Positions 1 through 64,000 of a DNA stretch of 64,000 nt are shown here, piece by piece (the first letter of the stretch is position 1; each line of letters begins with the position of its first letter). The notes under the pieces were generated by a model that saw nothing but the letters and a program-made list of their open reading frames with translations, ran no database searches and was not told the origin of the DNA. This stretch comes from an uncultured virus (IMG/VR IMGVR_UViG_3300010351_001916) (taxonomy: Duplodnaviria; Heunggongvirae; Uroviricota; Caudoviricetes), in the IMG/VR virus record IMGVR_UViG_3300010351_001916. The stretch is one strand, 5' to 3'. The translations under genes and the position numbers were made by a program.

Positions 1-246
1 ATGACACAGCACGCACCCACGACCACGCACGACGGCTCGTTCGTCCGTTTCCCTGGTCTGCTACGGCGATGGGAAGTTGAGAACGTCATCGTCCCTGGCG
101 TGACCTTCCGTCTCGAAGAGGCCGGGACCACGAGCGATGGCTGCCAGGTCTTCGCCCTGTACTGGCTCAACGGTGTCGACTCGCGCGAGCCCCAGCTCAG
201 CTGCGTGTGCGGCGTACCACCCTGGATGAATGTCGGCTCCGGCTGA
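1..246 (+). CDS. Small hypothetical protein
   Basis: 81-aa ORF at the window edge, co-oriented with downstream genes. Confidence 0.45.
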   Translation: MTQHAPTTTHDGSFVRFPGLLRRWEVENVIVPGVTFRLEEAGTTSDGCQVFALYWLNGVDSREPQLSCVCGVPPWMNVGSG

Positions 247-365
247 CCGACGACCCCGTCGCGCGCCGATGGTCGGGCGCGACAACAACAACTGAACCAG
301 AGCTCTTGAAGCCAAATTAGCGGCCCCCAGTGAGCGCGTGACGCCTGGCCGGAAGGCAGGCGCAC

Positions 366-1937
366 ATGCGCGCGATTTGGGAGGCTCTCCACACGAGCCT
401 CAGCAGGTCGGTTCGCTCTGTTGGCATGGCAACGCGGTTCAAGGAAGCTCGACGGAAGCACAAGGCCCTCAGCAGATTCGAGACCCCGCAGGACGTGATC
501 GCGTACCTCCACGGCAGGGTCGGCGAGCTCGACGACAAGGACGCCGTCGTCGCCGCGCTCGTAGCCCTCGCACAGACCGAGGCAAACAGAGACCTGGGCC
601 TGCACCTGGCCCTGCTCGGGCTGTGGCCGGGGCTCGATGCCGCGTTTCGTCGGCGCTCCCGCCGCATGGGGCGAGAGCAGGCGGACCTCGCGGCGGCGAT
701 GTTCGACCACTTCGCTTGCCAGGCCCAGGAGCTCGACCTCGCGCGAGTCGGCCGCGTGGCGGCCACCCTGGTACGGAACACGGAGCGCGAAGTCACCGCC
801 GACCTCCTCGACCAGCGCATCCAAGCTCGGGACGACGAGGAGCCGCCGGAGCCAGGGTGCTCCAACGACGACAGCGTGTTCGCGCTGCCGTCGAGCGCGG
901 ACCCCGAGGACCAGGTCCGAATGCTGCGCGACCGGCTCCGGGGCATCGATGGCTGCGACGTCGATCTCGTGCTGTCGGTATCGGTTGTGGGCTTCACGCA
1001 GCTCGAAGCGGCGATCGCGCTCGGGCTTCAGCCGGACTCCGCGCGCAAGCGCATCCAGCGGTCCTGCGCTCGAATTCGCGCCTTCCTCGAGACGCGGGAC
1101 GACGGCGAGCAAGAATCGACATCGGCCCTGTCCCATTTCGGCATCCGAAACCGCGTTTCCTCAGACAGATGGGGCGATCTCGCCGACGCGCTCGATCGCC
1201 TCCCGGAACGCAACCCCGACCGACGGAGAGACCCAATGGGACAGGACATGTGGAAGCAGACCGAGGACATGGCGAAGCAGCACGAGGCGGGCGCGAGCTC
1301 ATGGCTCAAGCTCCAGAACGACGGCGACCGCGCGGTCGTGGTCTTCCTGGGCGAGCCGTACCCGCGCGAGGTGTGCTTCGTAGAGGGAAAGTACGTGCCC
1401 TACGACGACGCTCTCAAGGCGCAAGGCCTCAAGCCCACGCTGCGCATCGCCCTGAACGTGGCGCTGTTCGACACCAAGGAGGTGAAGGTGCTCGAGCAGG
1501 GCGTGACGTTCTTCAAGGACCTGGTGCGCGTGCGCGACAAGTACACGCTCGAGAAGTGGGCGTTCGAGGTGCAGCGCCACGGCGCGGCCAAGGACCCGAA
1601 GACGACCTACTCGATCCTGCCCGAGCAGCAGCTCTCGCCCGAGCAACTCCGAGCGTTCAATGCGTTGCAGCAGCACGACCTGACGAAGCTCTACGAGAGC
1701 GTTCCAGCCGACGAGCCCGCGCCTGCCGCAGACGGCCCGATCGATCCCCACGTCGCGCAGGCTATCGGCGCCGCGCTCAAGGCCCTGCCCCGCGAGGCCG
1801 TGGACCGCTTCTGCCAGAAGTTCGAGGTGCAGCGCATCAAGGACCTGCGAGCGTCGCAGGCAGCCAAGGCCAAGGTGTTCGTCGAAGCGCTGGTGACCGA
1901 GTTCTCCCCGGACGCGAACGTCGACCCGTTCGCCTGA
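366..1937 (+). CDS. Sigma-70/ECF-like factor (about aa 1-255) reading in frame into an SSB-like domain
   Basis: Region-2-like helices (LWPGLDAAFRRR) and region-4-like HTH (GFTQLEAAIALGLQPDSARKRIQRSCARIR); no stop before the internal ATG at 1236. Confidence 0.6.
   Translation: MRAIWEALHTSLSRSVRSVGMATRFKEARRKHKALSRFETPQDVIAYLHGRVGELDDKDAVVAALVALAQTEANRDLGLHLALLGLWPGLDAAFRRRSRRMGREQADLAAAMFDHFACQAQELDLARVGRVAATLVRNTEREVTADLLDQRIQARDDEEPPEPGCSNDDSVFALPSSADPEDQVRMLRDRLRGIDGCDVDLVLSVSVVGFTQLEAAIALGLQPDSARKRIQRSCARIRAFLETRDDGEQESTSALSHFGIRNRVSSDRWGDLADALDRLPERNPDRRRDPMGQDMWKQTEDMAKQHEAGASSWLKLQNDGDRAVVVFLGEPYPREVCFVEGKYVPYDDALKAQGLKPTLRIALNVALFDTKEVKVLEQGVTFFKDLVRVRDKYTLEKWAFEVQRHGAAKDPKTTYSILPEQQLSPEQLRAFNALQQHDLTKLYESVPADEPAPAADGPIDPHVAQAIGAALKALPREAVDRFCQKFEVQRIKDLRASQAAKAKVFVEALVTEFSPDANVDPFA
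1130..1158 (+). promoter_or_regulatory. Class M promoter-like motif GTCCC-N18-GCGTTT, with TTTCGG-CAT-CCGAAA inverted repeat in the spacer
   Basis: Near-identical copy at 7949-7977; lies upstream of ATG 1236. Confidence 0.65.
1236..1937 (+). CDS. ssDNA-binding protein, gp32-like (internal start)
   Basis: GGAGAG upstream of the ATG; WLKLQNDGD...VVFLGEP...TTYSILP pattern; acidic/aromatic C-terminus DANVDPFA. Confidence 0.6.
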   Translation: MGQDMWKQTEDMAKQHEAGASSWLKLQNDGDRAVVVFLGEPYPREVCFVEGKYVPYDDALKAQGLKPTLRIALNVALFDTKEVKVLEQGVTFFKDLVRVRDKYTLEKWAFEVQRHGAAKDPKTTYSILPEQQLSPEQLRAFNALQQHDLTKLYESVPADEPAPAADGPIDPHVAQAIGAALKALPREAVDRFCQKFEVQRIKDLRASQAAKAKVFVEALVTEFSPDANVDPFA

Positions 1938-2062
1938 TCGGAGCCGATCAACGGTGATGCGCGCGGCTCGGCGCCCTTGGCCGGGCCGCGCCCTCTGCCT
2001 CCGAGCGAGGCACGGAGTGTGGGATGTCGCTGAGCTGTCCGGCGAAGGCTCGCACGGGAGTC

Positions 2063-3559
2063 GTGCGCCTTCGCCCATACCAGATCCAAGCGATCGAGCG
2101 CGTGCACGAGCACGTTGCCGCAGGCGCCCGGCGACTGGTCGTCGTGCTCGCGACCGGAGGCGGGAAGACGACGATCGCCGTCGAGATCATCCTCGACGCC
2201 ATCGCGCAAGGGCAGTCCGTGCTGTTCCTCGCGCACCGCCGGGAGCTGATCTCGCAGACGTACCGGCGCCTCGTACAGATGGGCGTGCCCGAGCATGACG
2301 TCGGCGTGCTGATGGGCAACGACCCACGGCGCCGCCCTGGTGCGAAGGTCCAGGTCGCGAGCGTGGACACGCTCCGCAACCGGGCGAAGCCCAAGGCGGA
2401 CATCGTGTTCATCGACGAGTGCCATCGCGCACTTGCCCGTTCGTACCAGGAGATCGCCGCGTGCTACCCAGACGCCGTCCACCTGGGGCTCACGGCCACG
2501 CCTTATCGCGCCGACGGGCGCGGCCTGGGCGACGCCTACCAGGAGCTCGTCGTGGTCGCCTCGCCGAGCCAGCTCATCGCCGAGGGCTACCTGGTCGAGC
2601 CGAGCGTGTTCACCGTGCCGCGAGAGCACCTCCCCGACCTGTCGTCGGTGCATACGCGTGCGGGCGACTACGAGGGGCGCGAGCTCGAGGACGCGGTCAA
2701 CCGCAAGTCCCTCGTGGGCAACATCGTCGAGCACTGGCTGGAGCTCGCGCGGGGCAAGCGCACCGTCGCCTTCGCCGTCTCGGTCGAGCACTCGAAGAAC
2801 ATCGCTGCGCGGTTCGTCGAAGCGGGCATCCCAGCCGAGCACCTCGACGGGACCACTCCGGCGGCCGAGCGCGACGCGATTCTCGCCCGGCTTGAACGCG
2901 GCGAGACCCAGGTCGTCGCCAACTGCAACGTGCTCTGCGAAGGCTGGGATCAACCCTCGGTCAAGTGCGCCATCCTCGCCAGACCGACGAAGTCCACGGG
3001 ACTGTACCTTCAGCAGGCCGGCCGCATCCTGCGGCCTTGGAACGACGAGCGAGCGATCATCCTCGACCATGCCGGCTGCGCGGTCGAACACGGGCTCCCG
3101 CAGGACGACCGCGAGTTCTCTCTCGAGGGCAGGAAGAAGACGGGCCGACGCGGTCCCGTCGAGGCTCCGACCAAGGTGTGCGCGTCGTGCTGCGCCGTAG
3201 TGGCCGTCGCGTGCCGCACTTGTCCCGAGTGCGGGAGTGAGTTCCCCGCGTCCGAGCGGGTGCCCGAAGAGCGCAAGGGCGTGCTGGTATCCGCGGAGCA
3301 GGCCCGCGAGGAATACCTGCTCGATGAATGGGAGAAGCTGAATCGCAAGGCGATCGAGCGCGGGTACAAGCCGGGCTGGGTCTACTACCGGTTCAAGGAG
3401 AAGTTCGGTCGGGCCCCACCGCAGCGAAGCGTGGCGATCGCTCCGCCGGTTGAGGCCCGCTCGGCGGCGTTCGCGCGGATCCGGGCACAGGAGAGCAGCC
3501 CGGCATGGGCGGCGCTCCGTTTCAGGGTCGAGTTCGGCGAGCCGCCCCCATCGAGGTGA
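2063..3559 (+). CDS. SF2 DEAD/DEAH helicase (RadD/YejH-like) with C-terminal Zn finger
   Basis: LRPYQ, ATGGGKT, IDECH, GLTATP, QQAGRILR, CxxC...CxxC. Confidence 0.9.
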   Translation: MRLRPYQIQAIERVHEHVAAGARRLVVVLATGGGKTTIAVEIILDAIAQGQSVLFLAHRRELISQTYRRLVQMGVPEHDVGVLMGNDPRRRPGAKVQVASVDTLRNRAKPKADIVFIDECHRALARSYQEIAACYPDAVHLGLTATPYRADGRGLGDAYQELVVVASPSQLIAEGYLVEPSVFTVPREHLPDLSSVHTRAGDYEGRELEDAVNRKSLVGNIVEHWLELARGKRTVAFAVSVEHSKNIAARFVEAGIPAEHLDGTTPAAERDAILARLERGETQVVANCNVLCEGWDQPSVKCAILARPTKSTGLYLQQAGRILRPWNDERAIILDHAGCAVEHGLPQDDREFSLEGRKKTGRRGPVEAPTKVCASCCAVVAVACRTCPECGSEFPASERVPEERKGVLVSAEQAREEYLLDEWEKLNRKAIERGYKPGWVYYRFKEKFGRAPPQRSVAIAPPVEARSAAFARIRAQESSPAWAALRFRVEFGEPPPSR

Positions 3560-3609
3560 TGGCGGGCTCTGGGAGACGTGCGCCCTGCGGGGCGAGGAAG
3601 GTCGTGACC

Positions 3610-4803
3610 ATGTACGAGCCGCATCCAGTGTCTGAGCTTTTTCCGATGATGGACAACGTGGCGCTTGCTGGGTTGATCCGAGACATCAAGGCGAACGGGC
3701 TTCAAGAGCCCATCGTGCTGTGGGAGGGCAAAATCCTCGACGGTCGGAATCGGCTGAAGGCCTGCGAGCGGGCCGGCGTCGAGCCGCAGTTTCGGGAGCT
3801 GACCGAGTGTGTGTCGCCGCTCATCTACGTTGTCTCCGCCAACATCCATCGGCGCCATATGTCGGTGTCCCAGCGAGCGATGATCGGTGCGCTCATCAAG
3901 AAGCACCTCCAGGAGGAGGCCCGGAAGCACCGGGAAGCAGCCCGCGTCCAGAAGACCAGCGAGCAGATGGCAAAATTGCCATCTGGCGACGGTTGTGGTC
4001 CGTCCCGTGACATTGCCGCCAGAGCCGTAGGAGTCTCTGGCAGGACCGTCGAGTCCGCACTTCAACTTCTGCGGGCTGCGACTCCCGAGGTCGTGGAGAC
4101 AGTCCGCGCGGGCAAGATGAGCGTCAGTCGCGCAGCGAAGCTTGCGACGGAGCAACCGACGCACGAACCACCCGCCTCCGCGCCTGTTCCGCCGACGGAG
4201 GCCCGCATTCGCTGCTGCGATCCGAAGACCTTCCTCGACACCGTGCGCATCGAGACCGCGGACCTTCTCATCTCGCGCCCCACCTTCGACACAACCCCCG
4301 ACCACTACGAGGCTCACGCCCGGTACTGGCTCGGCGAGGCCGTGGCTCCGATGAAGTACACAAGCCGGATCTTCCTCATCTGCGAGCCCGACATCGACAT
4401 GGTGCACGCGCTCGCTGCGGCCTGCCGGCGCCAAGCACAGTTCGAGTGCTGCCACGTGATGACCTGGAGCCGATCGGGCCCGGCGCGCGGCACGCCGGGA
4501 TACGACTATCGTCCGCAGCACAAGGTCATCTTGCACCTGCGCGGCCTCGACGCGCCCGTGCTCGAAGCGAAGGGGAGCAAGGAAGCCACGACCGTCCACC
4601 GGGACTGCGCCACGATCGACACCCTCGCAGAGCGGCTGATTCGCCACTCCACGAAGCCCGGCGACCTGGTCATCGACCCTTCGGCCGAGAGCGGCGAGAT
4701 TCTGCTCGCTGCATCACGGCTCGGAAGGCGAGCCCTCGGCGCGACGCTCAGCAAGGCCGGGTTCGACACCGCGGTTCGCGCCGGGTGCATCGCCGATGGC
4801 TGA
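3610..4803 (+). CDS. ParB-like N-terminal domain plus degenerate N4/N6 methyltransferase-like domain
   Basis: NGLQEPIVLWEGKILDGRNRL...SANIHRRH; C-terminal LIRHSTKPGDLVIDP...LGRRALG, with DPPY replaced by SRPTF and FxGxG by SAESG. Confidence 0.7.
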   Translation: MYEPHPVSELFPMMDNVALAGLIRDIKANGLQEPIVLWEGKILDGRNRLKACERAGVEPQFRELTECVSPLIYVVSANIHRRHMSVSQRAMIGALIKKHLQEEARKHREAARVQKTSEQMAKLPSGDGCGPSRDIAARAVGVSGRTVESALQLLRAATPEVVETVRAGKMSVSRAAKLATEQPTHEPPASAPVPPTEARIRCCDPKTFLDTVRIETADLLISRPTFDTTPDHYEAHARYWLGEAVAPMKYTSRIFLICEPDIDMVHALAAACRRQAQFECCHVMTWSRSGPARGTPGYDYRPQHKVILHLRGLDAPVLEAKGSKEATTVHRDCATIDTLAERLIRHSTKPGDLVIDPSAESGEILLAASRLGRRALGATLSKAGFDTAVRAGCIADG

Positions 4804-4824
4804 GCCGGTGCCCGATCCTCGGGG

Positions 4825-7764
4825 GTGGCGCGCGCCGTGACGCTCGTCGCCGTCGCCCCGGACAAGTACGCCAGGGGCTTCGACGGTAGCGGCCGCGTTG
4901 TCCCTGAAGCGTACGAGGTCCTCGAGCTGCGCGAGGCCCTGGGACGCGTGTATTCGACAGACGCGCACCTGGTCACCTACGTGGTCGAGGGAGCGACGCG
5001 CCAGCCCCGCGTCAACAAGCTCGGCTTGCCGAAGTTCCAGTCCCGTGTCTCGGTGAGCGTGTTCTTCTGCGACATCGACAACCCGGGCCATGCTCCCTGG
5101 AACGCGGAGCTCATCGAGGCGGCGCAGCGCGACTACGACGCAATCCCTGCGCTGCAGTCGACGGGCATCTATCACACGCAGCATGGGCGCCGAATCGTCC
5201 AGCCCATCCTCGAGCCGATCGACGCGGGCGAGGTCGAGCCGTTCTTGAAGAGCTGGCTTCGAAGCCTCTCCGATGCCGGGCTCCCCGTCGACTGGGCGTG
5301 CCGCGACTGGACCCGGCACTTCCGTCTTCCTCATGTGCGGCGTGCGGGAATCGCCACGCGATCGCCGTTCGTGCTGCTCGATCGGATGCGACCGATCGCT
5401 GCTCCGGAGCCGGAGCAGCCAGCTCCCGCTGCGACCCGCACACGGACCGCGCGGCCTGTTTCACCTATGCCTGAGACCTGGGCGGCGGATGTGCCCGAGG
5501 AATGGAAGCCCATCGTGCAACGGCTGGCCGATGCCGCATTGACCGTTCCAACCGAGTGGCACGCGCTCTTCCTGGCGATCGCAGGCGCGTTGCTCAGCCG
5601 CGGCGTTGCCCCAGAGCTCGTGCCCGCTATCGTGCGCGCCGTCTCCATCGCAACCCGGGCCGACTCGCGGACGGGCGATCGGGAAGCGGGCGCCCGGTCC
5701 ACGATCGCGCGGTGGGCCGCCGGCGGGCCAATCACGGGCTTCGGCGAGCTCCTCCGGAGGTGGCCGGACGTCGCGGCAGCCTTTGACGTGCCCGCGCGAG
5801 ACGTTCCCGCCGCTGCGCCACCCGTGTTCTCCCTCGGGGAAGTGCGCACCGCCCTCGTCGACGCAATCCGCAGGGCCCCCGACGGCCTCACCGTGATCGC
5901 TGCCGAGTGCGGCATTGGCAAGACGGCCGCAGCGATCGAGGTCGCATCGGAGCGCGCCAGCAAGCAGCATGCGTCGCCGAAGGCCAAGGGACTCCGGGCC
6001 CCGGCGCAGTCGAAGACCGCGATCTCGGTCGACAAGAACGCACTCGCCATTCAGGTCGTCGCCGAATTGCGGAGCCAGGGGATTCCCACCCGACGCATCT
6101 TCGGGCCGCTCTCCTGCAAGGACGCGTCGGGGGAGCCGGTATGCAAGCTCGCGGACGTCGCGCGTCCACTGGTCGATGGCGGCCAGCCCATGCAATGGGA
6201 GCTGTGCCGGGGGCGCGACATCGAACGCTGCCCGCACTACGACGACTGCGAGGCACGCGACGGCGCGGAAGGCGACTCGGACGCGCGGGTCATTGTGGGC
6301 AGCCATTCCCTGCTCAGTGCCCTCGACGGTGAGGCTGGTTCGACCGGGTTGCTGGTCATCGACGAGCCTCCTCCCCTGCTGGAATCGCTCGTCCTGACCG
6401 GGGAGGACCTCGATACGGCGGAGCGGTGCCTGGGCTGGTTCGAAGGCACCTACGCAGGCGCGATGCTCCCGGCGCTGCAGGCAACTCGTGCTTGGGTCGC
6501 CCGCTTCGCGGAGCTGGATGCGTCGGCCACGCTCACGGACGCCGTCCGAAGCTGCGATCGCGTCGTCCTACCCGAGGATCTGGCGCAAGCGCGCCGTTCC
6601 GCCGAGCTCGACGATGACGCCGACGCAGTCGCCTGCGCGATCGCGGCCCCGCTCGACGAACGGAGGGGCAAGGCGCCGCCCATCTCGTTCGTCCACATGC
6701 GGCTGGCCCGGGATTCCGCCTCCCGCGCGGAGTCCCTCGGTGCGGCATCCCGTGTGCTTCGTACGCTGCACCACGGGCTCACCTCCGAGACTCCCGTTGC
6801 AGCCCGCGTGGAGGAGCGTTCTGGCGAGCGGGTGCTCGTGGTGACGAGGTGCAACGAGCAGCTCGCCAAGGCGGTCAAACGACAGGGCGCGGTCGTTGTC
6901 ACCGACGCCAACGCCGACCTGCACGCTCCCATCCTCCGCAAGGTCGCGGGCTACGACCCACCGCTGCACCGGTTCGCAGCGGTCGACGGCGCTCCGATCC
7001 GCCGGAGCATGATCCGTTGCGCCTCGGCGACCCGCACGAGCTGGCTCCGCGCCGGATCGCTCGAGGTCTCGGACGGCTTCGTCTCCGCGCTCGAAGCATT
7101 GTTCGCATGGGCCAGGGAAGAGCCCACGGCTCGGAAGCTTGGCATCATCACGCTCCTTCCGATCGAGATGGCCCTTCGCGCCGCCCGCGGCGAGCAAGTC
7201 GATCGGGTCTGGGAACCCCTGGACGATGCGCGCGTGCGGCTCGGCCCCATCCTGCAGGGCTGGCCGGGCGAGCTCGTGTGGGGGCACTTCGGTGGGGTGC
7301 GCGGCATGAACTCGATGGCCGACGTCGACTGCCTCGCGACGCTGGGGGATCCGTGGCCCAACCTCGGGCTCGTGAAGAGCGACGTTGCCTTCCTCGGCCT
7401 CACGCAGGCTTGGGAGCAGCGCGTCGACGCGATGTGCAAGGCCGAGCTCGAGCAGGCGCACGGCCGTATCAGAGCGGTCCATCGCACGAAGCCAGGTCGG
7501 GCCCTGCACATCGGCAACGTCATGCCATCGGGATCGGGGTGGCGGCTGGATCGGGTCGACGTCCGTGAGCCAATTGCGCACCGTGCGCACAGCGATCGTG
7601 CACGACCCGAGCTCTGGCAGGTAGTAGCTGATCTCGGCGGAGTCGTGGCTGCTGCCTCCTTGGTAGGGGTGACCCGCCAAAGCATGGCGAAGTACGTCAC
7701 GGGCAGCAGGCCTGTTCCGGCCGAGGTGCTTCGAGAACTGACCTCCTGGTGGAGCCCTTCGTAG
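4825..7764 (+). CDS. Replication protein: AEP primase-polymerase, SF2-like helicase and C-terminal HTH
   Basis: FCDID, YHTQHG, DWTRHFRLP; Walker A ECGIGKT; LVIDE; EQAHGRIR; terminal HTH AASLVGVTRQSMAKY. Confidence 0.7.
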   Translation: MARAVTLVAVAPDKYARGFDGSGRVVPEAYEVLELREALGRVYSTDAHLVTYVVEGATRQPRVNKLGLPKFQSRVSVSVFFCDIDNPGHAPWNAELIEAAQRDYDAIPALQSTGIYHTQHGRRIVQPILEPIDAGEVEPFLKSWLRSLSDAGLPVDWACRDWTRHFRLPHVRRAGIATRSPFVLLDRMRPIAAPEPEQPAPAATRTRTARPVSPMPETWAADVPEEWKPIVQRLADAALTVPTEWHALFLAIAGALLSRGVAPELVPAIVRAVSIATRADSRTGDREAGARSTIARWAAGGPITGFGELLRRWPDVAAAFDVPARDVPAAAPPVFSLGEVRTALVDAIRRAPDGLTVIAAECGIGKTAAAIEVASERASKQHASPKAKGLRAPAQSKTAISVDKNALAIQVVAELRSQGIPTRRIFGPLSCKDASGEPVCKLADVARPLVDGGQPMQWELCRGRDIERCPHYDDCEARDGAEGDSDARVIVGSHSLLSALDGEAGSTGLLVIDEPPPLLESLVLTGEDLDTAERCLGWFEGTYAGAMLPALQATRAWVARFAELDASATLTDAVRSCDRVVLPEDLAQARRSAELDDDADAVACAIAAPLDERRGKAPPISFVHMRLARDSASRAESLGAASRVLRTLHHGLTSETPVAARVEERSGERVLVVTRCNEQLAKAVKRQGAVVVTDANADLHAPILRKVAGYDPPLHRFAAVDGAPIRRSMIRCASATRTSWLRAGSLEVSDGFVSALEALFAWAREEPTARKLGIITLLPIEMALRAARGEQVDRVWEPLDDARVRLGPILQGWPGELVWGHFGGVRGMNSMADVDCLATLGDPWPNLGLVKSDVAFLGLTQAWEQRVDAMCKAELEQAHGRIRAVHRTKPGRALHIGNVMPSGSGWRLDRVDVREPIAHRAHSDRARPELWQVVADLGGVVAAASLVGVTRQSMAKYVTGSRPVPAEVLRELTSWWSPS

Positions 7765-7780
7765 CTGCTTCAATCCTGAA

Positions 7781-7856
7781 GGTGGCAATCTGAGGTCAAC
7801 ACCAGAGCTATAAATAGATCTCTTAATAGCTCGCGCGTTGACCTCGGTTTGCCACC
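7781..7856. repeat. 76-bp imperfect palindrome with AT-rich core; candidate replication origin
   Basis: Nested arms GGTGGCAA/TTGCCACC, GAGGTCAAC/GTTGACCTC and GAGCTAT/ATAGCTC, directly after the primase-helicase gene. Confidence 0.75.
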
Positions 7857-7948
7857 ATCCCGCAAGCGACTGCAGCACAAGCAAATCCCGCGTTCCCTCC
7901 AATCCGACCGTCTCTGAACCCGTTCGCGAAGATTTCTCACGATCGCCT

Positions 7949-7977
7949 GTCCCATTTCGGGCTCCGAATCCGCGTTT
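7949..7977 (+). promoter_or_regulatory. Class M promoter-like motif GTCCC-N18-GCGTTT
   Basis: Copy of 1130-1158; about 40 nt upstream of ATG 8019. Confidence 0.65.
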
Positions 7978-8018
7978 CGTCTTCGTAGGCCGCAATCCGC
8001 GGTCTCGACGAGACGCCG

Positions 8019-8531
8019 ATGCCCCAGCCACCCTCGACACCCGTCTGCCCGAAGCGCGAACCGCTCGCCGACGGACACTGTAAGCACCAGCTCCCCACCG
8101 GCTGCTGCGCCCTGCCCGATGAGCTGACCTGCGTCGAGTGGGTGAGCTCACGCCAGCCCACGCAGAAGAGCCTTCCCGGCGTTCCCGCTCCCGCACCCAA
8201 GCCGGTCGTCGCGGCACCGTCGCCGCGTCCGAGCCCGACATCTGTCCCCGCAGGCACCGAGCCATCCTCTGGCATCGACCTCAGCCGCCTCCGCGGCTTC
8301 ACCACCGAGGACATCGATTCGTTCAAGGCCCTCGGCGTCGAGGTGTGCCTCCAGTCCGACAGCTTTGGCGAGTTGTGGCTCGTGCCCGCCTACACCGGCC
8401 AGCCCCGTCGAGAGCTCACCCCCGAACACCTCGCGACCGTGCTGCACGCCCTGAGCGTGTTCCCCGGCTCGCGTGTCGTCGCGTTCCACCCGCCCGTCAA
8501 GCCCGGCGCAGCCCAGCAGGAGAATCCATGA
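8019..8531 (+). CDS. Hypothetical phage protein
   Basis: Stop overlaps the next start (ATGA). Confidence 0.6.
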
Positions 8532-9703
8532 CAACGCCTCGCAATGCCCATCTCAGCTACTCGCGATTGACCCGCTTCGAGCAATGCCCGCTGTCGTACA
8601 AGCTTCACTACCTCGACAAGCAACAGGCCGAACCGGGCGTCGCGCTCCGCTTCGGCAAGGTGATCCACGCCGTGCTCGAGCAGCTGGTGAGCGAGCACGT
8701 CCTCGACGAGCTCACCGGCCCGCTGTCCGAAGAACGCGCGATTGCCCTCTACCGCGACGCGTGGGCCGCCGACGGCCTGTCCGGCATCAACGTGTTTGAG
8801 GAAGGCCTGCACATCCTGCGCGACTTGGTCCGCGAGGAGGGTGTGGTGGACCACCGCGACGTGCTCGCCGTCGAGAAGGAGTTCCACCTGTCGGTCGGGC
8901 CGTTCACCGTGCTGGGCTTCATCGATCGGGTGAACTGGGTCGACGACGAGACGGTCGAGGTCATTGACTACAAGACCAACCGCCAGATCTTCGCGCGCGA
9001 CGAGGTCGACTCGAGCCTCCAGATGAGCCTGTACGAAGTGGCGGCGCGCACGCTATGGCCTTGGGTCAAGAACGTCAAACTCACGTTCCGGATGCTGCGT
9101 CACGGCCTTCGGCAGCAGACCCGCCGAACGCCCGAGCAGCTCGCCGACGCCCTGGCCTACGTCGAGACGCTGGGCATTCAGACCGAGACCGCGAAGGAGT
9201 TCCCCGCCCGGCTGAATGCCAATTGCGTCTACTGCGACCACCGGACGCACTGCAACGCATACGCGGAAGCCCTGCAGGGCAAGCCTCACCTGGTGTGCGA
9301 GGACACGCGGGACCTCGAGGCGGTCGCGAGGGAGCGAGAGCAGGCGGCCCGCCTCGCCAAGATCCTCTACGCCCGCAAGGAAGAGCTCGAGGGCGTGCTC
9401 AAGGCGCACCTCCGCGACCGCGACGAGCTGGTGCTCGGCGGCGTCCGGTACCGGATGTTCAACACAGCGAGCCACGAGTACCCCGTCGACGCGACCCTCG
9501 CCCTGCTTGCCAACGCTACGGGGCAATCGCGGGAAGAGCTGCTCGATAAGGTCGCCGTGGTCGACAAGAAGGCGCTCGACACGGTGCTGAAGGCTCTCGG
9601 CAAGACCCTCGACAAGCCGCGCGTGGCGCTGCTCAAGGCGGAGCTCGAGGCCAAAGCCAGTACGCGTCACACGCCGCGGTTCTGGGCGAAGGAGGTGGCG
9701 TGA
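8528..9703 (+). CDS. PD-(D/E)XK nuclease, Cas4/RecB-like
   Basis: [41 protein letters not shown]. Confidence 0.85.
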
Positions 9704-9930
9704 TGTCGAGTCCAGCCGACCTGGCCGATCGCATCGCGGCGCTTTCCGACGACGAACGCGCCATCCTCGAGACGCTGCTCGACCGGCTCGCGGAGGGGCG
9801 GCAGCGGTACGGAGTCTGGAACGTCGATGATGGGCGCGAGTACCCCGCGGAAACCCTCGACGAGGTGATCGACGCCCTCCACTACTGCGCCGCCGGCCTG
9901 GTGCGGCTGCGTCGGAGGCCCCGGCTGTGA
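9700..9930 (+). CDS. Small protein with MazG-like (all-alpha NTP-PPase) acidic motif
   Basis: GRQRYG...[12 protein letters not shown]; coupled to both neighbours. Confidence 0.45.
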
Positions 9931-10694
9931 GCGACCACTTCCGCACGTTGGCGAAGCTCCTGCGTCAGGACGTGAAGGGGCCGGTGTACGAGCGGCTGTA
10001 CCAGGACGCCCGTACTCGGCACGCCGTGTTCGCAGCCTACCCGGACCTCCGGTCGCTCTTCGTCGAGCTCGCCAAGGACGCTGGCGACGACTACTCCGAG
10101 CGCGACGCCATCACCTTGGCCCTGCTCCGCGAGCGAGCGGCCGGGTACGCATCGCAGTGGTCGTCGGTGCTGACCGTGGTGTACCTGCCCATGCTGCTGC
10201 GGCTGCGACGGCAGCTCGTGTGCGCCGAGCTTCCCAAGGACGACCTCGACCAGCTCGTGCTCGAAGCTTTCCTGACAGCAATCGCGGCGTACCGGCCGAC
10301 CTGGCGAGGACGCACGCCCATCCGGCTGACCCACATGACACGCCGCCGCGTGTTCAAGGTGCTGAAGAAAGAGCTCGCGCAGCGGCGCTGGCGAGAGACA
10401 CAACGTGACATGCTCCAGCGCGGCATCTCGCAGGTGCCGGCCGGCTCCACGTCGACGCCGCCCCTGACCATGCAGCTCGATGCCGTCGTCAGCGTGCTCG
10501 CGGCCAACGTGTCCGAGGAAGGCGCCTTCCTCATCCGCGAGACCGAGCTGGGCCCGGAGACGCTGCACTCCCTGGTGGCGAAGATGACGCTCGCCCCGGA
10601 CGACGACCCCGAGCGCGCATACCAGCGACTGAAGCGCGTTCGGTCACGGGCGAAGAAACGCCTGCGCGACGCGATCGCGGAGTCCCCGCTTTGA
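9927..10694 (+). CDS. Second sigma-like transcription factor
   Basis: VYLPMLLRLRRQ...DDLDQLVLEAFL (region-2-like) and C-terminal YQRLKRVRSRAKKRLR; architecture parallels 366-1130. Confidence 0.55.
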   Translation: MSDHFRTLAKLLRQDVKGPVYERLYQDARTRHAVFAAYPDLRSLFVELAKDAGDDYSERDAITLALLRERAAGYASQWSSVLTVVYLPMLLRLRRQLVCAELPKDDLDQLVLEAFLTAIAAYRPTWRGRTPIRLTHMTRRRVFKVLKKELAQRRWRETQRDMLQRGISQVPAGSTSTPPLTMQLDAVVSVLAANVSEEGAFLIRETELGPETLHSLVAKMTLAPDDDPERAYQRLKRVRSRAKKRLRDAIAESPL

Positions 10695-10710
10695 CCGCCG
10701 ACTGCTCTGC
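10682..10710 (+). promoter_or_regulatory. Class L promoter-like motif GTCCC-N18-CTCTGC
   Basis: One of 7 copies with identical 18-nt spacing. Confidence 0.7.
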
Positions 10711-10727
10711 CACCCCCGGAGGAACCA

Positions 10728-11069
10728 ATGCCCGGAAGAAGCTCACGCCGTAAGGGACACGATTTTGAGCGGGAGATGGTCCACCGCTTCGCCGAGGTCT
10801 TCGGCAAAGACCGCGTGCACCGCGGGATGCAGTTCCGCGACGGTGCCGAGTGCGCGGACGTCGTCGCGCCGGCTCTCCACCTCGAGTGCAAGCGCGGCGC
10901 GCGCACGAATCCTCGGGCGGCCCTTGCGCAAGCGACCGAGGACTCGCTCGGCAAGGGGCTCTGGCCCGTCGCGGTGTGCAAGGACGACAAGGAGCAGGCC
11001 TTCATCGCGATGCACCTCGAAGACTTCCTCGACCTTCTGCGCGAGTGGTGGGCAGCGAGGAGTCGCTGA
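10728..11069 (+). CDS. Holliday-junction-resolvase-like PD-(D/E)XK nuclease
   Basis: RKGHDFERE...ADVV...LECK. Confidence 0.7.
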   Translation: MPGRSSRRKGHDFEREMVHRFAEVFGKDRVHRGMQFRDGAECADVVAPALHLECKRGARTNPRAALAQATEDSLGKGLWPVAVCKDDKEQAFIAMHLEDFLDLLREWWAARSR

Positions 11070-11992
11070 TGTTCGGTGACCGCAATCGCGGCGGCAGACC
11101 TCGAAAAGGCGAGGGGCCACGCGTACCCTACGAGGACCTCGATCGGATCCTCGTGTTCGGCGAGGTGGTGCCTTGCGAGGACGGCAACGGCACGACCGTG
11201 TACTACCCGAGCTACCGCGAGCTGGCAGAGCGCTACGGAGTCTCGAATAGCGTGATTGCCGAGTACGCGAAGTCCCACAACGTGCAGCGGCGCCGCAAGG
11301 AAGCTCAGGCGCGCATCCAGGTGAAGGCCGAGCAGAAGCTCGTCGAGATGCGTGCGAAGGCGATCGCCGTCTCGAAGGACGACGAGCTTCGCATCATCGA
11401 CACCTACCTCGTCGGCTTCGAGACCGCCCTCGCGGAGAATCGAGTGCGTTTCGACAACGCCGCGGACTTCAACACCATGGTGCGCCTCAAGGAGTTCGTG
11501 CTGGGTAACGCCGATTCGCGGCAGGAGATCCACGCTGCGCTCTCGCTCGAGACCCTGCAGGAACGGCACCGCAGGATGATGCGCACGCTCGATGTCACGG
11601 CCGAGGAGCGAGGCGAGGTCGAGAACAGCCTTCCCGAGGAAAGGGACACGGAGAAAATGCTCCTGCACCCCCCGGAGCCCTCGACCGAGGACGGCGCAGG
11701 GGAACCGCCCGCTCGGTTTGCCGGTCGGTTCCGCGAATCCGACCAGGCGGCGACAGTGCTTGGGTCCGGGCGCGACGTCGGCCCAAGTCGCGACGATGCG
11801 CCTCGAGCGACCGTCATTCCGCCCGAGCCCGGCCGAAGCGAGCGTGGGCGAGCCTGCGCGAGCACTGCGGAGGAGACTGCGAGGCTCGAGGAAACACACG
11901 GGCCGCCCACGGTGCCCGACTTCAGGCCCGAGGACGCGCTGGCCGACACGCTTCCGCCGCCGCCCCCCGATGCGGAGGGCGAATGCGAATAG
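11069..11992 (+). CDS. HTH protein, probable terminase small subunit
   Basis: PSYRELAERYGVSNSVI HTH; positioned ahead of the large terminase; long disordered C-terminus. Confidence 0.55.
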   Translation: MFGDRNRGGRPRKGEGPRVPYEDLDRILVFGEVVPCEDGNGTTVYYPSYRELAERYGVSNSVIAEYAKSHNVQRRRKEAQARIQVKAEQKLVEMRAKAIAVSKDDELRIIDTYLVGFETALAENRVRFDNAADFNTMVRLKEFVLGNADSRQEIHAALSLETLQERHRRMMRTLDVTAEERGEVENSLPEERDTEKMLLHPPEPSTEDGAGEPPARFAGRFRESDQAATVLGSGRDVGPSRDDAPRATVIPPEPGRSERGRACASTAEETARLEETHGPPTVPDFRPEDALADTLPPPPPDAEGECE

Positions 11993-12309
11993 CCGCTTTT
12001 ACCCCAATGCGGCCATTCGAGGTCCCGGGGCGCCCTCGCTTTGCGCGAATCAGCGGTCATTCGCGGCGCATTTGCGCGGCATCGAACCGCCGCTTTCCGA
12101 GGCCGGCGCCGCCCTGGTGGGGCAGGATGCCGGCGCTTGCCTACAAGGTGCAGATGGGCGGGGGGTGGTCAGATTTTCGGCAGCCAGGACGCCCCGCCCT
12201 GGGTGCCTGGTGCCGATTTCGACAGGGGCTGGTTCTGGAAACCGACCGCTCCGCGCGCGTGGTCGGTTCGGCCCGGTCGGTATCGTTCTGCAAGTGGGGT
12301 CGGCGGCGC

Positions 12310-12927
12310 TCAGCAGGGCAGCTCCTGGACCGAGCGGACCAGCTCCTCGTCGGTCGGGTGGGTGTAGATCGCGGTCGAAAGGATCGAGCAGTGCCGCGCG
12401 AAACGCTGCGTGAGGCGGATGTCTCGCGTGCGCCGGTAGAGCCCCGAGCACGCCGAGTGGCGAAGCGAATGAAAGTTGAAGTGTCGTTCGAAGCCGGCGC
12501 GCTTCTGCCAGACCGCGAAGAGGTGGCGCAGCTGCCGCGACGACAGGCGCCTGTGCTTGCGGCTCACGAAGAGCGGGGCGTCGCTCTCGACCGCGTGCCC
12601 CTCCGCCCGCTTCTGCTTGAGCAGCTTCTCGAGCTTGGCTCGGACGGTGTCGGACAGGACCACCTCCTGCGGCGCCGGGTCTTCGGTGGCGCGCTTGAAG
12701 ACGCGGAGCGCGACGTGGCGGCGAGCGCGACCGTCGGCGTCGAACACGTCGCCGATGTCGAGGGCCAAGAGCTCGTGCTCGCGCAGGCCGGTGCCGAGGG
12801 CGAGGCTGAAGATCACGTGGTCGCGCCACCCCGCCGCGTGCTCGCCGGTGGTTCGCAGCAGCACGGCGATTTCGCGTTCGGTCAGGGTGCGCGGAGGGCG
12901 TGCGATGGATTCGACGTAATTGCTCAT
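12310..12927 (-). CDS. Tyrosine recombinase, catalytic domain only (about 205 aa)
   Basis: [27 protein letters not shown]. Confidence 0.9.
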
Positions 12928-12933
12928 GCGTCG

Positions 12934-12964
12934 ATACAGGCTTCTTCCGACGCGCTCAGCAAGG
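12934..12964 (-). promoter_or_regulatory. Class E motif CCTTG-N16-RAGCCTGTAT, 6 nt before the recombinase ATG
   Basis: Same motif and spacing at 49775, 50204 and 51263. Confidence 0.65.
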
Positions 12965-12974
12965 GAAAGTGGCA

Positions 12975-14414
<1,440 letters not shown>

Positions 14415-14431
14415 TACGAAGTCACAACCCG

Positions 14432-16282
14432 CTACTCGGGTTTCGCCCATACGCGCTTCGCGATGACGAACAATACCCGCCCTCGTTCCAACGCGTCACT
14501 TTCAGACCAGGATGTCTTGCCCTGGAAATAGGCATTCAAGACGAGCGCAGATTCCAGCGCAACCTGGGGAAGCTTCTCCTTTGCAGGGCCGTTGCTCACC
14601 GAGCTGTTCAACGGTTGAGTCAGCAGCGTCAGGTTTCCGAAGTCGTGGATGATTTCCTCGCGCGCCAGAGCAGCCGCTTCGGGCTCGCTACCGTCCGGCA
14701 GCGGCCAGTCTTCGGCCTTCCATGACTGCGGGATAACGTGCTCGATCGTCAGCTTGTCCTGCATGGTGATCTTCTTCTCGCGCCTGGGGCTCATTCTAAC
14801 TTCCTCGGCTTCCTCAAGCGCGCGCAAGATCATTTCGGCTCGGCCGGCCTTCAACTCGCTGTAGGCATCGAGCGTCAGCCACGCTTTCTCGAAAGCCTCA
14901 TCGTCGGGCCAATCGACGTTCTCGCCTTTTCCGGCAGCGAGAAGCGTCTGAAATGCAATCCGTGTCGGTTTCTCGATGGCTTCAAAGTCCCGCAAGAGCT
15001 GCATGAACAACCGGTTGTAGTTCTTCGTCGGCCGACTGCAGATGAGCCTACGAACGAGGAAGGACTCCAGATCCTGGTAGATGCCGTTGCGCTCGGCGTT
15101 GGGGAGGCGCTCGTTGCCCAGCAGCGCGAGGACAAGAGGATATGCGGTGCTGATGTCGAGGACGCGCAAGCGCTCAGCGAACTGCCCAAGCTGGGTGGAC
15201 GTGTCTGGACGAAGCAGAGACAAGAAGTGATCTGCAAAGCGAGTGATGTCCTGCAACTCCTGCTCAACAGTATTGAACGGGCGTTCCTTTTCTATCCACG
15301 CCTTGTACTCCGGATACAACCTGCCGCTGTGCACGTCTCGGCTGAGCTTCATCGTGAGGTAGTGCTGAACGAGCAAGTCGAGACGCGCCCGGAACAAGCG
15401 GCCCTGCCTCTCCTCGGCCTCCCAGAATCTCGCGCCGTCTGGAATGGAGGGGTCGTTCGGCGTCTCGAATCTCGTCCAGTACAACCTATGCAATCGATCC
15501 GCCTCGGCCGAGCCGCCTGCTCTCTGGAAGATGAAGTTGCGCATCAGATCGGAAGCAAGCAGCGGAACTCCCCGAGCGTTTAGCGTCTCGAAGATCGCCT
15601 GTGGATCCTCGTGTCCTCCGAGTTCGATCGACACGAGCTGGAGGCGCTTATCAATGACCCGGCGAAGGATGCGTAGACGCTCAGCGACATGTTCCTCCCC
15701 GTTCTCGCGAAGCCACGCCGTGGCTGCATCGTGGAAGAAGAGATATGCCTCCACCATGCGCGGGCGGGGCTGGAGCCGCTTGCGACGAAACACGGGCGGG
15801 TGCTTTGCCTCGATCGCCGTCCTGGATCGGGCCGAGCTGACAAGCCGGAACTGCTCCACATCTCGGCTTGTCGGCCAGAGCTTGAACTGCTCGACCTCGG
15901 GATTCGCGATAACGTTGGGGTTTTTCGTGAGTCCGTCCAGCCACGGAGCGACCTGCTTGTCCCCAATTTCGAACGCGATATCGCGCAACGCCGCAAGGAA
16001 AATTTGGAAGGTGGTCAGGCGTTGCTGACCGTCGATGACATCGTGCGCAAGAATCTCGTCGCCCCAGGACTTGCGTTGCTGGATTACGATCGCGCCCATG
16101 AAGTGGACCGGAACATCCTCAGATGGGCCGGAGAGATCGACCTCCGCTCGATCAACGATGTCATCCCACAGGGGTTCCCACTGGAGCTCGCGAGACCACA
16201 CGTATGGTCGCTGGAAGAGCGGGATGGCGTATCTCCGCTCGTTCGCGAAAACGTTCGATAGGCTCTTCTTGAAGACTTCCAT
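14432..16282 (-). CDS. DUF262-DUF1524 (GmrSD/SspE-family) restriction nuclease
   Basis: IPLFQRPYVW, IDGQQRLTT, IFETLNARG, TIEHVIPQ, GNLTLL; antisense and lower GC. Confidence 0.9.
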   Translation of the reverse strand: MEVFKKSLSNVFANERRYAIPLFQRPYVWSRELQWEPLWDDIVDRAEVDLSGPSEDVPVHFMGAIVIQQRKSWGDEILAHDVIDGQQRLTTFQIFLAALRDIAFEIGDKQVAPWLDGLTKNPNVIANPEVEQFKLWPTSRDVEQFRLVSSARSRTAIEAKHPPVFRRKRLQPRPRMVEAYLFFHDAATAWLRENGEEHVAERLRILRRVIDKRLQLVSIELGGHEDPQAIFETLNARGVPLLASDLMRNFIFQRAGGSAEADRLHRLYWTRFETPNDPSIPDGARFWEAEERQGRLFRARLDLLVQHYLTMKLSRDVHSGRLYPEYKAWIEKERPFNTVEQELQDITRFADHFLSLLRPDTSTQLGQFAERLRVLDISTAYPLVLALLGNERLPNAERNGIYQDLESFLVRRLICSRPTKNYNRLFMQLLRDFEAIEKPTRIAFQTLLAAGKGENVDWPDDEAFEKAWLTLDAYSELKAGRAEMILRALEEAEEVRMSPRREKKITMQDKLTIEHVIPQSWKAEDWPLPDGSEPEAAALAREEIIHDFGNLTLLTQPLNSSVSNGPAKEKLPQVALESALVLNAYFQGKTSWSESDALERGRVLFVIAKRVWAKPE

Positions 16283-16360
16283 CAGGACCCTCTCTCGCCT
16301 GAATCTCACTGCAGGCGGATGATCTCGTCAAGCGTTCGTTCGTGGTGGGACCTTCCCGCG

Positions 16361-16389
16361 GTCCCATGCGCCCGTCTGATCGACTCTGC
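16361..16389 (+). promoter_or_regulatory. Class L motif GTCCC-N18-CTCTGC
   Basis: Immediately upstream of the portal gene. Confidence 0.7.
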
Positions 16390-16397
16390 TTGGAGGC

Positions 16398-18212
16398 GTG
16401 ACTCCCGAATCAACCTCACCAGCCGCCGCAGCCACGGCCACATCTGTTTTCAAGGCCCTCGTCCTCGGCGCCACAACTCCCGACCAAGCCTCGCGCCCGG
16501 GCGGCGAGGTCGGCGCCGTATTCGCCTCGCTCGGCGCGCTGGAGCCGCCCTACGACCCGGAGGCGCTGTGCCTGCTCTTCGAGCACTCGAACTCCCTGCG
16601 CCAGAACGTCGACGCCTACGCCACCAACATCGACGGCTTCGGCCACCGCCTCGACCCTGCGATCGACTTCGACGCGGACGACGCCGATCGGCGCGTCGGC
16701 GAGTGCATCTTCCTCGAGCGCCTGGCCGCGCGCGATCACGGCGAGCTTCCCCCGGAGGCCGAGCTCGAGCCGACCTTGGACGAGATCAAGGAGCGACGGC
16801 GGGAGCTGGTCCAGCTCGCCCGCACCGAGCGGGCTCGGCTCGCGAGCTTCTTCGAGTTCTGCTCGTTCGATCATTCGTTCGTCGAGCTGCGCCGCCGCAC
16901 GCGTCAGGACCTCGAGGTCACGGGCAACGCGTACTGGGAGGTGCTGCGCAACGCCGCGGGCGAGGTCGCCCGCCTGGTGTACGTGCCGTCGTATACGATG
17001 CGACTGCTGCCGCTCGACGCCAACCCCGTTCCCGTCGAGGAGAGTGTGCGCATCTCGCCTGTCACCCTCGAGCGCGTGACGACGCGCCAGCGCATGCGCC
17101 GCTTTCTGCAGGTGCAGTACACACAGCGCACGTTCTTCAAGGCCTTCGGCGATCCGCGGTTCGTGTCGCGCACCACGGGCGAGGTCTTCGCCAGCCTCGA
17201 CCAGCTCCGCGCCCGCGATGCTGCCGACGGCCCCGCCACCGAGATCCTGCACTTCGCCATCCCGTCGCCCCGATCACCCTACGGCATCCCGCGATGGGTG
17301 GGCGGCCTGCTCGCCGTGATGGGGTCCCGGTCGATGGAGGAGGTAAACTACCTCTACTTCGAGAACAAGAGCGTCCCTCCGCTGGCGCTGCTCGTGTCCG
17401 GCGGGAAGCTCTCCGAAGCCTCTGTCCCGCGCATCGAGCGGTTCATCGAAGAGAACCTCAAGGGGAAGAACAACTTCCACAAGGTGCTAATCCTCGAGGC
17501 TGAAGGCGCCTCCAGCGCCAACGACGCAGCCCGCGCTCGCATCGAGCTTCGCCCGCTCACCGAGGCGCAGCAGCACGACGCACTGTTCCAGCAATACGAC
17601 GAGCGCAACATCGACAAGGTGGGCAGCGCGTTCCGGCTCCCGCGCCTGCTGCGCGGAGACAGCCGCGACTTCAACAGGGCCGTCGCCGACGCTCAGCTTC
17701 GCTTCGCCGAGGACCAGGTCTTCCAGCCCGAGCGCGACGAGTTCGACTTCATCGTCAACCGCAAGCTCCTCGCCGACATGGGCATTCGATTCTGGCGCTT
17801 CCGCTCGCAGACTCCCGTCACCCGCGATCCCGAGCGCATGACCAACATGGTCGAGAAGCTCGTGCGGGTCGGCGTGCTCACCCCTGAGGAAGGGCGCGCC
17901 CTTGCCAGCGACATCTTCAACCGCGAGTTTGCCAAGCTCAGCGCGGACTGGACGAAGCGCCCCATCACACTCACGCTCGCGGGAATCCAAAACGGCGTCG
18001 AAGATCTCCGGCCGAAGCCTCCAAGCGAAACCCTCATCGACCAGGCCAAGCGCCTCCTTGCCTTGCGCGAAGAGCTCGCCGCCGAGGAGGAGCGCCGGGC
18101 TGCCGAGCGGATGCACATGGCACGAGACGCAATGCGACGTCCCGAGCCTGAGCGCGTCGAGGTGCCGTCCGAGGAGTGGCGCACTTGGTTCCAGGAGGGT
18201 GGCGATGGATAG
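16398..18212 (+). CDS. Portal protein (PBSX family)
   Basis: LEPPYDP, DLEVTGNAYWEVLRN, EILHF, YGIPRW, YFENKSVP. Confidence 0.9.
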   Translation: MTPESTSPAAAATATSVFKALVLGATTPDQASRPGGEVGAVFASLGALEPPYDPEALCLLFEHSNSLRQNVDAYATNIDGFGHRLDPAIDFDADDADRRVGECIFLERLAARDHGELPPEAELEPTLDEIKERRRELVQLARTERARLASFFEFCSFDHSFVELRRRTRQDLEVTGNAYWEVLRNAAGEVARLVYVPSYTMRLLPLDANPVPVEESVRISPVTLERVTTRQRMRRFLQVQYTQRTFFKAFGDPRFVSRTTGEVFASLDQLRARDAADGPATEILHFAIPSPRSPYGIPRWVGGLLAVMGSRSMEEVNYLYFENKSVPPLALLVSGGKLSEASVPRIERFIEENLKGKNNFHKVLILEAEGASSANDAARARIELRPLTEAQQHDALFQQYDERNIDKVGSAFRLPRLLRGDSRDFNRAVADAQLRFAEDQVFQPERDEFDFIVNRKLLADMGIRFWRFRSQTPVTRDPERMTNMVEKLVRVGVLTPEEGRALASDIFNREFAKLSADWTKRPITLTLAGIQNGVEDLRPKPPSETLIDQAKRLLALREELAAEEERRAAERMHMARDAMRRPEPERVEVPSEEWRTWFQEGGDG

Positions 18213-18462
18213 TGACGCCCTCCACCGAGCCTGGGTTGCGCAGGCGCAAGCCGACGCCGACCGGGGAGTCATCGTGTGCCGCATCTGCAAGCGCCACAGC
18301 CAACTCGACGAGGCGATCACGCTCTGGCGCAACGGCTTCCTCGTGTTCGCCGTGTGCGACCGATGCTGCGGGAGCCACGACGTTGTGATTCGACCGACCG
18401 GCGCGGGCATCGAGGTGCGAGGCGTGAGCCGTGGCCCCCTGGTGATTCGGGGAGCGCCGTGA
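18205..18462 (+). CDS. Small Zn-finger protein
   Basis: CRIC...CDRC; GGAGG upstream. Confidence 0.55.
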   Translation: MDSDALHRAWVAQAQADADRGVIVCRICKRHSQLDEAITLWRNGFLVFAVCDRCCGSHDVVIRPTGAGIEVRGVSRGPLVIRGAP

Positions 18463-18758
18463 AGGCCCTCGTGGCCACCAAGCGACCGTGCAACCTCGGT
18501 CGCAGCGAAATGCGGCGTGTTCCGCAGGACCGATCCTACCGCGGTATCGTCGGCTACCACGTCTGCTGCCCCCGCTGTGGATTCGTCACGGCGGTGCTGA
18601 ACGGCGCCGGGGGCCTGGCGATCACGGAGTCGGTGGACGAGGCAGTCTCGTTCTCCCAGCCGGCGCGCTGCGTGTTCTGCAACGTGCTGATCCACCTCGC
18701 CGCCGGCGAGCTCACCCTCGAGGAGGATGACCGTGTGCGGGACGTCACCTACCGATGA
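18459..18758 (+). CDS. Small Zn-ribbon protein
   Basis: CPRC...CVFC; GTGA overlap with the previous gene. Confidence 0.55.
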   Translation: MKALVATKRPCNLGRSEMRRVPQDRSYRGIVGYHVCCPRCGFVTAVLNGAGGLAITESVDEAVSFSQPARCVFCNVLIHLAAGELTLEEDDRVRDVTYR

Positions 18759-19806
18759 CCTCGCCCTGATTCGATGTGCGCGGCGCGCAGCCGACGAACT
18801 GCTCGTCGACCTCGGCGTTCCCGTTCGGAAGGCCTTCGATGTGGCGACGCCCCGAGGCTTCGACGCGGCGGTCTCGCGACTCGCGGCTCTACTCCGCAGG
18901 CTGGTTCGCGTCTCCGAGGCCGAGGCTGTGCGACAGGCAGTCGCGGTCCTCGACGTCGACTGGCGAGTAATGACTCCCGCGCGGCGGAGCCAGCTCGTTC
19001 GCCAGGCACTCGCGGCGGCCGGACGCGTGGTGTCCACCGTTCACGAGCAGGTGCGGGCGCCGCTTGGGCGCGCCGCGTCCGACGTGGTGGCGGCGACGCG
19101 ATCCGATGGGCGGCGGCGCGGACTCGCGATCGCCGCGGACTTCAATGCAGTGGACCGGCGCGCCGTCGCGTACGTGCTACGCGCCAACAGCCTGTTCGTG
19201 CGAGACGAGTACGGCCGACGGCTCGATTGGTTCGGCATCGAGGCAAAGCGCATTGTCGCTCGAGGGCTCGAAGATGGGCTCGGCCGCGACGAGATTGCCG
19301 GCGACCTGTCGCGCGCCGCGAACGCGGCGATGGTGCAGCGGTCCGCGTCATACTGGGATGTGATCGCCGCCTCGTTCGTGGGCGAAGCGCGAAGCCTCTC
19401 GCAGATCTCGTCCTATGCCGAGGCCGGCATCGAACGCTACATGCTGTCCGCGGTCCTCGACGAGCACACGACTGATACTTGCCGGTTCCTCGACGGGAAA
19501 GTCATCCAGACCGAGGACGCGGTCAGGATGCTCGACCGCATGGAGTCCACCGACGAGCCCGCCGCCATCAAGCAAGTCCGCCCGTGGGTACGCGAACGCT
19601 TCGGGGAGGACGGGAAGCGCGCTCTCGTGGTGGACCGCGACGGCGAGCGCAAACTGCTGGCCGTCGTCGAGCGATCCGGTGTCGGTGCCCGCGACGACCG
19701 TGGCGCGTATTCGCAAGCTGTCTCCGGTCGAGAACTCGCGCCCGCTGGAATCGGATTCCCGCCATTTCATGGCCTCTGCAGGACCACCACGGTTGCCGAC
19801 GTCTGA
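18727..19806 (+). CDS. Minor head / head morphogenesis protein (Mu gpF / SPP1 gp7-like)
   Basis: AVLDEHTTDTCRFLDG, PPFHGLCRTT. Confidence 0.85.
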   Translation: MTVCGTSPTDDLALIRCARRAADELLVDLGVPVRKAFDVATPRGFDAAVSRLAALLRRLVRVSEAEAVRQAVAVLDVDWRVMTPARRSQLVRQALAAAGRVVSTVHEQVRAPLGRAASDVVAATRSDGRRRGLAIAADFNAVDRRAVAYVLRANSLFVRDEYGRRLDWFGIEAKRIVARGLEDGLGRDEIAGDLSRAANAAMVQRSASYWDVIAASFVGEARSLSQISSYAEAGIERYMLSAVLDEHTTDTCRFLDGKVIQTEDAVRMLDRMESTDEPAAIKQVRPWVRERFGEDGKRALVVDRDGERKLLAVVERSGVGARDDRGAYSQAVSGRELAPAGIGFPPFHGLCRTTTVADV

Positions 19807-19877
19807 TCTGCAATTCACAACTACCCTGTTGCGCAGTTCGCCGTGCGATGCTCTTCTCCGTCCAAACGGAGGTCAAC

Positions 19878-20597
19878 GTGGCACGCAAGACCGAAGAATC
19901 CCCGACCGAGGCAATCGTAGTCGCCGAGCAGGAACCAGTGCTGCCGGCCAGCGCCGCGAAGCAGGACACAAAGCTCGTAGACAAGGCGGCAAAGCAAATC
20001 CGCGACATCCTCGCGCGCACCGTCTCGCAAGGCCTGGAGGACGTGGGCAACTACCTCCTCGACACGTTCTACGACGGAAAGCCCGAGCTGTACCAGTCGC
20101 TGAAGCCGAGCAAACACGCGTCGCTCACCCTGCTCGAGGAGCGCTGTGAGACGCTGGACCTGCCCGTGAGCCGCACGTTCCTCGCGAACGCGATCGGCGT
20201 CGCGGTGATGACCAAGCCCCTGCCTCGGTCGTCGCCGATCCTGAAGTTGCCGCCGAGTCACAAGCAGGAGCTCCTTCGCGTCAGCACCCCCGAGAAGGCG
20301 GAGAGCCTCGCGGAGAAAGCGCTAGAGGGGAAGCTCACCGTGCAGAAGCTCCGCGATCTGGTGCGCAAGGAGCGCACGAAGAGCAAGAAGAACCCGCAGG
20401 GGCGAAAGCCCACTCCGACCGTCGTGCGCGTGCTCACATCGTGCGCCAAACTGCTGCGCGATCAGACCACCGGGCGCATTGTGTTCCGGAAGGCCGACTT
20501 CGCTGAGCTCACGCCGGAGCAGGTGGACGACGTGAAGGAGCTGCGGGAGATGATCCTCAAGCGGATGGACGAAGTGCAGAAGCACCTCGGCGGATAG
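19878..20597 (+). CDS. Hypothetical helical, basic protein (cargo-like, possible DNA binder)
   Basis: GGAGG then GTG; lies between head genes and is followed by a class L motif. Confidence 0.65.
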   Translation: MARKTEESPTEAIVVAEQEPVLPASAAKQDTKLVDKAAKQIRDILARTVSQGLEDVGNYLLDTFYDGKPELYQSLKPSKHASLTLLEERCETLDLPVSRTFLANAIGVAVMTKPLPRSSPILKLPPSHKQELLRVSTPEKAESLAEKALEGKLTVQKLRDLVRKERTKSKKNPQGRKPTPTVVRVLTSCAKLLRDQTTGRIVFRKADFAELTPEQVDDVKELREMILKRMDEVQKHLGG

Positions 20598-20609
20598 CGC
20601 AGCGTCGCT

Positions 20610-20638
20610 GTCCCCGCTCTCGAGCGCCGCCCCTCTGC
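20610..20638 (+). promoter_or_regulatory. Class L motif GTCCC-N18-CTCTGC
   Basis: Upstream of the MTase-protease gene. Confidence 0.7.
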
Positions 20639-20715
20639 CCCCTGCGTGACACAGCGCAGGTACCCGTTCCACGCCCCGTCGTCCAAGCCCGGCCTTGCAC
20701 CCGTGGAGGCGCGCC

Positions 20716-22947
20716 GTGGGTAGCGCTCTGTTGCGCGCGATCGAGCGGGCCTACGAGCTGCTCGAAACTCAGCGCACCGCGCCGGTCTGCAAGACCATCT
20801 GGGGATCGCCCGCGGGCAAGAAGCGGATCGCCGACCGCCTGGTCGCGATGCTGCCCACGCACAAGACCTACGTAGAGCCATTCGCGGGCAGCGCGGCGGT
20901 GCTGTTCGCGAAAGAGCGGAGCGAGGTCGAGGTCATCAACGACGCGGACACCGAGATCGCTCGCGCCTACAAGCTCGTTCAGAAGCTCAAAGCGAAGGAC
21001 ATCGCCCGACTCCGCGAGAAGAAGTGGGTCGGTGACGAAGCCACGTTCAAGAGCCTCATCGACGAAAACCCTCGCGACGACGTCGGCTGGCTGCACCGCT
21101 TCCTCTACCTGACCCACTTCTCGTACGGGAAGATGCGCGGCAAGAGCTTTTCGCCCTCGGTGAGCGGCGTCGAAGCAAAGACTGTCGACCGCATCGAGCA
21201 GTTCGCGCCCCGCCTCCGGGGCGTGAAGATCTACGGCGGCGACTACCGGCCCATCGTCGAGAAGTACGACGGCAAGGACACGGTCCACTTCCTCGACCCT
21301 CCCTACGCCGGATACAACGTCGATGTCGGCGAGGACGCCTTTGATGAAGCCGCGTTCTGCGAACTCCTCTGTAAGCTCGATGGCAAGTTCCTCGTAACCT
21401 ACGGCATTCGCGGGGAGCTGCCGAATTTGGTCAAGGAGGCTGGATTCGAGATTCGTCGGATTCGCACGCGCCGGAGCATCGGCTCCATGCGCGGAGTCGG
21501 CGGCCCTTCGATTCTCACCCAACTGCTCATCTCGAACTACGCCATTGCTCGCAAGAGCCTGGATGGGCTGCAGGACGACGGCTGGGAGGTCGAGGAGCCC
21601 GAGCGGGCCACGACGGTGTCGGTGCCCGGCTATTCCGACATCGGAATAGCTGACGGATCCGCCTTGGAAGCATGCGAATCCGGTGATGAAGCCCCCACCA
21701 GCGAGCTGGAGAAGGCCCAGCCCTTCGGCACCTTCGGGGGCTCGTTCCACTACGCCAAGCGGCTCCTCCCGCTCATTCCCGAGCACAAGGTCTACGTGGA
21801 GCCGTTCGCTGGCGCTGCCGCGCTTCTGCACGCCAAGGAACCCTCCGAGAAGGAAGTGCTCGCTGACCTCGATCCCGATGTGGTGTTCCTGCACCGGTCC
21901 ATCAAGGCGATGACACCGGAGCAGGTGGCCGAGCTCTCGCGCCGGTTCCCGTGGGAGGTCACCGAAGAGTCGTTCGCGAAGGCGCGGGACCTCGAGCCCA
22001 AGGATGACCTCGCGCGGTTCTACAAGCTCGTGTTCGTGCGCACCCACGCACGGGACTGCCGGCCGGATGGCACCCACCCCGCACGCCAGCACCTGGGCTC
22101 CACCACGAATCCCGAGAAGTACCTGAAAGCCGCCGAGCGGCTGCGCGACGTGACCATCCTTCGCCAGGACTACCGCAAGACGATTGAGAAGCTCGACGGC
22201 CCCGACACATTCTTCTTCATCGACCCGCCGTATCCCGGCGAGTGGTTCGACAAGGACGCGGTCATCGATCTCGACGAGTTCACCGGCGTGCTGAAGGGGA
22301 TTCGCGGGAAGTTCATTGCCGTACTCAACAACAGCCCGGAGAACGTTGCCGCGTTCAAGAAGGTCGGGCACATCTTCAAGCTCAAGGTCCGCGAGGCCTC
22401 CGGCCGCGGGGGTGCGAAGCAGGCCATGCGCCTGTTCTGCGCCAACTACCCCGTTCGCAAGAGCGTGGAGTTCGAGCTCGTGCCGAAGCGCGAAGGCGAG
22501 CCCTTTACCCGCACGTGCGCCCTGTTGAAGGGAACGGACCCGGGCGATGAGCGCTTCGTGCTGGGGATCGTGCTCGAGCCCGAGGTCGTCGACGCGCAGG
22601 GCGACATCTACTCCGCCGACGAGATCCGCCAGGCCGCTCACCGCTTCATGGAGGAGTTCGGCGGTCTGGGGCTCATGCACCGGATGCGCGTCAACGACCA
22701 GGTGAAGGTGCTGGAGAGCTACCTCGCTCCGGTCGAGTTCGATCTCGCGGGGGTGGCGGTGCGGAAAGGGACCTGGCTCCTCGGCGTGCACGTCATCTCC
22801 GATGAGCTTTGGGGCCAGGTGAAGGACGGCACGCTCACCGGCTTCTCGATCGGTGGCTCTGCTCGACGTCATCCGGAGCCGAGCAAGTCCCCGAACGTCC
22901 CCGATTCCACCGCCGCCGACTCTGCAGCTCAGGAGGTTCCCGCTTGA
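20716..22947 (+). CDS. Two tandem Dam/D12-class adenine MTase domains fused to an XkdF-like prohead protease
   Basis: YVEPFAG twice and DPPY twice; C-terminal GIVLEPEVVDAQGDIYSADEI...LMH...GTWLLG...TGFSIGG. Confidence 0.88.
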   Translation: MGSALLRAIERAYELLETQRTAPVCKTIWGSPAGKKRIADRLVAMLPTHKTYVEPFAGSAAVLFAKERSEVEVINDADTEIARAYKLVQKLKAKDIARLREKKWVGDEATFKSLIDENPRDDVGWLHRFLYLTHFSYGKMRGKSFSPSVSGVEAKTVDRIEQFAPRLRGVKIYGGDYRPIVEKYDGKDTVHFLDPPYAGYNVDVGEDAFDEAAFCELLCKLDGKFLVTYGIRGELPNLVKEAGFEIRRIRTRRSIGSMRGVGGPSILTQLLISNYAIARKSLDGLQDDGWEVEEPERATTVSVPGYSDIGIADGSALEACESGDEAPTSELEKAQPFGTFGGSFHYAKRLLPLIPEHKVYVEPFAGAAALLHAKEPSEKEVLADLDPDVVFLHRSIKAMTPEQVAELSRRFPWEVTEESFAKARDLEPKDDLARFYKLVFVRTHARDCRPDGTHPARQHLGSTTNPEKYLKAAERLRDVTILRQDYRKTIEKLDGPDTFFFIDPPYPGEWFDKDAVIDLDEFTGVLKGIRGKFIAVLNNSPENVAAFKKVGHIFKLKVREASGRGGAKQAMRLFCANYPVRKSVEFELVPKREGEPFTRTCALLKGTDPGDERFVLGIVLEPEVVDAQGDIYSADEIRQAAHRFMEEFGGLGLMHRMRVNDQVKVLESYLAPVEFDLAGVAVRKGTWLLGVHVISDELWGQVKDGTLTGFSIGGSARRHPEPSKSPNVPDSTAADSAAQEVPA

Positions 22948-23753
22948 GCGCACCCGAAGACCCCAACGCTGGTGTCCACCGGCTCGTCGACATGGTCGTC
23001 GAGGAAGTCTCCCTCGTCGACCGCGCTGCGAACAAGCACCGATTTCTCGTCGTGAAGAGGGATGAATCCATGGCTGACATGACCAAGAACAGCAGCGCAA
23101 AGCCGCCGGCGGCACCCAGCGCGCCGGAGAGCGACGGCGCCGAGCAAGTGACCAAGGCGATCGGCGACGCGCTCGGCATCGCCACGACGGCGCTCGAGGC
23201 GCTCACCAACGCGATCGAGCAACTCGGCCAGATCGTCGGCGACGCCGACACGACCCCGATTGTCGCCGAGCTTGCCGAGGAGCTCTCCTCGGTTGCCGGG
23301 CAGCTTGCCTCCGCAGCGGGCGTCGAGCCCAGCGCTTCAGGGACGTCCAGCGACGTCAGCGGCGCGGTCGAGGGCGTGCGATCGATGCTCGCTCAGGTGT
23401 CGGAGCTGCTCGCGTCGTCGGCCACGAAGAACACGCCCGAGCAGCCCCCGACGGCCTCGACTCCGGCCCCTGCGTCCGAGCCACAGCCCGGGCCGCAGGC
23501 GAGCGAGCCAAACGAGGTCTCCAAGCAGCTCTCTTCGGTGGCCGCTTCGATGCGAACGCTCGCCGACGCGATGAAGGACCAGTCCCAGCGCCTCGGGCGC
23601 CTGGAGAAGGGAGTCGGACTCCCCAATAGCCGGCAGGCTCCGGAGCGCCCCACCGGGCGACCCGGCACCGAGGAAGTGAGCTGGCCCCTCGATCTCAACC
23701 GCCCGATGGACCGGGAGAGCGTCGACAAGACGACCTCCTTCCACGACCGCTGA
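22944..23753 (+). CDS. Scaffold-like protein with N-terminal protease strand [10 protein letters not shown]
   Basis: GGAGG then TTG overlapping the upstream TGA; coiled-coil and Pro/Ala-rich; directly precedes the capsid gene. Confidence 0.7.
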
Positions 23754-23766
23754 GGAAGGAAGACCC

Positions 23767-24705
23767 ATGAGCTACACGTCGAATCGGACGCTGCTCGAGA
23801 AGGCGGACCTCGCCATCGCCGACCTGACCGCGGGAGGCGGCATCCTGCTGCCCGCGCAGGCGCAGAAGTTCATGCGGCTGCTCGTCAAGCAGTCGGTGCT
23901 GATGCAGGCGGCGACCGTCGTCCCGATGCCCGCGCCCAAATACCAGGTGTCGAAGATCAGGTTCGGCAGCCGAATCCTGCGTCCGGGACACGAGGGCGTT
24001 GCCCTGACCCCGGCCGAGCGCAGCCGGCCCGACCTGTCGTTCCTCGAGCTCGATGCCCAGCTGTTCAAGGCCGAGGTACATCTCTCCGACGAGGTGCTCG
24101 AGGACAACATCGAGCGCGGTGAGCTCCGCCAGACCATCCTCGAGATGATCGCGGAGGCCGCGGGCCGGGACATGGAGGAGATCGTCATCAACGGCGACAA
24201 GACCTCTGCCGACCCGTTCCTCGCGGTGCTCGACGGCGTGCTCAAGCAGTCGACCTCCCACGTGGTCGATGTCGCGGGTGGCCCGCTGACCAAGAACATC
24301 CTGCGCGACCTGCTCAAGTCGCTGCCCACCGAGTATCTGCGCGACAAGAAGGCGATGTCGTACCTGACAAGCGTGGATGCGGACCTAGAGTACCGCAATT
24401 CGCTGGCGGAGCGAGCGACGGTCGGCGGCGACAAGTTCCTCGAGGACGACACCCCGGTGCTGTACTCGGGCGTGCCCGTCACGCCGATTCCGCTCTTCCC
24501 GGACAACCTTGGGCCGGGAAACAACCAGACCGTTGCGCTGCTGTGCAACCCCAAGAACGTCCACGTCGGCATCTGGCGCCAGATCCGGCTCGAGTCCTTC
24601 CGCGACGTGTCGGCAGGCGTGCTGCGCATCGTGGCGACACTCCGCTTTGACGTGAAATTCGCCGACGAGAACGGCACGGCCAAGGCCGTCAACATTCAGC
24701 TGTGA
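23767..24705 (+). CDS. Major capsid protein
   Basis: [34 protein letters not shown]. Confidence 0.9.
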
Positions 24706-24715
24706 GGCAGTCGCG

Positions 24716-25096
24716 ATGGACACCATGCTCGTTCGACTCAAGCCTTTCGACCCGCGTCGCGGACACGTGCTGAGGCGCTTCACGTACGCAGGCGTGAAGA
24801 TCCACGAGGAACGCGGCTGGCATCGCGTCAGCAAGCAGGTCGCGGACTATCTGCGCGGTGTGCGCCAGGTGAACGGTGACGAGTACTCGCCGCTCGCCTT
24901 CGACGTGTGCACCGACGAGGAAGCCAAAGCGCTGGATGCCCGTGAGGAGGTCGAGACCAAGGTCCGCCGCAGCGCCACGGATGAGGTTCGGCTGACACCG
25001 TCGCGAAACGACGGGGTACTGACGAGCGCACAGCTCCCGGAGCCGGCCAAGCCGAACGGCCAGGCCGATCCAAAGACGCGCAAGGACCGCGGCTGA
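24716..25096 (+). CDS. Hypothetical head-associated protein
   Basis: Position after the capsid gene. Confidence 0.6.
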   Translation: MDTMLVRLKPFDPRRGHVLRRFTYAGVKIHEERGWHRVSKQVADYLRGVRQVNGDEYSPLAFDVCTDEEAKALDAREEVETKVRRSATDEVRLTPSRNDGVLTSAQLPEPAKPNGQADPKTRKDRG

Positions 25097-25097
25097 C

Positions 25098-25733
25098 ATG
25101 TACGCGTCCCTGGCCGACATGCGTGCTGAAGGCGTGACGCCTGCCCAGGCGAGCGACGAGCGACTCACCGCTCTGCTCGTCGAGGCGTCGGCCTTCGTCG
25201 ACCACGTGACGGGGTGGTTCTTCGAGCCCCGGACGATGGCCCTGCGCATGGATGGCCGAGGGACGCCTTCGTTGGAGCCGCCGGTCCCCCCCATCCGCGT
25301 GGACGAGCTGCTGATCGATGGCGTCGCCGCATCGCTTGCCCAGGACGACATCGCGATTCGCGGTGCCCCCGTATCGCCTGGATTCGATGCGCCGCGGTTC
25401 ACGCTCGTTCGTTCCGTGTTCCCCAAGGGCACGGACAACATCGTAGTGACGGGGCTTTGGGGCTACACCGAGCCGGACGGCACGCCCACCGGCGCAACGC
25501 CGCCCGCGATTCGCCGCGCCGTGATGCTGCTCGTCATGCGCTGGCTCCCTCTGCTGGGGAATGCCGAGGCCGCCGCTGCCAAGTCGCAGTGGCGCATTCT
25601 CGAGGAGCGGACGCGCGATCAGAGCTATCGGCTCTCGCCGCTCTCCTCCGTGGGCGTGACCTTCACGAGCGACCCGGAGATCGACCTGCTCCTAGCGCGC
25701 TATCGGAAGCCCATCGGCCTGGGAGCGGTCTGA
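25098..25733 (+). CDS. Head-tail connector/adaptor
   Basis: MYASLADM...ASAFVDHVTG...WGY...PPAIRRAV. Confidence 0.7.
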   Translation: MYASLADMRAEGVTPAQASDERLTALLVEASAFVDHVTGWFFEPRTMALRMDGRGTPSLEPPVPPIRVDELLIDGVAASLAQDDIAIRGAPVSPGFDAPRFTLVRSVFPKGTDNIVVTGLWGYTEPDGTPTGATPPAIRRAVMLLVMRWLPLLGNAEAAAAKSQWRILEERTRDQSYRLSPLSSVGVTFTSDPEIDLLLARYRKPIGLGAV

Positions 25734-26275
25734 TGCGCGGGAGGCTCATTTTCAAGTTCCTGGCCGAGCTCCATCGATTGGACACGAAGGCCCTCGCCAC
25801 GGAAGACCCGGACGGCGCAGGACCGCTCACCGGGGGCTACGACCCGGACTTCAAGGAGCCCGTGCTGGTCGACACCAACGACGACGGCATCGGCGAGCGC
25901 ATTCGCAACGAGCACGCTCCCGTGCGTGTGCCCTGCCAGGTAGAGCCCGACACGTTCGAGGCGCTGCAGGAGTACGCGTCGGGCAACTCGCCGCGATCGC
26001 GTGTCCGACTGGTGTTCCACTTCGCCGAGCTCGAGCGCTTGGGCCTCGTGGACTTCGCAACCGGCGAAGCGCTCGTCCGCGTCGGCGACCGGCTCGGCGC
26101 CCTCTACGACCTGGGCGGCGCGCTCGTGCAGGCGGTGCGCACACCGCCCGGACTGTTCGTGACCGAGGCCAAGCCCATGGGCTTTGGCCTCTTCATGCCG
26201 CGACCGCGGCGCAACCTGCTGCTCGCGACCTTCGAGGACCGCGAGACGGCAGCCCCGAGGGGAGTGTCTCGATGA
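25733..26275 (+). CDS. Probable head-closure protein
   Basis: Position and translational coupling. Confidence 0.5.
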   Translation: MRGRLIFKFLAELHRLDTKALATEDPDGAGPLTGGYDPDFKEPVLVDTNDDGIGERIRNEHAPVRVPCQVEPDTFEALQEYASGNSPRSRVRLVFHFAELERLGLVDFATGEALVRVGDRLGALYDLGGALVQAVRTPPGLFVTEAKPMGFGLFMPRPRRNLLLATFEDRETAAPRGVSR

Positions 26276-26538
26276 TGAAGCTGCTGTTGGTGTTGATTCC
26301 GGCGTTGGCGCTCTGCGCCTGTGGCCCGGAGAAGAAGTGTCTGGTGAACGAGACCCGCTGTTCCGGCGCGGAGGTGCAGGTCTGCGAGAGCGACGGGCGC
26401 TGGGCCACGTTCATGGACTGCGACGAAGTCTCCGGTTTCAGCGGTGGGCAGTGGGACTGCGCGCCGTTCGAGGACGGCTCCGGGCATACCTGCCTGCCGG
26501 TCCCCACCGATGCGACGGTGGATGGAGGTGAGAGATGA
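26272..26538 (+). CDS. Small Cys-rich lipoprotein
   Basis: Signal peptide and lipobox-like ALCAC; several downstream cysteines. Confidence 0.65.
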   Translation: MMKLLLVLIPALALCACGPEKKCLVNETRCSGAEVQVCESDGRWATFMDCDEVSGFSGGQWDCAPFEDGSGHTCLPVPTDATVDGGER

Positions 26539-27134
26539 AGGACCCGACTCCCGAACAGGTCGAGAGGTACTGGCGATACATGCTGGCGGTCTTCAAGGCC
26601 TCCGTGGTCGACAAGCGCAATTCGTTCGAGATGAAGGCGCTTGCGATGCTGCTCGGCAAGGCGGGCATCCTCGACCCGGAGAAGTTCCTCGCACACTACG
26701 CGACCACTATCGGCCGGCGGATTTACGTGCCATTCGACATCGGTGTCCCTACGGCGGAGTGGAGCCTGTGGGGCCAGATCGTGGTCTGCGCCCACGAGTG
26801 CCAGCACATTCACCAGCTCGACTGGATGGGACCACTCCGCTTTGCCTGGAAGTATGTCGGCTCGTCCGCCGGACGAGCGCACCTCGAGGCCGAGGCGTAC
26901 CGCTGCCAGCTCGAGCTGCATCACTGGCGTACGGGCGAGATCCTGCCGGCGGAGAAGATCGTCGCGCCGCTGAAGGCCTACAATGTCAGCGATAACGACA
27001 TCGCGGTCGCCGCGACCATCATCCGCTCGGCCTCCGAGGCGGTGCGGCGTGGGGCGATCACGAACCACGCGAGCCACGCCGCGATCGAGTACCTCGACGC
27101 GTACGCCCACGACCTCCGCCAACCCTCGAACTGA
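26535..27134 (+). CDS. HEXXH metallopeptidase-like protein
   Basis: AHECQHIHQ...LEAEAY. Confidence 0.6.
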   Translation: MKDPTPEQVERYWRYMLAVFKASVVDKRNSFEMKALAMLLGKAGILDPEKFLAHYATTIGRRIYVPFDIGVPTAEWSLWGQIVVCAHECQHIHQLDWMGPLRFAWKYVGSSAGRAHLEAEAYRCQLELHHWRTGEILPAEKIVAPLKAYNVSDNDIAVAATIIRSASEAVRRGAITNHASHAAIEYLDAYAHDLRQPSN

Positions 27135-27137
27135 CCG

Positions 27138-27731
27138 ATGGCCGCGCTGCAAACCGGAGACTGGGCGCTCGCCAGGCGAATCCTCGCCGGGGGAGGCGCC
27201 CGGTTGAAGGGCGCGGTCGCCACAGCGCTCAAGCAAGAGGCGCAGGGCCTCCGCAAGGAGATTGTCCAGGGGATTACGAAGCAGGCTCCTGGCGGCCAGG
27301 CGTTCTCGCGACTTGCCCCCACGACCATCGCAGCGCGGCAGCTCAAGGGCTTCGGGGGGAGCAAAGCACTCATCCGGAAAGGCGACCTGCGAAACTCCAT
27401 CACCGTCGTGGGCGACGCGGACGAGGTATTCGTCGGCGTGCTGCGGAAGGCTCGCGGGAAGGGGGGCTCGTCGCTGGCGAACGTGGCCGAGATCCACGAA
27501 TTCGGGGCCGGACCCTTCGTGGTGCCGATGACGCCCAAGATGCGGCGGTTCCTGTTCGTGCTGCTCAAGAAGGCCGGCGTCGAGCCTTCGTCATCGGGCG
27601 GCGGGAAGGGCGTGGTCGTCATCCAGATTCCGGCGCGCCCGTTCCTGCGTCCGGCCTTCGAGGCGTTCAAGAAAGGCGCGCAGAAGCGCTTTCTCGAGCG
27701 CATCGCCCGAGCGCTCGGGCTGCGGGTGTAG
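27138..27731 (+). CDS. Virion morphogenesis / tail completion protein
   Basis: [24 protein letters not shown]. Confidence 0.8.
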
Positions 27732-27734
27732 GTC

Positions 27735-28640
27735 GTGGCGATTCCCACGCTCCTTCCACCCGAGCCGGCGTCCGGCCCCACCAGCGGCGGCGACCTGGTC
27801 ACCCTGCACGGGATCGGATTCGCCACCAAGGTGGCAGTTCGATTCGGCGCTGCCGATGCCGTGGTGGAGTCCGTTCGTCAGGACGGCGCGCAATCGATTG
27901 CGGTCGTCAGAACCCCACCGCACGCCGAGGCCTTGGTCGACATCGCGTTGCAGAACCTCGACGCTGCTGGGCTGATCATCCCCGGTGAGCTCGCGCTCCT
28001 GTCCTCCGCTTACCGTTTCCTGCGGCCGCGGATCGTGCGCGAGGCGGACCTCACCAGGCTCATTCGCTCCTTGCTCCGCGAGCTCAAGCGCCAGGTCATC
28101 GAGAACGTCTCGCTGTCGGTCGCCGTCGACTTCGACGACACACCGCTGGATGGCCTGGACATCATCGCGATCTCGAAGCTCCCCTCGCTGGTGCTCTCCG
28201 GCCCACGCCTGCGTGAGAATCGAGCGCTCTCGACCAACGAGCTGCTCGAGGAGGCGGTGACCGGCCCCTCGGGCCCCGAGCTGCGACGGCGACGACCGCC
28301 CCTGACGGTCGACCTCGAGTTCGGCATCACGGGCGCCTCGGATCGCGCCATCGAGCTGCTCAATCTGATCGGCGCCACCTCGACGTTCCTGAACACGAAC
28401 CGCTGGATCGCGATGCTCCGTGACCCCGATGCGCCCGACAAGGGCTCTGTACGTTGGGAGATGGATCCCCTCGGCGAGCTGCACGTGAACCTCGAAGGCA
28501 AGGACGACGTCCGCGCGTTCACGTGGGGGCTTGTCATCCGCGGCTTCGACATCGACGAGGGCCAGCTCCTCGACCTGGGCAAGGCCGTGTCCGACGCTGG
28601 CGCCGAGGTGAACATCGGCTCTCACGGGGCGACCCAATGA
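27735..28640 (+). CDS. IPT/TIG domain plus tail terminator-like protein
   Basis: [19 protein letters not shown]; position before the sheath gene. Confidence 0.6.
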
Positions 28641-28656
28641 AGGTGCGAGGCAATTG

Positions 28657-30876
<2,220 letters not shown>

Positions 30877-30887
30877 TCGGAGGAGTC

Positions 30888-31349
30888 ATGGCAGTCATCG
30901 GCAACCCGCGCAGCTTCCACAAAAAGTTCAAGTTCGTCGTCGAGATCGACGACATCGGCCACGCCGGCTTCCAGAAGTGCAGCGAGCTCTCGGTCGAGGT
31001 CGCGAACGTGCAGTACTTCGAGGGCGGCTCGCTCATCCCGAACAAGAGCCCTGGCCGTGTGACGTTCGCGGACGTCACGCTCGAGCGCGGCGCCACCGTG
31101 GACCGCGACCTGTTCGACTGGCTGCAGGACGTCGTGGTCACCTCCAGCGGGCTCGGGCTCACCGACCCGTACTACAAGCGCAACCTCGACATCGTGCAGC
31201 AGGACCGCGACGGCACGACGCTCCGCCGCTGGTGCTTGTCACGCGCCTGGCCGACGAAGTTCGTGGCCGGGGAGTGGGATAACGAGGCGGACGAGAACGT
31301 GATCGAGTCGGTGACGCTCTCCTACGATTTCTTCGAGTTGATTCAGTGA
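30888..31349 (+). CDS. Tail tube protein (T4 gp19-like)
   Basis: [29 protein letters not shown]. Confidence 0.92.
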
Positions 31350-31355
31350 GGCGGG

Positions 31356-32378
31356 CTACTTCGGGAGGTACGCCCGGACGACGTCTCCGATGCGGCGCTG
31401 AAGTTCCTGTACCCCGTCAAGCACGCGCCTCGCGACGACAGCCTCGCCCTCGACGTCGGCCATGCCCACGTCCTTCATGACCGCAACCGTCTTCAGGACT
31501 CGCGCCTGGTAATTGATCTCGGCTACGAGTTCGCTGATGCCCGGAGCGAGTCCTTCGCACGAGTAGGCGTGGACGGCGCGGCTCGTCGCGTGCTCTTCAA
31601 TAAGGCTTGCGACATCCTGAACCTGCTCTCCCGTCAGACGCTGGTCGACGATCGCAAGTTGCAGCATGCCTGTCAGGTTCGTCCATCCTTGGTTCAGAAT
31701 GCTCAGCGCGGCCTTCGCTCGCCGAGCATCAGCCTGATGCCCACGAATGGCCTCATCACTCAGCACCTGGAGATTCCTCGCGAGTTCAGCTCGATCGTGA
31801 GCCCGCCCTTCACGCTCCTTCTGCAACTCGGCGCTTAGCGCGAGATGGGAATTCGGAAGGTGCTTCGCTGCGATGTCGAGATGGGCTGTGAGCAGGTCGA
31901 CCAAGTCGGTCGCGTCGCGGTACTCGATGGCGCATGCCTGAATCCGCTGCTGCACCTGGGCATGCGCCCCCTTGAATGTGGCCGCGAACGTGCTCGCGTC
32001 TGTCCTCAGTCCCGCCATTAGCCAGCCGAGTTCGGGGTGCGAGAGCTGTCGGGGGAACAGCAGAACCCACGAGCTACAGGTGAACGGATGGCAGTGGGCT
32101 CGAACGAAAGCGTCGACCACTGCTTTCTTGTGGGCGTCCTTGTCGTCGCTCAGGTCCTGGAAGAACTTGGCTTGATAGACACGGCCATCTCCGGTGACCG
32201 GGTCCTGAAACCCAACCCCATCAAGCCCACCGTCTCCGCGTGTCACCCGTACGTTGTGTACCCTCGGGTCAGTACGGCGAAGGAGGTCGGTCCAGATCGC
32301 CTCGTGAAGGTCGCCGGCCGCCGTATACGTGCCGTTCGGGGCGTTTTCGAGGATGGCCTGATAGATGTCGATGGGCAT
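31356..32378 (-). CDS. Restriction-endonuclease-fold protein (Mrr-like N-terminus) with helical C-terminus
   Basis: HE...RGDGGLDG...YQAKFF; antisense cargo. Confidence 0.65.
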   Translation of the reverse strand: MPIDIYQAILENAPNGTYTAAGDLHEAIWTDLLRRTDPRVHNVRVTRGDGGLDGVGFQDPVTGDGRVYQAKFFQDLSDDKDAHKKAVVDAFVRAHCHPFTCSSWVLLFPRQLSHPELGWLMAGLRTDASTFAATFKGAHAQVQQRIQACAIEYRDATDLVDLLTAHLDIAAKHLPNSHLALSAELQKEREGRAHDRAELARNLQVLSDEAIRGHQADARRAKAALSILNQGWTNLTGMLQLAIVDQRLTGEQVQDVASLIEEHATSRAVHAYSCEGLAPGISELVAEINYQARVLKTVAVMKDVGMADVEGEAVVARRVLDGVQELQRRIGDVVRAYLPK

Positions 32379-32477
32379 TTGCCCACATTATGTCGACACG
32401 AAGCGTCGGTCCAGCCTATCCCCCGCGAGCCTGTCCCCGAGCGACGTTTGCTGGGCGTTGCCCCTCGCAGGCGGTTG

Positions 32478-32664
32478 ATGGTCAACACCATCACGTGCCC
32501 GTCGGGGCTCTCGGGCCGTATCCACAGCCTCAAGGTACCCGAAGAGTGCTTTCTTACGGATCGAAAGCCCGCCAAGAGCGGGAGGGAGCGTCGTCGACGA
32601 GGCGGACGAGAACGTGATCGAATCGGTGACGTTGGCTTACGTTTGCTTCGAGCTGATTCAGCGA
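32478..32664 (+). pseudogene. Chimeric remnant: 5' end of a tail chaperone joined to the 3' end of a tail tube gene
   Basis: 32478-32601 resembles 33745-33864; 32597-32664 resembles 31282-31349. Confidence 0.85.
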
Positions 32665-32683
32665 CCTTGGCCCGTGTCGGCGG

Positions 32684-33112
32684 TCACTGGACTATGGGAC
32701 GTATTGTGTCAATGAAGTCTAACGTCGGGAGGCGCTTCGAAGGAAGGGGCCTCTGCCCCAAACATACCCACCTACCGTCGCGCAAGACGAGAACCTCGCG
32801 TACTTGCCCGAGCAGTCGCTGGGCTAGGCTTCCCGACGGTCTGACTGACGCGAGAATCTGACCTCGCTCATAGAGCGCGATCGGTACCAACGCGAGTGTC
32901 GCCGATTGGGCGACGTTCACTATCACGATTAGGGCCGTATCCACTTCGTAGTTGCCTAGGCGAGGATCTGCGCTGTCATAATGCGGGAGAATTGGGACGC
33001 CCGCTGTGCTTCGATGGGAATTGACTCCTGGAATCCTGTCGGGAAGTTCGAGCGTCAGCCGCATGCAGGCATCTTCGTACTCGTGTACCGCTGGATGGGT
33101 CACGCCAGTCAT
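32684..33112 (-). CDS. Hypothetical cargo protein
   Basis: ATGA-coupled to the upstream 2-TM gene. Confidence 0.55.
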   Translation of the reverse strand: MTGVTHPAVHEYEDACMRLTLELPDRIPGVNSHRSTAGVPILPHYDSADPRLGNYEVDTALIVIVNVAQSATLALVPIALYERGQILASVRPSGSLAQRLLGQVREVLVLRDGRWVCLGQRPLPSKRLPTLDFIDTIRPIVQ

Positions 33113-33627
33113 CGCGTGCCTCCGGAGGTAAGCTCAATCTTGCTCTCCACGAGCTCCGGAAAGGCTCCGTCAACTCGATTGATTGCATTCGAGAGTTCGA
33201 GTCGCGCCTGTACTGCGTCGGACATCATGCGAGAAGCCCGGTCCGCCAGTTGTTGGTGCGTGCAACGAACCAGGTAAAAGTCGGACTGTTCGATCTTGGC
33301 CAGCTTGGTTTCCATTACTTGGTGCACCGTTTTGCGCAGGTCCGCCAGCGCGCGATCCGTACGGGACGAGCGAAGGAAGCGCATTCCTTCCAAGACCAGC
33401 ATGATCACGGCCGCGGTGATGTTCTGAGACACGCCCCAGGCGTAGTCCGCCCAGTCGTTCTGGAGCACTCCGAGAAGCTTCATACGAGCCGTGACCGTCG
33501 CCAGCAACAGCAGCACGAATATCAGCGTCAGGCTCTTGAAGATGCGCCACACAACGTGCCAAGGCCAAGGTAACGAGCGCAAGCTCGCCATGCTCTTCTT
33601 CAGCTCTTCGATCGCATCAGATGCCAC
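33109..33627 (-). CDS. Two-TM membrane protein with helical tail
   Basis: LTLIFVLLLLATVTA and ITAAVIMLVL hydrophobic segments; start approximate. Confidence 0.6.
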   Translation of the reverse strand: MASDAIEELKKSMASLRSLPWPWHVVWRIFKSLTLIFVLLLLATVTARMKLLGVLQNDWADYAWGVSQNITAAVIMLVLEGMRFLRSSRTDRALADLRKTVHQVMETKLAKIEQSDFYLVRCTHQQLADRASRMMSDAVQARLELSNAINRVDGAFPELVESKIELTSGGTR

Positions 33628-33680
33628 GCCACGAGGGTACCACAGTCCGCAGGGTGACTCGAAACCTCGCTCTTCCGTCC

Positions 33681-33709
33681 GTCCCACGCTTCGCCGTCTG
33701 GTCCTCTGC
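33681..33709 (+). promoter_or_regulatory. Class L motif GTCCC-N18-CTCTGC
   Basis: Upstream of the tail chaperone gene. Confidence 0.7.
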
Positions 33710-33744
33710 CCCCTTCGGATCCCCACGCTCCGAAAGGCGACGGC

Positions 33745-34518
33745 ATGCCCCACATCATCACCTGCCCCACGGGCCTCACCGGCTCGATCCGCGGCCTCAA
33801 GGTTCGCGAAGAGCGCTTCCTCGCTGATCGCAAGCTCGCCAAGAACGGCAGCGTCGTCGACGAGCTGCTCCGCGCGTGCTGGGAGGAGACCCACGACGCC
33901 AGCCCCTACGACTTCGGCGGCAAGACGATCGACTGGGACAAGGTCCTGCAGGGGGACAGGTTCTTCGCGTTGATCGAGATCCGCGCGCTGACCTACGGCT
34001 CCGAGTACGCCTTCTCGGTCACGTGCAGCGAGGCCGGTTGCCGGGCGCGCATCGACTGGGAGCTCGACCTGCACCAGCTCCCGGTCCGTCCGCTCTCCGA
34101 GGCGAGCCGCGCCGCTTTCCTCGACGGCAACCGCTTCGAGGCGAAGCTGCCGGACGCAGGCCGTCGGGTGTGGTTCCGCCTGCTCACCGGCGCCGACGAG
34201 CGCAAGCTGCCCGCCATCAAACGCAACGCTGGCGAGCGCATGCTCTCCGCGATGCTCGCCTTCCGCTGCATCGAGGTCGAGGGCGTCGAGGACAAGGACA
34301 AGCGCCGCTTCCTCGAGGACATCTCGATGCGGGACGCGGACTACCTCCTCGACGAGTTCGACCGCGTGGACTGCGGCGTCGAGACCACGATCGAGGTGGA
34401 GTGCCCCGAGTGCTTCGCGCGGCAACACGTGCAGCTCCCTTTCGACCAGAGCTTCTTCCTTCCGGGCAAGGCCCGGACGGCACGGAGGCGGGACCCGAGT
34501 GGCTCCTCCCCGCAGTAG
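33745..34518 (+). CDS. Tail assembly chaperone (T4 gp26-like)
   Basis: [31 protein letters not shown]; lies between tube and tape measure. Confidence 0.8.
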
Positions 34519-34706
34519 ACCCCGATGCCTGGCGCGAGGCGCTGTTCCAGCTTTGCTGGCGGCAGCACGGCGGGTCGGGGCTCGGCATGAGCATGGGCGA
34601 GGCACTCGAGATGACCACGGCCGATCGCGACTGGTTCATCGAGCGCATCGGCGACCAGCGCTCGCGTGAAGCCAGGGAGATCGAACGCGCCGGCAAGAAA
34701 CGGTGA
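34437..34706 (+). CDS. -1 frame extension of the chaperone (G/GT-like) or a small separate gene
   Basis: C CCT TTC heptamer; the -1 frame encodes [10 protein letters not shown]...DRDWFIERI. Confidence 0.5.
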
Positions 34707-34711
34707 CCAGC

Positions 34712-37393
34712 ATGATGAACAACATGGGCCTCGGATTCATCTTCACCGCGCGAGACCTCGCGTCCTCGAAGATGATGTCGCTCGAGCGCCACTTCATGAG
34801 CTTGGACCGGCGCGTCGGCCTCGGCACCGACAGCATCGCCTCAGCCTTTGGGCAGCTCAGCATCGGGCTCGGGGTGATGACCGCTGGCGCCGCCATGGTT
34901 GGCGGGGCGTTCGCCCTCGCGGACAAGGCCGGCCAGTTCGAGCAGGCGATCGCGGCCGTCGCCGCGGTGTCGGGCGCGACCAGGGAGGAGCTCGCCCTCC
35001 TCAAGGACGCCGCCATCGACGCCGGCATCGCCACCCAGTTCTCCCCGACCGAGGCGACCGTCGGGCTCAAGGAACTCGCGCAGGCAGGCTTCAACGCCCA
35101 GGACTCGATGAAGCTGCTCATCCCCGTGCTGGACCTCGCGGGTGGCTCCCTCGGGGAGCTGAGCCCAGCGCAGGCCGCGGGCTTGGCGTCGCAGGCGCTG
35201 AAGGCGTTCGGGCTGTCGGCGGATTCCGCGACGATGGCGGTCGATCAGATGCTGCAGGCCGTCAACGTGTTCGCCCTGAACGCGTCCGAGCTCCCCATGG
35301 CCCTCGGCATCGCATCCCGCGGCGCGCAGGCGCTGCACCAGTCGATGTCGGAGACGCTCGTCTCCCTCGGCCTGGTCAAGAACATCATCCCCGGGGTCGA
35401 GCGCGCTTCGACCGGGCTCGCGGTTGCAATGGAGCGCATGGCCAGCCACAAGGTCCAGAACGCCCTCAAGGGCCTCGGCGTGTCGGTCACGACCGAGGAA
35501 GGGGGTTTCCGAAGCTTCCTCGACATCATCGGGGACATGGTACCGAAGCTCAACGAGATGACCGACGCGAAGCGGTCCTCGTTCCTCATCGACACGTTCG
35601 GCGCCCACGCGCTCGGCAGCTTGCAGGCGATTCTTACGCAGGTGACCAACGGCATCACCACGAACACCGGCGCGACGGTGAAAGGCGCCGACGCGATCGC
35701 CTACCTCCGCAAGCAGTTCGAGAACGCCGGAGGCACCGCGGCCGCGTTCCGCGACAAGATGCTCGACACCTTCGCTGGGCAAAAGCAGCTGCTGAGCGGC
35801 TCGCTCGAGACGCTGGCGATCGTCGTGGGCGAGCCCTTTGCCAAGGTGTTCAAGCCGATCATCGCGGTGGTCATCGACGCTCTCAACGGGTTCATCCGGT
35901 TCGTCCGCGCGATGCCCGGCCCGGTGACGAAGGGCTTCGCCGCGCTCTTCGTCGGCGCCGGCGCGATTCTCACGGTCGTCGGCGCGGCCATTGCCGCCAA
36001 GGCGGGTATCGCGCTGCTCGTAATTGGCCTCAAGGCTGCGGGAATCACCATCGGCGGGATTGTGGCCGTGATGCTGCCGGCGATCGCTGTGGTCGCTGCG
36101 ATCGGCCTCGCCATTGCGGGGCTCTACGTGGCATTCCAGAAAAACGTGGGAGGCATCGCGGACTTCTCCCAGCGCATGTGGGCGCGCGTGTCGCTCTTCT
36201 TCGACGCCATCAAGCAGCTCGTCGAGCAGGGCGGGTTCTCGGGCGCCGTGCGTGAGGAGCTCAACAAGGCAGAGAACGCGGGGCTGAAGGACTTCCTGAT
36301 CAACCTCTTCCTGTGGGGCAATCGAATCAGCAACTTCTTCTCTGGTATCGCCACGGGGTTCTCGGCTGGCGTGGAGGCAGCCCGTCCCACCATCGACCAG
36401 TTCATGGCCGCACTCGAGCGCCTCGGCATGGCGCTCGGGTTCCTGAGCGAGCGCGACGATGCGGGCGCTGCCAGCGAGAAGTTCAAGGCTTTCGGAACCA
36501 CCGGAGAATCGGTGGGGAGGACCCTGGCGGTCGCGTTCGACCTCTTGGTGCAGGGGATGACGGCGGTGATCCAAATCGCCACCGGTGTTGCCAGCGCATG
36601 GGACATGGTGCGCCCCGCAGCGGAGCTGCTATCGAATGCGGTCACGCAGCTCGGAGCGAAGCTCGCCGAGTCGATCAACGCCCTATCCGGAAACGCGGCG
36701 GCGACGCGCGAGAACGGCGACGCCTGGACCTCGCTCGGCACGGTCATCGGGTTCGCCGTGTCGGTTATCGTCGGGGCGATCGGCCTGGTGGTGGCGGTCA
36801 TCTCCGCCGGGGTGTCCATCGTGAGCGGTGTCGTCGGCGCAGTCATGGCGATCTTCTCCGGGCTGGCCGACGTGGTCACCGGCGTGGTGTTCATCATCGG
36901 GGGCATCTTCAGCGGCTCGTGGAGCGAGATCTGGACGGGGATGAAGCTCATCGCGTTCGGCGTGATCGACGCGGTCATCGGCGCCGTGCTCGAGCTTGCT
37001 GGCGCAATCGGCGGCGTGATCGATTCGATTGCCGGTCTGTTCGGCGCGTCGACCGGGATCCAGTCCGCGGTGCGGGACTTCAAGGGCTTCACCCACCGCG
37101 AGATGGCCACGGACTTCGGGGTCGAGTCGCTCACCTTCACCCCCACGAAGCCGAGCGCCGCCCGGCCAACCCCGGCGTCGGCGACGCCCGCGACCACGCC
37201 GATGCCCGCGGTTGCCTCGCTCCCCCTATCGACGCAGCCGAACCCGTTCGCGCTGCCTGTGACCCAGAACGTCCCGCCGCCTCAGCCCGTCATCGTGAAC
37301 GTGCAGATCGATGGGCAGACCGTGGCGCGCGCGGTCCACAAGGCGGGCTCGGACACGGCTTCGCGAAGCTTCTCGCCGGTGCCGGCCTACTGA
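34712..37393 (+). CDS. Tape measure protein
   Basis: [18 protein letters not shown], Ala/Gly-rich helices, [11 protein letters not shown]. Confidence 0.92.
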
Positions 37394-37400
37394 GGACGCG

Positions 37401-37910
37401 ATGGGAATCGAATACGCAGGAACGCGCCCTTCCCGTTGCTCGCTTGTGAACGTCGAGACGGCCGAGAGCATCGACTGCCTGTTCAACCCGACGCAGCTCT
37501 CGGAGAAGGTCCAGATCAACTGGAGCCGCGTCACGGTGCCCGGGCTGTCGCACCAGCTCCTGCAGTTCCAATCGACCGGGAACAGGCAGCTCTCTGGCGT
37601 GGAATTCTACCTGGACCGCTTCTTCTCTTCAGAGCAGATCGCCACGCCCGACATCCTCGAATTCCGCGGGTTCCTCCGCGCGCTCACTGTGCCGCCCAAG
37701 GGCACAGAGGGCGTGCCCGCCACGGCCCCGCCGCGAACGCTGTTCATCTGGCCGAACGTGCTGACCATCGAGACGGTGCTGACCGACCTCGAATTCCAGT
37801 ACAAGCAATTCGCGGCCGACGGGAAGGTGCAGGTCTACACGGCAACCGTCACGTTCGAGGAGATACTCGATGCGCGGGTGACGTCCGAAGAACGGAGGCA
37901 AGAGGTCTGA
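37401..37910 (+). CDS. Tube-initiator / CIS tube-like protein
   Basis: [29 protein letters not shown]. Confidence 0.75.
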
Positions 37911-38251
37911 TGCCCCCGCAATCCGGCTCGCGTCACGGCTTCTGCCTGGGTGTGCTCGACGAGGACGGGCGAAGGTTCCTCACCGAACGCGAGCCCTTCC
38001 GGTACCGCGTGTTCGCCGACAACCGCATCCACCGCGTCGTCGGCGGCGAGACGCTGTTCGACCTGGCCGGTCGCTACTTCGCGCCGCTACCGCGGGCGTG
38101 CGGCTTCTGGTGGGCGATCGCCGACTTCCAGCCGGACCCGATCCTCGACCCTACGCTCGCGCTCGAGGAGGGGTCGACGGTGGTCATCCCGTCGACACGG
38201 GTTCTGACGGACGTGGTCCTGGCGGAGGCGAGGAGGAGGGAAGCGGGATAG
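37910..38251 (+). CDS. LysM-like baseplate wedge protein
   Basis: [17 protein letters not shown]...WWAIADF. Confidence 0.75.
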
Positions 38252-38257
38252 CACCTT

Positions 38258-38286
38258 GTCCCGGCCGGCGCGTGGGAAGGCTCTGC
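38258..38286 (+). promoter_or_regulatory. Class L motif GTCCC-N18-CTCTGC
   Basis: Intergenic, upstream of the hub gene. Confidence 0.7.
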
Positions 38287-38305
38287 TCTTCGGCGAGTCT
38301 CATCC

Positions 38306-39586
38306 ATGTTCTCCAATCGCTCCTCCCCTGGCGTCCGCCTCACGCTCTTCAAGGACGAGAAAGCCACCACCGGCGAGCCCCTCGACTTGGGCGGGCGCCT
38401 GCTCTCGATGACCTTCGAGGACTGCGACAACAAGGCCGACAAGCTGTCCCTGCAGCTCGACAACTTCGACCTCGCCCTGTTCGACCGCGACGAGCTCATG
38501 GGCGGCGCCATCGTCGAGGTGTCGTGGGGCTACCCAGGCAACATGTCTCCGCCGCGGCGCGCGGTCATCAAGTCGATGAAGGGCTTCCAGCAGCTCACGC
38601 TCGAGGGCCAGGCGCTCTCGACGCTGATGAACCAGCAAGCCAAGACCCGGCGATGGGAGGGCAAGACCCGCTCCGAGGTCGTCCGCGAGGTCGCCAAGGA
38701 CGCTGGGTACGAGGGGGCGTTCGTGGACATCGAGGACACTCCCGACGCGATCGACGTGATCAACCAGGCCGCCGAGACCGACGCGCGATTCCTCACCCGC
38801 CTCGCGGCCAAAGAGGGCTTCCAGTTTTTCGTGGACGGCACCGGGCTGCACTTCCACCCGCGACGCCAGGATTCGGCTCCCACCCACGTGTTCACGTGGT
38901 ACGCGGACCCCGAGCAGGGCGATGTGATTTCCGTCAACACGGACTCCGACCTTGCGAAGCGTGCTGGCAACGTGACCGTGAAGGGGCGCGACCCGAAGGC
39001 GAAGACCACGCACGAGGTGTCGTCGAACGCCGACACGGCCAGGAGGTCGACGCTCGCCGACACAATCGAGGTGGTCAACCCGGCCAGCGGGACCACGTCG
39101 GTGCTGAAGAGAAACGCGACGGCGAACGTCGCGCCTTCGACCGCCACCACGAAGACCGCCGCCCAGCGAGAAGCCGACGCCCGCTTCGTGAAGGCCGAAC
39201 GCGAGACCATCAAGCTCACGATGCAGGTGGTCGGCGACCCGACGATCGCCGCGAAGACCGTGGTCGAGGTCCGAGGCATCTCGCCGCTGCTCTCGGGGAA
39301 GTACTACGTCACCGAGGCCAAGCACTCCGTGTCGTCGTCGGGCTACACGGTAGACCTCAAGCTCAAGCGCGACGGCAAGGGAAAGCCCGGTCAGGGTGGG
39401 GGTGCGGGCTCGCAGCGCACCAAGCCGCAGACCGGCGACCACAACGCGTCGGCGCCCAAGGTGCCTGGCAAACGCCAGCCCGTCGAACGGGTCAACGCGG
39501 AGACCGGGGAGACCTACGTCGAATACCGCGACGACAGCGGCCGCTCGAACGACCCCGAGGCAAGGCCACACGGTGGAGGGCGATAA
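38306..39586 (+). CDS. Baseplate hub (late control gpD-like)
   Basis: [32 protein letters not shown]. Confidence 0.85.
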
Positions 39587-39588
39587 TC

Positions 39589-40170
39589 GTGTATCCGCAA
39601 TTCGATGACGACCTCGGGCAGAACGACACGCGGCTGCTCGGCATGTACGTGGGATACGTGGTCGACCGGAAAGACCCCGAGCAACTCGGCCGCGTCCGCG
39701 TGTGCGTTCCCGGGCTGATCGAGCCCGGAAGCGGCTGGGCCTGGCCGCTCGGCACCGTCGGGGGAGGCTCGAAGAATCGAGGGTTCTTTGCCGTGCCCGA
39801 GGAGAACGCCGAGGTCGCGCTGTTCTTCAATCAGGGGGACATCGACCAGCCCTACTACCTCGCAGCGCACTGGGGGAAGCCCGACGGGCAATCCGAAGTG
39901 CCGGAAGAGGCGCAGAAGGAGCCGCCCGACAATCGGGTCTTGGCGACCGAGACCTTCCGCATCGAGCTCGACGAAACCAAGGGCGCGCGGAAGCTCAAAC
40001 TGACCAACAAGAAGACTGGCGACTACCTCGAGTTCAACGCCGAGGCGAACACGGTCACGCTGCAGGCGACGACCTCGCTCACCATCCGCGCCGTCGGCGG
40101 CATCACGCTCGAGGCCACGCAGGTGAACATCGCGGGCCGGGTGGTTCGCCCCGTGGCGGAGGCTATCTGA
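39589..40170 (+). CDS. Baseplate spike (gpV-like)
   Basis: [31 protein letters not shown]. Confidence 0.88.
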
Positions 40171-40850
40171 TGGCGTTCGACATTTGCTTGGAATTGCCCG
40201 AATTCCCAGACCCATTCGACTTCGTGATGCCCGGTCCGATCGAAATCTCGGACGTCAATCTGATGAAGATAATTCAGCCGGTATTGACGCCCTTGGTGCC
40301 GTTTTTCGACATGATCGACATGATCGTCGCCATCTATAATTGCGTAAAGGCAATCCCAGACGCCCTCGGCCCGCCACCCGACCCGAGCATTCTCACGGCG
40401 TGTCTTCCCGATCTCGCTGAGAAGCTCAACAAGCTGCTCAACATGCTGCCGTGGGTGGTCCTGCCGCGGATGGTGCGACGGCTCCTCACTCTCGCCATCG
40501 AGACGCTTCGCACCGTGCGCAGCCAGCTCATGCACCTGCAGGCGCAGATGCTCCAGATCCTGGGCGCAATCGATCGCGCGAAGAACCTCGCCGACGCCGG
40601 CCTGATGGCGATCTGCCAGTGCGCCCAGGCAAACGTCGCGACCGAGGCGGCGAACGTCGGCAAGGCCCTCGCCGCACTCGGCAAGCTTCTCGGCATCATC
40701 AACATCTTCATGGGCCTGATCGGCGGCCCGCAGGTACCGGACCTCAAGGACCTAGCCGGCCGCCCGCTCGACGACGCCATCCCGCCCTTCGACGCGCTCA
40801 TCAAGGCGCTCGAGGCGGCGCGCACGGCCGTGCCGGGACCCATGAAATGA
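40170..40850 (+). CDS. Hypothetical helical baseplate-region protein
   Basis: Coupled to neighbours on both sides. Confidence 0.65.
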   Translation: MAFDICLELPEFPDPFDFVMPGPIEISDVNLMKIIQPVLTPLVPFFDMIDMIVAIYNCVKAIPDALGPPPDPSILTACLPDLAEKLNKLLNMLPWVVLPRMVRRLLTLAIETLRTVRSQLMHLQAQMLQILGAIDRAKNLADAGLMAICQCAQANVATEAANVGKALAALGKLLGIINIFMGLIGGPQVPDLKDLAGRPLDDAIPPFDALIKALEAARTAVPGPMK

Positions 40851-41224
40851 CCGGCCTTCTCACCCCGTTCAGGCGTGACAGGAAGCGCGACTTCGCGTCC
40901 GGTGACGGGGAGGAGTTGCTCGCGTCCAAGGTCGAGCAGCTGCTCGCCACAGAGGGCGCCACAGCTCGATCATCGGGCGAGCTCCCATGGAGAACCGCGT
41001 TCGGCACGCCGCTTCAACTCCTGCGACACAAGAACAACGACGCTATCCTGGCCGAGCTTGCTCGCGTGTACGTTCGGGATGCACTGCGGAAGTGGTTGCC
41101 GGAAGCACAGATTCTCGAGCTGGGCGTCGCACGGGATGGGGCCACGGTGACCATTCGCCTGAGATACCGGGCAACGGCGGCTTCCTCGGGGACAAGGTCG
41201 CTCTCGATTCCGATTGCCCAATAG
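40847..41224 (+). CDS. Baseplate gp25/gpW-like protein
   Basis: GELPWRTAFGT, ALRKWLPE. Confidence 0.8.
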   Translation: MTGLLTPFRRDRKRDFASGDGEELLASKVEQLLATEGATARSSGELPWRTAFGTPLQLLRHKNNDAILAELARVYVRDALRKWLPEAQILELGVARDGATVTIRLRYRATAASSGTRSLSIPIAQ

Positions 41225-41227
41225 GCT

Positions 41228-41256
41228 GTCCCGGACCCGGCGTCAGCGTCCTCTGC
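41228..41256 (+). promoter_or_regulatory. Class L motif GTCCC-N18-CTCTGC
   Basis: Intergenic, upstream of baseplate J. Confidence 0.7.
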
Positions 41257-41275
41257 CTCCCCGGAGGTTCCTGCC

Positions 41276-42786
<1,511 letters not shown>

Positions 42787-42787
<1 letters not shown>

Positions 42788-43311
42788 TGCTCCTCAATCC
42801 CGTTTTCCATGAACCCGGTGCGCTGCCTGGCGAAGCCGCGAATTGGACCCTTCGTACGCTGTGTCATGCGCAGCGCATCGCGGGATTCGGTCCCGTCCCG
42901 GAGAGCGCTCAGGAGGACTTCGAGCGATGGTTCGAGCTGCGCACGAGCTTCGGGCAAGCCGATATCGCGATCGCGATGTTCGACTCGCTCGCCGAAGGAT
43001 TCGAGGACTTCGAGGAGGGTTGGAACGACGGCCCGCTGCTGGTGGAGCTGACCGGCGGCAACGCCGACCCGGCTCTCTTCGCCGGCAACGACTTCGACGA
43101 TATGGAGACCGGCTGGGTGTCGTCGCCGTTCGTGAGCTCGTGGGACGACGTCACCGACGACGCGGCCGAGTTCGACGGCCAGCCGGTCGAAGGATTCGAG
43201 GCCTGGATGCCGCCGTTCTCCGCAACGTGGGAGGGCGCCGGGTTCGACGGCTGGACCGTCAACGTCGAGCGCTTCGAGGGCGCGTGGACACCGATGCAGC
43301 ACACACCGTGA
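42787..43311 (+). CDS. Acidic hypothetical protein with E-x-F-E-x(1-2)-W repeats
   Basis: EDFERW, EDFEEGW, EGFEAW, ERFEGAW. Confidence 0.6.
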
Positions 43312-43321
43312 CGGAGGACCA

Positions 43322-44020
43322 ATGGGCAGCGCGGACTGGACGTTCCTGAACGATGGACTCGATATCGCCTCAGTCGACCGCGGTGTGACCGCCGGCATTG
43401 CCCGTCCGCCCGGGGGAGGGGCATTCCTGTACGGATTCAACTCCCTCGTAGCGGCCAAGGGCGCAGTCGCGCTGTTCGTAAATCTGCAGCACTTCGCGCC
43501 GATGGCAAAGGGCGCGACCATTCGTGGCTGCATCCAGCGCGGGCCAGGCGGCGGCCCCACGGGGTTCTCGCCGTTCCTGTTCGTCTGCGGCCAGGGCACC
43601 TCGGTCAACGACAACGCCTACCTGCTCGGCCTGTCCGACGATGACCCGCACCGCATCGTCCTGCGCAAGGGCAGCATCGTCGCGGGTGTGCCCGAATCCG
43701 ATGGACCGGGCGTACTGCTCCGCTCGAGCGAGAGCTTCACGCAGGGAACGTGGCTTCATCTGCGGCTCGATGCCGTCGTCAATCCGAACGGCGATGTGGT
43801 GCTCACCGTGATGCGCAACGACCTCGACGCCAATCCCCTCGTCGTACCTCCCCAATGGCAGCCCGTCGCGGGCATGCCGGTGTTCATCGACGACCAACTC
43901 GGCATCAACAGCGGCTCGCAACCCCTCACGTCGGGCCGCGGCGGATTCGGCTTCGCGGTCGCCGATGTCACGCGCCGCGGGTTCTTCGACCACCTTCAGA
44001 TCTACCGTCAATTCCAGTAG
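43322..44020 (+). CDS. Hypothetical beta-rich tail protein
   Basis: GGAGG upstream; position in the baseplate operon. Confidence 0.6.
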   Translation: MGSADWTFLNDGLDIASVDRGVTAGIARPPGGGAFLYGFNSLVAAKGAVALFVNLQHFAPMAKGATIRGCIQRGPGGGPTGFSPFLFVCGQGTSVNDNAYLLGLSDDDPHRIVLRKGSIVAGVPESDGPGVLLRSSESFTQGTWLHLRLDAVVNPNGDVVLTVMRNDLDANPLVVPPQWQPVAGMPVFIDDQLGINSGSQPLTSGRGGFGFAVADVTRRGFFDHLQIYRQFQ

Positions 44021-44029
44021 GCCGATTCG

Positions 44030-44413
44030 ATGTCCGAGCTCGACGCCTTCCGCACGAACCTCGGCGTGTCGCAAGGGCGCGTGGAAGTCGCTCCCGGCGA
44101 GCTGCGCTTCGTGCTCGGAGACCTCGAGCCCGGGCGTCTATTCGACCTCGCGACGGGCGACTTCGCCGAGGTCGTGCAGACGACCGACCTCACGGGCGTT
44201 ACCCTCGTCCGCGCTCGGCTCACGCTCCGGGTGCCGCCGGGGCTCCCAGCTGGAGGAGCATGGGAAGCATCGGTCGTGGTCGATGGCGTCAAGCTCGCGC
44301 GCACTACGTGTGAGTCGGGCCGCACGCGAACCATCACGGATTTGGCCGCGAACGTGTCGAAGCTGACCGGCGCGCACGAAGTCGGCGTGCGCCTGGAGCT
44401 GGTGAGCGTGTGA
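44030..44413 (+). CDS. Hypothetical beta-rich tail protein
   Basis: Coupled to the next gene. Confidence 0.6.
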
Positions 44414-45738
44414 TGGCCGAGCTCGAGCTGCCCGCGCTTGTTGTGGAGTCCGTCGCGGCGACGGTGGAGACGGCTCGCCCGCTGCTCATCAATCGCTCGC
44501 CCGGGCCCGACGAGACGGACGTGCCCATCAACTCGACGATCGCCCTCGAGCTCGCGGACTCGGGCCCGGCCGGCATCGACCCGACGGCGACCCGTGTGTG
44601 GATCGACGGAGTGCTCGCGTTCGACGGCACTCCCACCCCTGCGTTCGCTGGCACCCGCGCCGCGATCGAGCAGACCCCGGACGCCCTTCGCCTGGTGCTG
44701 GACCCCGTCGTCCCCTTCGCAAGCCTCGCGACCGTGACCGTTCGCGTCGTGTCGAACCTCGTCGGCGGAGGCTTCCCGCTGGACCAGGCGTACTCGTTCC
44801 ATGTTGAGGACCGTACCGCCCCCAAGCTCCTCGCGGCGATCGCGATCTCGCAGACCGTCGTGCGCCTCGGTTTCGACGAGCCGGTCGTCGTCTCCGACAC
44901 CGCGGGCTTCTCCTTCGCGGCGCTTGGTGCGCCAGCCGTTCCTGTGGCGCCCGAATCGGCCGCTGCGATCGAGTCGCTCGTGGACGTGGCGCTCTCGACC
45001 GAGATGACGCCCGACGTCACCTACCGCGTGGTCGCCACCGGAGTGCGGGACCGCAAGGGAAACCCGGTGCTCGCGCCCTTCGACACCGCCGTGTTCCAGG
45101 GCTTTCGTCCGGCCCGCCCCCCGCGCCGGCGCTTCGACCTGTTGTCGATGCTGCCGAAGCACAATCGCCGCAGCGACACCACGGGCGATCTCGCGAGGTT
45201 CATCGGCTGCCTCCAGGAGGTCGTCGACCTGCTCCTCGCCGAAGTCGATCGCTTCCCGGACCTCTGGGACATCGAGCGCGCGCCATCACCGTTCCTCGAC
45301 CTGATCCTCCGCGACCTCGGCAACCCATTCCCCTTCGACCTCGACGAGCTGGGCAAGCGGAGGCTCGCCGCCGTGCTCGTCGAGGTGTACCGGCAGAAGG
45401 GGACGGCCATCGGCATCCGCAATGCGGTGCGATTCTTCCTGCGCCTCGAGATCGAGGCGATCACCGGCCTCGCCGCCACCGCCCTGGTGCTGGGCGTGTC
45501 CGAGCTGGGCATCGACTGGGAGCTCGGCCCCTCCGACCGCTTCGCGCGCTACGCGTTCGACGTGAAGGTGGGGCGCGTGCTCACCCCGACGGAGCGCAAG
45601 CATCTCCGCGCGATCGTGAACTACATGAAGCCGGCCCACACGCACTTCGTGAACCTTCTCGAGCCCGTCGCTCCGATCGTGCCGGATCATTGGGAGCTTG
45701 GGGTGAGCGAGATCGGACCCGAGACACAACTTCACTGA
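44413..45738 (+). CDS. Ig-like domains plus P2 gpI-like baseplate protein
   Basis: [19 protein letters not shown]. Confidence 0.8.
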
Positions 45739-45748
45739 ATCGGGTCGG

Positions 45749-46834
45749 CTACTCCCTTTTCCGTGAGAGGATCCAGTCTCTAAGGGCCGACACTGAATCG
45801 AGTACCACGGCTTGCGCCGCGGGCGGGCGGCGCTGCCCCACGGGAAGCCTCGCTCTCAACCCGCCATCGGCGGTGACGAACGCATCGGTGTATACCGGCG
45901 CGTACCCGGCGTGCTCGATGTCCCAGAAATCCTGTGGTCTGCTCCGTCGTCTCGGGTCCGCTGACTGGGCGGCAACAACGTGAGCGAATACCTCGAGCAC
46001 GGGCGCGGCTTCCCGAAAGACCTTGCGTAACCGCTCGTCGTTTCCGTCGCCATGCTGTGAGCGGTAGGCGTGAACCAACCTATCAAACTCTGCGGGAGTC
46101 ATCTCCGCCCTCGAGCAACGTCGGATTGCTGGCATCACGCATTCCGCGAACAAGGAGCGCCGCGCATTCCTGACAACTGCCTCGAGATCGTACCGCTGGG
46201 GGCCCTTGGCCAAGTACTCCTGGCGTTGAGCCTCCATTCGTTCGGCGTATGTAGCGGTGCGAGCGTGGCCCGCGCGAATCTCGTCGACGTTGCAGTGCTC
46301 AACCAGCCACTTGACGGTGGCAGTGCCCGGATCGCGGAGATGAGCCAAGAAGCGCTCAACGTCTGCACGACGCCATCCTTCGGGGAAAGATGTGTAACTA
46401 TCGGCGAGGTAGTCCTGGACCGCTGTGAAGACTTCATTCCTACGGGACTGCGGCCGCTCCGAGTGGAAGACGTACCGATACGCGGCTTCACCTTCCATCG
46501 CGTAGACGTACTGAGAATTGCGAAGGGCAACCCCCAGTGAGAGCGCGTCCATCAACTCAGCGTGTCTAACGCGCACGTCGTCCGCAGGGATGTCGAACAT
46601 CTCGCTCATGGAGGCGAATGCCACTGGGAAGACGGCGAGGCCATCGTCCACCGCGCGTAGGCAGACGTCCCGGCAACTGCGGGCATCCGGCGTGACCGCG
46701 TCCTGCAAATCTATCCAGATGTTGTGGTCGAGGTATACGACGGTCCGGTCTTTGACCCGGTCGTTGAAGATCTCGATGGGGTCGAAGTTGCGCACCCTGT
46801 GGGCTGGAAGAACGATCTCGTGGGTCGACGACAT
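45749..46834 (-). CDS. PIN-like domain cargo protein
   Basis: VVYLDHNIWIDL and DFWDIEH...DAFVTAD acidic motifs; antisense. Confidence 0.6.
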   Translation of the reverse strand: MSSTHEIVLPAHRVRNFDPIEIFNDRVKDRTVVYLDHNIWIDLQDAVTPDARSCRDVCLRAVDDGLAVFPVAFASMSEMFDIPADDVRVRHAELMDALSLGVALRNSQYVYAMEGEAAYRYVFHSERPQSRRNEVFTAVQDYLADSYTSFPEGWRRADVERFLAHLRDPGTATVKWLVEHCNVDEIRAGHARTATYAERMEAQRQEYLAKGPQRYDLEAVVRNARRSLFAECVMPAIRRCSRAEMTPAEFDRLVHAYRSQHGDGNDERLRKVFREAAPVLEVFAHVVAAQSADPRRRSRPQDFWDIEHAGYAPVYTDAFVTADGGLRARLPVGQRRPPAAQAVVLDSVSALRDWILSRKRE

Positions 46835-46936
46835 TGGGGGGCTCCGCCTGAACCTTGCGGCTGGCTCCAACCGTAGACTGCCATCGGGTCACCTTGCCGT
46901 CGAGGCCCCAGAGACAACGCGCGGCTCACGGCTCTT

Positions 46937-46965
46937 GTCCCCCAAACATCACGAGCCCCCTCTGC
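46937..46965 (+). promoter_or_regulatory. Class L motif GTCCC-N18-CTCTGC
   Basis: Upstream of the tail fibre gene. Confidence 0.7.
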
Positions 46966-46984
46966 CTCCCCGAAGGCCTCGGCC

Positions 46985-48457
46985 ATGGCAGACCGTCTCG
47001 ACTACTACTTCCGGCAGAAGGTGACCGAGGCCGAGCTCGACCTGGGCTTCGAGCTGCTCGAGAAGGCCGACCACAACCTCGCCGCTGACATCGGGGTCTA
47101 CGGCGTCGTCAGCGGCGCCGTGCCCACGCAGCACGCGCCAATCGCCGACCTCACCATCGACCTGTCCGCCCCCGGCCGAGCCTACGACCGGCTCGGGCAG
47201 CGCGTGTTCTTCGGCACGGGCCAGACGGTGAACCTGGCCGTCGACTCCACCGGCATCCCCACCGACGTCTCGACCAACACGCACGAACGGTGGCTTGGCG
47301 TGTTCATTCGCTTCAAGCGGCTCCTCTCGGACCCGCGCACCGACGGCAACTCCCAGCAGGTCTTCTTCCGGCGTGACGAGTCGTTCGAGCTCGTGGTCCG
47401 CCAGGGGCCGCAGGCCGCCATCGGTTCCGCACCGAAGGTCCCGCTCGTGGACGACGAGCTTCTGGTCTGCGACGTGAACCGCCGCGCCGGGCAGCTCCAG
47501 ATCCTTAACGCCGACATCAGCGTGGCGCGCCGCCAGGCCTTCGTGTTCGCGCACGGCGACGCGGTCCAGGTGCTCTCCGGCCTGTGGAGCGCGATCAGCG
47601 CCGCCGCGAACAGTGTGCAGGCAGCCCTCGACTCGGTCGACGAGCTTCTGGCCGGGCACTTCGGGGCGACCTCGCACCGCCACAAGGCCCAGGACGTCGA
47701 CTACACGCCGCATGGCTTCGTCGCAGCAAGCAACGTGAGGGGTGCACTCGACGAACTTATCGACGACTTGTCCTCGACCGTGTCGAGCAGTCCCGGCGCC
47801 GCGCGGGTGGGCGCAGACGCCGTCGCGGGAACGCCTCACGCCCTCCCGGTAGGATCGGTCGACGCCCAGCTGTCCCAGCTCCTCGCATGGCTCAACGCCC
47901 ATGTCGGCGCGATGGCGAACGCGCACAAGGCCTCGGCGATCCAGGCCGCGGTGCACAGCTTCATCTCGGGTACCAGCGTGCAGGCGCAGCTCCAGGAGAT
48001 TGCGTCGGACCTTCAATCGCAGGCGAACCCGAACAGCGGCGCGAGCCTGGTGGGGAACGACGCAGCCGCCGCGTCGCCCTACTCGATCACGGCCGGCTCG
48101 GTGCGAAGTCAGCTCCGCGAATGCGTCAAGAACATCAACGTTCACGTCGACTCTGCAGACCACGACGCGCGCTATCTGCGTGAAGTGTACCGGCAGACCA
48201 ACCAGCTCAATCCGGGCGAGTCGAGGCTGTACACGACCCTCGACGACTTCCCGCACGTCATCGAGTACGCGTACAACTACGTAGGGACGAACGGGTGGCC
48301 TGAAGCCACGACCTACGTGCAAGGAGCGCTCTCGTCGCAAATCCGTTGCTGGATGACCAAGGTGACGGTCTCCGGCGGTACCGACTGCGAGCTCTGGGTT
48401 CGGAACACGTCGTCCGAGCAACTCTTCATCACCGTGGGGGCCTATCGTGTCGCGTAG
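46985..48457 (+). CDS. Tail fibre protein
   Basis: Repeats SVQAALD, NVRGALD, SVDAQLS, SVQAQLQ and SVRSQLR with HKA motifs; distinct C-terminal domain. Confidence 0.7.
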
Positions 48458-48896
48458 CACACGCAAGAGTCTGGCGGATCGAGTCGAACGCATCGGGACC
48501 AAGAGCGCCAAGGCACTGGCCGAGTTCGCCTCGCGCACGGGCGCCAAGGGCGAGCTCCCGTGCTGGGGAGCAATCGCGGATCATATCGAGAAGAACGTGG
48601 TCGACGATGCCGCGCTCGAATCGCTCTGGCGGGCGATGGTCGAGGTCGGCGACTCGCGTCCGCAGCTTGTCCTGCTCAGCATCCTGAAAGACAAGCCCAA
48701 GCTCATCGAGCTCGCGGCGCGGGACGAAGGGAATGTGTCGCCCGTCGTCCGTCAAGCGCTCACCGCGCTTCGTATCCCCGACGACACCGAGTCGAACCGC
48801 GGGTTCGAGACCCGCCTAAACGAGCTCCTCGCCGTTCGGTACTTCGTGCCGGACAGCGTGGAGCCCCAACGCGAATCGCAGCGAAGGAGTAAGTAG
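48447..48896 (+). CDS. Hypothetical protein
   Basis: Overlaps the end of the fibre gene. Confidence 0.55.
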
Positions 48897-48897
48897 C

Positions 48898-49152
48898 ATG
48901 GAGATGTACGCAACAATCGCCGAGTTCCTCAAGGCGACCGGCCCCTACGGCCTGGTGGCCGTGCTCGGCTGGGCCTTCTGGCGTGTGATCGAAAAGAAGG
49001 ACAAGGAGGTGAAGGACCTCTACGAGAAGGTCGCGCAGATCTCCGAGGCCCAGACCTCGGCGATCACCAAGGTCGAGGCGGCCCTGCTCGCGCTCCGCGA
49101 GGCCATCGACGAGCTCCGCGGCCGCACCCGCAACGCTTCGACCCACGAGTGA
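48898..49152 (+). CDS. Holin-like protein (one TM plus coiled coil)
   Basis: GPYGLVAVLGWAFW; adjacent to the candidate lysin. Confidence 0.55.
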   Translation: MEMYATIAEFLKATGPYGLVAVLGWAFWRVIEKKDKEVKDLYEKVAQISEAQTSAITKVEAALLALREAIDELRGRTRNASTHE

Positions 49153-49748
49153 GCGGCGTCATGGGACCCTTCGACTTCACCAACGGCCCATTCACGACCG
49201 AGGAAGTCCTGCGGGCAACAGCAGTCGCCATCGCGCGACACGCGTGCAACGGAGACGACGGGCGCGTCCTCGGCGACCCCGTGTTCGAGGAAGTCACCGA
49301 GGAGCGCAACCGCTGGCCCAAGTACTCCGCCTGCGGCGACCTCCCTCAGTTCGTCTTGATGCGTCTCGGGCTTCGGGACGAGCGGATCGTGAACCGAAAC
49401 GACGACGGTGGCAAGCTGCCCTGGAGCATTGGCCAGAACCTCTCCAAGCTCGTCTTCCGCACCGGGAAGGCCTTCGTTTGGAGCACAGTCAAGAAGCGAC
49501 CAAAGCCTGGCGACGTTCTCTACGTCGCAATGCCCGAGCACGTGTGCGTACTCGAAAGTCTCGACGAGGCCGCCGGGACAATTGCCACCTTCGACTACGG
49601 GCTCGTCGACCCGAAGACCGGGAAGCCCGCGGGACGGCGCCGCGTCTCACGCTTTCGCGTACAAGGAAAGCAGCTCATGGTGGGCAATCGCGTCCTGCGC
49701 GGGTGGCTCGACATCGCCAGAATCCCCGGACTTCTGGCGCCCTCCTGA
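49149..49748 (+). CDS. CHAP/NlpC-P60-like amidase, candidate endolysin
   Basis: YSACGDL (Cys) and PKPGDVLYV..PEHVCV (His). Confidence 0.55.
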   Translation: MSGVMGPFDFTNGPFTTEEVLRATAVAIARHACNGDDGRVLGDPVFEEVTEERNRWPKYSACGDLPQFVLMRLGLRDERIVNRNDDGGKLPWSIGQNLSKLVFRTGKAFVWSTVKKRPKPGDVLYVAMPEHVCVLESLDEAAGTIATFDYGLVDPKTGKPAGRRRVSRFRVQGKQLMVGNRVLRGWLDIARIPGLLAPS

Positions 49749-49774
49749 TTTCCCCCCAGAATCTGCTCTACCGG

Positions 49775-49805
49775 CCTTGATATGCCGCGCAACCGGAGCC
49801 TGTAT
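49775..49805 (+). promoter_or_regulatory. Class E motif CCTTG-N16-GAGCCTGTAT
   Basis: Repeated with identical spacing. Confidence 0.7.
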
Positions 49806-49853
49806 GTCGCTCGCGGGGCACGCGAATCACCGCCCCGCAGAAGGAGCAGAACG

Positions 49854-50105
49854 ATGAAGGTGGGAGAGCTGATCGAGATGCTGCAGCAGTACGACCCGGA
49901 AGCAGAACTCTACCTGGCCGAACAACCCTCTTGGCCGTTCGAATTCTCGATCGCGGGTGTGGTGCAACGCGAGGACGTCCTCGCCGAGGAAGACGACGAC
50001 GTCGCTGTCTGCCGCGACGGCATGTCCCCCTCGGATGTACTGCTGATCGAGGGAACGCAGCTGCGATACGGATCCAAGCAGACCTGGGCATTCGCGCGAC
50101 GATAG
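49854..50105 (+). CDS. Small hypothetical phage protein
   Basis: AAGGAG upstream; MKVGELIEMLQQYDPEAE. Confidence 0.7.
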   Translation: MKVGELIEMLQQYDPEAELYLAEQPSWPFEFSIAGVVQREDVLAEEDDDVAVCRDGMSPSDVLLIEGTQLRYGSKQTWAFARR

Positions 50106-50203
50106 CGCTGCACCGAACAACCGCGCAGCCGGACGGGTCCCCCCCGCGCCGGCTTTGCTCCTTCTGCCACCTTGTGGAATCAACATCGCGCTCTCGAATA
50201 CGA

Positions 50204-50234
50204 CCTTGCCTTCGTCGATCGCCGGAGCCTGTAT
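50204..50234 (+). promoter_or_regulatory. Class E motif CCTTG-N16-GAGCCTGTAT
   Basis: Repeated motif. Confidence 0.7.
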
Positions 50235-50335
50235 GTGCGCAGCGAAGCCCGACCAAGCAGGGCGAGACGACGACCCCGGCGAGCAGAGCGGGATGCCGCG
50301 CGAGGGGAACGTGTACCCGCAGAAGGAGTCCGACC

Positions 50336-51136
50336 ATGCCGCGACGAACCCAACCCACCAACGACCTCGACAACCTTCGCCTCCCCGAGCTGCAGCAACG
50401 ATTCCTCGAGGTCATCGGCGAAGAGACCCGTTGCCCCAATCGCACCTTCCTCATCCGCCGCATTGAGCAAGCGATGCTCCAGCGAGCCGAGCAGCCCGAA
50501 GCGCTGGAGCCCCAGGGGGAGATTCCCGCGCCTGCAGAGCCCGAAGAGCAGCCGGAGCCGCACCACGAGCTCGAGGCCCCAGCACAGAGCGAGGCAGTGG
50601 CCACGGAGGTGGAGGCAGATACCGGCGAACCTGCTGCGAACCCCGAGGAAGTCGCCGCCCCTCACGAGGAGACGCCCACCGCGGAAGAACACGCCGAGCC
50701 CTCACAGCAGAGCGCACAGCCCAAGAAGAGGGCGCGGAAGAACACTTCCGAAGGCGCCACCGCTGTCCGCGCTGAGCGTGGGCGGTTCAAGAGCATGACC
50801 GTCGAGGAGCTCCAGGCGATGTACCTGCAGAAGGTCGGTCGCCCCACCGGCTCGACCGACAAGGCGTATCTCATCTGGAAGATCCGCGAGGCGGAAAAGG
50901 GGAGGATCCCGATCGGCCCGCGCGAGACCAGGAGCCCGGACCAGCAGGGCGCCACGGACGTCCGCATCCTCCCGTTGCGCCTCGACGCCAGCGCGGTCGA
51001 GCAGATGGACGCCGCGTGGAGAGCGCACGGGATGAAAACCCGGATGGAGTTCTTCCGGCGCGCTCTCGGCCATTACCTGGAGCACATCGGCGCCCACGAC
51101 GCGGCCGCGCTTTTCGGCCCGGAGCAAGCCGCCTGA
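50336..51136 (+). CDS. Protein with two DUF2924-like helical modules and a C-terminal ribbon-helix-helix
   Basis: LPELQQRFLEVIG...FLIRRI and VEELQAMYLQKVG...YLIWKI; ILPLRLD...TRMEFFRRAL. Confidence 0.6.
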   Translation: MPRRTQPTNDLDNLRLPELQQRFLEVIGEETRCPNRTFLIRRIEQAMLQRAEQPEALEPQGEIPAPAEPEEQPEPHHELEAPAQSEAVATEVEADTGEPAANPEEVAAPHEETPTAEEHAEPSQQSAQPKKRARKNTSEGATAVRAERGRFKSMTVEELQAMYLQKVGRPTGSTDKAYLIWKIREAEKGRIPIGPRETRSPDQQGATDVRILPLRLDASAVEQMDAAWRAHGMKTRMEFFRRALGHYLEHIGAHDAAALFGPEQAA

Positions 51137-51262
51137 ATCCCAATCCGCGATTCCACCATAGCCTGCCTACATCACCCCTACATGGCAGTCCACGCAGCAT
51201 CTCCGCGGAATGTTGCAAGTATCTCAACCACCTGAAAAAGAACATCTTTCTGTCGATTGACG

Positions 51263-51293
51263 CCTTGCTAATCCCACACACCGGAGCCTGTAT
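51263..51293 (+). promoter_or_regulatory. Class E motif CCTTG-N16-GAGCCTGTAT
   Basis: Repeated motif upstream of the amidoligase gene. Confidence 0.7.
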
Positions 51294-51338
51294 GTCCCAC
51301 GCGACAACGCACCCCCCACGGGACAACGGAGAAGGAAA

Positions 51339-52244
51339 ATGCTCAACACGCTGCGCTTCGGGATCGAGATCGAGACGGTGGGCCTGGGACGCGAAGGCCT
51401 CGCGAATGCCATCCAGAGCGTGGTTGGCGGAACCAAGACTGCCGACTACCGCAGCTGGAAGATCGTAGACGCCAAGGGCCGCAGCTGGAGGGTGGTGCCG
51501 GATGGTTCGCTGAGCGGCGGAGAGCAGAGCGGGGAGATCGTCAGCCCGGTCCTCGGCTACGACGATATCGATGAGTTGCAGCAGGTGGTTCGGGCGGTGC
51601 GCAACGCGGGCGGACGCTCCGACCTGAGTTGCGGAATCCACGTCCACATTGACGGAAGCCGATTCGATGCGCGCGGGGTGACGAATCTGGTCAAGATGGT
51701 GCACAAGCAGGAGCGCTTGATCGAACAGGCGCTCGGGATCAGCGAGACCCGCCTCCAGCGCTACTGCCGCCCGGTCGACGCGGAGTTCATCCGCCGCCTG
51801 GAGAGCCGCCGCCCGCGCACGATGCAGGAAGTCAGCGACGCCTGGTACGGGCGCCGCAACGCGAACCCCGATCGCTATGATTCGAGTCGCTATCACGGAG
51901 TCAACCTAAACAGCCTGTTTTTTAGGGGATCGATCGAGCTGAGGTTCTTCAACGGGACGACGCACGCGGGCGAGATCAAGTCGTACATTCAATTCGCTCT
52001 CGCGCTCGCCGCCAAGGCGCTCGGGTCGAAGGCAGCATCGAGCCGCCGCCGCGAATACAACGCAGCGACTTCGAAGTACGACATGAGGGTCTGGCTCCTC
52101 GGCCTCGGGATGATTGGCGACGAGTTCAAGACCGCCCGGCTGCACCTGCTCAAGAAGCTCGGCGGCTCCGCTGCTTGGAAGGGCGAGCGCCGCGATCGCG
52201 CCCAGGGCGACCAGCGCGCAGCCCAGGAGGAACGTGCCGCATAA
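51339..52244 (+). CDS. Amidoligase (COOH-NH2 ligase family)
   Basis: [40 protein letters not shown]. Confidence 0.9.
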
Positions 52245-52257
52245 CGCAATAGCCCGG

Positions 52258-52279
52258 GGGGGCCCGGCCGCGGGCCCCC
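52258..52279 (+). terminator. GC hairpin after the amidoligase gene (no U-tract)
   Basis: GGGGGCCCG-GCCG-CGGGCCCCC. Confidence 0.4.
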
Positions 52280-52447
52280 AAGCCAGGCCGCAAGTTCTGC
52301 TGACGCCCTGATTCGGGCATCGCGCAGAATCCTCGAAGAACCCGCAGGCCCTGATACGTACATCAGGGCGGCGACAATCGGGGGGCGAGAATCCTCGAGG
52401 ATTGTCGAAGGTGATAGTTGGAACACAACCCGCATGTACATCCGGCC

Positions 52448-52762
52448 ATGAAGACGAACAACGCAATCAGCAAGACGCCCGCGAACGCCAACATCAATGT
52501 ATCGCTTGCCCACAGCCGCTACGGGACAGCGCAGCCGCAGGTCGAGATCCGCTACCCGCGCGGGACCCACTACCGCGTAGTGCGCGCCGCCCTCTACGCC
52601 CTTGCCGCGAAGCTCGAGACCGCGACGCCGGCCGGGGACAACTGGGTCGTCGAAGTCGACGCTTTCGGCGACGAGAGCGGGCGAGTGTACCTCGAACTGG
52701 TCAAGGCCGACGACGCCGAGACGAAGCGCGGGCTCGCGCTGCTCCGAAAGGTGGTCGGCTGA
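52448..52762 (+). CDS. Hypothetical protein
   Basis: 104-aa ORF with typical codon use. Confidence 0.55.
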   Translation: MKTNNAISKTPANANINVSLAHSRYGTAQPQVEIRYPRGTHYRVVRAALYALAAKLETATPAGDNWVVEVDAFGDESGRVYLELVKADDAETKRGLALLRKVVG

Positions 52763-52871
52763 CCGGGCCGGGGGCAGGGGCGCCAAGCGCGCTCCCGCCC
52801 TCGACTTGTCGCGCGCGAGAAGCGATTCATGATACGCGGGCAGGGAGCCCGCCGACGCGGGAGAAACGAAC

Positions 52872-53312
52872 GTGCTCTACTTTGCCTATGGCTCGAATCT
52901 CAACGAAGCGCAGATGCGCGAGCGCTGCCCAAGCGCCGTGCGCGGTCCGCGCGCGCGCCTTCGCGGCTACGCGCTGACGTTCGGCGGGTTCAGCCACCGA
53001 TGGGGCGGCGCGGTGGCAAGCGTCATCCGGGCGCATGGAGCCGAAGTGCACGGGCTCCTCTACGCCATCGACGCCGAGGACATCGCGGCGCTCGACCGCT
53101 GCGAGGGCCACCCCTTCGCGTACGAGCGCGTGGAGCGCATCGTCATCGACGAGGAGAGCCGCCGCCGGCGCGTTCATCTCTACCTCCAGCCCGAGGAGGG
53201 CTTCGAGCCGTGGGAGCCCGCCCCGGACTACTACGCGGTCCTGCGGCGCGCGTACGCCCGCTTGGGCTTCGACCGGAGGCGGCTGGCTGCCGCAGCGCGG
53301 GTGGCGGCATGA
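52872..53312 (+). CDS. Gamma-glutamylcyclotransferase-family protein
   Basis: LYFAYGSNL, LDRCEG. Confidence 0.88.
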   Translation: MLYFAYGSNLNEAQMRERCPSAVRGPRARLRGYALTFGGFSHRWGGAVASVIRAHGAEVHGLLYAIDAEDIAALDRCEGHPFAYERVERIVIDEESRRRRVHLYLQPEEGFEPWEPAPDYYAVLRRAYARLGFDRRRLAAAARVAA

Positions 53313-53707
53313 GGCGCGACGTGAGCCAACGTGGGGCCAGCACGCGCGTGTTCGTCTACGGCACGCTTCTGGAGGGCGAGGGGAACCACGACCTCCTCGC
53401 CCGCGCCGAGTTCCTTGGCCCGGCTCGCACGCCGCCCCGCTTCGCGCTCCACGACCTGGGAGGCTTCCCGGGTCTGGTCGCCGGCGGCGAGCACGCGGTC
53501 GACGGAGAAGTGTACATCGTCGGGCCGGACACCCTGGCCCGGTTGGATCAGCTCGAAGGCCATCCCCGGTTCTACCGGCGCGCTCCGATCGCCCTCGAGG
53601 ACGGCTGCACCGTCGAAACCTACCTGCTGCCCCGCGACCGCGTCGAGGGACGTCCCGTCATCGCGTCGGGCAGCTGGCGCGCGCGCCGGAGAGAGAGGGT
53701 CGCATGA
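53309..53707 (+). CDS. GGCT/AIG2-like protein
   Basis: VFVYGTLL, GEVY, LDQLEGHPRFY. Confidence 0.88.
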   Translation: MRRDVSQRGASTRVFVYGTLLEGEGNHDLLARAEFLGPARTPPRFALHDLGGFPGLVAGGEHAVDGEVYIVGPDTLARLDQLEGHPRFYRRAPIALEDGCTVETYLLPRDRVEGRPVIASGSWRARRRERVA

Positions 53708-53946
53708 ACATCGTGATGCGTGATGGCCGCGTCTTCCGCGGCACGGCGGTGCAGATCGTCAAGGCGATGCAGGACATCGCGTTCGGTGTTGAGCAGTTCA
53801 CGCTGCCCGAGTACATCGACTGGGTCGTGCAGAACGCCGCGAAATTCGAGGAGGTCGAGCTCAAGATCACGGGCGAGACCGACGAGGAGAAGGCGGCGTC
53901 GCTGGTGGCGGAGATGATCAGGACGGGTTTGACGCGGAAGATGTGA
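53704..53946 (+). CDS. Small hypothetical protein
   Basis: ATGA-coupled to the previous gene. Confidence 0.65.
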   Translation: MNIVMRDGRVFRGTAVQIVKAMQDIAFGVEQFTLPEYIDWVVQNAAKFEEVELKITGETDEEKAASLVAEMIRTGLTRKM

Positions 53947-54120
53947 GCGGCGAATTCCGTTTGGATAGAAGCAGTTCGTCGACCGCTTCCGATTTCCGGC
54001 GCTTGGGTGCCGCGCTGAACACAGATTCGTGGGGCACATTCTTGGGAGTGAAGAAACAGCGGGACACCATTCCGCTGAGAGTCTTGTATGATCGCCAGGC
54101 TGCCCAGAGGAGGTACGAGC

Positions 54121-54750
54121 ATGGTGACCATCGAGCTACAGCGATCGTTCTGGGTGAGTGCGCTGTTAACAGCGCACGAGTTGTACGAGTTCGCCGATGA
54201 GAACGAGCAGATCAAGTCGATGGAATGCCTCGGCTGGTGCTGGGGCGATCGCAACCACGCGCGCAACCTGTTCGTTGTACGCTACGCGAGTGTGACGCAG
54301 CTTATCGAGCACCGGGATGAGGGCTCAGTGCTGGGGCCCGACCCGTTCACGAGCTTGTTGCACCAAGCGTGGGCGGGCCTCGACCTGGCCGACGTGAACC
54401 CACTCGGGAACTTCCACTCCCACCCGTGGTCCGCTGCCGAAGTCGACCAGATCCGCGGCAACGGCGAGCCGGACACGTTCTTCTGGGAAGCGTCCGACGC
54501 CGACAAGGACAGCATGGGGCCGGACATGATTGAGGTGATCATCGCGCTTCGCCCGATCGGCAAGGTCGACGCGGCCGAGCACCAGTGGGCCGAGCGCGGC
54601 CTCATCGTTTCCGGTAAGCACGATGTGAAGCACGTGGCGATCTCGGGGTGGCACAAGGACGATCAGGGGACCGTCACACAGGCAAAGGTTCGCTTCCCGG
54701 ACTGCGCATTCATTAACGACCTGATCGCAAGGATTGATGCGCGGCGCTAA
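54121..54750 (+). CDS. JAB/MPN metalloprotease
   Basis: E of MECLG, GNFHSHP, ASDAD; GAGGAGG upstream. Confidence 0.75.
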   Translation: MVTIELQRSFWVSALLTAHELYEFADENEQIKSMECLGWCWGDRNHARNLFVVRYASVTQLIEHRDEGSVLGPDPFTSLLHQAWAGLDLADVNPLGNFHSHPWSAAEVDQIRGNGEPDTFFWEASDADKDSMGPDMIEVIIALRPIGKVDAAEHQWAERGLIVSGKHDVKHVAISGWHKDDQGTVTQAKVRFPDCAFINDLIARIDARR

Positions 54751-55051
54751 GCCACCTCTGGTTGCGCTTCTTGCGATACGGATGCTTGTCGACTTTCGCC
54801 GGCACTAGCGATCGTTCGCAGGGGACCTTCACCGGTCTGGTTTGGTAATAGTGTGAATAGAACCTTGTGCCCAGCTCGCGGGCGGCGGCAGAAAACACCT
54901 TCTGGACACCACACAGCGCGTCAACTACACCGCCGCGAAAACAGGGTACTTGACGAGCTGTGATTTCGCCAGGATCTGTGCCGATACCGAACACGGATGG
55001 GCAGGGTAGGTCAGTCCAGGTCGAGCCTCTTGGGCGCGCGCTCCGTCGCGG

Positions 55052-55687
55052 TCAGTTGGTCGATCGTGCTCGCTCACTGCGTGCAGGATGGGCGACGCCC
55101 GTCGCAGCCGCGAGTTCGGCGATCACGCGCTCGAGGACATCGCCCGGGCTCCCAGGGTCGCCTGACACGCGCACGAACCGTCCGACCACGTCCACGTGCG
55201 CGCGCCGCAGATGCTCGTCGCGCAGGCGGCAGTCAGCGTCGGCCGTGATGGTCTCCAGATCCTCGGCGCTCGTTCCTCGGCGGTGCAGTCTCGCGACGCG
55301 CGTCGCAAGCGGTGTGTCCATGTAGATGGTGACGTCCGCAGGCCGGAGCAGCCGCTGCACATCGTCGACCTCGAGCCGCGATCCCCTGAAGGCGGCGTAC
55401 GCCTGGGTCGAGAGAAAGTAGCGGTCGAGGACTACCGAGCGACCTCGCTTCAGCAGCGCGGAGACCTCTTCCGACGCTGCGAAAACGGTGGCGAGGTAGA
55501 AGAGTTGCTTGGCCTCTTGGCTCGAGCCGAGGGTCTCGACGAGGTCGTCACGAAAGCTCCGAACGCGTGGCGAGGGGGTCGTCATGAATTCGGCGCTGAT
55601 GCGCTCGGCGAGTTGGGCAGCGCACGTGCTCTTGCCGGAGCCGTCCAGGCCCTCGAACACAATGAAGGTCGGCCGGGGAAGCGTCAT
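55052..55687 (-). CDS. Thymidylate/CMPK2-like nucleotide monophosphate kinase
   Basis: FIVFEGLDGSGKST, VVLDRYFLSTQAY. Confidence 0.88.
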   Translation of the reverse strand: MTLPRPTFIVFEGLDGSGKSTCAAQLAERISAEFMTTPSPRVRSFRDDLVETLGSSQEAKQLFYLATVFAASEEVSALLKRGRSVVLDRYFLSTQAYAAFRGSRLEVDDVQRLLRPADVTIYMDTPLATRVARLHRRGTSAEDLETITADADCRLRDEHLRRAHVDVVGRFVRVSGDPGSPGDVLERVIAELAAATGVAHPARSERARSTN

Positions 55688-57027
55688 GCCGCCTCCTTCG
55701 TGCTCGCCGGGATCCAGCGGAAGAGGTCCGGCTCCTGTGTGGCGGCGAGCATCTTAAGCTCCCGCATGTCCTTGGGGTGGCGCCCCTCCGTGAGCCGCAG
55801 CGCTTCGGAGAGCCGCGCCATCGCGCGCCAGTCGTCGATTTCGAAGGTGCTCGACCGGAGGACCATGGGCATCGCTCCGCCGCTGTCGCCGAGGCTCCAC
55901 TTGTCGCGCTCACGCTCGATGGCCGTCCCGCGCAGCAGCAGGAGCGGGAACGCCTTGATGACGGGCACCTCACGCTCGAGACACCAAGCGACACTCGCCT
56001 CGAACGAGTCCACGGTCTGCAGCGGCAGGCCGAAGATCAGCGACACCTCGTGAGAGATGCCGCGGGACCGCACCCCCGCGAGCGCTGCGTCCACCCGGCC
56101 GATCTGGTTGCGACGTGCGATCACGCGCCCCTCGGCCGCGTGGATCGTCTGGAGCCCGAACTCCAGGCAGACGTCCAGAGCTGACGCCGCGTCGAGGAAC
56201 GCATCATTCACCGCCTCCGCTCGACACTGCAGCGACAGACGCCCCGTGAAGCTCCGCTCCGCGAATCGCTCGAGGACGCCCACGGCGTGCGGTGCCATGT
56301 TGAAGATGGGGTCCAGCACGGCGATCTCGCGCACACCGGACTCGCAGAAGAGATCGATCTCGGCTTCGATACGCGGAAGGCCCAGGGCGCGCTGCCGCAG
56401 CCGCGCACCTGGCTCGCGGTGCTGGCAGAACGCGCAGCGGAACGGGCAGCCGCGCTGCGTCTCCCACCGGATGAACGACTGGTCGGTCAGCGGGATCGTC
56501 CCCGTCAGCCACGGCGAAGGAAGCGCTTCAAGGTTCACCGCCGCCTGCGCGAGGGCGTCCGGCGTCCCCGCCCAGTGGACGCCAAGGATCGGATTCGGCC
56601 GCGTCGTCGCCGCGAGAGTCGCCAGCGCTTCCTCGCCGTAGCCGCGGATGAAAGCATCGACGTCGGGGTAGATGCGCTCGAGACCGCGCCCGCTGTAGGA
56701 AATCTGAGGGCCGCCGAGGATCAGCCGGCCGCTGAAGCCCGCCGCCCGTAGTCGGCGGACCACGCCCTGCAGCAACTCCTCCCCCCACACGTAGGCCCCG
56801 AACGCGACATCGACGTCGGCGGGGTCAATGCCCTGCATCTCCTTGAGGATGGTGGCGGTGATCCCGGCAGCGTCGAGGTCGGGTCCGTTGACGGCCACGA
56901 CGATGGATCGGACTTCCAGCCCACCTCGTCCGCGCAGCGCGGTGAGGATGGACGCGTGACCCAGTGGGACGCGCGGGTCCTTGTCGCGCGTCCAGTAGAA
57001 ATCGACGAGAATGCTGCGGCGGTTCAA
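55684..57027 (-). CDS. B12-binding-domain radical SAM enzyme
   Basis: PLG, FGAYVW, ILGGP, IRGYGE; ETQRGCPFRCAFC; GAGGAGG before TTG at 57027. Confidence 0.9.
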   Translation of the reverse strand: MNRRSILVDFYWTRDKDPRVPLGHASILTALRGRGGLEVRSIVVAVNGPDLDAAGITATILKEMQGIDPADVDVAFGAYVWGEELLQGVVRRLRAAGFSGRLILGGPQISYSGRGLERIYPDVDAFIRGYGEEALATLAATTRPNPILGVHWAGTPDALAQAAVNLEALPSPWLTGTIPLTDQSFIRWETQRGCPFRCAFCQHREPGARLRQRALGLPRIEAEIDLFCESGVREIAVLDPIFNMAPHAVGVLERFAERSFTGRLSLQCRAEAVNDAFLDAASALDVCLEFGLQTIHAAEGRVIARRNQIGRVDAALAGVRSRGISHEVSLIFGLPLQTVDSFEASVAWCLEREVPVIKAFPLLLLRGTAIERERDKWSLGDSGGAMPMVLRSSTFEIDDWRAMARLSEALRLTEGRHPKDMRELKMLAATQEPDLFRWIPASTKEAA

Positions 57028-57192
57028 AGGGCCTCCTCGGCTCGGGCAGTCGCGATGACCGAGACGGCGCTGGATTCGGGATGCGGACATCGGACAGGAA
57101 AGATCGACGGAGCTACGAACTCACACGGAAGCGTTGTCCGCATGGGCTGCCGCTGCGCGTCTACCTCCCGACGCATGTGACCGGGAGCAGCG

Positions 57193-60100
57193 ATGAGATC
57201 CTTTGATGACCTCTTGAGACGACTCGACGCGGCCGAAGCCAAGGACTGGGAGGAGGAGTACGCAAGGGCCGCGGTTGAGCTCACGCGAGACCAGGCTTCC
57301 GCGGTGGTGTGCTCCGAGCGAGTCTACGCGCACTGGTTCGCGTTCCGGTTCGACGCGGGACCGCCCGGTGAGCCGCTTCCAACCACCGAGGCTGCCCTCG
57401 AGGCCGTTCTGCTCGGCAACGACGGATCGCCGCTTGATGCGTACCGCGTCGTGTTCGGGTCGCCGCCCGTCGCAGAGGACGCTCCGGTTGACCTGCGACT
57501 GGCTCTCCTCTGCAACGCTGCCGCCTGCGCCCTGAAGCAAGATACGTCCTGGTTTGCGACGTGGCTTGCCGCTTGTGCTGGTTTGGCAGCAATCGCCCTC
57601 GGCTCGCCCGAGCGGGCGTGGCCGTTCCTCGACGGCCTCACTACCGCAGGCCGTCGTCATCCGCACCTGGACAAGCTCGCTATGTTCGAGCCTCTGCGTC
57701 GCAGCGAGGCCGCCCAATGGAGTCCGTGGGTGCGCGCTGTGATCTGCCGCCTTTGGCCCAAGCTGGGCGTGCCCGTGGTCCCCTCGCTGCCGTTCCCGGA
57801 CGTGGGGGCCGACGAGGCTCCTCTCGAAGACACGCTCGACGAGCTCTCTCGCATCGGCGCGATCGAGGTCCGCGCCCTTGTCGAGGCTTTCGTCGAGGAG
57901 TTGGACTCGGTGGATCTCGAGCGCCGCGCAGACGAACCTCTCGTTCGCGAGCTCCGCGCGCGGGCCATGGGAGGGAATCTCGTGCCGCCGACCGTCGACC
58001 GCGTGCCATCGTGGTTCCCGGGTTGGGCGCTCGCGGTGGCCCGCGCAGGCGAGGCGCACCTCGCGCGGCTGGCGGGCCTGGTCCTTCGCGGGGTGGACTC
58101 CGATGCGGAGCAGCTAGCGGCCATGCTCGTGCTGCCCGCCGCCCGCGCGGCCGACCTGGAGGTGCTCGCTGAGGGGCTCGACGCTCCCGAGCTACAACCG
58201 CTCTTCGCTGAACTCACGGTCGCCCGAGAAGCGCTCCCCTTTGAGGTGGCAGACGCATTGGTCGCAGCTGCGCTGCCCCGTCACATTCGTTACGTCGAGG
58301 CTCTTGGTGTACTGGCCCAGCACGTCGAGCTGCTCCAAGGTGTGGGCGCTACGCCCGGGGGTGTTGTCAACCACATCGCAACGACGTTGCGGGCCTTGAT
58401 CGAGGGGAGGCAGCGAGAACACGAGGTCGTTCGTCCCATCCTCGAGCGAGTAACCGCCGAGGTCGGCCGTGAGGCCGGCCGGCTGAGCACCGTTGGGAGG
58501 CGCCTCAGCGCGGCCGACGTCGAGCGGGCTTCCGCGAAGATCGGAGTGCCGGAGGTCACCACCGGCCTGCTGGAAGCGGCCACCGAAGCCACTTCGGGAC
58601 TTCCGGTTCTCAATCGACTGCTGCTCGCCCTCGCGCTCCGACGAGCGGTCGGCGAGACGGACCACAAGGATCACTGGGAAGCGCCGCTCGCAAAGCTGGC
58701 TTCTGATTCGATCTACGCTCTTGGTGAGCCGCAGCTGTTCGACCTGCGACTGCGCCTGCTCGACGAGGCGATCCAGGCCGCCCACCCCGGGATGCCGAAC
58801 GCCAAACTCTACTTCCAGCGGGCGAACACTCGGGGGGCGACCAGGGCCGGAGACGTGCGATCGACCGAGCTCGCCCTCGCCGATCTGCACACGGCGATCC
58901 GGCTGGCGCGTGCCGAGGGGAACTCAGGTCTGTGCGCAGCGTCGACTGCCGCCTGGGTGAAGGCCCTCGTGTGGAGCGCCACTGATGACGGTGCGGGTCG
59001 CTCCGATCGACTCGCCGAGGCGGAGTCGGCCATCGCAGATGCCCTCGAACTGCCCCTCGATCCCATCGACAGGGCCGCGGTTCACCAGGCGCGCGCTCAC
59101 CTCGTGCGGCTGGGGAGCCCCGCGGAGTCCGTGAGCGCCTTCGAGGCCGCGCTCGCGCTGCTGATGCCCGAGGACCCGTTTTGGACCGAGATCGCCGCCG
59201 AGATTGTGGCGACCCTGCTGCGCGTGGATCGCCTCGAAGAGGCAGTGCAGCGCGGGACCGAGTACCTGAACCAGGTCCGGGGTGACGGCATCGGGATCGC
59301 GTTTGGGATGCTTCACCTGGCACTCGGAGAGGCGCACCTTGCGAGCGGGCACTGGGATGAGGCGCGGCGACAGCTCGAGAGCGGACTTCAACTGGTCCGT
59401 GGGCGCGACACCCTGAACGAAGCGCTTGCCCGGCTGCACCTCGCACAGCTTGGGCTGGCCGCTGGCGACAACGCGTTGAGCGAGGAGCATCTCCGGTTCC
59501 TGCGGGACCATCAAGAAGAGTTGGACCCGTTGACTCGCCGCGACCTCGACATCCTGGAGGCCGCCGCCCTCGCGGCACAAGGAGACACGGCCCAGCAGCG
59601 TGCGATGCTCGCCCGAACGCTCTCTACTGTGAAGGATGAGTGTGTGAGCGTTGGGCTGCGCCTCGAGATCGCGCGGCTCGACCTGGCCGCGGGACGTCCG
59701 GTCAACGGCCTCGACGGTCTCATCCTGCTCGGCCTTGAGACGGAGCTCGAGCCTCGCCACGAGGCGGTGCTGACCGATCTGCTCTGCGACCGCGATGAGT
59801 CGTTGGCTCCTTCGACGCGCGAGGAGGCGCTCCGTTGGGCTCGCCAGCGTCCGCCGAGCATCCTCGCACGGCTACAGCACCAAGCCGGCCGAACCGCGGA
59901 GGCCCGAAGCACGTTGCGCGCTGCGCTCGCCGGTGACCTAATAGACAACCACGAGCGCTTCGGCTGCACGCACTTGCTCATGACCTTGCTCGACAGCGAG
60001 CAGCACGACGAGCGGCGAGCGTTATGCGGCGAGCTGGAGCGGCTGCTCGACGCCGTCGAGGACGTGCCCCACGTCCGGCTCGATCTCGCGGCGGGGATGT

Positions 60101-63100
60101 GGATGGCAGCTAGCGACGAGCTGGGTGTGGTCCTGCGAGCGCGGGCGCACGCGCTTCGAGCGCTAGCTGCTCCTCTGGACCCGCGAGAGCGAGAGTTCGG
60201 TCATCGGACCATGGGGCGGATCACGATCGATCTGCTTCGGCTGTCGTTGCCGCTGTCGTCGCCTTCGCTCGCGCATGACGCGAGCTGGCTGCTCGAGGAG
60301 CTTGCGCTGGGCGAGCCGGAAGCCTCGAAGCTGCGGTTCGCGGCCGCGCATCTGCTGTTGCTGCCTGGCCCTCTGATGCACCCCGACGCGGTGAGCGTCG
60401 CGGGTCGCATGCTGGGCCTCGTGAGCGTACCGCCCGACGCACGGGCGTTCGGGGCGCTGGTTGAGCGTCTCCGATGGGTCCGAGACCTGGCTGGCCCTGC
60501 TTCGCCTGTGGTCCCGCCGGCAGCCGAGCTCCGCGGCCCGTTCGACCACCTCCCCACCTGGCTCGTTGACCAGGTGCATGGGCGCGACGGGACAGTCGCC
60601 CCGGACGAGCTCGCACTCGCTGCCTCTTCCCTTGCCACGGTCGTCCGAGCCCGACCGGACGTTGCCGACCCTCTGCTCGCGATGGCCATCTCCGCGCAGC
60701 ACAAGCTCTCGGGGAGGCAGCGGAAGGAGCTGCTCGACGCTGTCTACTCGGCGGTTCAGTCCGCCGGCGAAGTAGGGAACGAGACCTGGCCGCGTCTGCG
60801 CGGAGCGCTCGACGGCGTCCAGAAGAAGCACCACCACCCAAAGCTTGCGAACATCCGGTCGGCGACAAGGCACTCGTCGTCCTCAGAGCGTCGTGCGCCG
60901 ATGACGCGGCAGGGCACGGCCAGCGTGCGGAAGCACATCACCACCGTGCACGTCGGAGGCCGGCAACGAGCGAGGGATTGCTTCGAGCGAGGCGTGGGGC
61001 TGATGGATAGCCTTCGCCTCGACCGCTACGCTGCTGACGCCGGCCTGCGGCTCTCCCAGTCCCGCGCGCTTCTGGAGGAGGCGGTTGCCATCGCCCGGAA
61101 GAAGCGGATGCCTGAGCTGTTCGATTTCTTCGTCTCCTACGGCAACGCCTGGAAGATGAGCCCGGACGAGGACGTGGCAAAGGCGCTGCGCATCTACGAG
61201 TCCGCAGCGAAGCTCGATGCTCTGCCGGAGCAGCAGGCCAAGCTCTGGAAAGTCCAGGCGGACGCTCTGCGGCTGAGGGGCACCGCGGATGACCTCCGAC
61301 GAGCTGACCGACTCCTCGAACGAGCGTGTCGCGTCCGGAGCGGGCGCTGGCTCGCCGAGACCCTGATGTCCAGGGCGGAGGTTGCCCTCGTGCATCCCGA
61401 TCTTGACGACACCGCTCGGGAGAGAGGGGCCGCCTCCTTCACGATGGACGCGGTGAGGGCACACCGTGGCTTCGGAGACCAGGATGGGGTTGTGGGCTTC
61501 CTGCTTCATCGGCTCTCGGCATGGAAGAGGCTGCAGCCCAACGACGCAACGCCGGCGCGAGTTCGCGACGAACTCAAGGCTATCTACCCGTCCCGCGCCG
61601 CTCAGATCGATACCCGGGTGCTTCGCCTCACAGACCGCGAGGTCGAGAGCATCGTCGCGGTGATGGGGCACCCCGCAGGCAACGCCTTCCTGAAGATCCG
61701 AACGCGACTGATGGCCGCCAGCGACCGTGGCCTGGACGGTTTCCTGAACCAGTTCGGCCTCCCGGCGAAGGAAGCGGTAACGGAACAGATGGAGCGCGAC
61801 TCGCTCGTTGGGCGCCCCGACCTCGCCGAGGAGGTCCTCGCCTCGTTGGTAGTCTCCGCAGACGAAGCGGCGCGCCCAGGCATGCTCGCGGGACGAGTCG
61901 TCCTGTTGGCGTACCTCGCTCGCATCGGGCGACGGACCCTAGACGAGGTGCGGACAGCCACCGCCGAGGCGATCGCAGCAATCGGTGACGTCGAGGAGAT
62001 CCTCGTTCGGTCGACGCTGCTGCGAGAAGTCGCGGTCGCCTGGGCTCCCGACGACCACGCCGAGGATCCCGTCCGCGACTTCGCCCTCTCGGTAGATCTG
62101 CTCCGACGGTGCCTCACGTGGGAGGGTGGAGAGGAGAGCGCGGTGGGCGACACCCTCGCCTTCCTGGCCCGCGCCCTACGCTACTCGCCCGCCGGCGACC
62201 TCCAGTCGAATCTTCGTGAGGCTCGACGGTTGTATGAGCTTCGCCTCGAGCGCGCGCGTGCGGCCGACGGCCCAGACGTAATCGCCAACCTCGTGCACAA
62301 CCTGGCGGACGTCGAGAGCCAGATGGGCACGGGGAGCCGCCTTGAACGCATGCGCGCCGCCGAGCAGCGACTGGAGGAAGCAGCCTCGACAGCGCAGTCG
62401 CCCCACAAGAAGGCGCAGTACATAGGCAACCTCGCCTGGGAGCGAACGCAGATCGGCACGTTGATCGGAGGCTCCGAAGGCAGGGGGTACATCGAGAAGG
62501 CCCTCGCCACCTTCGACGAAGTGGACCAGACGCTGCTCGACGAACATGGGAGGAGGAACGTCGCGGGCAACCGCCGCGTGTGTGAGGCCACCCTCGCCAG
62601 GCTCGTCGGCGGACGAGTCGCCGAGATCGCGTCGTGGCGGGAGCACCTGGCGACGCTCGACGACCGTGCAGCCCCGAACAGCGTCGCGACCGCGAAGCAC
62701 AACCTCGCCGACGCCCTGATGTTCGGCGAAGACGTCACTCGCGCAGCGCTGGCCGAGGGGCTCCGGCTGTCGCGCGAGGCCGCCGAGGTGAGGACGCTCG
62801 AGGCGAACCCGCGGCATCACTGGGAGACTTCTCTCAACATCGGGCGCGCGCTCGTCGGCGCCCTGGCGACGGGGCGCCTCGACATCCTTCCGCTCCCGCC
62901 AGGCCAGGCGGCGGCAGAGGCCGGATTGTGGCTGCGTCGAGCGGCCGCCGCAGCGCGCATCCTGGGGCCCGGCGAGGAGCTCCTCGACGCGGCCTTCGCC
63001 CTCTGCGCGCTCGCTGCTGGTGCGCCCACGCCGGAGGCCTTCATCGATCACACCGAGGAAGCGTGGACGCTGGTTCACGAGGCTTTTGCTTACCTACTGC

Positions 63101-64000
63101 TTCACCCCCAAAGCCGAGGGCGCGAGGCCTGGTCGGCTACGAGCATGGCGGCGCAATTGGCATACAGGCTCGCGGAGCGCTCCCTCGCAGTTCCATCGCG
63201 CGGGCTCGCCTTCGTCCTTCACGGCGAGAGCGCTCGGCTCGTGGAGCGCTGGATCGTCCGAGCCCAGCAGCCCGCGAGGCGACCGCTTCAAGCACGGCTC
63301 TCCCGCCCGGAAGCTGTGTCGGCGTCTGTATGGGACGCATGGCGGAACGCCGTCGGATCCAGCGACCAGCGGCAGATGGCGGACGCGCTCGATCGAGTAC
63401 GAGAGGCCGCCCGCTCGTTCCTCGCCGAGGATCACGCCAACGACGTGACGTTGCGCTGGCTCCAGGCACGGCCGGGCAGCGTCGCGGTGGCCCTGATCCT
63501 CGCCGAGCCCGTGTCCCTGGCGCTGCTCATGCAGGCGGACGGGACCGGCGAGCGCAAGACCTGGGTACTCGGTCTCGAGCTGGGGCCACCACCGCTTCCC
63601 CTCGATGCGCTGACGGGCTTGATGAGCGGGGCCGTCCCAGGGCCGAGCGCCCACGCTCTGCTCGACGCACTCGCTCAGTGGATCAGGCGGGGTGTAGTGG
63701 AACCTATCGAGCGGTTTCTTGGCGAACCCCCGACCGCGGTCTTGTGGAGCCCAGGACCTGGCCTTCGTCTCGTCGCGCCCAGTGCCGTCTGGCGCACTGT
63801 CCCGGTGGCAGCGACGACTTCCCTCGTGCTCCCTGACCTCACCTCCTCGCCGAGTCGGCGCCGCTCATCGCTGGTCATGCTCGCCGACCCCGGTGCCCAG
63901 ACGCCAGATCCGCGGCTCGACCTCCGCGGTCAAGGCGTGCCGACCTTGCAAACGCTCGAACGCGCGGCTGCTCGACGGGGCCCCGTGCGACTGCTGGGGA
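57193..64000 (+). CDS. Giant TPR-repeat protein with the start of a CHAT domain (over 2,260 aa, truncated by the window)
   Basis: Frame appears open from ATG 57193 (GGGAG upstream) to the window end; no ORF called in this frame; TPR-like helices; LAQWIRRGVVEPIERFL...VLWSPGPGLRLVAP...LVMLADP resembles a CHAT N-terminus. Confidence 0.75.
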   Translation, partial: MRSFDDLLRRLDAAEAKDWEEEYARAAVELTRDQASAVVCSERVYAHWFAFRFDAGPPGEPLPTTEAALEAVLLGNDGSPLDAYRVVFGSPPVAEDAPVDLRLALLCNAAACALKQDTSWFATWLAACAGLAAIALGSPERAWPFLDGLTTAGRRHPHLDKLAMFEPLRRSEAAQWSPWVRAVICRLWPKLGVPVVPSLPFPDVGADEAPLEDTLDELSRIGAIEVRALVEAFVEELDSVDLERRADEPLVRELRARAMGGNLVPPTVDRVPSWFPGWALAVARAGEAHLARLAGLVLRGVDSDAEQLAAMLVLPAARAADLEVLAEGLDAPELQPLFAELTVAREALPFEVADALVAAALPRHIRYVEALGVLAQHVELLQGVGATPGGVVNHIATTLRALIEGRQREHEVVRPILERVTAEVGREAGRLSTVGRRLSAADVERASAKIGVPEVTTGLLEAATEATSGLPVLNRLLLALALRRAVGETDHKDHWEAPLAKLASDSIYALGEPQLFDLRLRLLDEAIQAAHPGMPNAKLYFQRANTRGATRAGDVRSTELALADLHTAIRLARAEGNSGLCAASTAAWVKALVWSATDDGAGRSDRLAEAESAIADALELPLDPIDRAAVHQARAHLVRLGSPAESVSAFEAALALLMPEDPFWTEIAAEIVATLLRVDRLEEAVQRGTEYLNQVRGDGIGIAFGMLHLALGEAHLASGHWDEARRQLESGLQLVRGRDTLNEALARLHLAQLGLAAGDNALSEEHLRFLRDHQEELDPLTRRDLDILEAAALAAQGDTAQQRAMLARTLSTVKDECVSVGLRLEIARLDLAAGRPVNGLDGLILLGLETELEPRHEAVLTDLLCDRDESLAPSTREEALRWARQRPPSILARLQHQAGRTAEARSTLRAALAGDLIDNHERFGCTHLLMTLLDSEQHDERRALCGELERLLDAVEDVPHVRLDLAAGMWMAASDELGVVLRARAHALRALAAPLDPREREFGHRTMGRITIDLLRLSLPLSSPSLAHDASWLLEELALGEPEASKLRFAAAHLLLLPGPLMHPDAVSVAGRMLGLVSVPPDARAFGALVERLRWVRDLAGPASPVVPPAAELRGPFDHLPTWLVDQVHGRDGTVAPDELALAASSLATVVRARPDVADPLLAMAISAQHKLSGRQRKELLDAVYSAVQSAGEVGNETWPRLRGALDGVQKKHHHPKLANIRSATRHSSSSERRAPMTRQGTASVRKHITTVHVGGRQRARDCFERGVGLMDSLRLDRYAADAGLRLSQSRALLEEAVAIARKKRMPELFDFFVSYGNAWKMSPDEDVAKALRIYESAAKLDALPEQQAKLWKVQADALRLRGTADDLRRADRLLERACRVRSGRWLAETLMSRAEVALVHPDLDDTARERGAASFTMDAVRAHRGFGDQDGVVGFLLHRLSAWKRLQPNDATPARVRDELKAIYPSRAAQIDTRVLRLTDREVESIVAVMGHPAGNAFLKIRTRLMAASDRGLDGFLNQFGLPAKEAVTEQMERDSLVGRPDLAEEVLASLVVSADEAARPGMLAGRVVLLAYLARIGRRTLDEVRTATAEAIAAIGDVEEILVRSTLLREVAVAWAPDDHAEDPVRDFALSVDLLRRCLTWEGGEESAVGDTLAFLARALRYSPAGDLQSNLREARRLYELRLERARAADGPDVIANLVHNLADVESQMGTGSRLERMRAAEQRLEEAASTAQSPHKKAQYIGNLAWERTQIGTLIGGSEGRGYIEKALATFDEVDQTLLDEHGRRNVAGNRRVCEATLARLVGGRVAEIASWREHLATLDDRAAPNSVATAKHNLADALMFGEDVTRAALAEGLRLSREAAEVRTLEANPRHHWETSLNIGRALVGALATGRLDILPLPPGQAAAEAGLWLRRAAAAARILGPGEELLDAAFALCALAAGAPTPEAFIDHTEEAWTLVHEAFAYLLLHPQSRGREAWSATSMAAQLAYRLAERSLAVPSRGLAFVLHGESARLVERWIVRAQQPARRPLQARLSRPEAVSASVWDAWRNAVGSSDQRQMADALDRVREAARSFLAEDHANDVTLRWLQARPGSVAVALILAEPVSLALLMQADGTGERKTWVLGLELGPPPLPLDALTGLMSGAVPGPSAHALLDALAQWIRRGVVEPIERFLGEPPTAVLWSPGPGLRLVAPSAVWRTVPVAATTSLVLPDLTSSPSRRRSSLVMLADPGAQTPDPRLDLRGQGVPTLQTLERAAARRGPVRLLG

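Follow-up and report, generated by a model that had tools for sequence, protein, structure and literature searches.

The locus and its genes

The DNA analysed here, hereafter the window, is a 64,000-nucleotide stretch from an uncultured virus (IMG/VR IMGVR_UViG_3300010351_001916). The element that it carries is a complete-looking myovirus prophage of Myxococcota, that is, a myxobacterial one, and a scan of the window found genes for terminase, portal, sheath, tube, tape measure and baseplate. In the head operon, with a MuF-like gene on one side and the genes for scaffold and capsid on the other, sits a single open frame of 743 aa that starts with GTG, 6 nt downstream of a GGAGG. The features are as follows:

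16398..18212, + strand: portal protein; K19 conserved in 95% of 42
18727..19806, + strand: MuF-like minor head protein; K35 conserved in 95% of 74
20716..22947, + strand: polyprotein gene; leader, methylase I, acidic linker, methylase II, linker, XkdF protease core, tail
20716..20793, + strand: leader of 26 aa, putative propeptide; conserved helix (residues 4–18 in the model), final residue K26
20794..21555, + strand: methylase domain I (D12/Dam family); EPFAG at 20875, DPPY at 21295; C-terminal border K280
21556..21714, + strand: acidic linker of 53 aa with 15 D/E and 2 K/R; mostly low model confidence; last residue K333
21715..22461, + strand: methylase domain II (D12/Dam family), 32% identical to I; EPFAG at 21799, DPPY at 22222; border K582
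22531..22890, + strand: XkdF (PF14550) protease core; His655 (22678–22680), Ser711 in GFSIG (22846–22848); lacks the last strand of the fold
22944..23753, + strand: long form of the scaffold gene; its TTG start and the polyprotein stop overlap by 4 nt; AGGAGG at 22931–22936
22974..23057, + strand: missing protease piece at the scaffold N-terminus; strand with a ten-letter motif and an invariant Glu (23004–23006), then K38
23070..23753, + strand: nested short scaffold; in-frame ATG at 23070, GAGG 9 nt upstream
23767..24705, + strand: major capsid protein; K12 conserved in 90/90

The scaffold also has a C-terminal WPxDLN motif and two further conserved lysines, K222 and K262. The sequence-only reading that first drew attention to this locus had described two adenine methylase domains fused upstream of an XkdF-like protease, and that is what profiles find: within the one frame, Pfam places PF02086 in two stretches and PF14550 at residues 608–718, and EPFAG and DPPY are present in both methylases. 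It had also placed the gene behind a ‘class L’ motif; no shared upstream repeat was found. An imperfect palindrome at 20684–20697 occurs once in the window, has near-matches at chance level, and is not kept in most relatives. An Rfam scan of the window gave no match.

Contigs of two runs, X1 and X2, are letter-for-letter identical to the stretch where they cover it, and X1 may be its source; none of them spans the protease–scaffold junction with 31 letters on either side. An RNA run, X23, holds short pieces of relatives only, and says nothing on expression.

The methylase domains

Both methylase domains appear to be working enzymes, stacked in varying number, as intact DPPY motifs and low dN/dS suggest. 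PF02086 scores 107.5 bits (cut-off 22) over its two stretches, and TIGR00571 reaches 119.9 (cut-off 114.85), a score summed over two stretches. Motif I (F-x-G) precedes motif IV (DPPY), and both are intact; in the homologue set, DPPY is intact in all 338 full-length domains and EP[FY]xG in 332 of them. Compared with close loci, both methylases give dN/dS of 0.03–0.08 in all five comparisons; in the same five loci the protease gives 0.04–0.12, and the linker 0.20–0.45. Freed from the chain, the units would be 27–28 kDa each.

What sequence they recognize is a separate matter. The Dam equivalog, the GATC methylase, was considered and rejected: PRK10904 scores 35 bits against a cut-off of 441. 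The observed/expected ratio of GATC in 1–54000, at 0.82, is uninformative on specificity, and counts of 4-mers gave no clue either.

A protease in two pieces

The protease core belongs to PF14550 (102 bits; cut-off 24), and its His and Ser are invariant in 50 sequences. The core stops just after GFSIG. Its best structural matches, with Z-scores that are middling, are 5jbl (Z 6.6, rmsd 4.5, 105 residues aligned) and 1vzv, a herpesvirus protease (Z 4.8, rmsd 3.1, 88 aligned), and the first of these, to T4 gp21, ends at residue 150; Foldseek gave probability 0.95 at E 0.1 and nothing at E ≤ 0.001, and a sequence search against solved structures gave no match for the protease. In the gp21-type enzyme of SPN3US the catalytic residues are H77, S153 and D178, so that the third lies some 25 residues after the Ser (PMC5694885; this and the other articles cited by such numbers are drawn on in extract). 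Here, the next gene opens with a strand that is a candidate carrier of the third catalytic residue, and its invariant Glu is presumed, from position, to be that residue.

The strand lies in a separate ORF at 129 of 142 loci (118, 6 and 5 by frame) and in the same ORF at three distant loci; it was unseen in the other ten, several of which are cut by contig ends. At an intact locus (L141) the core aligns with protease residues 18–127 and the strand with residues 141–173, and the strand also aligns with the N-terminal part of an XkdF that is a single chain. When core and strand were predicted as a complex, the score was 0.77, against 0.00 for the best of three controls; 116 of 157 solved complexes reach the mark set for this score, as do 2 of 215 mismatched pairs, but the halves of split genes tend to pass by likeness to solved folds, and the complex speaks for the fit of the pieces, not for binding. 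The runs agree in at least 79% of contacts, with partner pLDDT of at least 59, and in them residues 12–17 of the strand pair with the GFSIG strand that bears the Ser.

We infer that the prohead protease is split in this phage—core on the polyprotein, last strand on the scaffold gene—and that it works only as a two-chain enzyme. It does not belong with the single-chain HK97/T4/assemblin proteases, because its last strand lies in the next ORF. A programmed frameshift joining protease and strand was considered and set aside, since the strand is found in each of the three frames and as far as ~400 nt beyond the stop. Comparison of 60 window proteins (7 + 53) with PHROGs turned up no second prohead protease; the match of the MuF gene to a protease PHROG covers its MuF part.

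Could the protease, then, be translated from a start of its own, as might be objected to a true fusion? Among 91 loci, ATG with a Shine–Dalgarno sequence occurs in the 26 codons before the protease at one, and any start with such a sequence at 12, as against 4–12 in four control windows. An internal start is thus rejected as a feature of the family: with no conserved start for the protease, translation as a fusion stands at sequence level. A GGAG-9 nt-GTG does occur near 22480 in the window; such starts are equally common in control windows.

The scaffold is another matter. An in-frame ATG follows K38 at 89 of 91 loci, in 82 of them with a Shine–Dalgarno sequence, and controls give 9–19 such ATGs per ~100, and 0–3 with a Shine–Dalgarno. 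Nested in-frame scaffold starts are known from lambda C/Nu3, from HSV-1 and from HFTV1 gp17/gp17.5 (bioRxiv 10.64898/2026.09.13.751334, in extract).

Lysines at the domain borders

HK97 and some myophage head proteases cut after Lys. The sequence-only reading had seen a hydrophobic-x-Lys-small motif on either side of each domain, and the five lysines are where it put them: K26 (20791), K280 (21553), K333 (21712), K582 (22459) and K605 (22528). Within this one protein the motif is not significantly enriched: [AVLIFM]-x-K-[AGST] has 8 matches, of which three fall within domains, against 4.9 ± 2.1 in 2000 shuffles (P = 0.11). Across homologues, though, the border lysines are kept at 75–100% of borders, and the flanking of each domain is upheld. 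In the 39 homologues with two methylases, conservation is complete for K333, K582 and K605, and no lower than 90% for K26 and K280.

In the larger base set of 186 homologues, a border Lys stands at the start of type I methylases (the types are described below) in 171 of 171, at type II/III starts in 81% + 19% of 93 (two registers), at type I ends in 75% + 26% of 204 (at +6 or +5), at type II/III ends in 99% of 78, and at protease starts in 88% of 155. It also precedes an optional insert, in 27/27 of the close set and in 94% of 16 distant relatives, and it follows InPase cargo in 50% + 19% of 16 distant relatives. Most other linker positions have 0–12% Lys. The anchors for these borders were regular expressions, and borders with no anchor went uncounted; the homologues are related, so the percentages overstate independent support. 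P3 is V, L or I, and P1′ is mostly T, A, S or G. The distance from Lys to fold varies by methylase type, and in the structure model four of the five sites lie in or between low-confidence segments, with K280 in a short helix.

Similar lysines occur in the other head proteins, as had been noticed. Those of the portal (K19), MuF (K35), capsid (K12) and scaffold K262 are 94–100% conserved, scaffold K38 is 98% conserved, and the scaffold LEK-G Lys, K222, is 95% conserved in 102 sequences. One of the sites listed earlier falls away: at the scaffold VTK-A motif (K71) the column holds 28% Lys. The portal, MuF, capsid and scaffold proteins also have other conserved lysines inside folds.

Two of the border lysines call for caution. 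In alignment with a free-standing methylase, 7m6b, K26 falls on the Lys at the start of that protein, and the Lys before the protease is found in cargo-free and single-chain proteases as well. In distant relatives the latter Lys is scattered: 100 of 121 have it within −8 to −2, compared with 52, 58 and 91 in other windows. These two lysines may be family features rather than cut sites, as far as alignments can tell. The pre-protease Lys of cargo-free enzymes may be a site of autoactivation, by analogy with T4 gp21, which undergoes an N-terminal cut (PMC9958956).

An interchangeable slot

A search with the whole protein gave 520 matches, the close relatives mostly in Myxococcota records, and the same gene is present in named, cultured myxobacteria—Myxococcus xanthus AM003 and Corallococcus strains. 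It forms a single ORF in 149 of the 186 homologues examined, these being the ones complete by the filter used. Among the 149 there are 14 architectures, with 0–3 methylases of four paralog types (30–48% identical to one another) and with or without an insert of ~85 aa. The commonest single architecture is I-II, as here (47); I alone follows (37), and Ia-I-insert-III has 15. Type I is the sole methylase in 47 (37 plain and 10 with insert) and type II in 2; 37 have three domains, and the pairs Ia-I and Ia-II also occur. The insert matches no named family, and its top Atlas matches are unnamed. A likeness to DUF6582 (0.83, on 12% of members) is no more than a lead.

The wider protease family comprises 3189 representatives at E ≤ 1e-10, with extensions that are long and mostly unannotated. 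We scanned for cargo the 113 of the best 150 representatives that are longer and lie outside the close set. D12 methylase was found in 23, InPase in 24 (one below cut-off, and eight C-terminal to the protease), ATP-dependent DNA ligase in 9, Tad3 in 4 (half of the profile in each case) and 2H in 1; at least one of these domains is present in 50 of the 113, and most of the others have long unannotated extensions. A survey for interchangeable cargo, proposed when the locus was first read, thus gives a positive answer: methylases vary in number from none to three, and distant relatives carry InPase, ligase, partial Tad3 or 2H. Judged by these sequences, the position is a cargo slot, filled in other lineages by more methylases or by other enzymes.

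What the protein might do

The anatomy and the conservation set out above form the established layer, and from them we infer packaging, cleavage and delivery. The best reading, to which we give a probability of about 0.55, is that the methylases dock on the scaffold as cargo, are cut out after Lys in the procapsid, and are freed in the head. The methylases and the His/Ser protease core would very likely be made as one chain. The missing beta-strand, and with it the presumed third catalytic residue, would be present on the minority of scaffold molecules that start upstream and absent from the majority, made from the nested start. Insertion of the strand would very probably both hook the polyprotein to the scaffold and complete the active site, and this docking would carry the cargo into the procapsid. 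There the protease would probably cut after [VLI]-x-K, trimming the N-termini of portal, MuF and capsid proteins, breaking up the scaffold, freeing each methylase at both ends, and dropping the leader and the acidic linker. The methylases would stay in the head, and would either place N6-methyladenine on phage DNA during packaging, or exit together with the DNA and methylate it once inside the new host. Such methylation would protect phage DNA from host restriction, and the relative use of the two scaffold starts would determine how much cargo is loaded. Against this reading, the condensed DNA in the head would be a poor substrate, and the few ejected copies would have to outrun restriction.

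A broader form of the idea is tentative, and we would not lean on it. In this form the half-protease is a general protein-delivery module: it takes any string of Lys-flanked domains, becomes active only once the strand of the long scaffold completes its site, and so might load, free and dose anti-defence enzymes in the head. In myxobacterial phages the load would be between one and three methylases with differing specificities, which would be ejected along with the DNA and methylate it in the new host.

A different kind of explanation, somewhat doubtful in our view, is that the methylases act in the cell that makes them. The fusion would be a device of timing and dosage: made late, the methylases would be released once the protease encounters the long scaffold, whether this happens in the cytoplasm or they leak from the procapsid, and would modify progeny DNA before it is packaged; they need not be in the mature virion at all. 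Mu Mom acts much like this, as a late and toxic modification of progeny DNA, and Dam-related non-specific methylases are found at the mom locus of Mu-like prophages (both PMC3299994). SAM and open DNA would be at hand in such a cell. Yet a separate late gene would suffice, with no fusion; to cut each domain out on both flanks and discard the acidic linker seems more than freeing the protease would need; and the slot also holds InPase, which Iyer et al. (2017) place mainly in phage polyvalent proteins predicted to be packaged (PMC5512222). The sequence results fit this explanation and the virion-cargo reading alike, and cannot separate them. It is a good deal less probable that no processing occurs—that the conserved lysines are ordinary ends of folds, and that the protein works whole, or that its methylase domains bind DNA or act as spacers in the head. 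The Lys shared by K26 and 7m6b, the pre-protease Lys of cargo-free proteases and the insignificant enrichment of the motif in the single protein all suit this explanation, as does the virion RNA polymerase of N4, which is packaged uncut despite a peptidase domain (PMC5512222). Three observations stand against them: Lys keeps coming back, its P3 and P1′ preferences unchanged, where unrelated folds begin or end, and also in the portal, MuF, scaffold and capsid proteins; the Lys-to-fold distance differs between methylase types; and the catalytic motifs are fully kept.

Least likely of all, and improbable in itself, is that domains I and II are an M.FokI-like pair, each methylating one strand of a single asymmetric site, as the sequence-only reading had suggested. 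Two D12-family domains do share one chain, I-II-protease is the commonest architecture, and PADLOC gives one match to a type II methylase model of 643 positions, in two stretches. But the number and pairing of methylases vary, and this argues against an obligate pair: with 14 architectures, single-methylase forms common, three domains in 37 of 149, and type I paired elsewhere with Ia, as is type II, the FokI-like idea finds no support in the comparison. The conserved lysines on either side of the linker point, besides, to separation of the domains.

Were the virion-cargo reading true, it would give a route predicted so far only in general terms a concrete mechanism and its precise cut sites: enzymes would ride into the head on the maturation protease, and Dam-family methylases would be virion cargo. 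The prohead protease would be a two-chain enzyme both recruited and activated by scaffold, which would explain how cargo can be swapped freely with no change to scaffold or capsid. Because cultured myxobacteria carry the gene, the proposal can be put to the test. The long unannotated extensions of the wider family make the slot a good place to seek new anti-defence proteins. Partial matches to Tad3 are already present in it.

Relation to known systems

The packaging route has been predicted before. Iyer et al. (2017) described phage polyvalent proteins that end in an assemblin-like peptidase, predicted both their packaging and their processing during virion assembly, and listed InPase and 2H among their cargo (PMC5512222); Iyer et al. 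(2022) described a Nudix domain fused to a capsid-processing serine peptidase, and predicted its injection (PMC9503650). The protein described here is similar to polyvalent proteins in that several enzyme domains share one late-gene chain among virion genes, with the peptidase C-terminal, and in that its relatives carry InPase and 2H (PMC5512222). It differs, as far as the extracts of these accounts go, in that the methylase of polyvalent proteins is a DarB-type, EcoKI/TaqI-like domain fused to a helicase, not D12/Dam (PMC5512222), and in its putative cleavage motif, split protease and nested scaffold, which are absent from those accounts (PMC5512222, PMC9503650). In the literature covered, which included few subscription papers, we found no account of stacked D12 methylases, of XkdF–methylase fusions, of a Lys code or of a split or permuted protease, and no passage on head proteases that cut after Lys; the general idea was predicted in 2017, and we found no experimental test of it.

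Virion-borne methylases and injected head proteins have their precedents. DarB of phage P1 is a virion-borne, co-ejected anti-restriction protein with an adenine methylase domain (PMC5512222), but it is a methylase-helicase of ~2000 aa, of another methylase family and with no fusion to a head protease. Methylases of the Hia5/Hin1523 type, which act on adenine independently of sequence, belong to the mom locus of a Mu-like prophage, whereas those described here belong to the head operon. Internal proteins of T4 are trimmed and then injected (PMC9958956), although there the cargo is encoded by separate genes and has targeting leaders. T4-type enzymes, moreover, cut after Glu (A-X-E in SPN3US), whereas here cutting after Lys is proposed from the sequence.

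Among proteases, the XkdF type (PF14550, PHROG 3017 and PHROG 1530) has the same core, with His and a Ser in GxS(I/L/M), and PHROG 1530 already spans a methylase annotation and this core. The Pfam text for PF14550 mentions a methylase fusion, too. In PBSX-like PBP180 ORF10 and in Lactococcus phage 28201, the strand is at the N-terminus of the same chain, a circular permutation. In PPSC2, and probably—judged by motif—in RHph_TM16 and RcZahn, the strand is on the next gene, as here, with no methylase; for PPSC2 the match is weak by profile (probability 1.9, E 0.025), and rests on the motif. PPSC2 orf4 and RHph_TM16 gp142 bear a ‘methyltransferase’ label through carried-over annotation; they are bare proteases of 151 and 210 aa. 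T4 gp21 and herpesvirus assemblin, the best two structural matches of the core, are single-chain enzymes. In lambda C/Nu3, HSV-1 and HFTV1 the whole protease is fused to the scaffold, whereas here only the last strand is, an arrangement that leaves the protease core free to carry cargo.

Short ORFs upstream of the polyprotein

Immediately 5' of the polyprotein gene, many relatives have a short ORF whose C-terminal end, K..VVWPRDLN..WG.DP, is a copy of the C-terminal WPxDLN motif of the scaffold; a motif search of 142 loci gave 63 matches to the short-ORF end and 103 WPxDLN scaffold matches. Two examples, and the scaffold region for comparison, are:

L018:4914-5099, short ORF with WPxDLN-type end (motif match)
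L053:4068-4265, short ORF with WPxDLN-type end (motif match)
window 23682-23753, scaffold C-terminal region

Possibly, these short ORFs encode a mini-scaffold or a size factor. The motif search found no WPxDLN-ended short ORF before the polyprotein in the window, and the place of the putative mini-scaffold ORF, between the minor head gene (MuF) and the polyprotein, is occupied there by another:

19866-20597, +, ORF of 243 aa, weakly similar to ParB-HTH (E 0.004)

Optional insert and Tad3 matches in relatives

Polyproteins of relatives can carry an optional, Lys-flanked insert of ~85 aa (WSRAFINDLPDSAF...; residues 850-935 of the homologue P0014, for example) that changes position from one homologue to another and is not present in the window polyprotein. 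It matches no named family, DUF6582 being a weak lead only. Partial matches to Tad3 (anti-Thoeris) occur in the protease polyproteins P0222, P0273, P0300 and P0307, the first of which (2190 aa) also contains an intein and a DNA ligase.

Other genes of the window

Elsewhere, the window encodes:

3505-4803, +, second methylase-like gene (ParB-like + N6_N4_Mtase match), in the early region, unrelated to the polyprotein methylases
12310-12975, -, tyrosine recombinase domain (221 aa), immediately preceding the terminase gene, on the opposite strand
14432-16309, -, GmrSD-like type IV restriction gene, an insertion that separates the terminase gene from the portal gene and has the opposite orientation
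31356-32378, -, inserted 340-aa ORF, matching no family
51339-53312, +, amidoligase and gamma-glutamyl cyclotransferase genes, downstream of the tail genes

A GmrSD-like type IV restriction gene is an odd companion for a phage that putatively methylates its own DNA. On either side of the 340-aa ORF lies a copy of the tail tube gene's 3' end, at 31282-31349 and 32597-32664 (68 nt, 87%).

Multiple copies and cultured phages

Several genomes harbor at least two copies of this prophage family: JAJZQG01 (loci L001, L002, L005-L007), JACRCQ01 (L003, L008) and NZ_JABFNS01 (L023, L062). Among cultured phages, RHph_TM16, PPSC2 and RcZahn (L143, L144, L147) have the split layout, in which the last strand of the protease lies on the next gene (probably so in RHph_TM16 and RcZahn), without cargo; the methyltransferase annotation that two of the three bear is a carry-over.
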